From Promethearchaeota archaeon (GTDB taxonomy: Archaea; Asgardarchaeota; Lokiarchaeia; Sigyniarchaeales; SOKP01), in assembly GCA_019058365.1 (NCBI GenBank), contig JAHPZE010000032.1, forward strand, positions 1-46,131: 46,131 nucleotides of DNA, written 5' to 3'. Both the position numbers and the translations under genes were made by a program. Under the pieces are notes generated by a model, which saw nothing but the letters and a program-made list of their open reading frames with translations, was not told the origin of the DNA and did not search any database. The number at the start of each line of letters is the position of its first letter. The first letter of the stretch is position 1. Shown here in pieces: positions 1 through 46,131 of the stretch.

Positions 1-118
1 TATAAAAAGTCAATGTTCAATAGGATTTAGAGATCTACTTCCTTTGGTACTGTTCCATTTTTATTTATTCTTTTTATGTAGATAATTAATAAATAAAAAA
101 AAATAATTTGTTATGGTA

Positions 119-1417
119 CTACTTTCGATAGACTCCATACTTATGAACAGCGTCAGTCATAGCTTGCACATTTTCGTGCCTAGCTTCATTTGGGATACCA
201 GAAACACCACCATCAACGAGATAACCTCCCCCTTCCATACATCCTTCAATACATTTCTTTACATATTCATCAACGGCTTTGGGGGGACCTCCTATCAAAA
301 GAGAAGCGGGAACATTACCTCTTATGCATACGTAGTCTCCCATCATCTCCTTAACTTTGATAATGTCTGTATCATGAAACCAGTATACGAGTTTTCCTTT
401 GTGTTTTTTCGCGAACTCCTCTAAAAATTCCAAACGATCGTTATATCTCCCTTCGAAAAATGGCATTGGAGTTATTCCTTTGGCGATTATACCCTCCATG
501 GTTTTGGTAAGTCCAGGCCAATAAAACTCCGCAAATTGATCGTTATTCATGAATCCGTCAGCACCTCGATTTAAGGGCACAAAAGATAGTGAAACTGTAT
601 TATCATCTGATGCTCCAGGCATACCGCTTAACGCATCTAGAGAATCCAATTGGGCTTTCGCTAGCAGATCACATACTTTTTTTAATTCCTCGGGATTTCT
701 ATACATGTCTAACATAATTCCGCGCATGCCTCTTAAATAAGCTGAAACCATATCAAATGGTGCTACTGCGGTAATACCCCTTCCAGCAATGGGATTCCCC
801 TTTTTTTTCATCGCATTATTATATTTTCTCGTGCCAAGAAATGTTCCTATCATTTTTAGTAGCGACTTTTTCAAAGTTTTAATCATTTTTTTTACATCTT
901 TATTCATAAAAAACATAATAGCTCCCATTCCTGAAAAATTAGTAGCGAGTAAAGTGGCAGGGGGAAATGATTGGAAAGCTCCTAAGGTTGCATTGTGGCG
1001 CGGTACGATGTTGCGAGTTAAATAACCAGTTAAATCTCCTATTAAATATTCATATTCTTCAGCAGCCATCCATTCTTTTTCTATGATCTGAAATGGTTGA
1101 TTATCTCCTAAGCGAAATTCTGGATCAGCAGCTCCAGCCCATTTCATAGTTCTATTTCCAACAAGATCAAAAATTCCTCCCATACCAGCAGATAAAATAT
1201 AAGGGTAAAGATCCCAATCATAGCGGCTAAAAACTTTTAGAGATGCCTTACCTACCTTTCTACCCTTATACATAACGTCTTTATGTGTCATTCCCTCTTG
1301 GAGTGCTGCGAAAAATACATCTGCGAAAGGAGTTATTGGAACACGGTCTGGTTCTTTTAATGCTATAGCGTCCTTAACCCTTTGGATCCTCTCTTCATAC
1401 TTTTCTTTTGGTTTCAT
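119..1417 (-). CDS. UroD/MtaA-fold corrinoid-dependent methyltransferase (O-demethylase MT1-like)
   Basis: N-terminal EPDRVP; FDMVSAYLRGMRGIMLDMYRNPE; FMNNDQFAEFYWP; CIRGNVP; GGGYLV...NVQAM at the C-terminus. Lies 6 nt downstream of a corrinoid protein gene. Confidence 0.85.
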   Translation of the reverse strand: MKPKEKYEERIQRVKDAIALKEPDRVPITPFADVFFAALQEGMTHKDVMYKGRKVGKASLKVFSRYDWDLYPYILSAGMGGIFDLVGNRTMKWAGAADPEFRLGDNQPFQIIEKEWMAAEEYEYLIGDLTGYLTRNIVPRHNATLGAFQSFPPATLLATNFSGMGAIMFFMNKDVKKMIKTLKKSLLKMIGTFLGTRKYNNAMKKKGNPIAGRGITAVAPFDMVSAYLRGMRGIMLDMYRNPEELKKVCDLLAKAQLDSLDALSGMPGASDDNTVSLSFVPLNRGADGFMNNDQFAEFYWPGLTKTMEGIIAKGITPMPFFEGRYNDRLEFLEEFAKKHKGKLVYWFHDTDIIKVKEMMGDYVCIRGNVPASLLIGGPPKAVDEYVKKCIEGCMEGGGYLVDGGVSGIPNEARHENVQAMTDAVHKYGVYRK

Positions 1418-1423
1418 TTTTAT

Positions 1424-2053
1424 TTAAACCTCGATCCATTTAGTTGCTAAATTCACAGCATCAACAGCATTTTGTCCATATGCATCAGCACCGACATATT
1501 TAACAATTCTTTCATCAACAGTACCTCCTCCGATCATTATTTTTACACTATCTCTTAATCCTGCATCTTTTAGCTCATCAATGATTTCTTTCATCGAATC
1601 AAATGCAAGAGTTAAAAACCCACTCAAGGCTAATACTTTAGGTTTGAATTCCTTCAAGCTTTCTATAAATCTATCTGCGGGAACATCGATTCCCAAATCT
1701 AACACATCAAATCCATTAGCATCCAACATAAATTTAACAACATCTTTTCCAATATCGTGAATATCACCAGCTACTGTGCCTAATAACACTTTTCCTTTTT
1801 TTTTTTGGGAGTTTTGGGCTTCTTTTAATTTTGGACCTAATTCCTCAAAAACTTGGCGTAGGATTTCGCCAGACATGATAAGTTCGGGAATAAAATATTC
1901 TTTTTTACTGAATCTATCTCCGATGACTTTCATGGCTTTCTTGACATCATCCATTATTTCTAGTGGATCATCATTATTTTGAAGTCTTCCTTTTAATAAT
2001 TCTATAACTCTATTTTCATTAAGCTCAATAATTTCATCAATAAAATTTGACAT
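1424..2053 (-). CDS. Cobalamin (B12)-binding corrinoid protein, MtaC/MtvC-like
   Basis: GDIHDIGK B12 motif, LSG, GGG...GADAY, N-terminal cap (FIPELIMSGE). SD-like AGGTGA upstream on the - strand. Confidence 0.95.
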   Translation of the reverse strand: MSNFIDEIIELNENRVIELLKGRLQNNDDPLEIMDDVKKAMKVIGDRFSKKEYFIPELIMSGEILRQVFEELGPKLKEAQNSQKKKGKVLLGTVAGDIHDIGKDVVKFMLDANGFDVLDLGIDVPADRFIESLKEFKPKVLALSGFLTLAFDSMKEIIDELKDAGLRDSVKIMIGGGTVDERIVKYVGADAYGQNAVDAVNLATKWIEV

Positions 2054-2079
2054 AATATCACCTATTAATTGTGGTTGAC

Positions 2080-2160
2080 TTTGACAAGAAAAATTCTTGT
2101 CAAACTATGTATCAGAAGAAAAGTTAAGCAAGTATTTAATACTTGTCATACTATGTAACA
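2080..2160. promoter_or_regulatory. Divergent promoter with palindromes and a direct repeat (candidate RHH operator array)
   Basis: TTTGACAAGAA-aaa-TTCTTGTCAAA (2080-2104); CAAGTATT-t-AATACTTG (2129-2145); direct repeat TTGTCAAACTATGTATCA (2097-2114) vs TTGTCATACTATGTAACA (2143-2160). Confidence 0.6.
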
Positions 2161-2182
2161 CAAAATTCACCTAAATCAAATA

Positions 2183-2752
2183 ATGAAAGATAAAGAAGAA
2201 TTAAAGAAAAAACGTATTATGGGATTACGATTAAGTGAAAAACTTTATGAACTACTAGTACAAAAATCTGAGGAATTTAAAATGTCAAAAAGCGAGGTAT
2301 TAAGACTTTCATTTGAATTCTTCAAAACCAACACGGAATTGGTGAAAGATTATAACAGGGTAATTATACCTGCAACGTTACTTAATTCATTATTTGAAAT
2401 GGCGTCAATTGAAAAATTGGAAGAGATTGCTTTCATTAATGCAAAAATGATTGTAAATTATGGTAGGGTTATGTGCTTTGAAACTGGTCTAAAGTTTAAT
2501 ATAGAAAATTTTTTGAAATATGCAAGAAAGATGTTGTCCCGTAACAATCTTGGATTTTTTACCAAATTAAATTTTCGGATGGATAGTAATAAAAAAGTAC
2601 ATCTAATTGGATTGCACGATATTAATGAAAATTTCTCTCATTATTTGATATATTTTTTCAAGTACGTGATGAAAGCTTTTAGTTATAGTACTATAGAAGA
2701 GTCCTTCACTATTGGAGAAAAATTTATTGAGATTAAATTTAGACAGGTTTAA
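2183..2752 (+). CDS. Ribbon-helix-helix (CopG-like) transcriptional regulator with C-terminal putative ligand-binding domain
   Basis: N-terminal RIMGLRLSEKLYELL...MSKSEVLR beta-alpha-alpha pattern; divergent from the corrinoid/methyltransferase pair. Confidence 0.7.
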   Translation: MKDKEELKKKRIMGLRLSEKLYELLVQKSEEFKMSKSEVLRLSFEFFKTNTELVKDYNRVIIPATLLNSLFEMASIEKLEEIAFINAKMIVNYGRVMCFETGLKFNIENFLKYARKMLSRNNLGFFTKLNFRMDSNKKVHLIGLHDINENFSHYLIYFFKYVMKAFSYSTIEESFTIGEKFIEIKFRQV

Positions 2753-2795
2753 CGTTGTTTAATTTTGAATACTTTTTTCTTCCGAGTATTTTAAA

Positions 2796-3548
2796 TTAGT
2801 TTTTTCTGAAATAACAGATTAATCCTCCAAATTGTTTTACAGCTGTTCCCGCTTCAGATTCCTCTTTCACAATTTTTGTTTTAATCTCAAGATTTTCTGC
2901 GATTTGTAAGATTCGCTGTATTTTATTTCTATTTTTTGGATTCTTTTGATATTCTTCAGTTAGAATAATATAATTTGGTTTAGGTAAATTAGAATTTTTT
3001 TTAATCACTCTCATTTCATTTTCGATTTCTCTCCAAGTATAAAGGATTTTCGAGAATTTTTCATTTTTGTTAATAATTTCTTTCAATTCTTCTAAAATTA
3101 ACAATCCTTCTTGATTTGAAGTTTCATCAACGATATCTCTAAAATATTCTTGAGTTTTTAGGTAATAGACATCCTTTTGAGTTTTCGCTTGATTAGCTAT
3201 GATTTTAGAAAAAACAACCTGTCTATCTCCTTTCTTTAATAGCCATGAATGATGTTTATTAACGTGATTAAGAAACTCATCTGAATATTCATCTTTCGGT
3301 GGGGAGAGTAGTATTACGCTTCTGATACCTTCTTTAATTATAGGTCTTAAAGTATTAATGATTTCCTCATGAAAATGATACAATTGCTTTTTATTTTGAC
3401 TTTTTCTCTTCCTTCCACGTTTTATCCTTTTGCGAAACTTAATATTTTCACTATATATTTTCCAAAAAACAGCATCATTATCATGGAGACCAATAAGTAT
3501 GGCTATTTGATGACCACGTTTTACATGCTTTTTTCTTTTTTTGACCAT
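2796..3548 (-). CDS. Pelota/aeRF1-related protein (M and C domains only)
   Basis: C-terminal ESEAGTAVKQFGGLICYFR resembles the pelota/eRF1 domain-3 end. IAILIGLHDNDAVFW...FHEEI...VILLSP resembles domain 2. No GGQ and no N domain. Confidence 0.6.
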   Translation of the reverse strand: MVKKRKKHVKRGHQIAILIGLHDNDAVFWKIYSENIKFRKRIKRGRKRKSQNKKQLYHFHEEIINTLRPIIKEGIRSVILLSPPKDEYSDEFLNHVNKHHSWLLKKGDRQVVFSKIIANQAKTQKDVYYLKTQEYFRDIVDETSNQEGLLILEELKEIINKNEKFSKILYTWREIENEMRVIKKNSNLPKPNYIILTEEYQKNPKNRNKIQRILQIAENLEIKTKIVKEESEAGTAVKQFGGLICYFRKN

Positions 3549-3583
3549 GATAGAATATAAAAATTAGAAAGATAAAAAGAAAT

Positions 3584-4918
3584 TTAGAGATTTTTCTTAA
3601 TAAAATCATCAAGAACTTCTTCTATAGTTGGACTTCCAATTGACTCGATATCATATGAAACTTTTACAATTGGTTTGTTAGTTTTGATTAATTTCGTTAG
3701 ATCTATTGGGCTTCCATTTAATATAATATCTGCTTTTACATTGTTAAGAGTTTTTTCTAAATCTTCTATTTGTTGGTCAGTGTAACCCATAGCAGGTACA
3801 ATTTGTGTAATGTGAGGGAAATCTTCGAATATTTCTTTCATAGAACCCACTAAAGCTTTTCTAGGATCTACAATCTTTGCTTCAGCATTCTTAGCAGCAA
3901 CATATGCTGCTCCAATAGACATCCCTCCATGAGTTAAAGTAGGACCATCCTCTACGACTACAACCTTCTTTCCCTTAAGTTTTAATGGATCTTCTGCTTT
4001 AACCACTGAATTTGTATAAATTTTTACTGCTTTTGGATTTAATTCATTAAGGTTTTTTTCCACGATTTTAACGTCTTCTGGTTTCGCACTGTTCATTTTA
4101 TTTATTACGAAAACATCTGCATACCTAGCATTCACTTCTCCAGGATAGTATTTATTCTCATGTCCAGGTCTTAAAGGATCTACCACAACAAAAAGTAAAT
4201 CTGTAATATAGAAAGAAATTTCATTATTTCCTCCATCAAAAATTATTACATCTGCTTCCTTCTCAGCTTCTCTAATAATTTTCTCGTAATCGACTCCAGA
4301 ATAAATCACCAAGCCTTGTCTAATATAAGGTTCATACTCTTCCCGTTCTTCAATAGTGCAATCATATTTATCTAGATCTTCATATTTCTCAAATCTCATG
4401 ACATTTTGTTGGACCAAATCACCATAGGGCATTGGTTCACGAATTGCTACAACTTTATATCCCTTACTCTGTAAATACCGATATGTAGCTCGAGAAACCT
4501 GACTTTTACCACATCCAGTTCTTACTGCACAGATTGCAACTACGGGTTTATTAGATTTAAGTTGAGTAAATCTACCAGAAATTAATCGATAATCAGCACC
4601 TGCTGCAAGAGCTCTTGAGGCTTTATGCATTACTTCTTCATGAGAAACGTCCGAATAAGCAAAAACCACTTCATCAACATTATGTTCTCTAATTAAATCT
4701 TCTAATAAATCTTCAGATACCATTGGAATTCCACGGGGATATAATTTTCCTGCCAACTCAGCGGGAAATTTCCTTTCAGTTTCATCAGTAGTGCCTACAT
4801 TTTGTTCTCCAGCAATAGTGAATGCTATTACATCATATTCTTCATTGTCTCTAAATACTGTGTTAAAGACGTGAAAATCATAACCTAATGCTCCAATGAT
4901 AATAACTTTTTTTCTCAT
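3584..4918 (-). CDS. COG2403 P-loop enzyme (arginine synthetase ArcE / cyclic 2,3-diphosphoglycerate synthetase-like)
   Basis: AVRTGCGKSQ P-loop, PMPYGDL, TIEEREEYEP, DGGNN, YYPGE, VVEDGPTLTHGGM, PAMGY. Confidence 0.85.
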   Translation of the reverse strand: MRKKVIIIGALGYDFHVFNTVFRDNEEYDVIAFTIAGEQNVGTTDETERKFPAELAGKLYPRGIPMVSEDLLEDLIREHNVDEVVFAYSDVSHEEVMHKASRALAAGADYRLISGRFTQLKSNKPVVAICAVRTGCGKSQVSRATYRYLQSKGYKVVAIREPMPYGDLVQQNVMRFEKYEDLDKYDCTIEEREEYEPYIRQGLVIYSGVDYEKIIREAEKEADVIIFDGGNNEISFYITDLLFVVVDPLRPGHENKYYPGEVNARYADVFVINKMNSAKPEDVKIVEKNLNELNPKAVKIYTNSVVKAEDPLKLKGKKVVVVEDGPTLTHGGMSIGAAYVAAKNAEAKIVDPRKALVGSMKEIFEDFPHITQIVPAMGYTDQQIEDLEKTLNNVKADIILNGSPIDLTKLIKTNKPIVKVSYDIESIGSPTIEEVLDDFIKKNL

Positions 4919-5060
4919 ATAAAGAGACCTTCAAATAACAATCTTTAATTGTTCATCATAATTAATTTGAGGGTAATTATTAAGATTATTAATTCTATGA
5001 GGGGAACGATAACCCACCCTCTATATGTAACTTTTTCGAAGAAAATGAAAATAAATAGTC

Positions 5061-5149
5061 CACAAGAAGGAAAAAAAAGTAAGGATTAAGAAATGCTGAA
5101 AATGATATCATTCATTTTCTTTTAAAATTTTATTGTGGGGTTCTATCGC
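5061..5149 (-). pseudogene. 3'-end remnant of a paralog of the 11065-13428 gene (degenerate repeat of 11017-11106)
   Basis: Encodes AIEPHNKILKENE* vs AIETLNKILKEKE*. The downstream non-coding part (cacaagaaggaaaaaaaa...aaatgctgaaaa) also matches. Confidence 0.8.
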
Positions 5150-5232
5150 TTAAATTACTTTCTGCATTAATTGATGCCTTTCAATACTTATAGTTTTCCC
5201 CGCACCCATTTATCTAAGAAGGAAATAAAAAG

Positions 5233-6045
5233 TTAATTCTTGTTTACATAATCCAGAAAAGCTTTTACGACCATGTGAAATTTGGGATCTGCAACAACAG
5301 TAATATGGTCTTTTCCTTCTATTTGGAAATGACAAGAACCTGGTACTAATTGAGCTCCTGTGGATTTACTTCTTTTAATAATATCGTCATCAGATCCAAA
5401 AACTGTCATGACTGGTATATTGACTTTTTTAAGAGCTTCTTTCCTTTTAGGATCAGTTGGGAGTATGCCATCCGGACGTTGAATATCCCCCTCTAATACA
5501 TAAACTAAAGCTTCAAGATCTTGTAAGTGAGAATCAGCATAATCTGAAATTACTTTTCGGAATCTTAAAGCAGCTTTATTTTTAATATCATCAAGATTTG
5601 CTTTTTTCAGACCCTTTATCAATTTTTTCATCATTACTTTAGCAATGAATTTTGTACTTTTTTTGGGATAATAGAGTGGGAATCCTCCAATAATAGCACT
5701 TATAAAGCGTTCTTGCTTTTGAAGTAAAATATCTGTAGTTATTCTTGCCCCCATAGAATACCCGAAAAAATTAGCCTTCTTAATAGATAAATGATCAAGT
5801 AATTTAACGATATCTTCATTTATCTTTTCTCCATATTGAGCAGCATCTTTAGGTTTATCACTTTTCCCGTGCCCACGACAATCTACAAGTATCAATTTAT
5901 AATCATCCTTGAGAACATCTACCCAATTAGTAGCTTTCCAATTAGCTTCGATATTTGCAGCAAACCCATGAATCATTATCACAGGTGGCCCTTCTCCTTC
6001 AATTTCATAATAAATTTTAACTCCTTCATTATCAAAAATTGGCAT
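5233..6045 (-). CDS. Alpha/beta hydrolase
   Basis: IHGF oxyanion motif, DCRGHGKS, GYSMG nucleophile, GSDD acid, GKDH His. Confidence 0.92.
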   Translation of the reverse strand: MPIFDNEGVKIYYEIEGEGPPVIMIHGFAANIEANWKATNWVDVLKDDYKLILVDCRGHGKSDKPKDAAQYGEKINEDIVKLLDHLSIKKANFFGYSMGARITTDILLQKQERFISAIIGGFPLYYPKKSTKFIAKVMMKKLIKGLKKANLDDIKNKAALRFRKVISDYADSHLQDLEALVYVLEGDIQRPDGILPTDPKRKEALKKVNIPVMTVFGSDDDIIKRSKSTGAQLVPGSCHFQIEGKDHITVVADPKFHMVVKAFLDYVNKN

Positions 6046-6381
6046 TGTTATTAATCCTCACAAATTTTTTGATTAAACATTTATATTATTTTTATTTTCA
6101 TGTCCTATTCTATGTATTACTATATTTAAAAGATTTTAGCTTCAATTTATATAACTTAGTTAGGCATACATTTAAGAATCATTTTTTTTCCTCATCAAGT
6201 TACCAATTTGTTGAGATAACCCTAGCTCATTTCTTGCTCCATAAATTAATTAAACAAAACAATATCCAAATCCTCTATAAGAATTATTGAGGATTGGAGA
6301 AATCAAACAAAATATTAATATATAAAAAAAAAGATATTATTAATCAAATTAACAAAAGAAAATGTTTATAGGAGTAGTTTC

Positions 6382-7578
6382 ATGCCAAATTTAATAATTA
6401 CCATACTGAAAGCTTTAATTAAAGGCAAATTTGGTATCGGTAAGCTTAGTGGGCTAGAGCGCTATATGCTAGCCCAATTTAGTCTCCCAGACCGAATACC
6501 AACAATGTTGGCAGCCACAAATATCGAACCATTTATGTTGGACCCAAGATATAACTGGAAATTAACAGTAGAAAGGATTGAAGCAAATCTTGAGTTAGCT
6601 GACCTGGTTTGTAAACGTTTTGATTGTGATATGATTATGGTGCCAATATGGCAAGGTCTGATGATAATGGGCGTATCTGAATTGGGTACAGAATTCAAAA
6701 TCTCCGAAGAACGGGTACCTTACTCAGTTGGCTATCCAATTCAGAGTAAAGAAGATATACAAAAGATTAAACTTCCAGAGGAAGCTACAGGCCATCTCAA
6801 AATGTATTTTGATACGCTTTTGGAGGTACAAGAACGCCATCCTGAGTTGATTCTACCAATAACTCTAGATGGTCCTTGGGATCTGGCAATGTTGCTGAGA
6901 GGAGATGATAAACTCCCCTTAGACATGCGTCTTCACAAGGATTATGTTGAAACGGATGATCCAATTAAGAAAGAAAAAATTAGAAAACGGGGGGATCCGG
7001 ATATGTATCCTGCAATTATGGAGTTGACCACCCAGGTAGCGATCCGGATGTATGACCTGGCATCTAAATACGGAGTATCACTCCTCGGTGCATCATTGAC
7101 GGATCAATATGCAGCCAGCCCGATTATGGGACGTGAGGATTATGTTAAATATGTATTGCCCTATATAGAAAGAGTCTGGCGGCATCAAAAGAAGAAACTA
7201 ATGATTGTGTATCCTTGCAATTCTCCTATGGTAATGCGGAAAATCCTCGAGACCGAACCAGCTGGTCTCAATCATCAGATTATGTGGTCAAACTATATTT
7301 TCCCGACCACACCTGAAGGTATCTCTTTACCAGAGTATGACCACCCAGCATTTGAGCTTGCCAAAGAGTACAAGAAGAATTTTATATATATGATTCATGG
7401 TAAGTTCCTGAGAGATGCCATCGAAAAGGAAATCGAAGCCCTAGTTAAGCGGGTATGCACATTGGCTACAAAAATGCGAACGTCTCTTACAATTGCGCTT
7501 ACCGCTGTACCGCCAGGGACGGATTTGGAAAAACTAAACTACTTATTCAAGAGGGTACAAGAATATGGAAAATACTAA
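6382..7578 (+). CDS. UroD/MtaA-fold methyltransferase, divergent
   Basis: PDRIP; GPWDLAMLLRG; Y.KYVLPY; VPPGTDLEKL...EYGKY. Overlaps the corrinoid gene by 14 nt. Confidence 0.8.
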   Translation: MPNLIITILKALIKGKFGIGKLSGLERYMLAQFSLPDRIPTMLAATNIEPFMLDPRYNWKLTVERIEANLELADLVCKRFDCDMIMVPIWQGLMIMGVSELGTEFKISEERVPYSVGYPIQSKEDIQKIKLPEEATGHLKMYFDTLLEVQERHPELILPITLDGPWDLAMLLRGDDKLPLDMRLHKDYVETDDPIKKEKIRKRGDPDMYPAIMELTTQVAIRMYDLASKYGVSLLGASLTDQYAASPIMGREDYVKYVLPYIERVWRHQKKKLMIVYPCNSPMVMRKILETEPAGLNHQIMWSNYIFPTTPEGISLPEYDHPAFELAKEYKKNFIYMIHGKFLRDAIEKEIEALVKRVCTLATKMRTSLTIALTAVPPGTDLEKLNYLFKRVQEYGKY

Positions 7579-8206
7579 TATATTTATTTCAATTACTGAA
7601 GCCGTTCGTGATGGAGATTCATATGATATTGCAGAACTGGTTCAATCCAGTCTGGATTCTGGTAATGATCCTTACAAGGTATTCAACGCTATGATCGTTG
7701 GGCTTGAAAAATGTGGAAAGTTATTCGAGGAGAGGGAGTTCTTCCTCCCCGATTTGATAATGGCAGGTGAAGCGTTTACTACAGGTATGGAAGTAGTGGA
7801 ACCGCATCTGGCACAAACCTCAATAGGGCAAGCTGGCAAGGTACTTTTAGGCACAGTTGCTGGTGATGTGCATGATATCGGTAAAAATCTAGTTGGTTTT
7901 CTACTGAAAAGTGCTGGATTCCAAGTCATCGACATTGGGACGGATAACGACACTGATAAATTTACACGGGCGGTTAAAGAACATCAACCTGATGTCTTAG
8001 GCATGTCCGCCTTACTGACCACCACCATGTTGGGGATGGAAGATGTCATTAAAACCATGGATAAAGGTGGGTTACGTAAGAAAACCAAGGTAATAATTGG
8101 TGGTGGGCCGGTTTCAAAACGCTTTGCCAAAGAGATTGGTGCCGATGCTTATGCCTCTGATGCCGTGGAAGGGGTTAAGAAAATCAAGGAACTAATTGGG
8201 CGCTGA
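7565..8206 (+). CDS. Cobalamin-binding corrinoid protein
   Basis: GDVHDIGKNLV, GMSALLTTT, IIGGGP, IGADAY. Confidence 0.95.
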   Translation: MENTNIFISITEAVRDGDSYDIAELVQSSLDSGNDPYKVFNAMIVGLEKCGKLFEEREFFLPDLIMAGEAFTTGMEVVEPHLAQTSIGQAGKVLLGTVAGDVHDIGKNLVGFLLKSAGFQVIDIGTDNDTDKFTRAVKEHQPDVLGMSALLTTTMLGMEDVIKTMDKGGLRKKTKVIIGGGPVSKRFAKEIGADAYASDAVEGVKKIKELIGR

Positions 8207-8249
8207 ATTTATTTCTTACAATATCACTGTAAATATGCAGGAAATATAA

Positions 8250-8609
8250 ATGCAAATCAGTATTCAAGTAAATGGCAATACAACGGTTTTTGAGCTTAAT
8301 AACAGCCAATCTGCCAAAGAACTCTATGAACAGTTACCTTTAACGATTGACGTTGAAAACTACAGCAACAATGAAAAAATCTTTTATCCCCCTAAAAAAC
8401 TTAATACAACCGGTACACCTTTGGCATATGCTCAATCTGGAACGCTTGCATATTATGCGCCATGGGGAAACGTGGTAATGTTTTATGATGATTTTGGTTC
8501 TGCAAGTGGTTTATATGAGTTGGGGAATGTCATATCGGTTGGTGAGCATATCAAAAATATGTCAGGTAGGATACAGATCAAGAAAATGGCTTCGAACGTG
8601 AAAGAATAA
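8250..8609 (+). CDS. Cyclophilin-like fold protein (Cyclophil_like2 type)
   Basis: LPLTI..Y..NEK, GTLAYYAPWGNVVMFY, GLYELG signature. Confidence 0.85.
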   Translation: MQISIQVNGNTTVFELNNSQSAKELYEQLPLTIDVENYSNNEKIFYPPKKLNTTGTPLAYAQSGTLAYYAPWGNVVMFYDDFGSASGLYELGNVISVGEHIKNMSGRIQIKKMASNVKE

Positions 8610-8705
8610 ATTCCATAAAACCTAATATGGTCTGTATAGATTAGGAGGTATTAAAATCGCATCATAATTAAAAAGTAATTTAAAAGACAATATATTAGCA
8701 AAATA

Positions 8706-8760
8706 TAGTGATGTGAAAATCACTAGAATTATTTTAGTGATAATTATTTTTATTAGGAGG
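8706..8760 (+). promoter_or_regulatory. Triple half-site operator candidate plus AGGAGG RBS
   Basis: TAGTGAT (8706-12), ATCACTA (8719-25), TAGTGAT (8735-41); AGGAGG at 8755-8760, 7 nt before the ATG. Confidence 0.5.
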
Positions 8761-8767
8761 AAATATT

Positions 8768-9289
8768 ATGAAAGAAATACCTGATTATGAAAAGTATCCA
8801 GTTAGCGAGGAAGAAATGGGAAAGCGTTACAAGAATTGGACAAAAGCCTTGGCTCGGATGGCAGTGTTGCTTTATACAGTAGGTAAGGAAGTCGGAGGCG
8901 AAAAATTCGTCGAAAGACTTAAGGAAGAAAATCGAGAAAGGGGTAGAAGAGATGCGGCAACAATAATGAAAATAGTAGGTTGCAAACCAGAGGATTTCAA
9001 GGATTGTATGAAGATTCCCAAGATGGTTGATTTTATAGATGATAGATATGCGAATTTCTGGGATGGGTATGTTGAAAACACAGCTAAAGCTTTTGAAAAA
9101 GAACTCTTTACTTGTCCGGTTACGGAGCCATGGTCGAAGGCACCTGATCTTTGCGAAGTATTAATTGGGGAATCTCTTAGAAGCTTTGTTAAAGCGCTAA
9201 ACCCCAAGTTTAAAACCGAAGGGTTCACAAAATTACTCACCAAAGGTGATAAATGCTGTCGATACAGGGTTGAGTTGGAGGAAGATTAA
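8768..9289 (+). CDS. L-2-aminothiazoline-4-carboxylate hydrolase-like / V4R-fold protein
   Basis: TCPV..W...LC...LNP...LTKGDKCCRY Cys pattern; strong RBS. Confidence 0.7.
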   Translation: MKEIPDYEKYPVSEEEMGKRYKNWTKALARMAVLLYTVGKEVGGEKFVERLKEENRERGRRDAATIMKIVGCKPEDFKDCMKIPKMVDFIDDRYANFWDGYVENTAKAFEKELFTCPVTEPWSKAPDLCEVLIGESLRSFVKALNPKFKTEGFTKLLTKGDKCCRYRVELEED

Positions 9290-9387
9290 ATTTGCATGGT
9301 TACTTGCATTTTATATAATCGATTTTGAAGTCATTTTTTTATTTTTATCATTATTTGAAAAAGAGTGAGAAAATATCACACTCTCAT

Positions 9388-9915
9388 TTAATTTATTTGA
9401 TTTATCCATTTTTCTACTCCCTCTCTTGCATTTTTTACACTTCCTCCATGAAAAGCAATTGCATTTATCACTTCTGCTTTTGGGCAAAGTTTTTCGATAT
9501 TTCTTACGCTACTTCCAAGTCCACTTCCTTCATGCGTACAAAAAGGGATAATTGTTTTTCCCGAGAAGTCATAAGATTCTAAAAAAGTGAGTATTGCCAT
9601 TGGCATAGTTCCCCACCAATTAGGGTAACCTAAAAATATGACTTTATATAAATCCATATCTGGAACATGATCCGTAAGTTCTGGTCTAGCATTGCTCTTT
9701 AATTCATGTTTTGCCACTTCTGTTGTTTCCATATAATCTGTAGGGTAAGTTTTTTTCGTATTGATGCGAAACATATCTCCTCCAATAATTTCATATATCA
9801 TCTTCGCTATAACTTCAGTATTACCAATGGCTAAATTAACAATTCTTCCATTTACATAATTATTGCCTTTCCTCGAAAAATAAGCGATTAAACATTTTTG
9901 TTCTCCTGATATCAT
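9388..9915 (-). CDS. Flavodoxin (Flavodoxin_4 type)
   Basis: IAYFSR...GNTEVIA, FLGYPNWWG, PFCTHEGSGLG. Confidence 0.92.
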   Translation of the reverse strand: MISGEQKCLIAYFSRKGNNYVNGRIVNLAIGNTEVIAKMIYEIIGGDMFRINTKKTYPTDYMETTEVAKHELKSNARPELTDHVPDMDLYKVIFLGYPNWWGTMPMAILTFLESYDFSGKTIIPFCTHEGSGLGSSVRNIEKLCPKAEVINAIAFHGGSVKNAREGVEKWINQIN

Positions 9916-9963
9916 CCTTTCACACCCACCCTTTTATTTTTAAAAAATACCATAAATACTTTT

Positions 9964-10383
9964 TTACCCACTAATAACGTTATATTCTTCATTTGTTACA
10001 GGTTCTAACCATTCAACAGGTCCTTTTTGAGAATTAGGCATTATTGCAATATGTACAAGCCAGCTATCTGGTGAAGCTCCATGCCAATGATTTACGCTAG
10101 AAGGAATTTTTACCACATCACCTTTGTGAATCACTTGAACTTTTTTACCTTTTTCTTGATAATATCCCTTTCCAGCTGTAACGAGCAAAATTTGACCCCC
10201 TTGATGTATATGCCAATTAGTTCTTGCGCTAGGTTCAAAACTAACATTACCTATTGGGCAATTAAAAATACGATCATCTTCGACTAACATACTAAGCCAT
10301 GCCCTTCCTGTGAAATGATCGTTTGGGAGTTTTACTCCTTTTGGAAATAATTCCCTTTCACTTAAATTATTTAATTTGTCCAT
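9964..10383 (-). CDS. Cupin domain protein
   Basis: NWHIHQGGQILL...GDVV.IP...HWHGA cupin motifs. Confidence 0.92.
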   Translation of the reverse strand: MDKLNNLSERELFPKGVKLPNDHFTGRAWLSMLVEDDRIFNCPIGNVSFEPSARTNWHIHQGGQILLVTAGKGYYQEKGKKVQVIHKGDVVKIPSSVNHWHGASPDSWLVHIAIMPNSQKGPVEWLEPVTNEEYNVISG

Positions 10384-10413
10384 TTTTCATCCTTTTATTT
10401 GTTACAATAAATC

Positions 10414-10472
10414 ATTAAGTTTCAAAAAGTTACTTAATCTTAATATAAAATTTAATAAGTAAAGATTACTTA
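10414..10472. promoter_or_regulatory. Candidate HxlR operator pair in divergent promoter
   Basis: ATTAAGT-N11-ACTTAAT (10414-10438) and TAAGTAA-aga-TTACTTA (10456-10472). Confidence 0.45.
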
Positions 10473-10509
10473 AATATTAATTGTAAGTTATAAATAACAA
10501 GGTGATTGG

Positions 10510-10878
10510 GTGGTTACTAAAAATAAAATTACAATGGACTCTTACAACGAATTATCAAAGAAATGGGCTGTAACCATATTAAAATCTATGTTCTTAGGAT
10601 GCAAGAGGTTTAGTGATTTTTTAGAAGTGCATGAAGGGTTAAGCAATAGAGTGTTGTCAGACCAGCTAAAAAGATTAGAACATCATGGTTTTATTAAAAA
10701 AGAGATTGTAAACAAAAGTCCTGTTAAAATAGAATATTCATTAACAGAAGCTGGACGAGATTTAAATAAAATGCTTTATGAAAAAGTAATGTTTGCAATT
10801 AAGTATGGTTTAACTGACAGAAATGACCCATATTTTAGAGGAAAAAATATTGAAGAGGCTTTTGGTATAAAAAAGTAA
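10510..10878 (+). CDS. HxlR (DUF24) family winged-helix regulator
   Basis: KKW..IL, KRFSDF, LSNRVLSDQLKRLE..G, PVKIEYSLTEAG; AGGTGA before the GTG. Confidence 0.93.
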   Translation: MVTKNKITMDSYNELSKKWAVTILKSMFLGCKRFSDFLEVHEGLSNRVLSDQLKRLEHHGFIKKEIVNKSPVKIEYSLTEAGRDLNKMLYEKVMFAIKYGLTDRNDPYFRGKNIEEAFGIKK

Positions 10879-11064
10879 TTTGATAATTATTAGTCATAAC
10901 TTCAAACAAATGATTTATAATTATTTTTATCTTGATGCTTTATCTAAAAATTACAATCAGAAAGATTAACCACATAAAAATTAATTTGAATAAGCAATTG
11001 GAATAATTTATTAAAGCACAGGAAGAAAAAAAGGGAATGATATGGAAATGCTGAAAACAAGAGA

Positions 11065-13428
11065 TCATTCCTTTTCTTTTAAAATTTTATTGAGGGTTTC
11101 TATTGCATTTTCTTTAATAGATTTTGAAGTCATTTTTTTTATCATTTTTGCCATCATTTTATAGGCTCCTGAGACTGTAATATCAATTTCAACAAAAACT
11201 CCAATACCAGACTCTGTATCTTCAAAACTTAGGGTATAAAAAGTTTCACCAGCTGAAGGAACAACTTCGAATTTTGTGGAATGTTCAGTTCTTGGCCCAA
11301 TCTCATTAGTTGAAATTTCTCTTCCTTGAATTACAGTAGTATGATGCCCAATTGTATCAAAAAGCTTGTTTACTATTTTTTGAAAATCTGCTGGTTTCTC
11401 TTTTAATTCAAATATTAATTCTTTAGCTTCAGGTTCTTCCTTTTGCTTTCCTTTACCAGTTACCACGACCCTCACACGACCAATATTCTGGATTCGAGCG
11501 TAGCGAGTTTTAGGATCACCCTGTCTATGCGAGGTTACACGAATTGCTGGGAAGTAAGTACCTGGCTCTGAAAATGAATAAGTTGTTTTCACCTCTACAT
11601 GAGTGCTTTTAGTGTCTTTGAGTTTCTCGGTCACTGGATAGTCACCAGTACCCTCAAAATCCCATTCTGCCCCAACTACATAGCCGGTATCAGGTGGTGT
11701 TTCAATAATCGCGGAAAATTTAACTTTCTTACCAATGTTAACATCTACACGCTCACCTCCATTTACTGTAAGATTAACCACTGGTTGAATCCCCTTACGC
11801 TCCGTAGCAGTCGGAGGCACTTCTACTTGTGCATCCGTTATTTTATATGTAGAACTTGCTGGAGGTGCTACACCTTTTTCAACCCATACGCTCAAATCAC
11901 GTAGTGCTTGTTGTAAAACACCACCATAATTGATAACTCGCGTCGTTATTACTGGAGGAGTATCAAACTTCGAAACTATTGGTGGTACATGCATCGCATA
12001 GTCAATGTACCAGAGTCGGTAGTTATCGTCAAATTTATCTCCCAATACCTGTTTTATCCTCGAATGATACCATTCAGCACCCCATGGATAGGCGATTTCA
12101 TCCATCAGCATATTCACCACAATCATCTTACCATCAAATTGACCGCTTAAGCGTGCAACAGTACTTTTGGAATAACGATTACTTAATAGTTCAGCGCGTT
12201 GTGGATATAATGGTTTACCATCATCGTCTCGGAACTGATCATAACCATAATAATCAGCTGAAGGAATTTGGTGACGATGGTAGGTTTGAGCAGCGAGATA
12301 TACAGAGTTGTCTATCTCTACTTTGTCCCCTGCTTTAACTTTAGCCAATGTTTGGAAGTGCTCCTCTCCGAAGGCAATCAAGACGAACTTTTCAAACGCT
12401 CCAGCAATATAGACTACGCAACCCTCAGCTTCACCACTTTTTATGATTAATGAAGCTCCTTGAAAATCTGCCTCCGGTAAATCTTCCATCATAAACCCTG
12501 CTGGAACTTTTATTTTACTAACACTCCCCGCCGATAAAGTTATACCAAAACCCATTTCCTTCAAATCTTCGGGCCAGATTAGCTTGTTGATTTTTGTTTG
12601 ATGATGAACTTTGGCATTTAGGAGGGATTCAGACGGGTTTGCGCCGAGATAGCCCGGTTTATTCCAAAAATCCTCAAAATAGGTGGGATCCCATTTGACC
12701 ATTTGATCAAAAAACATAGTTAAAACTCCCGTATAGCCAAATGCGATCCTTCTGTAATTAAACCAAGCACGTGGTGGAAAACCCATTTTAGTTACTTCAA
12801 TGAGCGCCTCCCGTTCCTCGTTATTTAGGCCAGCATACATATCACCACTACCACCTGGTTCTATTGCATCGATAATACCAGGCATTTTATCTTTTAATAT
12901 ACGCATCGCATGAGCTTGCACCGTAAAATTATTGGGTATTGCTATTGTTGTTGCGTGAATAAATGGTACCGCACCATCCCAAACACCTTCCGTATTTTCC
13001 ACACAGGCAATCGTTTTAAACGCGCCACCACTACCGCCATAAACATAACCATAAGGGCGATGGGGACCATACATTTCGGAAGCCAAAACGCGCGAATACT
13101 TAGCCACTGCCGCACTGGCTCGATAAGCAGTGATGGTTGGGTCATCACCTACAAACATATTTAGTCTCCCCAGATTTGATTCTACTTGATAAGCACCACT
13201 CTCGATTGCAAAACCTAATGAATAACTAGGATCGGGATATTCTGGATTCTGAACAGCATTCTCATTTCCCGATATCGCCATGAGATACTGGAAAAATCGA
13301 CCGTCATATTGTTCCTTTGGAGGGAAGTAGATTGAGAATCGGGTATCGGTACCCTTAAAACCACCATGTACATATCGATGACGCTCGGGCTCATCTCGCC
13401 ATTCATCAATATCTATATATGGCTCCAT
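11065..13428 (-). CDS. Tannase/feruloyl-esterase-like alpha/beta hydrolase with PKD domain and C-terminal SRPBCC-like extension
   Basis: GGSGG nucleophile elbow; WDFEGTG...YSFSEPGTY PKD-like motif. The last ~125 aa end in a long amphipathic helix typical of helix-grip folds. The true start may be upstream (13470). Confidence 0.6.
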   Translation of the reverse strand: MEPYIDIDEWRDEPERHRYVHGGFKGTDTRFSIYFPPKEQYDGRFFQYLMAISGNENAVQNPEYPDPSYSLGFAIESGAYQVESNLGRLNMFVGDDPTITAYRASAAVAKYSRVLASEMYGPHRPYGYVYGGSGGAFKTIACVENTEGVWDGAVPFIHATTIAIPNNFTVQAHAMRILKDKMPGIIDAIEPGGSGDMYAGLNNEEREALIEVTKMGFPPRAWFNYRRIAFGYTGVLTMFFDQMVKWDPTYFEDFWNKPGYLGANPSESLLNAKVHHQTKINKLIWPEDLKEMGFGITLSAGSVSKIKVPAGFMMEDLPEADFQGASLIIKSGEAEGCVVYIAGAFEKFVLIAFGEEHFQTLAKVKAGDKVEIDNSVYLAAQTYHRHQIPSADYYGYDQFRDDDGKPLYPQRAELLSNRYSKSTVARLSGQFDGKMIVVNMLMDEIAYPWGAEWYHSRIKQVLGDKFDDNYRLWYIDYAMHVPPIVSKFDTPPVITTRVINYGGVLQQALRDLSVWVEKGVAPPASSTYKITDAQVEVPPTATERKGIQPVVNLTVNGGERVDVNIGKKVKFSAIIETPPDTGYVVGAEWDFEGTGDYPVTEKLKDTKSTHVEVKTTYSFSEPGTYFPAIRVTSHRQGDPKTRYARIQNIGRVRVVVTGKGKQKEEPEAKELIFELKEKPADFQKIVNKLFDTIGHHTTVIQGREISTNEIGPRTEHSTKFEVVPSAGETFYTLSFEDTESGIGVFVEIDITVSGAYKMMAKMIKKMTSKSIKENAIETLNKILKEKE

Positions 13429-13659
13429 AAAGAGAGAATCGCTAGATTCATTATAATCGTTTCTTTCTATAATTCTACACCTTTTTTTATTTACTTAGTT
13501 ATAATACTTAATTTATTTTTGATTTTAATTCTAAAATCCTTTCTAATCGAACTTATGATATTATATCACAAAGCTAATAAAAAAAGAATTTTTATTTATA
13601 TAATAATTTTAAGCTTGAAAATTCAAGTTATCTAAAATCTGTTAATATTTAACCAACAA

Positions 13660-14307
13660 ATGAAGCAATTAAAAAAGATTGTTCTGAAAATACCTTTAGA
13701 CCCTAGGGCTAAGGAATTTTTTGATTTATTGGAAAAATATGAATTACTCCAAATACACCGTCAAGATGAGGATCAAATCTTTGCAACACAGAAGGTAAAA
13801 TTCAAGGATCCTAAAATGAATCCAAAAATGTTGGAAAATGAACATTATGGAATGTCATATATAGAAGTTTTAAAAGAGGACAGAAGAAATAATGAATTTA
13901 TTTTCTTTTCTAAACATAACTGGGTTAAGGAAACGAAAGAGTTCCTCGATAAACTAGATCTGATTATCGATCCTCCTATAATTCTAGATCAAGATCGTCT
14001 TTTAGCAAGTATTATAACTGATAGTAAAAATATCAATAAATTTGTTGATTCCCTAGATAGCCATTATGATGAAAAATTGGAGATTCTGAGCATAACTAAT
14101 ATACAACCTAACTATGAAAATCTTTTTTTAAAATTAACAGACCGTCAGAAAGAGATTGTATATTACGCTATTCAGCATGGATATTTTGAAATACCTCGTA
14201 GAATCAATTCAAAGAAAATCGCGAATTATTTTAAAATTTCTCGGAGTGCATTATATGAACATTTGCGAAAAATAGAAAAAATAATTTATAACACAATATT
14301 TAGTTAA
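13660..14307 (+). CDS. HTH_10 (Bat-type) archaeal transcriptional regulator
   Basis: LTDRQKEIV..AI..GYFEIPRRI...IA....ISRSALYEHLRK. Confidence 0.92.
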   Translation: MKQLKKIVLKIPLDPRAKEFFDLLEKYELLQIHRQDEDQIFATQKVKFKDPKMNPKMLENEHYGMSYIEVLKEDRRNNEFIFFSKHNWVKETKEFLDKLDLIIDPPIILDQDRLLASIITDSKNINKFVDSLDSHYDEKLEILSITNIQPNYENLFLKLTDRQKEIVYYAIQHGYFEIPRRINSKKIANYFKISRSALYEHLRKIEKIIYNTIFS

Positions 14308-14622
14308 AAATTATCATGTAATAATAATTGAGCATTCAAAATTAAGGAAAAAAATAATTAGCTTTTACAAGGGAGAACAAGGCAGTTTTTAAGTATCAGT
14401 GTTACAAAATATGGATCTAGAAATCCATTCCAGAGGATTTTGATCCTCAAATCTTTATTTGATTATCATGATTAATTTGGGACAAATTATTATAAAACTT
14501 ATAAAAAAAGAGATTATCTCAACATTCCAGCGCATAGTTTTGAGATGCTCACTTTAAAATTCACTAATGATTCATGAATATATAATATTTATAAAAGGAG
14601 AAAAAAATATAAAAAAGAATTT

Positions 14623-15573
14623 TTATCCAAGTATTTTTTTTGGATTTTCATTTAAAATTAGGTTAATTTCCTCTTGTGTGAACTTCAAGCCATACTGTTT
14701 TCCTGTCTCAGGTATATCCTTAAAGAACTGTACCCAATCTTTATCGCTAAAAACGGGGCTTAAATAAGGCCAATCGGATCCGAACATAATGCGTTCTTTA
14801 AGCGGTGCACCAAATAACGCGGGAGCATCAAGAATAGCTCTCAATAATTTTAGCCAATACTCAGGATAACATTTTACCATCCCTTGGTGTCCAGAAAATT
14901 CTGCAAATACATTTGTCCTTCCAGACATAATTTCGATTACCCCTAGCGTCCAAGTTGTAAAGCCACCTCCAAAATGAACCATTAATATTTTCAAATCAGG
15001 AAATCTTGCTGCGATACGATCCAGGTACATTGGATTGGCATATTTATTTTCAACTAATGGATGAGTTAAAGCTGCTGTATGAGATTGAAGCATCATTCCT
15101 AGTTCCTCGCACTTTGCATAAAAAGCATCGTATTTAGGGTCATCTGGAAAAAATCCGCAGGGAGCATAAATTTTCACGGCTTTTACGCCCCATTCTTGAG
15201 ATGCTTTTTCAATTAATTTAATCCCCTCCTCTCCTCGTCTAGGATCAATACCCACAACAAATTCAAGTTTATCTGGGAACTGATCACGCTGATCTACATA
15301 CCACTTATTCACTTCTTCGATAGACCACTTAGCTTCACCAACCACTGACTTTCCATAATCTGGATGACAGATATAAGCTTTATCAATCCCAGCATCAGCC
15401 ATAATTTGAGTGTATACCGAGGCATCCGATGCCCAAGTTTGCGGCATCATCTGGGTCATTATCGTTTCAGTAGGAACTCCCATAGATCTGGCATATCCAG
15501 CTGCAATTCCTTCCCAGAATGCATCTGAATAAAGCTCTTTACAAAGAATATGACAATGTGTATTAACTACCAT
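14623..15573 (-). CDS. Amidohydrolase_2 family metallo-hydrolase/decarboxylase
   Basis: NTHCH, VKIY, SHT, VHFGG, MFGSDWP. Confidence 0.9.
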   Translation of the reverse strand: MVVNTHCHILCKELYSDAFWEGIAAGYARSMGVPTETIMTQMMPQTWASDASVYTQIMADAGIDKAYICHPDYGKSVVGEAKWSIEEVNKWYVDQRDQFPDKLEFVVGIDPRRGEEGIKLIEKASQEWGVKAVKIYAPCGFFPDDPKYDAFYAKCEELGMMLQSHTAALTHPLVENKYANPMYLDRIAARFPDLKILMVHFGGGFTTWTLGVIEIMSGRTNVFAEFSGHQGMVKCYPEYWLKLLRAILDAPALFGAPLKERIMFGSDWPYLSPVFSDKDWVQFFKDIPETGKQYGLKFTQEEINLILNENPKKILG

Positions 15574-15601
15574 TTTTATAACCTTAATTATTTACTTTTT
15601 A

Positions 15602-15620
15602 AAATAGCCTATGGCTATTT
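15602..15620. promoter_or_regulatory. Candidate TetR operator 1
   Basis: Perfect inverted repeat AAATAGCC-tat-GGCTATTT, 28 nt upstream of the amidohydrolase start. Confidence 0.7.
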
Positions 15621-15785
15621 ATAAGGAAAGTCACTTATGTATTTAAAGGTTTGGTTTATGGAAAATTCTTCAAAAATCAACTTAAAAGTATCGTTCGATT
15701 TCTTATTAAGCATATTTAACTAACTAGTTAATTTCTTGAAATTTTCACAATAGTTTTATATATTAATCTTTCTTTATTATAATTT

Positions 15786-15804
15786 AAATACCCATCGGCT
15801 ATAT
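15786..15804. promoter_or_regulatory. Candidate TetR operator 2 (autoregulatory)
   Basis: AAATACCC-atc-GGCTATAT: same 8-3-8 spacing as operator 1 with one mismatch per arm, 32 nt upstream of the tetR start. Confidence 0.6.
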
Positions 15805-15836
15805 ATATTAATAAATTTGATGTTTTACTGCTAAAT

Positions 15837-16511
15837 ATGAATCCTAAAATTAAACAGAAGAGAGCACGTTCGGAAGAACAAAAAGCGGCTCAATTTGAAA
15901 TAATTCTAGAAGAAGGTCAAAAGTTATTTTTGGAAAAAGGAAGGGATGGATTCAGCCTGAGGAGTTTAGGTAAGACGCTTGGAATGAATAAAAACAACTT
16001 ATATAATTACGTGAAAAGTAAAAGAGAACTCTGGATTGCGATTAGGAATAAATTCTATAATGAATTCAAAGCTGAAAATATTGAAATTATAAAAGAACAC
16101 AAGGGTACAACCTCAGAATTGTTATTGAAAATTTTCGAACATTTCTTAGAGTTCTACGAAAATGATTTTGGTAAATTCCTTTTAATGCACAATTTCAGAG
16201 GTACGCCTCCTTCTAACAAAATAGGTCCCTTTGAAAAGAAATACCGTGAATTTAGATTATTAGAAGGAACAACGAAAATTATTCAAAAAGCTATTGATGA
16301 TAATGAGATTTCCCATAGTGATGCTACAAAACTCTCATTTTTATTATACGCTTTATTGATGGGAAGTGTTATAGTTGAATATGATATGAAGTTTGGATTC
16401 ATGGATCCCACTCAAGAAACCATACAATATAGTGAGGTGGATTTTACGATTACAGAATTTCGTAAGTATGCATTAGAAATGATAAAAAAGATTTTAAAGA
16501 TATTATATTAA
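15837..16511 (+). CDS. TetR/AcrR family regulator
   Basis: LFLEKG..GFSLRSLG..LGM....LYNYVKSKREL. Confidence 0.93.
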   Translation: MNPKIKQKRARSEEQKAAQFEIILEEGQKLFLEKGRDGFSLRSLGKTLGMNKNNLYNYVKSKRELWIAIRNKFYNEFKAENIEIIKEHKGTTSELLLKIFEHFLEFYENDFGKFLLMHNFRGTPPSNKIGPFEKKYREFRLLEGTTKIIQKAIDDNEISHSDATKLSFLLYALLMGSVIVEYDMKFGFMDPTQETIQYSEVDFTITEFRKYALEMIKKILKILY

Positions 16512-16547
16512 TCTTAAGAATTATTTTTTCCCCAAATTTATTGAATT

Positions 16548-16610
16548 CTAATTATCTTTCTTATTGCTATTCTCAACTAAAGCCTCTATTATCTGTGGTA
16601 TAACTTCAGG
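16548..16610 (-). pseudogene. 3'-end remnant of a paralog of the alpha/beta hydrolase at 35185-36060
   Basis: PEVIPQIIEALVENSNKKDN* vs SEIIPQIINVIVANSNK*. Confidence 0.6.
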
Positions 16611-16632
16611 AGTTAAAAGTATAATAATATTA

Positions 16633-16938
16633 TCAGATTCTCTTCTTTTTTTTTTGCTTCTTTTTCTTCTTTCTTTTTTTTTCTGGTTCTGGGGTAACAT
16701 CTACATCTACTTCAGCAACAATAAAGGCTAGGTAGATAGGAGTTGACTGAGGAAAGCGTTGGTCATTAAAAATATTGAACTTTATATCTTTAATTTTATA
16801 GTACTTTTTGCTTTCATGTAAAAGTAAAAGATTTCGATTAACCTTGTTTGTAAAATCTGAAGGTTCATCAAAACTTCCTCCGACCACATATACTTGATCA
16901 ATTCTTACAATTTTTTTCTCTTCTGGAACTTCTTCCAT
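16633..16938 (-). CDS. Small hypothetical protein with polybasic C-terminal tail
   Basis: 101-aa ORF with ATG start; core loosely Cse60/DUF2758-like (KVN...IKDIKF...AFIV); tail KKRKKKKKQKKKKRI. Confidence 0.65.
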   Translation of the reverse strand: MEEVPEEKKIVRIDQVYVVGGSFDEPSDFTNKVNRNLLLLHESKKYYKIKDIKFNIFNDQRFPQSTPIYLAFIVAEVDVDVTPEPEKKRKKKKKQKKKKRI

Positions 16939-17167
16939 AATTCATATCAGAAAATTAAAAAAAAGATAAATAATTTATGTTTAGATTATAATTATTATAG
17001 AAGACTAGTCTTCAATTAGATGTTTTAAATATAAATATAGTATTTTTAGTTTTACGAATCGGATATTCAATTTAGAAGTTAATTAAAATTATCAATAATA
17101 TTTAATGATCTTGAATCATTTTTTTTATCATTAAAAAATAATAATTAACTAGCTGAAATGATGTGAA

Positions 17168-17485
17168 ATGATTGCAAGAATCTGGCATGGTTGGACCTCT
17201 TTTGAAAATGCTGACATTTATGAAGAATTACTGAGAAATGAAATTTTTCCTTCAATTGAAAATAGAAATATAAAAGGATATAGAAAAATAAGTCTCTTAA
17301 GACGACCGTTAGAAAATGAAGTCGAATTTATTACCATAATGGTGTTTGATGATTTAAGTGCTGTAAAAGAATTTGTGGGAGAAGAGTATGAAAAATCCTA
17401 CGTTCCTCAAAAAGCACAAGAGGTTCTTTTAAGACATGATAAATTCTCGCAGCATTACGAAATTGTTAATGAATTTGATTATTGA
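17168..17485 (+). CDS. Antibiotic biosynthesis monooxygenase-like (dimeric alpha-beta barrel) protein
   Basis: MIARIWHGWT...VEFITIM.F....V..F.GE.YE...VP...HYE. Confidence 0.85.
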   Translation: MIARIWHGWTSFENADIYEELLRNEIFPSIENRNIKGYRKISLLRRPLENEVEFITIMVFDDLSAVKEFVGEEYEKSYVPQKAQEVLLRHDKFSQHYEIVNEFDY

Positions 17486-17676
17486 TACAAATTTTTATAA
17501 TCTTTAGATCTATCTAAATTTTTATAGACAGCAAAATTACCTTGGTGAAATAGATACTTAATATCTCTATAGCAAATATTATCCTTTTAAAAGAAGCATT
17601 AGAATCAATAGCTAAAAATATCATTCAAATTATAATAATTCAATTTAAATATTTATTTTAGTAATAAAAATTATAT

Positions 17677-18531
17677 ATGAGCTTACCAAGAAAAATAGTG
17701 ATTGCAGGTTCTACAGGTCATCTTGGTAAAGCACTTGTAGAAATAGGTCTTAAAAGAGGATTTCAAATTCGAGCACTTGCACGTCACCCAGATGTACTTA
17801 ATGTTTATAAATCAAATGCATTATTTGAAATTGTTAAAGTTGATGTGACAAATCCAGAAGAATTAAAAGGGATATTCGATGGATTTAATACTCTTATTAC
17901 TACAATTGGAATAACTAGACAAAAAGATAAGGTAACATTTATGGATATAGATTATCAAGCAAATTTAAATCTTCTACTCGAAGCAAAAAGAAATTATATC
18001 AATAAATTCATTTATACTTCTGGTTTTGGTGTAGAGGATAATTTGGATATTGCATTATACCGCGCAAAGTATGAATTTGAACGTGAGCTTAAAACAAGTG
18101 GAATTCATTATGTGATAATGCGTCCCACAGGATTTTACTCTGATATTCTCGAATTTTTTGAAATGGCTAAGAAAGGAAGAATAATATTACTTGGACATGG
18201 GAATAATTATATGAATCCTATTGATCCTCTTGATTTAGCTGATTTCTTTTATGACCATATTGACGATATAGATAAAATCTTACCTGTCGGTGGACCAGAT
18301 ATAATGAAGATCAATGATATTGCTAAATTGGCATTTGAAATACTTGGTAAACCACCTAAAATTGCTCACCTACCTTCCTTTATTGTAAAATTATTGCTTG
18401 GATTAATACGACTCTATTCTTTTAAAACATATACGATTTTAAAATTTATGAGTCGTTATATGAACGAGGATGTCATTGCTCCTAAATATGGGACTCATCA
18501 TTTAAAAGAAGAATTCGAAGCTAATATATAA
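17677..18531 (+). CDS. NAD(P)-binding atypical SDR / NmrA-like oxidoreductase
   Basis: AGSTGHLG, DYQANLNLL, YRAK, MRPTGFY, VGGPD. Confidence 0.9.
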   Translation: MSLPRKIVIAGSTGHLGKALVEIGLKRGFQIRALARHPDVLNVYKSNALFEIVKVDVTNPEELKGIFDGFNTLITTIGITRQKDKVTFMDIDYQANLNLLLEAKRNYINKFIYTSGFGVEDNLDIALYRAKYEFERELKTSGIHYVIMRPTGFYSDILEFFEMAKKGRIILLGHGNNYMNPIDPLDLADFFYDHIDDIDKILPVGGPDIMKINDIAKLAFEILGKPPKIAHLPSFIVKLLLGLIRLYSFKTYTILKFMSRYMNEDVIAPKYGTHHLKEEFEANI

Positions 18532-18819
18532 TACTAAAATTTGTATAGGTTCAAAAGCTAGATGTTAAATTATCTTACGCAAATTGTATAATATAACCGC
18601 ATTAGTTAATAAAAATCTCGGTTTGATTGTCAATTTTATTATTAGAAATAGATATTTATAAAAATTAGATCTTTTTTTATTTTTTACTGATAAATGGATG
18701 AAAAGATAGAAATTTGTGAATAAATTGTAATACTTCTGCTTTAATAGCTTCTGTCATATCCTTTACTATGATTAAGATTAAAATATAGAATTAAAATTCA
18801 ATCAAAATGGTAAGGATAA

Positions 18820-19764
18820 ATGTTAGAGAATCAAATTTTTAAACCAGCAAAGTCAAACGGTGGAAAATATCTAACTTTTATTACTGTAGCTATTACAGCA
18901 TTGATCTTAATAATTTTAATTTCAATATATCCAATTCTTCAAAATGTTTCACTCTTGATATTAATATTAAGCATTTTTATAACGATAATTGTGATATTTA
19001 TATTATTAATTTATGCATATTATGAACTGGAATACATTCTTACTGATGAGTATCTTTTAATTAAATGGGGATTAAAAACTACAAGAATACACGTTGATGC
19101 GATTAAAAGAGTAATTAAACCTGAAACGAAACATTATGAGGGCATTAGATTGGGCGGAGTAGGGATTCCAGGATACTTATTTGGAAAATTCAAATTCTTA
19201 ATCGAGGGCGTTTTCGAGACAGTCTTTTTATATGCTACTAAACTTGATAATCTCTTGTACATTGAGACGAAAGGACAAAAAAAGAAATTATATGGAATAA
19301 CTCCCGCTAAAGATGATGATTTTATTAGAAGCCTTAAGGATATAAGCAGAAATATAGAGTCTCAAGTTATAAAAAAACCCAAGACCTTTAAAATCACTAA
19401 AAGTTCTTCAAAAGATATTAAATATGCTTTATCCTTATTCTTAATTTCAATTCTCCTTTCAATCTCGGGATTAACTTATTTCTTAATTATCTACTTTCAA
19501 TTACCTCAAACGATTCCGCTTCATTTTTCAATTCATTTCGTTCCTAATAGATATGGAAATAAAATAGATTTACTTGGGATTTTTTCATTTTTCATTATCT
19601 TTGGAATTGGACTCAGCTCAGTACTCTATTATTACATCCATAGAAAAACACATTTAGATCAAACAAAGTATGGTTATAGTATAATGTTATTACCAGTAGC
19701 AATTAACACTTTATTCTTGATTTTGACGATCGTTATTTTAAATCAGACTTTAGCTTTCGTTTGA
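18820..19764 (+). CDS. Membrane protein with bacterial-PH domain and DUF1648
   Basis: Two N-terminal TM helices, GIRLGGVGIPGY..GKF and YGITP (bPH); LPQTIPLHF...PNRYG.K (DUF1648); further TM helices. Confidence 0.75.
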   Translation: MLENQIFKPAKSNGGKYLTFITVAITALILIILISIYPILQNVSLLILILSIFITIIVIFILLIYAYYELEYILTDEYLLIKWGLKTTRIHVDAIKRVIKPETKHYEGIRLGGVGIPGYLFGKFKFLIEGVFETVFLYATKLDNLLYIETKGQKKKLYGITPAKDDDFIRSLKDISRNIESQVIKKPKTFKITKSSSKDIKYALSLFLISILLSISGLTYFLIIYFQLPQTIPLHFSIHFVPNRYGNKIDLLGIFSFFIIFGIGLSSVLYYYIHRKTHLDQTKYGYSIMLLPVAINTLFLILTIVILNQTLAFV

Positions 19765-20007
19765 ATATTAGTTGATTTTACAAAACTCTGATTTCATTAA
19801 AATATTAAGTCCAATAAGAAAATAAAGAATTTATCTTTATGTTGCTAAAATAATTTTTATTTTTGCGAATTTTTTTTTTTGAAAATTTTCCTACTCTTAT
19901 TAAAGCTAAGAATTTTATAACGCTTTCATTGAAAATGTATGAGAATGACAAACAATCTCTGAATTTAAGCAAAAAAGGTATTAATTTTTTAATGCTAATT
20001 TTCATTA

Positions 20008-20373
20008 TTATTTCTTATCTAAATTCTCCTTTACTCTATACTCTACGATCTTTCTTATTAGATCATAAGGTATCGGCTTATTGATTGGAAATTTGACAGA
20101 ACCTTTTGCTACCTCATATAGAGACAAATCTTTTTTAAAAGCTTCAATTCCTGATGGCGTAGGATAAAAACCAATATGATTTTTATAAGCTGCAAAATGC
20201 AGCAAGTTACCATTTAATTTAAAAGTAGGTATTTGATAACTGATCGTTTCTTCAGCTTTTGGAGCAGAATTGCTAATAACATATCTCAATTTTTCTAAAA
20301 TTTCTTGAACTTTTTTTGGAAATGTACCAATATACTCATCCATGGTTTTAAATTGTTTTTTAGGTTTACTCAT
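20008..20373 (-). CDS. DUF1801 / YdhG-like protein
   Basis: DEYI, E.ISYQIPTF, HFAAYKNHIGFYP, KGSVKFP...PIP. Confidence 0.9.
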   Translation of the reverse strand: MSKPKKQFKTMDEYIGTFPKKVQEILEKLRYVISNSAPKAEETISYQIPTFKLNGNLLHFAAYKNHIGFYPTPSGIEAFKKDLSLYEVAKGSVKFPINKPIPYDLIRKIVEYRVKENLDKK

Positions 20374-20570
20374 GTTTTTTCATAATGGATTGACATATTT
20401 AAATATATTTTAGATTGGAAATATAGTTATAATATTTTCAAAGTGAGGGTAATTCCTTAGGATTTTACAATTTTATTTATTCTATACTTTTAAAAATTTA
20501 TATCTTAGCGAATATTAGTTCATTTTAAGCTTGATAAAACATAATTAATTATTAAGAAAAATCATAAGAA

Positions 20571-21098
20571 ATGGAAAAACCCGCTTTATTAGTTATAGAT
20601 ATGCAAGTTGGGAATTTTGAAGGTGCTAATCCAATATATAATGGATCATTCTTACTTGATAAGATCCAACGATTGATTGAAAAAGCACGAAACTCAGAAA
20701 TTCCAATTATTTATGTTCAAAACAATGGAGGAAAAGAAGATCCAGATGAATTTGGAACACCTGGGTGGGAAATTCATCCATCAATTAGCCCCTTAGCTAA
20801 TGATATAATAGTTCAAAAGGAGATTCCAGACAGTTTTCACAATACAAGACTACAAGAAGAGCTAAATATGAGAGGAGTAAATAAACTCATCATTGGAGGA
20901 TTACAAACGGAATATTGTATTGATACAACTTGTCGCCGAGCTTATAGCTTAGGATATAAAGTAATACTTGTAAAAGATGCACACAGTACTTGGGATTCAA
21001 CTCATTTTTCTGCTGAAGAAATTATAAACCACCATAATGAGGTGCTAGGATCCTTTTTTGTTACCTTGAAGAAAGAACAAGAATTGTATTTTAAATAG
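20571..21098 (+). CDS. Isochorismatase-family cysteine hydrolase
   Basis: D-K-C triad: LVIDMQ, QK..PDSF, QTEYCIDTT. Confidence 0.92.
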   Translation: MEKPALLVIDMQVGNFEGANPIYNGSFLLDKIQRLIEKARNSEIPIIYVQNNGGKEDPDEFGTPGWEIHPSISPLANDIIVQKEIPDSFHNTRLQEELNMRGVNKLIIGGLQTEYCIDTTCRRAYSLGYKVILVKDAHSTWDSTHFSAEEIINHHNEVLGSFFVTLKKEQELYFK

Positions 21099-21152
21099 CA
21101 GAAATCGATTAAAATAAAATTAAAAAAAAGTAAAAAAAAAATCTAAAACTTA

Positions 21153-22361
21153 TTATTTTTGATAACTATTCCATTTTTTTTCAAGATTAGGATCTTGTAA
21201 GGCCTCCATGATATATTTTGCATAATCTTCTCCCTTTGCTCCTGTATCTCTTCCAGTTACTTTTAACTTTTTCTCATAAATTGCACATATATCTAATGCC
21301 ATTTCTAGTCTTTTAGCTTTTTCTACAAACCCAATGTGATTCAAAAGCATTGCTGACGCTTTTATTATACTTGTTGGATCTGCATATTTAATTCTACCAG
21401 TTTCAACCATCCTTGGAGCAGTACCATGTATCGCTTCAAACATTGCATATCGTTTTCCAATATTAGCACTACCTGCAGTGCCAACAGATCCCTGAATCTG
21501 AGCAGCTTCATCAGTAATGATATCGCCATATAGATTTGGTGCTACAAATACTTTGAACTCTGATTGACGTGCTGGGTCAATCAATTTAGCTGCCATGATA
21601 TCAATATACCAATCATCAAATTTCACTTCTGGATATTCATTTTTTGCAATCTCTTTTGCCATGTTTAAGTACATTCCATCTGTAGTTTTAACTACATTAG
21701 CCTTAGTCACTAAGGAAACTCTATTAACTCCTGTCTTTTTAGCATAATCAAAAGCTAATCTTAAGATGCGATCTGTTCCCTGTTTAGTGTGTACGCAAAA
21801 ATCAAAAGCTAGATCATCAGTAACTCTAATCCCTTTTGATCCCAATACATAAGCGCCTTCAGTATTTTCTCTGAAAAATATCCAATCAATTTGTTGTTCA
21901 GGAATTTTTACTGGACGAACATTTGCAAATAAGTCTAATTCTCTTCGCATGGAAACATTAGCACTTTCGAGATTTGGCCATTTCCCAGAAGCTAAATCAG
22001 CTGAACTTGGCGTGTGAGTAGGGCCTTTTAAAATAACATGGCACTTCTTTAATTGTTCTAAACTTTCATCAGGGATTGCTTTCATTAAATTTGCTCTATT
22101 TTCAATAGTAAGCCCTTCAATATCTCTAAATTCAACCTTTCCATTCTCAATTTCCTCTTTTAAAAGAAAATTAAGAATTTCTTCTGCGTGTTTTGTGATT
22201 TCTGGACCTATACCATCACCCCCAGCAACTCCTATGATAATAGGCTTTAATGTTGTATAGTCTATCCAATCTGCACCTTTTTTCAAATTCTCAATTCTAT
22301 TTAGTTGTTCTCTTACAAGTTTTTCAAAATGATTTTTAGCATTTTCGATTACATCATTCAT
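21153..22361 (-). CDS. icd: Isocitrate dehydrogenase (isocitrate/isopropylmalate dehydrogenase family)
   Basis: GDGIGPEI, SANVSMRR (SxNxxxR isocitrate-type), ANVRP, RENTEGAY, TKANV, NLYGDIITD, EAIHGTAP; near aclAB. Confidence 0.8.
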   Translation of the reverse strand: MNDVIENAKNHFEKLVREQLNRIENLKKGADWIDYTTLKPIIIGVAGGDGIGPEITKHAEEILNFLLKEEIENGKVEFRDIEGLTIENRANLMKAIPDESLEQLKKCHVILKGPTHTPSSADLASGKWPNLESANVSMRRELDLFANVRPVKIPEQQIDWIFFRENTEGAYVLGSKGIRVTDDLAFDFCVHTKQGTDRILRLAFDYAKKTGVNRVSLVTKANVVKTTDGMYLNMAKEIAKNEYPEVKFDDWYIDIMAAKLIDPARQSEFKVFVAPNLYGDIITDEAAQIQGSVGTAGSANIGKRYAMFEAIHGTAPRMVETGRIKYADPTSIIKASAMLLNHIGFVEKAKRLEMALDICAIYEKKLKVTGRDTGAKGEDYAKYIMEALQDPNLEKKWNSYQK

Positions 22362-22563
22362 TTTCTTCTAATCCTCGAATAAAATATGTTTATTTTCTGA
22401 ATTTTGAATTTTTTATTATTTTTATTGATTCTGATTTATGTAATTTCAATGGAATACCATCTATATACTTCCCATTAATTAATTACAATATTTCTACTAC
22501 CAATATAATTTAAAAAAATAAATAAGGATTGTTAAATCTTCTATTTTTAAAGATTAAACAATT

Positions 22564-24291
22564 TTATAATCCTTCATATAATAGAATTAAACCAGTGACC
22601 ATAATTATTATTGCTATTCCTGGAAATATAGCACATCCAAAATATATGTACATAAATATGTTCCCTTCATTAGCGAGTTGCCCTAATGTAACAATTTTTT
22701 GATCTGAGAATCCTAAAAAGTTGATGGATTCAAAAAGTATAATTGCAATACCAACCATTAATGGAACATATTTTACAAATGATTTAAAAACATTGATTTC
22801 CAAAGAAGAAGCATTAGCAATTATCCTTGTAAAACTCGGAATAAGAAAGATCCCGATAAATATCATTGTAATTATAAAATTCGTTCCAAAAATCGAAGAT
22901 ATTAAAAAAATCAGAATCACACTAGGAATTATATATATAATTAATGTAAATCCTGTAAATAAATTTTTACCCCTTTCACTTAATTTCGTGGCAATTAGCC
23001 CAAACAACAATCCTCCTAAGATCCCTATAACAACAGCTCCAATTCCAACCAAGATAGAGAATGAAACGCCCCAAATAATCTGACTAAGCATATCACGCCC
23101 AAGTTTTCCTTGTCCTAAAAGATGATCAGAAGATGGTGGTTGCCATGCTCCTGGAAAAGAACCTTTTATTTCTGTGAGAGAATATTGGCTTAGAATTTCA
23201 GGAAACAATGCTACAATAATAAAAAAACCAGTAATGATTAAACCTATGATTGTAAGGGGAGATTTCCATTTTAAATGTGGATAAAATTCATCAAAAGATC
23301 CAGGAGATATAAACTGTTCCGGTTCACGTGTACTAAAAATGATATTTGAAATAGCTAAGGTAATAGCAAAAAAAATTATTATCATATTCAAAAAAGCAAT
23401 TATAACGAAAAAATCTCCAAGAGATATTGCGTTAAGAAAATAGGTACCAAAACCGCCTAGATTAAAAGTAGTTTCAACTAAAATAATTGAAGTAAAAATA
23501 AAACCAAAATGATAACCAATAGTTGCAGTATTTGAAATTAGAGATCTAGTAGTAGTAATAGCATTGCTTTCTATCGTAGAACGATATTGTCTTATTACAA
23601 GTGCAGTAATGATAAGTGTTAAACATAATTGTGGTAATATAAAATGCAGAAGAATATCTCCAGCCAAAACAAGATTTCCATCAATTAAAGAATCTATAAT
23701 GAGAAATCCCGTGATTAACGACGGATCTGTATATGAAGTTGACTTATAACCCGATACTGGCAATGCATTCAAAACATAACCAAACAACAATTGAAAGATC
23801 ATTGCTAATACAAACGCAGGGATTGCAATAGCAATTGCTACGTATATATTAATATATCTCCCAATCTTATGATCTTCAAATTTTCTTGAAAGTCTACCAA
23901 GAATAATGCCTACTACTAATCCTATTATTAAAGGAATAAAAATAATTTCAATAGTTCTAGGAATCGCAATTCGAAGCATTTCAGTGACTGGCATCCCTCT
24001 TGATATTGCGATGGAAACTCCCCAATCACCTATAAAGAGATTACCTAAGTATCTAAAAAATTGAAGAATAATAGGTTGATCAAACCCCAATGTATGTAAA
24101 GCATCTAGATATTGTTCTTGAGTGGGATTATGAATGCCTAAAGAAAAAAGATATACCATCACGGGATCATTCGGTAAAAAACGAACAATAATAAAATTTA
24201 TGAAAACACCAATGATAAATATTAAAAATGAGATAATAACAGCAAAAATTATATTTTTATGAACTTCCTTTAATTCAACCAGAACAATCAC
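22564..24291 (-). CDS. Fused DppB-DppC peptide ABC permease-like protein lacking both EAA loops
   Basis: DppB motifs (LPNDP, LGFDQP, GDWGVS, TGFLIIDSLI, HFILP, VETTF) followed by DppC motifs (PPSSDHLLG...GRDML..IIWG, FLGF, FPGIAI). Confidence 0.88.
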   Translation of the reverse strand: MIVLVELKEVHKNIIFAVIISFLIFIIGVFINFIIVRFLPNDPVMVYLFSLGIHNPTQEQYLDALHTLGFDQPIILQFFRYLGNLFIGDWGVSIAISRGMPVTEMLRIAIPRTIEIIFIPLIIGLVVGIILGRLSRKFEDHKIGRYINIYVAIAIAIPAFVLAMIFQLLFGYVLNALPVSGYKSTSYTDPSLITGFLIIDSLIDGNLVLAGDILLHFILPQLCLTLIITALVIRQYRSTIESNAITTTRSLISNTATIGYHFGFIFTSIILVETTFNLGGFGTYFLNAISLGDFFVIIAFLNMIIIFFAITLAISNIIFSTREPEQFISPGSFDEFYPHLKWKSPLTIIGLIITGFFIIVALFPEILSQYSLTEIKGSFPGAWQPPSSDHLLGQGKLGRDMLSQIIWGVSFSILVGIGAVVIGILGGLLFGLIATKLSERGKNLFTGFTLIIYIIPSVILIFLISSIFGTNFIITMIFIGIFLIPSFTRIIANASSLEINVFKSFVKYVPLMVGIAIILFESINFLGFSDQKIVTLGQLANEGNIFMYIYFGCAIFPGIAIIIMVTGLILLYEGL

Positions 24292-24484
24292 ACCCTCTTA
24301 AACTATTAATCTAACAATTAAAAGTTAATTTAAAAATAAGATCAAACTACTATATAAAGATTATTCAGAACAAATTCAAAGAGATTTTATTAATGTCAAT
24401 AAAATCTTTATGCTTCTAATTTTAATATTTAAGATTTTGATTTGTGATTTTAATGATACTTTTAATTCTTACTCAACTAGATTT

Positions 24485-26320
24485 CTATTCTGAAAACAAA
24501 ATTTCATCCCAAGGTTGCCTATATAAACCAGCACGTTGGCGTTTTTGATCAAAAATGTGCCCCATCATTCCTATCGAACGGCCAAGTACAAATAATCCAT
24601 TCAATGCTTCACTGTATATAACATCTTCAATTTCTTCTTGTGTAAAATTCAAATTTTCTAATAAATCTAAAAATGTAATCCCTATACACCCATCAACATT
24701 TAATATCAGATTATTCCTTTTAGATGTGGTTAATTTCTCAACCTCTAGAGCAAAATCCATATGAGGGTGCTTTTTGAAATTTTTAAATACAAATTCTTTA
24801 AGTAGGACAACTCTTACATCTGGATTTTGAACTGATTTAATTCGATGTCCTATTCCTGGAATATTAATTTTCACAACATCTTTCATATATTTTATAAACT
24901 CAGTTGGCTTCATTTCATTTTGTAAAGCTTCTCTTACATATTTTGCTGCATCTGATATTGCACCCCCGAATCTTGGACCTATAGTTAAAATCCCGCTAGC
25001 TAAAGCTGACATAAGATCTTTTCCAGCACGAGCAGTAATAATTGCATTATGTGCTCCTGATACTGCTGGACCGTGATCTGCTGTTAATTTAATTACCATT
25101 TCAATAAATTGTTGAGCAAATTCCGGTAACTCTCGTTTAAACCATAAAAGTCCAATAACATAGCCGATTGATCGATTATCCCTAATGATATCATCTAATC
25201 CAACTCCTGCGAATGTAGGAACATCTCCTCTATCATCACTAATAGTTACGACAACATCAGATGGTCTTCTAACTAATCCTAATCTTATAGCTTCATTGAA
25301 ATCAGTGGGAATTCTAGGAGGTTCAATATCTTTAGCAGGTTTAAGTTTCCCTTCTCGTACTAGATTTTCATAAGTTTTTTTAATCAATTTATCAAAATCT
25401 TCATAAGATTCAGGAACAAACGCTCCTGCTTTCTTAAGAGCTTGATTTTTAGCTTCTGCTGTCTCTCTTGAAGTACCTGCCATAGCACCAGCATGTCCAA
25501 ATTGTAAACCTTGAGGTAAAATCTTAGCTGCTGTACCAGTGACCCATATAACGAGTGGTTTAGTAATCTTGGTATTTTTTAATGCATCTACAATCTCATA
25601 TTCCTCAGTTCCACCAATCTCTCCAAGACAAACTAACATTTTGATATTTGGATTTGATTCATAACGTAAAAGATGTTCAATTAATCTAGAACCAGGATAA
25701 CGATCTCCTCCAATTGCGATGGACTCATAAACTCCATCTGTATTTTGTGCGATCATAAAGTTCATTTCATTACTCAGACCACCTGACTTAGAAACAAAAC
25801 CTACAGAACCGGGGCGGTATAACTTTGAAAGGATGATATTTTCGAGTGTTCCTGCTGTATTAGCAATCTTAAATGCCCCAGCTTTTATACCACCTACAGT
25901 TGCTGGCCCTATTATGATCTTGTTTTTCTCATTAGCGATTTTAATCAAAAATCTGCTTTGTCTTTCTGGCATGCCTTCTGCAATAATAACAACTACTCGA
26001 ATTGTACCTGTTTCAAGGGCTTCTTTACTTGTATCATAAGCGGATCGGAAAGAGGCAAAATTTATCATTACATCAGCATTAGGATGCTTTTTAACTGCCA
26101 TTTCAAGTGTTTTATAAACTGGGATGACAACTTCTTTACTTCCCCAAAAAGCTTTATGATATGCAACTGCAGCTTCTTGAGTTGTTTGAATCATTGCAGC
26201 GACTGAAGGTTTTTTTCGTCGACAGACATAATCAAAATCAAGCATTCTTTGAACGGGCGCAGCTTGAAGGCCATATATTATGGATTGGGTATCTTCATTA
26301 AATAACTCATAACTTTCCAA
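24485..26320 (-). CDS. aclA: ATP-citrate lyase alpha subunit
   Basis: QRMLDFDY, INFASFRSA, IIAEG, GPATVGG, QFGHAGA phospho-His, ADHGPAVSGAHN, GIGHRIKS, LILNVDG; GAGGTGA before the TTG. Confidence 0.97.
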   Translation of the reverse strand: MESYELFNEDTQSIIYGLQAAPVQRMLDFDYVCRRKKPSVAAMIQTTQEAAVAYHKAFWGSKEVVIPVYKTLEMAVKKHPNADVMINFASFRSAYDTSKEALETGTIRVVVIIAEGMPERQSRFLIKIANEKNKIIIGPATVGGIKAGAFKIANTAGTLENIILSKLYRPGSVGFVSKSGGLSNEMNFMIAQNTDGVYESIAIGGDRYPGSRLIEHLLRYESNPNIKMLVCLGEIGGTEEYEIVDALKNTKITKPLVIWVTGTAAKILPQGLQFGHAGAMAGTSRETAEAKNQALKKAGAFVPESYEDFDKLIKKTYENLVREGKLKPAKDIEPPRIPTDFNEAIRLGLVRRPSDVVVTISDDRGDVPTFAGVGLDDIIRDNRSIGYVIGLLWFKRELPEFAQQFIEMVIKLTADHGPAVSGAHNAIITARAGKDLMSALASGILTIGPRFGGAISDAAKYVREALQNEMKPTEFIKYMKDVVKINIPGIGHRIKSVQNPDVRVVLLKEFVFKNFKKHPHMDFALEVEKLTTSKRNNLILNVDGCIGITFLDLLENLNFTQEEIEDVIYSEALNGLFVLGRSIGMMGHIFDQKRQRAGLYRQPWDEILFSE

Positions 26321-26323
26321 TTA

Positions 26324-27613
26324 TTATTCACCTCTCATTTTTTCAATCATTCGAGATACTGGACGCGTCATACTACTATACCGATCGTAAATATCAATAG
26401 GAATCCCTGTTTCTTCTCCAACTTTTTTCATTAACTCTAATCCTTGTTTTTCATTAGGACCGCCTCTGCGAACTAAGATTTTCACATTTGCTTTCTTTAA
26501 TTTATTAACTGAATTTTTTATCGCACTAACAATACCTCCAAAAGTAGCCTTCACGTCAGTAAAATTTGCAATTCCTCCTCCAATTATTAAATATTTTTCT
26601 CTCCCTTTAGGATCTGGTTTTTCTGTAATGATGTCAATTACAGTTTGAGCATAAATTTCAGTATGTTCTTGGGAAGGATTACCTGAATATTCTCCATAAT
26701 TACCCAATTCTTCTGAAAAACCAAGATCTGCTATAGTATCAGTATAAATGACACTTGCTCCACCCCCAGCTACCATCGTCCAGACACGACCTTCTCGATT
26801 TAAGATAGTCAATTTAAGTGAAGCTCCTGTTTTTTCATCAAGTTCTTTAATTTTAATTTCTTCAGCACTCATTTTCTGACCAAATCCCGCTGGAAATTCA
26901 ATAGGATGCTCCGGATTGCCCCAAGTATCAGCATGCAAAAACGCAGCAGTATCATCTAATCGAGCTTTTACATCTAAAGGAACAATCTTTTTATCTTCAG
27001 TAATTGCAAATGGATTTATTTCAAGAAATGTAAAATCCTGGTCTACATATACTTGATATAATCCTTTTATAAATGGAATTAAAGATGTCTTTAAATCGCC
27101 TAAATTAGGTAATTTGTTCTCTAAATCAAAAGTATTTATATCTGTACTAATTGGAACTTTAATGTGGGTAACTTTATCCCAATTTTCCTCAATAAAAATA
27201 CCTCCTTCAAAACTAAAGTGAATGACATCATTATCTCTCTCTGAGGTGATGGATACATAATATTCTTTTTCATGTGGTATAAAAGGTTCAATTAACAATC
27301 GATTTAATTCCCCTTTGACATTACCGATTAGAAATTCTTTATTTAAATTCTCTTTACAGAATTTTTTTACTTGGTTAAGATCAGCATCTAATAATAGAAG
27401 TTTGGCTTTACCTCGTTTTCCAAATAGTTGATCAGGTTTAACTACTACTTTTTCAGATTTAATCCAAGGATTTTCATCTGCTAACTTATCTAAATTTGTA
27501 GTACTTTCAATAACAGCTAATTTATTATGGTAGTTAAAATTTGGATAATATTTTGGTAATGTTTTTGCTAAATGTTTTTTAGCATCATATTCAAAGATAT
27601 TTTTCTGTGCCAA
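26324..27613 (-). CDS. aclB: ATP-citrate lyase beta subunit
   Basis: VVKPDQLFGKRGK, LEINP, ASLKLTILN, MVAGGGASV, NYGEYSG, GGGIANFTDV, RRGGPN. Confidence 0.97.
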   Translation of the reverse strand: MAQKNIFEYDAKKHLAKTLPKYYPNFNYHNKLAVIESTTNLDKLADENPWIKSEKVVVKPDQLFGKRGKAKLLLLDADLNQVKKFCKENLNKEFLIGNVKGELNRLLIEPFIPHEKEYYVSITSERDNDVIHFSFEGGIFIEENWDKVTHIKVPISTDINTFDLENKLPNLGDLKTSLIPFIKGLYQVYVDQDFTFLEINPFAITEDKKIVPLDVKARLDDTAAFLHADTWGNPEHPIEFPAGFGQKMSAEEIKIKELDEKTGASLKLTILNREGRVWTMVAGGGASVIYTDTIADLGFSEELGNYGEYSGNPSQEHTEIYAQTVIDIITEKPDPKGREKYLIIGGGIANFTDVKATFGGIVSAIKNSVNKLKKANVKILVRRGGPNEKQGLELMKKVGEETGIPIDIYDRYSSMTRPVSRMIEKMRGE

Positions 27614-27961
27614 AATTCTCTAACTCTTCAGATTTTTTACATAAATTTCATTAAAAACGATAATTTATGTAGATTCTGTTTTCTAATAAATTTTACTTAG
27701 TCTAATAATATAAGAAATTGATCCCTATTTTGTAATTTAATAATCTTTTTTCGAATTATAACTCAAATCTCTAAAGAAATTTATAATTTAATGAAAAAAA
27801 TTAAAGTTCTATGGTTGTTATTTCATTTCTCATAATATTATGAAAACTTCTATACTAAAATATCTTTTTACTTGAAACATGAAATAGGGGTTTTTTCTCT
27901 TCATTTTTACTTATAAATTAGCACTTAATTTGAAACAGTACAATAACAATATGATAATATA

Positions 27962-29071
27962 TTAAATCTGCCATTTTCCTTCTTCATATATTATTTTGTT
28001 ATCTGCTATGATTTTTGAACCGGGGATTTTCATATCTTTTAGAATATCCCAATGTATAGCACTTTCATTTTTTGATCCAATATTTTTAAAACCATGTCCT
28101 AATGCAATATGTAAAGTTCCACCAATTTTTTCATCAAATCCAATATTTTTTGTAAATTGTGTAATTCCGTAATTAGTACCAATAGCAAATTCACCTAATT
28201 TGTCAGCATTTTCTATTTTTAATATCTCTTCTAGTAATTCTTGGCCCTTGTCAGCTGTAGCATTAATAACCACTCCATCTTTAAATTCTAAAAAAATATT
28301 TTCGATTTCTCTTCCCATATAGATTCCTGGATAACTGAGCCTAATATGTCCATTTACAGAATCTTCAACTGGACAAGTATAAATCTCTCCATCCGGTAAA
28401 TTTTCTTTCCCACAACAATTATCCCATATTCTCCCATCTAATGAAAAGGTTAATTCTGTGTCTTTACCAATAACCTGGATTCTTTTAACATTATTTAAAT
28501 TTTCTATAATCTGGTCTTGTTTTTTTTCCATGTTCTGCCATTCTTCAATTGGGTTCTCTTTATCTAAAAATAGCGCATTTTCTACAAAATTTGAGTAAGA
28601 AAATAAATCCATATTTGCTTCTTGAGCAAAAGCATGACATGGAAAAGGAACACAGATCCATCTTAATTCTTTTTTAGATGTACGTTCCTCAAAAACTCGG
28701 ATATACTCTGTTCGATCAGGAGAGCCTTGGTATGTTGCCAATACTTTTGGATTAATTAATGCTAGATTTCTAGTATTAAATTCACCATCAATAGTTATTA
28801 TACAATCAAATTCTGTATTAGTTAATTTTAGCAGATTGTGAAAATATAATAATTGTTCTTCAGATGCATTTTTAAATAATAATTCATTAAGACCTTCAAT
28901 TCGCGGTATTGCTAAGGGATGGCCACCCATTTTTAGAACCTCTAAAAAAATAGCTTGAAATAATTCTTTTGCTATAGTTGGACCTTCAATAAGCACGCGA
29001 TCTCCTTTCTTAACATTAAGAGAATAATTAACCACTAAATTAGCAAGCTTTTCATAAAATGTATTAATCAT
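27962..29071 (-). CDS. Aminopeptidase, M29 (AmpS/PepS) family
   Basis: NLPDGEIYT, LGEFAIG, FDEKIGGTLHIALG, SAIHWD. Confidence 0.93.
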   Translation of the reverse strand: MINTFYEKLANLVVNYSLNVKKGDRVLIEGPTIAKELFQAIFLEVLKMGGHPLAIPRIEGLNELLFKNASEEQLLYFHNLLKLTNTEFDCIITIDGEFNTRNLALINPKVLATYQGSPDRTEYIRVFEERTSKKELRWICVPFPCHAFAQEANMDLFSYSNFVENALFLDKENPIEEWQNMEKKQDQIIENLNNVKRIQVIGKDTELTFSLDGRIWDNCCGKENLPDGEIYTCPVEDSVNGHIRLSYPGIYMGREIENIFLEFKDGVVINATADKGQELLEEILKIENADKLGEFAIGTNYGITQFTKNIGFDEKIGGTLHIALGHGFKNIGSKNESAIHWDILKDMKIPGSKIIADNKIIYEEGKWQI

Positions 29072-29156
29072 AATTATTTAGAGCTATAATTACATTTAAC
29101 TGTAGATATTTTTGTATTATAGAAAAAAATAATCTATGTTTGTTATTTATGATTTA

Positions 29157-29450
29157 TTATTGCTTCTTTAAAATATAATCAAGGATACAAGTCCGACCAG
29201 TATTATAATATTTTCCACTTAGAATGAGTCTTTTTTCTTTATAAATTATCCCAAACTTTTTGAAGTATTCATCAGGTTGGTCGTCATAATAACTATGAAT
29301 ACTTATGATTTCTCCTCTGGGTGTGATTCTCTTTTTTCATCGAAATTAACATCATCTTTTGAAAGGAAATTCAAATAAGATAATCCTCCTATCATTAAAA
29401 CACGATGCATTTCATTAATAGCAATTGTCGTGTCTTTTTTACTTAAATAA
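29157..29450 (-). pseudogene. Truncated, frameshifted class I SAM methyltransferase (C-terminal half)
   Basis: KKDTTIAINEMHRVLMIGGLSYLNFLS (post-motif II like), then a frame change near 29310 to IHSYYDDQPDEYFKKF...ILDYILKKQ*. No motif I and no credible start. Confidence 0.65.
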
Positions 29451-29622
29451 GCTTTTATACGTGGCTTGATTTGAAAGTTAAAAATGAACAAGAAATAATG
29501 CAAAAACTAAAAGAAATGGGTTTATAACTACTAGAAAAAGATTATGATCAAATATTTTAATTAAACAATATAGCTTAGTATTAGTTAAATCATAAAATAA
29601 AAGCCAATATCATACAATTATA

Positions 29623-30666
29623 ATGAACTCAAGGGAATTAACGCTTTCAGCAATTAAAGGAATACCTGAGAAAATTCCTTTTAATCCTTTTATCATGCAT
29701 ATGGCAGCATCCTTACCGGATGTAGATTATAATCATGAGTATTGTCAAAAACCAGATGTTTTAGTGGATTTACAAATTAAATGTGCTGATTTTTTTGGCA
29801 TTGATCATGTAAATGTGTCTACAGATGCCTACAGAGAAGCAAATGCGTGGGGGGTGGAAATAAATTGGGAGAGCCATACCCCCGTTGCGAAAACATATCT
29901 TTCAATTGAGGATTTTGAATCAATAGAAACACCTTCCATACTCGAAAATATGAGAATTATGAATAGAGTTAATGCTGTTAAAAAATTTTCAGATAAAATT
30001 GGTGGAAAGCAATGTATTATAGGTTGGATTGAAGCTCCATTCGCCGAGATTTGTTGTTTATTCGGATTAGTAAATGTTCTTTTGCAATGTAAAAATCTTG
30101 ATTGGATTAATATCATAAAGAAGTTAATAATTAGAATACTTCCAATTCAAAAAGAATTTGCTAAATTACAGATTGAAGCAGGTGCAGATATAATCGGCGC
30201 AGGCGATTCAGCTATTTCACAAATTGGACCCATGAGATATGAAAAGTGTTGTATAGGTGCCACTAAAGAGCTTTTTGATTTTATTCAAAAGGATGTGCCA
30301 GTATTATATCACATATGTGGTGATAATTCCGTAGTCGATAAAGAAGGAAGAGATATGTTAAAATTGGTTTCAAGTACAAAAGCTGCCATTCTTGATTTGG
30401 ATTATCAAGTAGATCTGAAATTAGCTAAAGAAAAAATTGGAAAAAATAACTGTATAAGAGGAAATACAAATACTCAAATATTTGGAAGTCCAAAATATTC
30501 TGTTTCAAGAGTAATTGAAGAAATAACAAAAACGATTGAGGCTGGGAAGCCCGGAGGAAATTACCAGTGGGCAGGGGGATGTGAAATCCCTTGGAGTCCA
30601 TTAAACCTAGCAATCCGTAATTTAAGTATAGCTAAATCAATAACAGAAAAGATGGGATATTATTAA
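29623..30666 (+). CDS. MtaA/CmuA-type methylcobamide methyltransferase (UroD fold)
   Basis: EAPF, QIEAGADII, YHICG and GGCEIP (HxC...C zinc ligands), CIRGN. Confidence 0.88.
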   Translation: MNSRELTLSAIKGIPEKIPFNPFIMHMAASLPDVDYNHEYCQKPDVLVDLQIKCADFFGIDHVNVSTDAYREANAWGVEINWESHTPVAKTYLSIEDFESIETPSILENMRIMNRVNAVKKFSDKIGGKQCIIGWIEAPFAEICCLFGLVNVLLQCKNLDWINIIKKLIIRILPIQKEFAKLQIEAGADIIGAGDSAISQIGPMRYEKCCIGATKELFDFIQKDVPVLYHICGDNSVVDKEGRDMLKLVSSTKAAILDLDYQVDLKLAKEKIGKNNCIRGNTNTQIFGSPKYSVSRVIEEITKTIEAGKPGGNYQWAGGCEIPWSPLNLAIRNLSIAKSITEKMGYY

Positions 30667-30685
30667 TAAATAGTTTTTTGATATT

Positions 30686-31444
30686 CTATTTAGAAATCCT
30701 GGGATCTGAATAAGGTTTTTTAGAATAAATGATATCTGTATGTTTCCTTCGCAATTCTTCCATTAAAGTTTCTTCGGTAAATTCTTTAATTTTCATTAGA
30801 GTCCATCCATGTACACCTCCACTTGCTAGAGTATCTGGGGAATGCATATCTGTTCCTGTAATCATACTCATTTTTCCTTTATGTTTCATGCAAAAATCAT
30901 ATGATTCTTTATCAAATACATTTTCAGGTTTGCAATCATCATTAACAATTTCAATATAATCAACCCCCCAATCCAATAAAGTTTCGCGAGAGGGATGAGT
31001 TTTCATATTAAATTCATAAAGGCTCCATGGAATATGATTACAGATAACAACACCACCTTGATGATGAGCGTTTTCAATCGCTTCAATAATACTATCATCC
31101 TTCGTTTTAGAGATGGTAGTGTCCCAATTTGACACACCTAGGAAATTTAAATGAATTCTACGAGTAGTCCATTCAATTCCACTTAAAATTATAATATCTT
31201 TCTTTTCGTATTCTTCCCTAACTTTACCAATCTTTTCTAAATGACGCATGTTATTATGATCAGTTATTGCTAACGTATTATAGCCCATAGCTATATGCCA
31301 CTCAACATTTTGTTTAATTGTAAGTGCTCCATCACTAAATATTGTATGTGAATGTTGATCAAATACAACATTATACTGTTTTTTATCGTATCCAGGAGGA
31401 ATATGAGGTATGATATCTTTCCAATCATTATCAGAATAAGCCAT
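30686..31444 (-). CDS. PHP-domain metallophosphoesterase
   Basis: DQHSHT..SDG, ITDHN, GIEW, CNH, GTDMH. Confidence 0.9.
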   Translation of the reverse strand: MAYSDNDWKDIIPHIPPGYDKKQYNVVFDQHSHTIFSDGALTIKQNVEWHIAMGYNTLAITDHNNMRHLEKIGKVREEYEKKDIIILSGIEWTTRRIHLNFLGVSNWDTTISKTKDDSIIEAIENAHHQGGVVICNHIPWSLYEFNMKTHPSRETLLDWGVDYIEIVNDDCKPENVFDKESYDFCMKHKGKMSMITGTDMHSPDTLASGGVHGWTLMKIKEFTEETLMEELRRKHTDIIYSKKPYSDPRISK

Positions 31445-31572
31445 ACGGAATAAAAAGAATATTTAAATTCAAAATTTTTAATTTTTGTTAACTTAATAAA
31501 AATTGAAATAATAAATGGATATTAAAATTTCACTTTTTAATGTTATAATAGCTATTTTTCTGTACTAAGGAT

Positions 31573-32379
31573 TTAATTTCTTACTAGACTCTTTGTTCCA
31601 TATACAATACATATAATCACTACAGGAATGATATTGATTACAAAAAAGATCCATCTTCCTAAGTCTGTTACCCAGTATGGAAAGATCATCGAAGAGAAAT
31701 TTGCCATCGCGTGAAAAATTATTGCTAAAAATATATTAACATTGCCATTTTTATCTCTATTATTATTTACAATCCAAGTATAGAAAATAGATATTATCAC
31801 CTGTATAATTAAAAATTCATAAATCGGAATATTTGATTGTACTGTACCTTCAATAAAAAATAGTGGTAAGTGCCATAATCCCCAAATAAATCCTAGAATT
31901 AAGCTTGAAAACAGAGCATTAAATTTAGATTGTAAGCGATCTAGAGCATAGCCTCTCCACCCATATTCTTCCGTGAAAGGCCCTCCAATAAAATAATATA
32001 GGAAAAAATTTGGAATCCACATAATTAAAGGAGGCGCATATTGAAATCTATCCATTGGTTCGATAATATTTACAATTAAGATTGTTAATCCTCCAAATAA
32101 AATCGGTAAGAATAATGTTATTATCCATTTCTTGTTAAATTTAATGTTCCAACCACTCAGAAAAAGTCTTTTTGCTTCACCTTCCATTCCTTTTGTGTAT
32201 GTTAAAACAAGTGCGGCTATAAAAGGTCCGAAAATCGCAAAATTACCAAATATTTGAATTGGACCGGAAGGAATGACACCCAACGATACGAAAACGCTTG
32301 GAAGCCAAAATAACCATGAGATTATATAGGTTAAAATAAAAAATAATAATAGATTTTTTATTTCTTCTTTAAATTCCAT
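31573..32379 (-). CDS. CPBP (Abi/Rce1-like) intramembrane glutamic protease
   Basis: EEYGWRG, WGLWHLP, FHAMAN; multiple TM helices. Confidence 0.93.
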   Translation of the reverse strand: MEFKEEIKNLLLFFILTYIISWLFWLPSVFVSLGVIPSGPIQIFGNFAIFGPFIAALVLTYTKGMEGEAKRLFLSGWNIKFNKKWIITLFLPILFGGLTILIVNIIEPMDRFQYAPPLIMWIPNFFLYYFIGGPFTEEYGWRGYALDRLQSKFNALFSSLILGFIWGLWHLPLFFIEGTVQSNIPIYEFLIIQVIISIFYTWIVNNNRDKNGNVNIFLAIIFHAMANFSSMIFPYWVTDLGRWIFFVINIIPVVIICIVYGTKSLVRN

Positions 32380-32533
32380 AGTAAAAACCTAGTTTTCTAT
32401 ACACTTAATTGAAACTATTAAAAATTAGTTATGGAGCATATTTTAAAATAATTTTTATAAAAAATAGTATAAACTTTTTTTGTATATTTGTTGTAATTAA
32501 AATATTAAAAATTGTTTTAAATAGTGAGCAAAT

Positions 32534-33913
32534 TTGAGTTTTAGAATTGAAAAAGATGTTTTAGGAGAGATAGAAGTTCCTAGTAATGTTTATTGGGGAA
32601 TAAATACCCAACGAGCAATTAAGAACTTTCAAATAAGTGGAAAGATATTCCCTCATATATTTATTAAATCATTGGCTCAGTTAAAGAAAGCTTGTTTATT
32701 CGCAAATTTAGATTTAGAGATGATTGAAAAGCAGATTGCTAATGCTATTCTTCAAGCTGTTAATGAAATTCTTGAAGAAGATAAACATCTTGATCAGTTT
32801 CCTATAGATATTTTTCAAACTGGTTCTGGAACTCAAACAAATATGAATATGAATGAAGTTTTAGCAAATCGAGCAAATGAAATTTTAGGATACCCAATGG
32901 GTAAAAAACATCCAGTACACCCAAATGATCATGTAAATAAAAGTCAATCTTCTAATGATGTGATCCCAAGTACAATGCATATCTCTACTTTACATATGAT
33001 CCTAAAATTATTTCCTATTTTAGAAAGATTAAAAGAACATTTAGATAAAAAAATTAAAGAGTTTAAAGATATTGTTAAAGTAGGAAGAACACATTTACAG
33101 GATGCTGTTCCGATACCATTATCTTTAGAGTTTGAAGTCTATAAGAAACAAATCGAAATCCAAATAGAGAGATTAGGAAATACTTGTAATGAATTATATT
33201 ATATTCCAATTGGGGGAACAGCAGTAGGGACTGGAATAAATGCACATAAAAATTTTGCCAAGCTTACAGTTTCTCACCTCTCGAAAATCACAAATTTACC
33301 TTTTAAAGTTAATCCCGTGAAAGCGGAAGGAATTGCTTCACATAATACAATAGTTAAGGCTAGTAGTAATTTACGTTTGTTAGCTTTATCATTATTAAAG
33401 ATGGCAAATGACATCCGCTGGATGGGGAGTGGACCACGAGTGGGATTATCTGAATTAAAATTGCCTCAAAATGAACCTGGATCATCAATAATGCCGGGGA
33501 AAATAAACCCCAGTCAATCCGAAGCATTAATTCAGGTTTGTCTTCAGGTTATTGGAAATGATTCCGTAGTTTCATTTGGAGAAGCATATGGTAGTATATT
33601 AGATTTGAACATATGTAAACCTGTTATGATTATAAACTTACTTGAATCAATTGAAATAATAATTGGAGGGATTAATTCATTTATCGACAATTGTTTATCT
33701 GGATTAGAAGCTAATACTGCCCAAATCAATGAAAATTTAGAGCAAATGCTTATGGTTGTTACAAATTTAATACCCATTATTGGATATGATAAATGTTCCG
33801 AGATAGCACAGCGAGCTTATAAAGAAGGAAAAAGTTGCAAAACAATTATTAAAGAGATGGGGTTAAAAATTGATAACCTCGATGAGTTATTAGATCCCAG
33901 AAAAATGGTTTAA
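32534..33913 (+). CDS. fumC: Fumarate hydratase class II
   Basis: QTGSGTQTNMN, HPNDHVN.SQSSND, GRTHLQDA, GSSIMPGKINP. Confidence 0.93.
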   Translation: MSFRIEKDVLGEIEVPSNVYWGINTQRAIKNFQISGKIFPHIFIKSLAQLKKACLFANLDLEMIEKQIANAILQAVNEILEEDKHLDQFPIDIFQTGSGTQTNMNMNEVLANRANEILGYPMGKKHPVHPNDHVNKSQSSNDVIPSTMHISTLHMILKLFPILERLKEHLDKKIKEFKDIVKVGRTHLQDAVPIPLSLEFEVYKKQIEIQIERLGNTCNELYYIPIGGTAVGTGINAHKNFAKLTVSHLSKITNLPFKVNPVKAEGIASHNTIVKASSNLRLLALSLLKMANDIRWMGSGPRVGLSELKLPQNEPGSSIMPGKINPSQSEALIQVCLQVIGNDSVVSFGEAYGSILDLNICKPVMIINLLESIEIIIGGINSFIDNCLSGLEANTAQINENLEQMLMVVTNLIPIIGYDKCSEIAQRAYKEGKSCKTIIKEMGLKIDNLDELLDPRKMV

Positions 33914-33929
33914 TTATTAAGGTGAAATT

Positions 33930-34985
33930 ATGAATCCAGATATTAAAACGTTAGAAGATATTCGTGATATAGCAAGAGAAAAATTAAAAGGAATATGTGG
34001 TGTCTATAAAGACTGTGATGGGGACCCGCGAAGAGTTTGCCAGGGACAAAGTTATGGTAAAACTCTTGGTATTGGAGGTATTGGAAGTGGAGCTAGTTTT
34101 AATAATAATTTCTTAGCTTTAAGAAAATATCATTTGAAAATGAAATTAATCAATGAAGATTTTATACCTGATACTAAATACATTTTTTTTGGTAAAGAAT
34201 TGGCTATGCCAATTATGGCTGCGAGTGTCGCAGGTGTTATTAGTTTTGGAGGAGAAAAGGTTATAACAGAAGAAAACTTTTGTCGTTCTGTAGTTCTTGG
34301 TTGTAGAGATGCTGGAACATTAGGATGGAGAGGAGATACTTATACTTATTCACTTGAAAATTCTTATGGACTTAATGCTATTGCTGAAGCGGGAGGTTGG
34401 GGAGTTAAAATTGTGAAACCAAGAGATCAGGGAACAATAATGAAATTTTTTAATAAAGCTGAAGAGGTTAGATGTGCCGCTGTGGGTGTAGATGTAGATG
34501 GATGTGGTTCATATGCGATGGCTGCCCACAATGAACCAGTTTATAAAAAATCAATTGAAGAAATTAAAGAATTAGTTTCTTCCACAAATCTTCCAGTAAT
34601 TATTAAAGGGATAATGTGTGTTGAAGATGCTTTAGCAGCTAAAGAAGCAGGTGCAGCAGCTATTGTGGTATCAAATCATGGAGGACGAGTTTTAGATCAT
34701 ACTCCTGGAACTGCTGAAGTTTTACCTAGTATTGTTAAAGAGCTTAAAGGAAAGATTAAAATTATCGTTGATGGGGGTATTCGTACGGGATATGATGTGT
34801 TAAAAATGCTAGCACTGGGAGCTGAGTCTGTTCTAATTGGTCGAGACATTGTTCGTGCTTCCATTGGAGCAGGAATTAAAGGTGTTAAGATTCATATGGA
34901 ATATATGCAAAAAATTTTAGCTAAAGCGATGAAAATGACAAATTGTAAGTCTTTACAAGAAATAACTTCAGAAGTCTTAGTTTAA
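33930..34985 (+). CDS. FMN-dependent alpha-hydroxy-acid dehydrogenase
   Basis: IIKGI, SNHGGR, DGGIRTG.DV.K.LALGA, IGR; N-terminal Cys cluster; AGGTGA RBS; 16 nt after fumC. Confidence 0.92.
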   Translation: MNPDIKTLEDIRDIAREKLKGICGVYKDCDGDPRRVCQGQSYGKTLGIGGIGSGASFNNNFLALRKYHLKMKLINEDFIPDTKYIFFGKELAMPIMAASVAGVISFGGEKVITEENFCRSVVLGCRDAGTLGWRGDTYTYSLENSYGLNAIAEAGGWGVKIVKPRDQGTIMKFFNKAEEVRCAAVGVDVDGCGSYAMAAHNEPVYKKSIEEIKELVSSTNLPVIIKGIMCVEDALAAKEAGAAAIVVSNHGGRVLDHTPGTAEVLPSIVKELKGKIKIIVDGGIRTGYDVLKMLALGAESVLIGRDIVRASIGAGIKGVKIHMEYMQKILAKAMKMTNCKSLQEITSEVLV

Positions 34986-35184
34986 GCAATTATTTTTTTT
35001 GTAAAAAATCAATTGATACTCCAAAATCCGAGTTAAGTAAGTAAGATGCCTTTTGCAATGGATTCATCAACTTCCTCTGAAAATTCTAAATATTTTTATT
35101 ATAGCAGAAAAATTTATGTTTTTATTTAGTTTTCATATTTCATATATTTAATAGGATTAATAAAAAAGATGAGGAACATCAATA

Positions 35185-36060
35185 ATGCCAAAAGCTTATG
35201 TAAATAATATAGAGATTGAATATGAAACAATCGGGGATTCGAATTCAAAACCGATTTTACTGATAGCAGGTTTGGGAAGCCAGTTACTTGCTTGGTCGGA
35301 TGAAATTTGCGAGAGTCTTGCAGATAATGGCTTTTTTGTCATAAAATTCGATAACCGAGATGTAGGGTTATCAACAAAATTTGAAGATGCGGGTATACCA
35401 GACATGATGGAGATTAACGCTGCCTATACTCGTGGAGAAATCCCTGAAGTACCATATACATTAGAGGATATGGCTGATGACGCTATTGGTGTATTGGATG
35501 CTCTAAACATCGATAAAGCCCACATCTGTGGAGCCTCCATGGGGGGAATGATAGCACAGATTATTTCCTATAGACATCCTTCTCGAGTACTATCACTCGC
35601 AGTAATTATGAGTACAACTGGGAATCCCGAACTACCTCCTTCAAAACCTGAAATCTTAATGCAATTCTTTGCACCCGTTCCTTCCGAGCGCGAAGCATAT
35701 ATTGAAGAAATGGTCAAACGCGATAGTCTGATTAATGGCACTTTTTTTTATGATGAGGCTCAATCAAGACAGTATAGAACAATGGAATATGATCGCAGTT
35801 ATTATCCTCAAGGAATTGCTCGTCAGTTAGCAGCGATGGCAGTTCCAGGTAATATTAAACCTAGAATCACTTCAATAGTAGTACCTACGATTGTTATTCA
35901 TGGGAGTGAAGATCCTTTTAACCTTATTGAAGCGGGTAAAGATATTGCAACAACCATCCCTGAGGCAGAATTATTAATTTTAGATGGAATGGGGCATAGT
36001 TTTCCTAGTGAAATAATTCCACAAATTATAAACGTAATTGTAGCGAATAGCAATAAATAG
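35185..36060 (+). CDS. Alpha/beta hydrolase
   Basis: FDNRDVGLS, GASMGG, HGSED, GMGH. Confidence 0.93.
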   Translation: MPKAYVNNIEIEYETIGDSNSKPILLIAGLGSQLLAWSDEICESLADNGFFVIKFDNRDVGLSTKFEDAGIPDMMEINAAYTRGEIPEVPYTLEDMADDAIGVLDALNIDKAHICGASMGGMIAQIISYRHPSRVLSLAVIMSTTGNPELPPSKPEILMQFFAPVPSEREAYIEEMVKRDSLINGTFFYDEAQSRQYRTMEYDRSYYPQGIARQLAAMAVPGNIKPRITSIVVPTIVIHGSEDPFNLIEAGKDIATTIPEAELLILDGMGHSFPSEIIPQIINVIVANSNK

Positions 36061-36147
36061 AATTTTTAAAATCACAAGTTTTATATTTTAATAGCGTGTA
36101 ATATCAAATTAATTAGTAATTACGTTCTTTTACAAAGTTGCTTATAT

Positions 36148-38136
36148 ATGAAGGATATCTCTAAATTTATTGACGAAGTATTAAGTGAAGTTAGTGGAAA
36201 ATTTGCTTTTGATTGGGTATCGAAGATCTCACAATATAACCGAGTGGTTGGGTCTCAAGATTATCATGAAGTTGTAGAAAAAGTAATGAAAGAATTGATA
36301 TCATTTGGGTTGGATGAGGTTAAGCTCTATAAATATCCTGCAGATGGAAAAACTAAAACATGGGAATGGATTGTAACTCAAAGTTGGGAGATCACATCAG
36401 GGGAATTAAGCTTGATAGAACCAAAAAAAGAAATTTTATGTCGATTTCAAGATATTCCAATGTGTATTGTAGGAAGGTCAAAAGGTTGTGATATAACCGC
36501 AGAATTACTAGATGTTGGAAAGGGTGCTGTAGAAGAGGATTTCGAAGAATTAGATGTAAAAGGTAAAATTGTTTTAATGGAAGCTCCAAGACTTATAATT
36601 CCTGCGCTATATGCAGAAAAAGGAGCATTGGGTGTAATAGTATATCCTGGACCGGAAAGAGCTGCAGGTTATAAGGGAATGACAATCTATAATAGATTTC
36701 CTGCTTTAGCTGAAGATTTAAAAACAACAACTTTCGGATTTAGTATTCCTTTTGAGCAAGCTTTATACTTAAAAGAATTGTTAAATAAAAGCCCTGTTAA
36801 AGTATATGCTAAGATTGATGCTAAAGTCTATGATGGAGAATTAGAGGTGATTTCAGCTATTATTAGAGGAACAGAAAAACCTGATGAAGAAATAATCCTG
36901 ACAGCGCATATATGTCACCCTGCAGCTGGAGTAAATGATAATGCAAGTGGATCCGCAGGATTATTAGAATTGGCACGTTCACTTACCGCATTGATAAAGA
37001 AAAATATATTGGAAACCCCGAAACGAACAATTAGATTTCTTTGGGTTCCTGAGTTTCATGGAACTTTCCCTTGGGTTAAAGAACACGAACAAGTTGTTAA
37101 GAATGCACTTTTTAACATTAATTTAGATATGATTGGGGAACATCCATTGAAAGTTGCGAATCCCTGTAGTATTTGTCTTGGACCTTATTCACGACCTTCA
37201 ATCTTAAATGACATAATTCAATATTTTACGAGAATAATAGCAGATCACCCTAAGGGTGTAGCAATAAATGGTACTAATATGGCGATGCGATATCGCATAA
37301 TCCCTTATTCTGGTGGAAGTGATCATTGTGTATTTGTAGGCCAGCCTATTGGTATTCCAGGAATGATGATTGGACATGATGATCCATTTTGGCATAGTTC
37401 TCTTGACACTATAGAGAAGTGTGATTCTACTGAATTACAACGAGTAATTGCTATTGCTCTTTGTACAAGTTATATTTGTTCAATAGTGGACAGTGAATCA
37501 TTAATTAATATTTGGCCATTTATAGAAGAAGGGTTCTACGAGCGATTTGGTAAGACCAAAAAAACATTGTTTTTTCTATTTAATACACTTAATCAAGAAG
37601 CCTTCAATTCTAAAATCACGAAAGAGGAAAAAGTATTAACAGGAAAAGCTTTAATAGATGCTTTTTTCAACTATGAAAGGAAAATTTTAGATTCAATTAA
37701 GAAATTTGAAATAATAACTACAATTAATGAAGAGCTAGTATTAGAAAAGTATAAGGAATTAGATCAGTTGAAGAAAAATTTACAGTCTCAGTGGAATAAC
37801 TTATCCAAACATTCATCTATTGATATCAACCTTGTTGAAGAACCTAAATATTTTAAACAAAAGTGGAAATTGAGTTTTTTAGGGAGAAGAAATTTAAAAT
37901 ATTATTTACCAATTCTAATGTCAAGTGCTTATGAGGAGATTAAAGTTCCTATACCTCCAGATGTATGGGGAGGTGATGCCCAAGAGATTTTAAATTTTAT
38001 TGGTTTGTCGTTAAATCTTAAAGAGATTAGTGCAATGTTAACATTAGAGTTCCAGCATATTTTTTATCCAAGTAAAGTCCAAGCTTTTGTGAAATTATTA
38101 GAAGAAAATAATGAGATACAAAAAGTTTTAGAATAA
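36148..38136 (+). CDS. M28 family aminopeptidase with PA domain (DUF4910-like)
   Basis: DVKGKIVL (PA), AHICHP, NDNASG, VPEFHG, NLDMIG, SDH, WHSSLD. Confidence 0.88.
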   Translation: MKDISKFIDEVLSEVSGKFAFDWVSKISQYNRVVGSQDYHEVVEKVMKELISFGLDEVKLYKYPADGKTKTWEWIVTQSWEITSGELSLIEPKKEILCRFQDIPMCIVGRSKGCDITAELLDVGKGAVEEDFEELDVKGKIVLMEAPRLIIPALYAEKGALGVIVYPGPERAAGYKGMTIYNRFPALAEDLKTTTFGFSIPFEQALYLKELLNKSPVKVYAKIDAKVYDGELEVISAIIRGTEKPDEEIILTAHICHPAAGVNDNASGSAGLLELARSLTALIKKNILETPKRTIRFLWVPEFHGTFPWVKEHEQVVKNALFNINLDMIGEHPLKVANPCSICLGPYSRPSILNDIIQYFTRIIADHPKGVAINGTNMAMRYRIIPYSGGSDHCVFVGQPIGIPGMMIGHDDPFWHSSLDTIEKCDSTELQRVIAIALCTSYICSIVDSESLINIWPFIEEGFYERFGKTKKTLFFLFNTLNQEAFNSKITKEEKVLTGKALIDAFFNYERKILDSIKKFEIITTINEELVLEKYKELDQLKKNLQSQWNNLSKHSSIDINLVEEPKYFKQKWKLSFLGRRNLKYYLPILMSSAYEEIKVPIPPDVWGGDAQEILNFIGLSLNLKEISAMLTLEFQHIFYPSKVQAFVKLLEENNEIQKVLE

Positions 38137-38275
38137 TATGCCGAATAAGCATTATCTTTTCTATTACTAATGTTTTAAAAGTTTTAGAATCAATTATTAA
38201 CCTAATTTACTTTAAAGTAAACTTAAGTTTTCTCAAAATAAGGCATAAAAAAAAGCATCGAAATTCAAAATCTAA

Positions 38276-39043
38276 TTAGAGTTGACCATAAATGACCTCG
38301 GTATCATATTCAAATTGAATATGTTTATTTTTTTGATATTTTTTAAATAATTGCTTTAAATCAAGTAACATATCGTTAAATTTAGGATGATCATCCAAAG
38401 GTATATAAGAAGTAGAAAGAAGCCGACCCTCTAAACCATCGTAATCAAATATTTGACAATTCTCAAATTTTTTTAAGTTATAATTAATCCCTCCAAAAAA
38501 TTTATTAAAATCAAGTTTACTACTCTCAATAGCTTTATAATCTGTTCCATATCTCAAGAGAAATTTTTCATACTCTTTTAAAAACTCATTTGTGTGCTTT
38601 TTTCGACGATTCCAAATTAATATAACCCAACCATTAGGTTTAAGAATACGTTGAAACTCTAATTTAGTTTTCTCTAAATTAAACCAATGAAATGCTTGAC
38701 CCGCTGTTATTATATCAATTATAGCAGGTTGTAATGTAGTAAATTCTGCTGAACCATCAATACTTATAAAATTTGAGTAATCTCTTAATGAATTTTCTCC
38801 TGCCCGTCTCATATCTCTGTTTGGCTCGATTCCATAGACTATATTACCTTCCTTTAAAAATAGTTCACTTAATATCCCCGTTCCAGATCCTATATCCGCA
38901 ATTTTTGATTTATTGGATAAAATTTTGCTTTCTTTTAAGAATTCAATTACCTTCTGGGGATAACTGGGTCTATATTTGATATAATTCTCTACCCTTGATG
39001 AAAATCGCTTCTTCGGATCTTGTTTGAACTTTTTGTCATACAT
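38276..39043 (-). CDS. Class I SAM-dependent methyltransferase
   Basis: YRPSYP, ADIGSGTG, AGQAFHWF, RILKPNG. ATG at 39043 preferred over the longer ORF start at 39085. Confidence 0.92.
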   Translation of the reverse strand: MYDKKFKQDPKKRFSSRVENYIKYRPSYPQKVIEFLKESKILSNKSKIADIGSGTGILSELFLKEGNIVYGIEPNRDMRRAGENSLRDYSNFISIDGSAEFTTLQPAIIDIITAGQAFHWFNLEKTKLEFQRILKPNGWVILIWNRRKKHTNEFLKEYEKFLLRYGTDYKAIESSKLDFNKFFGGINYNLKKFENCQIFDYDGLEGRLLSTSYIPLDDHPKFNDMLLDLKQLFKKYQKNKHIQFEYDTEVIYGQL

Positions 39044-39122
39044 GAATATATTAATATTTGATTCAATTTTATAAATATAAATCAATACTACCTATATAAT
39101 ATATCCACTATCCATTCTAAAA

Positions 39123-39599
39123 ATGGCGAATAAGGAAAATTCAATATCCAAAGATCTTTTTGTACCCAGTGATTTCGAAATTCCCCTTCTGCTCGAAACA
39201 GACCTTTTTCGCCTTCGAATGCTGTCTATAGATGATGTTGAAAAGGATTACGAAGCAGTTATCGAGAGCCGTGAGCTTCTCCATACTACGTTTGGCGGTC
39301 CATGGCCGAGATTAGGTTTCACCATTGAGGAAAATCTGACCGACTTAGAAAGACATCAACAAGAATTTCTCGACCGTAAGGCATTTACATATACTGTCGT
39401 ATCCCTGGACGAATCAAAAGTTCTTGGTTGTGTTTATATCACCCCATCCGAAGTGACTGGCCCAGATGCTATCGTGGTCATGTGGGTGCGTCAAACTGAA
39501 TATGAAAAAGGATTGGATGAAGTATTATTCAATACCGTACGAGATTGGGTCAGCACAGATTGGCCTTTTAGAAAGGTAGACTACCCAGGTAGAGTATAA
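39123..39599 (+). CDS. GNAT-fold acetyltransferase-like protein
   Basis: FRLRML...D...DYEAV, FTYTV...LGCVYI.P, WPF..V.YPGR; visibly GC-richer than its neighbours. Confidence 0.75.
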   Translation: MANKENSISKDLFVPSDFEIPLLLETDLFRLRMLSIDDVEKDYEAVIESRELLHTTFGGPWPRLGFTIEENLTDLERHQQEFLDRKAFTYTVVSLDESKVLGCVYITPSEVTGPDAIVVMWVRQTEYEKGLDEVLFNTVRDWVSTDWPFRKVDYPGRV

Positions 39600-39698
39600 T
39601 GAGTAAAAAGTCAACCTTTGCTTAGAATCAGAAAGATTCTCCTTCATTTATACTTGTTTAATAATAAAAGTACAAAAAAAATATATTTAAATTTCTAA

Positions 39699-41636
39699 TT
39701 AAATATGCTTTTGTTTTATCAGTGTTAATTTTCCCCCGGCCATTAATTCTTCTAAATCTTGTTGGCTAAGCGAATGAGTTAATTCAAGATCTAGATTTTT
39801 TGTTAGGTTTTTTAGTTTAACTTTACCAGATTTAATTGTAGTTAAATCAATCTCAAATTTATCTTCCGGTTCAATTGTGTCATAATCATCTTTGTTAACG
39901 AATGTCAAAGGTACTATTCCAAAATTCACTAAGTTCGCTAAATGTATACGAGCAAAGCTCTTTACTATGACAGCCTTTATTCCAAGATATTTAGGAGCAA
40001 TTGCTGCATGTTCACGACTTGAACCTTGTCCATAATTATCTCCGCCTACAATAAAGCCCCCTCCTTTTGTGAGAGATCGATCGTGAAAGGATTCATCAAC
40101 TACATTAAAAACATATTTGCTAATTTCGGGTATATTACTTCTCAATGGTAAGATTTTAGCTCCAGCGGGCATGATGTGATCTGTTGTTATATCATCTTCA
40201 ACCTTTAAAAGAACTTCCCCTTCTAATTTAGCCGGTAAAGGATTAAATTCAGGCAAGGTTTTAATATTTGGACCTCTAATAATTTCTACATTCTTTGCTT
40301 CTTCGGGAGGTAATGGTGGAATGATCATATTATCATTTACCACAAAATTTTTAGGCATATCAATTTTAGGTATACTGCCAAACTTTCTTGGATCTGTAAT
40401 TTTTCCTTTAATAGCAGCAATAGCAGCAGTTTCAGGGCTTACTAAGTAAACATTAGCGCTTTTTGTACCTGTTCTTCCAAGAAAATTCCTATTGAAAGTT
40501 CTAAGAGAAATGGCATCGCTTTTAGGAGCTAATCCCATTCCAATGCAAGGACCACAAGCGTTTTCTAATATCCTTGCACCTGCCTTTATTAAATAACCCA
40601 TTTCTCCGGAATCAATCATATGATCAACAACTTGTCGAGAACCAGGCGATACAGTTAAAACTGTATTTAGATTAATTGTTTTCCCTTTTAACATATTTGC
40701 AACAATTTTAAGATCCCGCAAAGAAGAATTCGTACAACTACCTATACACACTTGATCTACATTTAATCCTTCCAAATCTTTAACAGTTTTAACATTTCCT
40801 GGACTATGGGGTTCAGCTATTAATGGCTCTAATTCACTTAGATTAATTTCAATAGTTTCATCATATTTAGCATCTTCATCTGGTTCTAATTGAATCCATT
40901 GATCTCCTCTTTCTTGTGCTTCTAAAAACTCTTTAGTAATCTCATCAGATGGAAAGATTGAGGTTGTAGCTCCAGTTTCAGTTCCCATATTCGTTATTGT
41001 TCCTCTTTCTGGAACAGTTAGAGTCTTTATTCCTGGACCTGTATATTCTAGAACTTTATTAACAGCTCCTTTCACTCCAATTCTTCTCAAGATTTCTAAT
41101 ATTACATCTTTCGCGGATACAAAATCAGGAAGCTTTCCCTTAAGATATACTTTTACAACTTGAGGCATTTTTAAACGGAATGATTCACCAGCCATAGCAG
41201 CAGCTATATCAAGTCCTCCTGCTCCAATTGCTATTGATCCAACACCCCCACCAGTAGGAGTATGACTGTCACTACCTAATAATGTTCTGCCAGGGCGAGC
41301 AAATCGTTCAAGATGGACTTGATGGCAAATACCATTTCCGGGACGCGAAAAATATAAGCCATATTTCGCAGCAATACTTTGAAGATAGCGATGATCATCA
41401 GGGTTTTTAAAATCAGTCTGCAATGTGTTATGATCTACGTAACTTACGGATAGTTCTGTTTGAACACGTGAAACTCCCATTGCTTCAAATTGTAAGTAAG
41501 CCATTGTACCTGTAGCATCCTGAGTTAATGTTTGGTCAATTTTAATGGCAATATCTATTCCCTTTTCTAATTTACCCTCAACTAAATGTAGTTCTAAGAT
41601 TTTTTCAGTTAAAGTTTTTCCCATTTTTTTCAACAC
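39699..41636 (-). CDS. acnA: Aconitate hydratase (short AcnA-like type)
   Basis: QDATG, DHN, GICHQVH, GSDSHT, IGSCTN and CGPCIG [4Fe-4S] ligands, TTDHI.PAG, GSSREHAA. The start may be the ATG at 41624. Confidence 0.9.
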   Translation of the reverse strand: MLKKMGKTLTEKILELHLVEGKLEKGIDIAIKIDQTLTQDATGTMAYLQFEAMGVSRVQTELSVSYVDHNTLQTDFKNPDDHRYLQSIAAKYGLYFSRPGNGICHQVHLERFARPGRTLLGSDSHTPTGGGVGSIAIGAGGLDIAAAMAGESFRLKMPQVVKVYLKGKLPDFVSAKDVILEILRRIGVKGAVNKVLEYTGPGIKTLTVPERGTITNMGTETGATTSIFPSDEITKEFLEAQERGDQWIQLEPDEDAKYDETIEINLSELEPLIAEPHSPGNVKTVKDLEGLNVDQVCIGSCTNSSLRDLKIVANMLKGKTINLNTVLTVSPGSRQVVDHMIDSGEMGYLIKAGARILENACGPCIGMGLAPKSDAISLRTFNRNFLGRTGTKSANVYLVSPETAAIAAIKGKITDPRKFGSIPKIDMPKNFVVNDNMIIPPLPPEEAKNVEIIRGPNIKTLPEFNPLPAKLEGEVLLKVEDDITTDHIMPAGAKILPLRSNIPEISKYVFNVVDESFHDRSLTKGGGFIVGGDNYGQGSSREHAAIAPKYLGIKAVIVKSFARIHLANLVNFGIVPLTFVNKDDYDTIEPEDKFEIDLTTIKSGKVKLKNLTKNLDLELTHSLSQQDLEELMAGGKLTLIKQKHI

Positions 41637-41831
41637 GTTTTAATATTTCCAGCATTTCTGGATAAAATAGATACTAAAATAATTAAAATTAAAATATTAT
41701 TAAATTTTTCTTTTCAGTTTCACCCATTTTTATTCCCTATTCTATGTTACTTTAACAATTCTATAATCAAGTGGGTTCAACTATTTAAATTTTCAATAAT
41801 TTTCAAAATTAAATTTTGTTAATTTCAATTA

Positions 41832-42362
41832 TTGATCAAGATGAGAGAAGATTTAGAATCACTCAATAGAGAAGAATTAATGGATTATATCGAAGATCTT
41901 TCAAAAAATTGGCTTGCTATTGATGGAACATGGTTTCAGACAGTTGAACATGAATACGGGCTTGATAAAGCTATAGAATTAGATGTTAAACAGTGGAAAA
42001 GATTTACTATTATTGAAGCGAAGAGAATCATGAAGAGATTTAAAATACAACAAAATGAGGGCATTCCAGCTCTTATAAAAGCTTTAAAGTATAGAGTATA
42101 TGCAAATATTAATAAACAAGAAGTTCTTGATGTATCGGATAATCGATGTGTTTTTAGAATGAATGATTGCCGTGTACAATCGGCTAGAAAAGCGAGAGGA
42201 CTTCCAGATTTCCCTTGTAAACAAGTTGGTGTTGTAGAATATGGATTATTTGCTAAAGCAATAGATCCTCGAATAGAAACAAAATGTATTGCGTGTCCTC
42301 CAGGACCTCACCCTGAACATTATTGGTGTGCTTGGGAATTCACGTTAAAAAAGAATGCATGA
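41832..42362 (+). CDS. DUF6125-like (V4R-related, Cys-rich) protein
   Basis: WLAIDGTWF, CRVQSAR, FPCK, IDPRI...CIACPP...WCAWEF. Confidence 0.8.
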   Translation: MIKMREDLESLNREELMDYIEDLSKNWLAIDGTWFQTVEHEYGLDKAIELDVKQWKRFTIIEAKRIMKRFKIQQNEGIPALIKALKYRVYANINKQEVLDVSDNRCVFRMNDCRVQSARKARGLPDFPCKQVGVVEYGLFAKAIDPRIETKCIACPPGPHPEHYWCAWEFTLKKNA

Positions 42363-42621
42363 TGCTACTAAAAGAAATGGGTCATATTAAATTCATCAAT
42401 TAGTAAGTTGGAACTATCCATAAACGATGATCATTATAAAACTATAGTAAAGATACTGAAAAGCAGTAAATTTAAAAAGCCTCTAAAAAAATGATGATAG
42501 AAAGTTTAAAAGGATACCAATCCTAACACTATTATAACACGTAATTGAATTATTAGAACTGAAAATATTATTTTAATTCAAAAATTAATTTTAAAAGAAA
42601 ATTAAAAAAAAATGATGTTTT

Positions 42622-43071
42622 ATGACCGAAGAAAATATTAGAGGCCAAATTAGTGCCAAAGAAGATGAGATTACTCGTATAGAAGAGGAAGCCAGCAAGG
42701 AAGAAGCTTCAGCAGAAAGCAAGGTTGAAACAGAATACAATCCAAAAATTGAAGCAGCTGAAACAAAATTAAATCAAGAAGAAGTCTTACGAGATGAAGC
42801 AATTCAAAAAGCAGAAGAGTGGAATAATAAAAAGAAAGAAAAAATAGCAACTGCTAAAGAAGCTAATAAAACTCTTTCTCAATTAAAAAGTGGAAAAGAA
42901 AAGGCTTTGAATATTAAGTTAAAAGAAATCGCTAATGATAAGAAAGGCAAGATTAAGGAAGTTCAAGGTGAAATAAAAAGTTTAAAGAAACAAATAGCTG
43001 CCATAGAAAAAGAGAAAGCTAGAGCTGCTGCTGCCGCCGCTGCTGCTGCCGCCGCTGCTGCTGAAGAATAA
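42622..43071 (+). CDS. Coiled-coil hypothetical protein with poly-Ala tail
   Basis: E/K/A-rich, predicted helical throughout; 13 consecutive Ala at the C-terminus. Confidence 0.8.
   Translation: MTEENIRGQISAKEDEITRIEEEASKEEASAESKVETEYNPKIEAAETKLNQEEVLRDEAIQKAEEWNNKKKEKIATAKEANKTLSQLKSGKEKALNIKLKEIANDKKGKIKEVQGEIKSLKKQIAAIEKEKARAAAAAAAAAAAAAEE
43024..43062 (+). repeat. GCT/GCC tandem repeat (15-nt unit x2.6)
   Basis: (GCTGCTGCTGCCGCC)2 GCTGCTGCT. Confidence 0.95.
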
Positions 43072-43150
43072 ATGTAATTATTATGAAGATTTAATCTTTT
43101 TCATTAATTTTTTTAATTTTTTATTAAAAATCAATTCAAATGACTTAAAT

Positions 43151-43717
43151 TTGATAATTTTAACTGGTTTTGGGCCTTATGGAACTTACAAATCAAACTT
43201 AAGTAGTGAAATTGTCAAAAAGTTTTTTTTTCAAAATCAAAATTTTCAATTGAAAAGAGGAATAATACCAGTAAGTTGGAAACATAGTGTAAATTCTTAT
43301 AAAAACTTGTTATTAGAATTAGGATCTAAACCTGATTTAGTGGTTTTGCTAGGTATTCATTCAAGTAAGAAATATTATCTCGAAAAATTTGGGTGGAATT
43401 TTAAAATGGGTGAAGATATTGAAAAAAAATTCAAAATTGGCACTATAAAAGTTTGTCGTCATCTATGGATTAAAACCACTATAGATTTAGATAAAGTTTT
43501 TTCAGTTGTTAAAGATAAATCGAATTTTTATATCTCCAATTATGCTGGATTATATTTATGCAATTATCTATACTATTGGGCACTTTATCTTTCAAATAAA
43601 GAGTACCCTGTAATTTTCGTTCACATTCCTGCTAATGGTACTTTAATTGAAAGTATTAAAAAGATTGAAATTATTTTAAAAGCTATTTTTAAAACGCATT
43701 TTAAGAAGGACTTATAA
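43151..43717 (+). CDS. pcp: Pyroglutamyl peptidase I (C15)
   Basis: ILTGFGPY...N.S, LEK..WN (Glu), AGLYLCN (Cys), FVHIP (His). Confidence 0.88.
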   Translation: MIILTGFGPYGTYKSNLSSEIVKKFFFQNQNFQLKRGIIPVSWKHSVNSYKNLLLELGSKPDLVVLLGIHSSKKYYLEKFGWNFKMGEDIEKKFKIGTIKVCRHLWIKTTIDLDKVFSVVKDKSNFYISNYAGLYLCNYLYYWALYLSNKEYPVIFVHIPANGTLIESIKKIEIILKAIFKTHFKKDL

Positions 43718-43855
43718 ATTTAATGGTAATTTTTGTCCTTTTTCATTGATGAGATCCTTTAAAATCTCAGGTTGGAGCCGTAATTCCTCATAAAGCCAAT
43801 TTAGTTGTCTCATCTTAGAGTTGTATATCTCTACTTCTTCTTCGAATAATTCCAT
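43712..43855 (-). CDS. Small 47-aa hypothetical protein (absent from the ORF track)
   Basis: MELFEEEVEIYNSKMRQLNWLYEELRLQPEILKDLINEKGQKLPLNL*; protein-like composition; stop abuts the pcp stop in TTATAA. Confidence 0.55.
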   Translation of the reverse strand: MELFEEEVEIYNSKMRQLNWLYEELRLQPEILKDLINEKGQKLPLNL

Positions 43856-44006
43856 TTTAAAATTACCAAAATTGTAGTTTTACTATAAACCAAGAGATTG
43901 AATAACACATATTTATCTAAGTAATATCTCAATGATACCTCAAAAAATCATATAAAAAAAGCAATTTTGTAGAAATAAAATAACCTATTTCTAAATATAA
44001 TGTAAT

Positions 44007-44420
44007 CTAAGATCTTAAATATTTTTTTTGAATATTCTCAAGATCATACATGATACTTTCAATTGGTTCTCCATTTATTACTCTATGTAATTTGTTGATT
44101 AATTCCTCGGGGAACATATCAAATTGACCAATAGCTTGTCGATAATCTTTAAATTCATCTGTTAATTCATATATGTCTGAGCTTCTTTTTAAATCAAATT
44201 CTCTTGTAACAATCTGTACAAAAGATTTAATTAGATCGTTATAAAATTCATCTTCTAGTTGTCGAGCTGTGTAATCGACATCATATATCAAGTGATCATA
44301 TTTTTTATTTACTCTTTGAATCTCTTCTTCTCGTTTAGCGTTAATTTCATCGATTTTGGGTTGTAATTCCTTTTTCTTTGTTTCTAACTCTTTAAGTTTA
44401 GATTTTAACTGATCACTCAT
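44007..44420 (-). CDS. Hypothetical protein with N-terminal coiled coil
   Basis: 137-aa ORF; heptad-like N-terminal half. Confidence 0.8.
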   Translation of the reverse strand: MSDQLKSKLKELETKKKELQPKIDEINAKREEEIQRVNKKYDHLIYDVDYTARQLEDEFYNDLIKSFVQIVTREFDLKRSSDIYELTDEFKDYRQAIGQFDMFPEELINKLHRVINGEPIESIMYDLENIQKKYLRS

Positions 44421-44565
44421 AATAGTCTTTAATAAAGGACATTATTTAAAGAATTAGTTGAAAAAATATGCTGTGTTTTTGAATTGATAAAATCTTAATA
44501 CAACAATTCATTTAAGAATATAACTTATCAAATGACATGATAATTTTAACCAACTTACTTCTAAT

Positions 44566-45471
44566 ATGTCAAAAATAATCACTGTTCCAGAGCCCGAGAG
44601 TGGTTTAAAATTTATTGACGTTCATTGCCATATGCCTTTTCATCGTCCCAAAAATGATCAATTACCAAAAGATGAAGAACAATATTTAAATTATTTCAAA
44701 ATGGGGGGTCAATATTTAATAACAAGCACAATTGATATGCAGACATTGAATTTAACTTTAGACTTTATGAAAAAATTCGATAAAGATTTTGGTTTTACAT
44801 GTGGATGGGCGCCACAGACAGTTACATATACTTCTAAGGACAAATATGACTTAGAATGGAAAAAATGGATTGATTTTATTCAAAATAATTCAGAAAAGTA
44901 TCTAGGAATTGGCGAGATAGGTTTAGATTTTCATCATGCCAAAACTTTAGAGAAAAGAAACAATCAAGTTGAAGTTTTTAAAAAAATCATAGAATTAACA
45001 AGAGATCTTAACAAACCTTATATTTTACATGTTCGAAATGCTGCTGAACAAGAGTTCGATAAAGAACATCCGAAACATAGATTTAATAAAAAAGATGGAG
45101 TAAATAAAGAGATTCTTGATATTTTAAAGGATTTTAAAATAGATCCTAAAAGGGTTATGTGGCATTGTTTTTCAGGACCAGAAGATTATGGAACTTCCTT
45201 ACCAAATCAAGGATTTATACTTTCTGTACCAAGCTCTGCCTATGGTTTCAATAGATGGCGTAGGGTAACAAAATTTACACCATTAGAATCGTTAGTTACT
45301 GAAACTGATTCTTATTATCAGCATCCCTATAAAAGAGGACCAATAAATGTACCTTCAAATGTAAGATATTCCATTGCTGCTATTGCTTATTCTCATAATG
45401 TTCCTCAAAAATTAGTAAGTGAAAAAACGGTTAATAATGCAAAAAATTTTTTTACTTTAAACATTGAATAA
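44566..45471 (+). CDS. tatD: TatD family nuclease
   Basis: DVHCH, GEIGLD, LHVR, HCFSG, ETDS. Confidence 0.92.
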   Translation: MSKIITVPEPESGLKFIDVHCHMPFHRPKNDQLPKDEEQYLNYFKMGGQYLITSTIDMQTLNLTLDFMKKFDKDFGFTCGWAPQTVTYTSKDKYDLEWKKWIDFIQNNSEKYLGIGEIGLDFHHAKTLEKRNNQVEVFKKIIELTRDLNKPYILHVRNAAEQEFDKEHPKHRFNKKDGVNKEILDILKDFKIDPKRVMWHCFSGPEDYGTSLPNQGFILSVPSSAYGFNRWRRVTKFTPLESLVTETDSYYQHPYKRGPINVPSNVRYSIAAIAYSHNVPQKLVSEKTVNNAKNFFTLNIE

Positions 45472-45525
45472 AAACTCTTAATAACCTTTTATTAGAACTG
45501 AATATTTTTTACCATGGTGAATTAA

Positions 45526-46038
45526 TTGAAAATATTAATTACATATTTCTCGAATACGGGGAACACAAAAAAGATCGCGAAAAGTATTAAGGAAGCATTA
45601 AGTGATGAAGAGGTTGAGTTAACACCTATTAATGAAGTAGACCCTTTGAGTTTTAATAATTATGATTTAGTCTTTTTAGGTTCAGGAATTTATGCAAGTC
45701 GAGTAAATAAAGCACTGGTAGAATTAGTGAGTTCTGCTCCAGAATTACCGCAAAACTTCGTATTTTTCTCTACTCATGCAAGTTTAGTTGGTTATCAAGA
45801 CGGATTCAAATTAGTGAAACGAAAAATAGGAAATGTTTCGAAGATAATTGCTGAGTTTGATTGTTGTGGAGATAATCTAGGTATCCCTGAAGACACTCGT
45901 AATTCAATGTTAGATAAATTACCTCCTGAAAAACGAAAAGAGGCTGAAAAGCATCAACAATGGCTTAAAGGAAGACCAAATGAAGAAGATTTAAAGAAAG
46001 CAAAAGAATTTGCTCGATCAGTAGTTGAGAAGCTCTAA
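45526..46038 (+). CDS. Flavodoxin-family protein
   Basis: YFSNTGNTKKIA, YDLVFLGSGIY, GRPNEEDL..A..FA. Confidence 0.9.
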   Translation: MKILITYFSNTGNTKKIAKSIKEALSDEEVELTPINEVDPLSFNNYDLVFLGSGIYASRVNKALVELVSSAPELPQNFVFFSTHASLVGYQDGFKLVKRKIGNVSKIIAEFDCCGDNLGIPEDTRNSMLDKLPPEKRKEAEKHQQWLKGRPNEEDLKKAKEFARSVVEKL

Positions 46039-46062
46039 GACACATTTAACGATATTGGTTCT

Positions 46063-46131
46063 ATTTATTTTTTCTTTTTTTATATCAGTATCTAATGAAG
46101 TATTTATTTATCTTTAATTTTTTATTTTTTT
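46063..46131 (+). terminator. Archaeal-type oligo-T terminator region
   Basis: Several T runs downstream of the flavodoxin stop, with no GC hairpin. Confidence 0.45.

Follow-up and report, generated by a model that had tools for sequence, protein, structure and literature searches.

Whether a type I ABC permease that has lost the elements on which its ATPases dock can still serve a cell, and in what capacity, is the question raised by a 575-aa open reading frame in the window, the 46,131-nucleotide stretch of Promethearchaeota contig JAHPZE010000032.1 analyzed here (Table 1). The names of its homologs assign the genome to the Lokiarchaeia. Coupling helices are regarded as essential to type I ABC importers, whose gate needs binding protein and ATP jointly. 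The frame is single and unbroken with a GTG start, and the preliminary description of it as an intact fusion of DppB and DppC halves agrees with the ORF call and with NCBIfam and PDB matches. Matches to DppB/OppB models and to E. coli DppB span residues 10-324, and those to DppC/OppC span residues 333-575. The NCBIfam scores (E values of 3e-20 for DppB and 1e-16 for DppC) all fall far below curated cut-offs, and Pfam PF00528 reaches 23.6 bits against a cut-off of 26.4; sequence homology to both DppB and DppC (TC 3.A.1.5) is present. The TATA-like box suggests a putative promoter belonging to the ORF itself, and a sigma-70 promoter scan, a model type unsuited to archaea, gave chance-level hits only.

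Table 1. Features of the fused permease locus and its neighbors, in window coordinates.
Feature	Position	Strand	Details and basis
Fused DppB-DppC permease ORF, both EAA coupling helices missing	22564..24291	-	575 aa; homology and model
DppB-like half, residues 10-321, six membrane helices	23329..24264	-	profile and PDB matches, superposition
Scoop motif, a pair of short helices (residues 41-70)	24082..24171	-	model helices 43-50 and 58-68; PMC12136057
B-half TM4-TM5 cytoplasmic link, shortened (21 residues including the EAA helix gone)	23533..23571	-	
Inter-half linker, residues 322-344, in place of the DppB DPR tail	23260..23328	-	low model confidence
DppC-like half, residues 345-575, six membrane helices, terminus EGL without DPR tail	22567..23259	-	
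C-half TM4-TM5 cytoplasmic link, shortened (25 residues including the EAA helix gone)	22777..22821	-	
Conserved family-specific stretch (K503, Y508, P510, L511) where C-half TM5 begins on the inner side, unlike intact DppC	22759..22785	-	
TATA-like box, 60 nt upstream of the ORF start	24351..24358	-	spotted by eye
Two ATP-citrate-lyase-like genes, upstream	24485..27613	-	CoA-ligase alpha-like match; lyase assignment inferred
Isocitrate/isopropylmalate dehydrogenase family gene, downstream	21153..22361	-	

The TM4-TM5 segment measures 58 aa in the B half against 79 aa in the same genome's intact DppB (21 lost), and 44 aa in the C half against 69 aa in its intact DppC (25 lost); the missing residues are exactly the two EAA coupling helices. 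The reduced EAA segments named in the preliminary description were computed at 23592-23533 (RQYRS...SLI) and 22827-22780 (RIIAN...FKS), and its observation that the conserved C-terminal tail is absent holds, the protein stopping at EGL without DPR; the DPR that should follow the B half is missing as well. It had also held that the outer loops contacting the binding protein are kept. These are indeed retained, however GDWGVS and PPSSDHLLG are generic DppB/DppC motifs, and the demonstrated DppA contact is the scoop (PMC12136057), also retained in the ORF.

As first described, no ATPase or binding-protein gene is adjacent, the neighbors being an ATP-citrate-lyase-like pair and an isocitrate/isopropylmalate-dehydrogenase-family gene. 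The citrate-lyase-like arrangement recurs in two genomes (G102 and G071), and related copies otherwise occupy many unrelated loci; a functional tie to citrate lyase or isocitrate dehydrogenase was rejected, the site being common to only a few orthologs. At 32534-33913 in the window, 8 kb from this block, lies what we take from its sequence to be a class II fumarase-like gene. Other contigs of the genome carry two complete dpp operons whose permeases have intact EAA motifs, and all four of its DppD/F-type ATPases sit within them. Two more family-5 binding proteins are orphans with extra extracellular C-terminal domains (C11:13714-17328 and C12:34198-36723); the first matches other genomes' operon DppA at 39-44% against 30% for that of its own genome. 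Fusion is common in this genome and EAA loss is not, because three other fused two-domain permeases (C16:332790-334892, C43:44797-46473 and C43:51917-54025) keep EAA-like motifs beside ATPases.

An AlphaFold2 model of the ORF, built from a 66-row alignment, shows a complete DppBC fold (pLDDT 87.9, pTM 0.90). Helices 207-245 and 251-276, and likewise 472-496 and 501-525, are joined by loops of 4-5 residues, and no coupling helix was found at either TM4-TM5 site. The B half superposes on E. coli DppB (8z1v_A) and M. tuberculosis OppB (8j5q_B) with VIA Z 22.8-22.9 and rmsd 3.5-3.7 over 273-284 residues, and the C half on 8z1w_B with VIA Z 22.0 and rmsd 3.3 over 238 residues. A Foldseek match (E 1e-7) and these superpositions show that each half has the membrane fold of type I importers, and an S-component fold is absent, the model being DppBC type I throughout. 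Resting, outward-closed chains are the closest structural state of each half. In E. coli DppBCDF, coupling helices hold the TMD-NBD contacts to DppD and DppF, the DppB scoop touches DppA, and the outer gate opens solely when DppA and ATP act together (PMC12136057). By alignment, the ORF's outer-gate residues F160, L271, F525 and L526 correspond to E. coli F164, L280, F239 and L240 and are conserved among its EAA-less relatives; scoop and outer gate, the features for binding-protein docking, are both present. The inner face of these proteins differs: residues of intact permeases (the YxxxR, D144/R148 and DxxMRxxD columns) are likewise lost, and new family-specific residues stand at C-half TM5 (K/R in 62, P in 61 and L in 61 of 66 copies). 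Conserved charged residues R237, E/D273, D293 and D400 are inherited from intact permeases, the sole new one being K503 on the inner surface, and the family alignment holds no new conserved membrane carboxylate hinting at ion coupling. When the two halves, trimmed, were modeled as a complex with the binding-protein domain of the C11 orphan, the score was 0.01, a value given no weight in either direction.

The double loss is a family trait. Scores against a short profile spanning the C-half junction divide EAA-less copies (at least 37 bits) from intact permeases (at most 28 bits), and with this profile 76 copies were found in 52 of 161 Lokiarchaeia genomes, at 1-5 per genome and in three genera; about half of the genomes in the same genera are without the family. 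Both EAA helices are lost in all 96 full-length copies examined, none of which carries an EAA motif and one of which has a DPR tail. TM4-TM5 lengths are bimodal, with 78-80 and 67-71 aa in intact permeases and 52-62 and 44-52 aa in the family (56-58 and 44-47 residues in most copies), and since the two sets of ranges do not overlap the short segments are not due to chance. At about 45 loci examined no DppD/F gene lies beside a copy, and a family-5 binding protein is near one (L073). The copies are scattered over many unrelated sites, frequently in tandem, and those only 28-40% identical still keep open frames. A second family, in which the motif-less loops measure 56-58 and 58-67 residues, includes the cultured Ca. 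Lokiarchaeum ossiferum (NEF87_001678) and Ca. Harpocratesius repetitus, and a model of NEF87_001678 has no coupling helix either. Outside the Lokiarchaeia, the four strong phylum matches examined are ordinary two-gene operons, and the ESM Atlas yielded two clusters only, one of ordinary fused bacterial permeases and one of DppB. A literature search, in which subscription journals were thinly covered, found no description of EAA-less type I permeases or of this family; the consulted part of an Asgard transporter survey lists PepT systems and leaves the family unmentioned (PMC7997004).

In a tree computed with the deleted columns excluded, all Lokiarchaeia EAA-less copies form one clade (support 100) nested among Lokiarchaeia dppBC, on branches about three times longer than those of intact permeases. 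Fused intact DppBC forms are not its sister group, and intact-loop fused permeases are scattered elsewhere in the tree. Sequences from GC-rich archaea make up a separate group that lost the motifs independently; these are orphan fused DppBC with degenerate coupling loops (L130:5001-6929, L162:3476-5347 and L163:3854-5797), including Methanobacteriota archaeon EA_17 and EA_23. A separate origin of each copy from its resident operon was rejected for the clean-deletion clade, in which helix identity is 0.5-0.9 to the family against 0.25-0.43 to the genome's own permease; the rejection is less certain for long-branched members of family f3, and the tree carries a long-branch warning.

Several variants were observed among the copies. 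Half-length, DppB-only derivatives without an adjoining DppC half have also lost the EAA loop (L136:1123-1998 and L149:1138-1986), and other copies are re-split into separate B and C genes with the EAA loops still missing (L057:8528-10375, L058:7956-11909 and L074:9878-11675). Copies of 756-829 aa have gained an N-terminal membrane domain of about 175 aa (L059:7629-9995, L070:2384-4663 and L074:5288-7777), related to small stand-alone genes beside other copies and to three ORFs in the source genome. One subclade (L057, L058, L068, L070-L074 and L080-L082) is found together with glnA, NAD-synthetase-like genes, a pair of ABC exporter genes and an ammonium transporter, a context that hints at nitrogen supply. 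Another (L085, L087-L089, L120, L123 and L125) has a fixed site near what is presumably, as recognized from sequence, an ESCRT-III and Vps4-type AAA ATPase-like cluster.

Among the closest orthologs of the ORF, dN/dS is 0.18-0.25 (bootstrap 0.13-0.31); across the family it is 0.18-0.50, against 0.06-0.58 in intact permeases and 0.03-0.14 in flanking enzymes. With its frame intact and under purifying selection, the ORF is not a pseudogene. Among close orthologs, dN is 0.16-0.19 in the outer loops, 0.07 in the helices and about 0.05 in the inner loops, the slowest-evolving part, and the scoop is far more variable in the family (dN/dS 0.24-3.5) than in intact DppB (0.05-0.44). The preliminary description had looked to homologs for a conserved double deletion with dN/dS below 1, and this is what they show, with a bootstrap upper bound of about 0.3. 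Neither neutral evolution nor a retained docking helix, the two outcomes it had set against its proposal, was found: dN/dS stands at ~0.2, and the model holds no such helix. It had further argued from two clean in-frame deletions to selection for a role that needs no ATPase. As that argument would have it, both losses are conserved and under purifying selection, however they are one inherited family trait and not two events in this gene. The conserved double loss, purifying selection and lack of a coupling helix in the model therefore point to selection for an ATPase-free role.

The EAA-less family is a mosaic, with a membrane core of single origin and five outer loops that repeatedly group with the intact DppB/DppC of their own genome: in several genomes, the scoop and other outer loops resemble the genome's intact DppB, and the helices resemble fellow EAA-less copies. 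By label shuffles within genus across 35-37 genomes, own-genome identity is 0.457 vs 0.415 for the B outer loops (z 6.3) and 0.480 vs 0.432 for the C outer loops (z 7.0), with a slight own-genome excess in the membrane helices (z 2.0 for B and 2.7 for C). A tree of helix columns recovers the family as one clade (support 99). The outer-loop tree requires 10 changes, at least 7 of them forced by strong branches, and pairs copies with their own genome's permease in four genomes (G014, G016, G087 and G145); monophyly on outer loops is rejected, with a log-likelihood 347 lower and p-AU 0.0004. In the best cases, both halves of a copy have loops that resemble those of DppB and DppC from a single operon, at 60-77% identity, and in cultured Ca. 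Lokiarchaeum ossiferum the outer loops of NEF87_001678 match two of its own dppB genes. These results cover related genomes, one to three intact operons sampled from each, loop borders taken from the model, and quick tree searches.

The codon identity of matched loops is mostly 30-62%, and because this is near the 44% baseline the match is held at the protein level. Recent gene conversion as its sole cause was rejected, codon identity being near baseline and long near-identical DNA tracts with same-genome permeases being absent; an older exchange of loop segments, followed by selection holding the match, is likely. Lone intact dppB genes without dppC (L062:10865-11884, L078:4844-5863 and L186:1498-2526), two of which adjoin EAA-less copies, are possible donors for such exchange. 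Since the outer loops track resident DppB/DppC, selection at the family level probably keeps the outer face adapted to the binding protein of the same genome, and the simplest ligand common to a copy and the intact importer would be the binding protein of the operon. Sequence comparison adds evidence, at the level of the family, that the binding-protein face matters, with the 575-aa ORF among the non-matching copies: its outer loops correspond to neither operon of the genome (0.39, with a better fit to 79% of the permeases of congeners), and those of its orthologs in G101 and G102 are likewise unmatched to their own operons. In G102, one binding protein only was detected.

We tentatively favor a peptide gate fed by a binding protein and working without ATP, a reading given somewhat less than an even chance. 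An ancestral Lokiarchaeia Dpp/Opp dppB-dppC pair would have fused and lost both coupling helices once, and the copy would have been kept and multiplied. The product folds in the model as a whole DppBC pore, on which normal docking of DppD/F is impossible, and its outer scoop and loops would receive a family-5 binding protein encoded elsewhere in the genome. On docking of the loaded binding protein, a peptide or like solute would pass slowly down its gradient without ATP, the gradient being maintained by peptidases inside the cell. That DppA is the outer partner, that no ATPase is bound, that solute crosses and that the gradient is the only drive are steps that we infer. The kept outer-gate residues and matched loops count for the ATP-free gate, as do its precedents and an excess of binding proteins, 554 family-5 domains vs about 165 DppD/F pairs in 96 genomes. 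Against it count the loop mismatch of the ORF itself, the closed-state model, the E. coli gate that needs DppA and ATP, the patchy presence of the family and the lack of a new membrane carboxylate for ion coupling. Copy number also correlates only weakly with binding-protein number (rho 0.25-0.28) and not significantly once genome size and ATPases are controlled. It is possible, if rather doubtful, that the family constitutes a new transporter class, a motor-less type I ABC pore that takes peptides from DppA without ATP and has its five outer loops repeatedly re-fitted, through exchange of segments and subsequent selection, to the resident importer.

The outer-loop match would fit equally well a dock that does not transport, binding the same DppA with its pore shut in order to tether, buffer or compete, or to sense the loaded state and signal to a membrane or cytoplasmic partner in the manner of a transceptor. 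A model closest to the closed resting state agrees with such a dock, as do the slow evolution of the short inner loops, the family-specific K503, P510 and L511, and the subclade beside glnA and amt; S-components are known transporter folds reused as receptors (PMC11109136). However, a cytoplasmic output domain occurs in none of the 96 copies, the longest (756-829 aa) adding just a membrane domain, and no regulator neighbor is conserved across subclades, so that a signaling partner would have to act in trans; on balance a dock of this kind is somewhat unlikely. Even with a shut pore, a motor-less copy kept in register with a real importer would be an undescribed dock, sensor or decoy.

The remodeled inner face could instead receive a new energizer, another ATPase or an ion-driven motor. 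The genome does hold 45 ABC-ATPase-like ORFs, and both the residues conserved specifically in the family where TM5 meets the inner face and the low dN of the inner loops would suit a docking site, however these loops are only 4-5 residues long in the model, no partner gene recurs at the loci, and the two ABC exporters near one subclade come with fused ATPases of their own; this explanation is improbable. Slightly more so is a decoy that imitates the outer face of the importer and absorbs viruses, parasites or Trojan-horse peptides entering via DppBC or loaded DppA. Conservation of the membrane core and gate residues exceeds the needs of a surface decoy, no defence-island context was seen at the loci examined and no agent binding this outer face is known, set against the mimicry of the resident permease, the fast evolution of the scoop, and the patchy presence, tandem copies and many loci of the family. 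Supply of DppD/F in trans from intact operons, via a shrunken interface, is very improbable: at least one DppD/F match exists in 50 of 51 carrier genomes of the two main genera, however both helices and their E. coli contact residues are gone with no replacement helix in the models, and G058 (92% complete) has one copy and four binding-protein domains with no DppD/F or intact dppBC detected. That the ORF is a decaying, functionless dppBC duplicate, as patchy distribution, the roughly threefold longer branches and some split or half-length copies might suggest, is hardly credible and is refuted by dN/dS of 0.18-0.23 (95% bounds under 0.31), open frames kept at 28-40% identity and deletion lengths constant throughout.

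The ATP-free gate is best placed by comparison with known systems. The family derives from Lokiarchaeia dppBC, kin of TC 3.A.1.5, and shares with DppB/DppC and OppB/OppC (E. coli DppABCDF, 8z1v/8z1y; M. tuberculosis DppABCD, 8wd9, and OppABCD, 8j5q) its homology, 6+6 helix fold, scoop and outer-gate residues. Unlike these, it is single-chain, lacks EAA helices, DPR tails and other inner residues, never occurs in an ATPase operon, and has outer loops and helices of mosaic ancestry. Because EAA helices and an ATPase operon, two defining traits, are missing, the protein should not be classed among the subunits of ABC importers. Fused type I permeases (FbpB in 9j4r; fused DppBC P0122 and P0127; those on C16 and C43 of the source genome) also join two halves in one chain, however they keep both EAA loops, and fusion by itself is ordinary.

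Precedents for function without ATP would come from other folds. The solitary S-components BtuM and BioY, for which facilitated diffusion has been proposed, are membrane parts of ABC systems that occur and work without an ATPase module, however their fold is unrelated to the type I pore of the EAA-less protein and they bind substrate themselves, with no binding protein (PMC6072759). The membrane domains of MsbA and LmrA move solute without their ATPase, however these are engineered, proton-coupled and of the exporter (type IV) fold, and no ion-coupling residue is evident in the EAA-less protein (PMC4979069). By analogy, the EAA-less protein would work like BtuM and BioY or like the cut-down MsbA and LmrA. 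A natural, selected, multi-copy family offers a ready test of whether a motor-less pore functions, and of the interconversion of ATP-driven pumps with passive carriers or receptors. Binding-protein-fed uptake without ATP is established in TRAP and TTT transporters, which are driven by ion gradients and differ from the EAA-less protein in membrane fold, binding-protein family and drive.

The hosts are peptide-fermenting, energy-starved Asgard archaea, and the protein ranked first in a cultured relative belongs to the family-5 binding proteins (PMC11284389). The mosaic pattern points to a candidate partner; for NEF87_001678 of Ca. Lokiarchaeum ossiferum, with its match to two dppB genes, the predicted partner is the DppA of the operons near 0.90 and 1.98 Mb of CP104013.

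Further observations concern the intact importers and binding proteins of these genomes. In a subset of Lokiarchaeia dpp operons, all of one type, DppD and DppF bear long N-terminal membrane domains, and the ATPases measure 436-1009 aa (L002:4047-7334, which is C8 of the source genome; L101-L103 and L113-L119). A long hydrophobic insertion lies within the ATPase domain of the source genome's C35 DppF (L001:10223-11641). Most examined Lokiarchaeia dpp operons place a membrane protein of 150-200 aa, with no Pfam match, between dppA and dppB (L001:6288-6779 and L002:9501-10037). Giant ORFs of 2100-3600 aa with tandem family-5 binding-protein domains are present in several genomes (G114:C144 38660-42067, G063:C96, G143:C163 and G079:C11).
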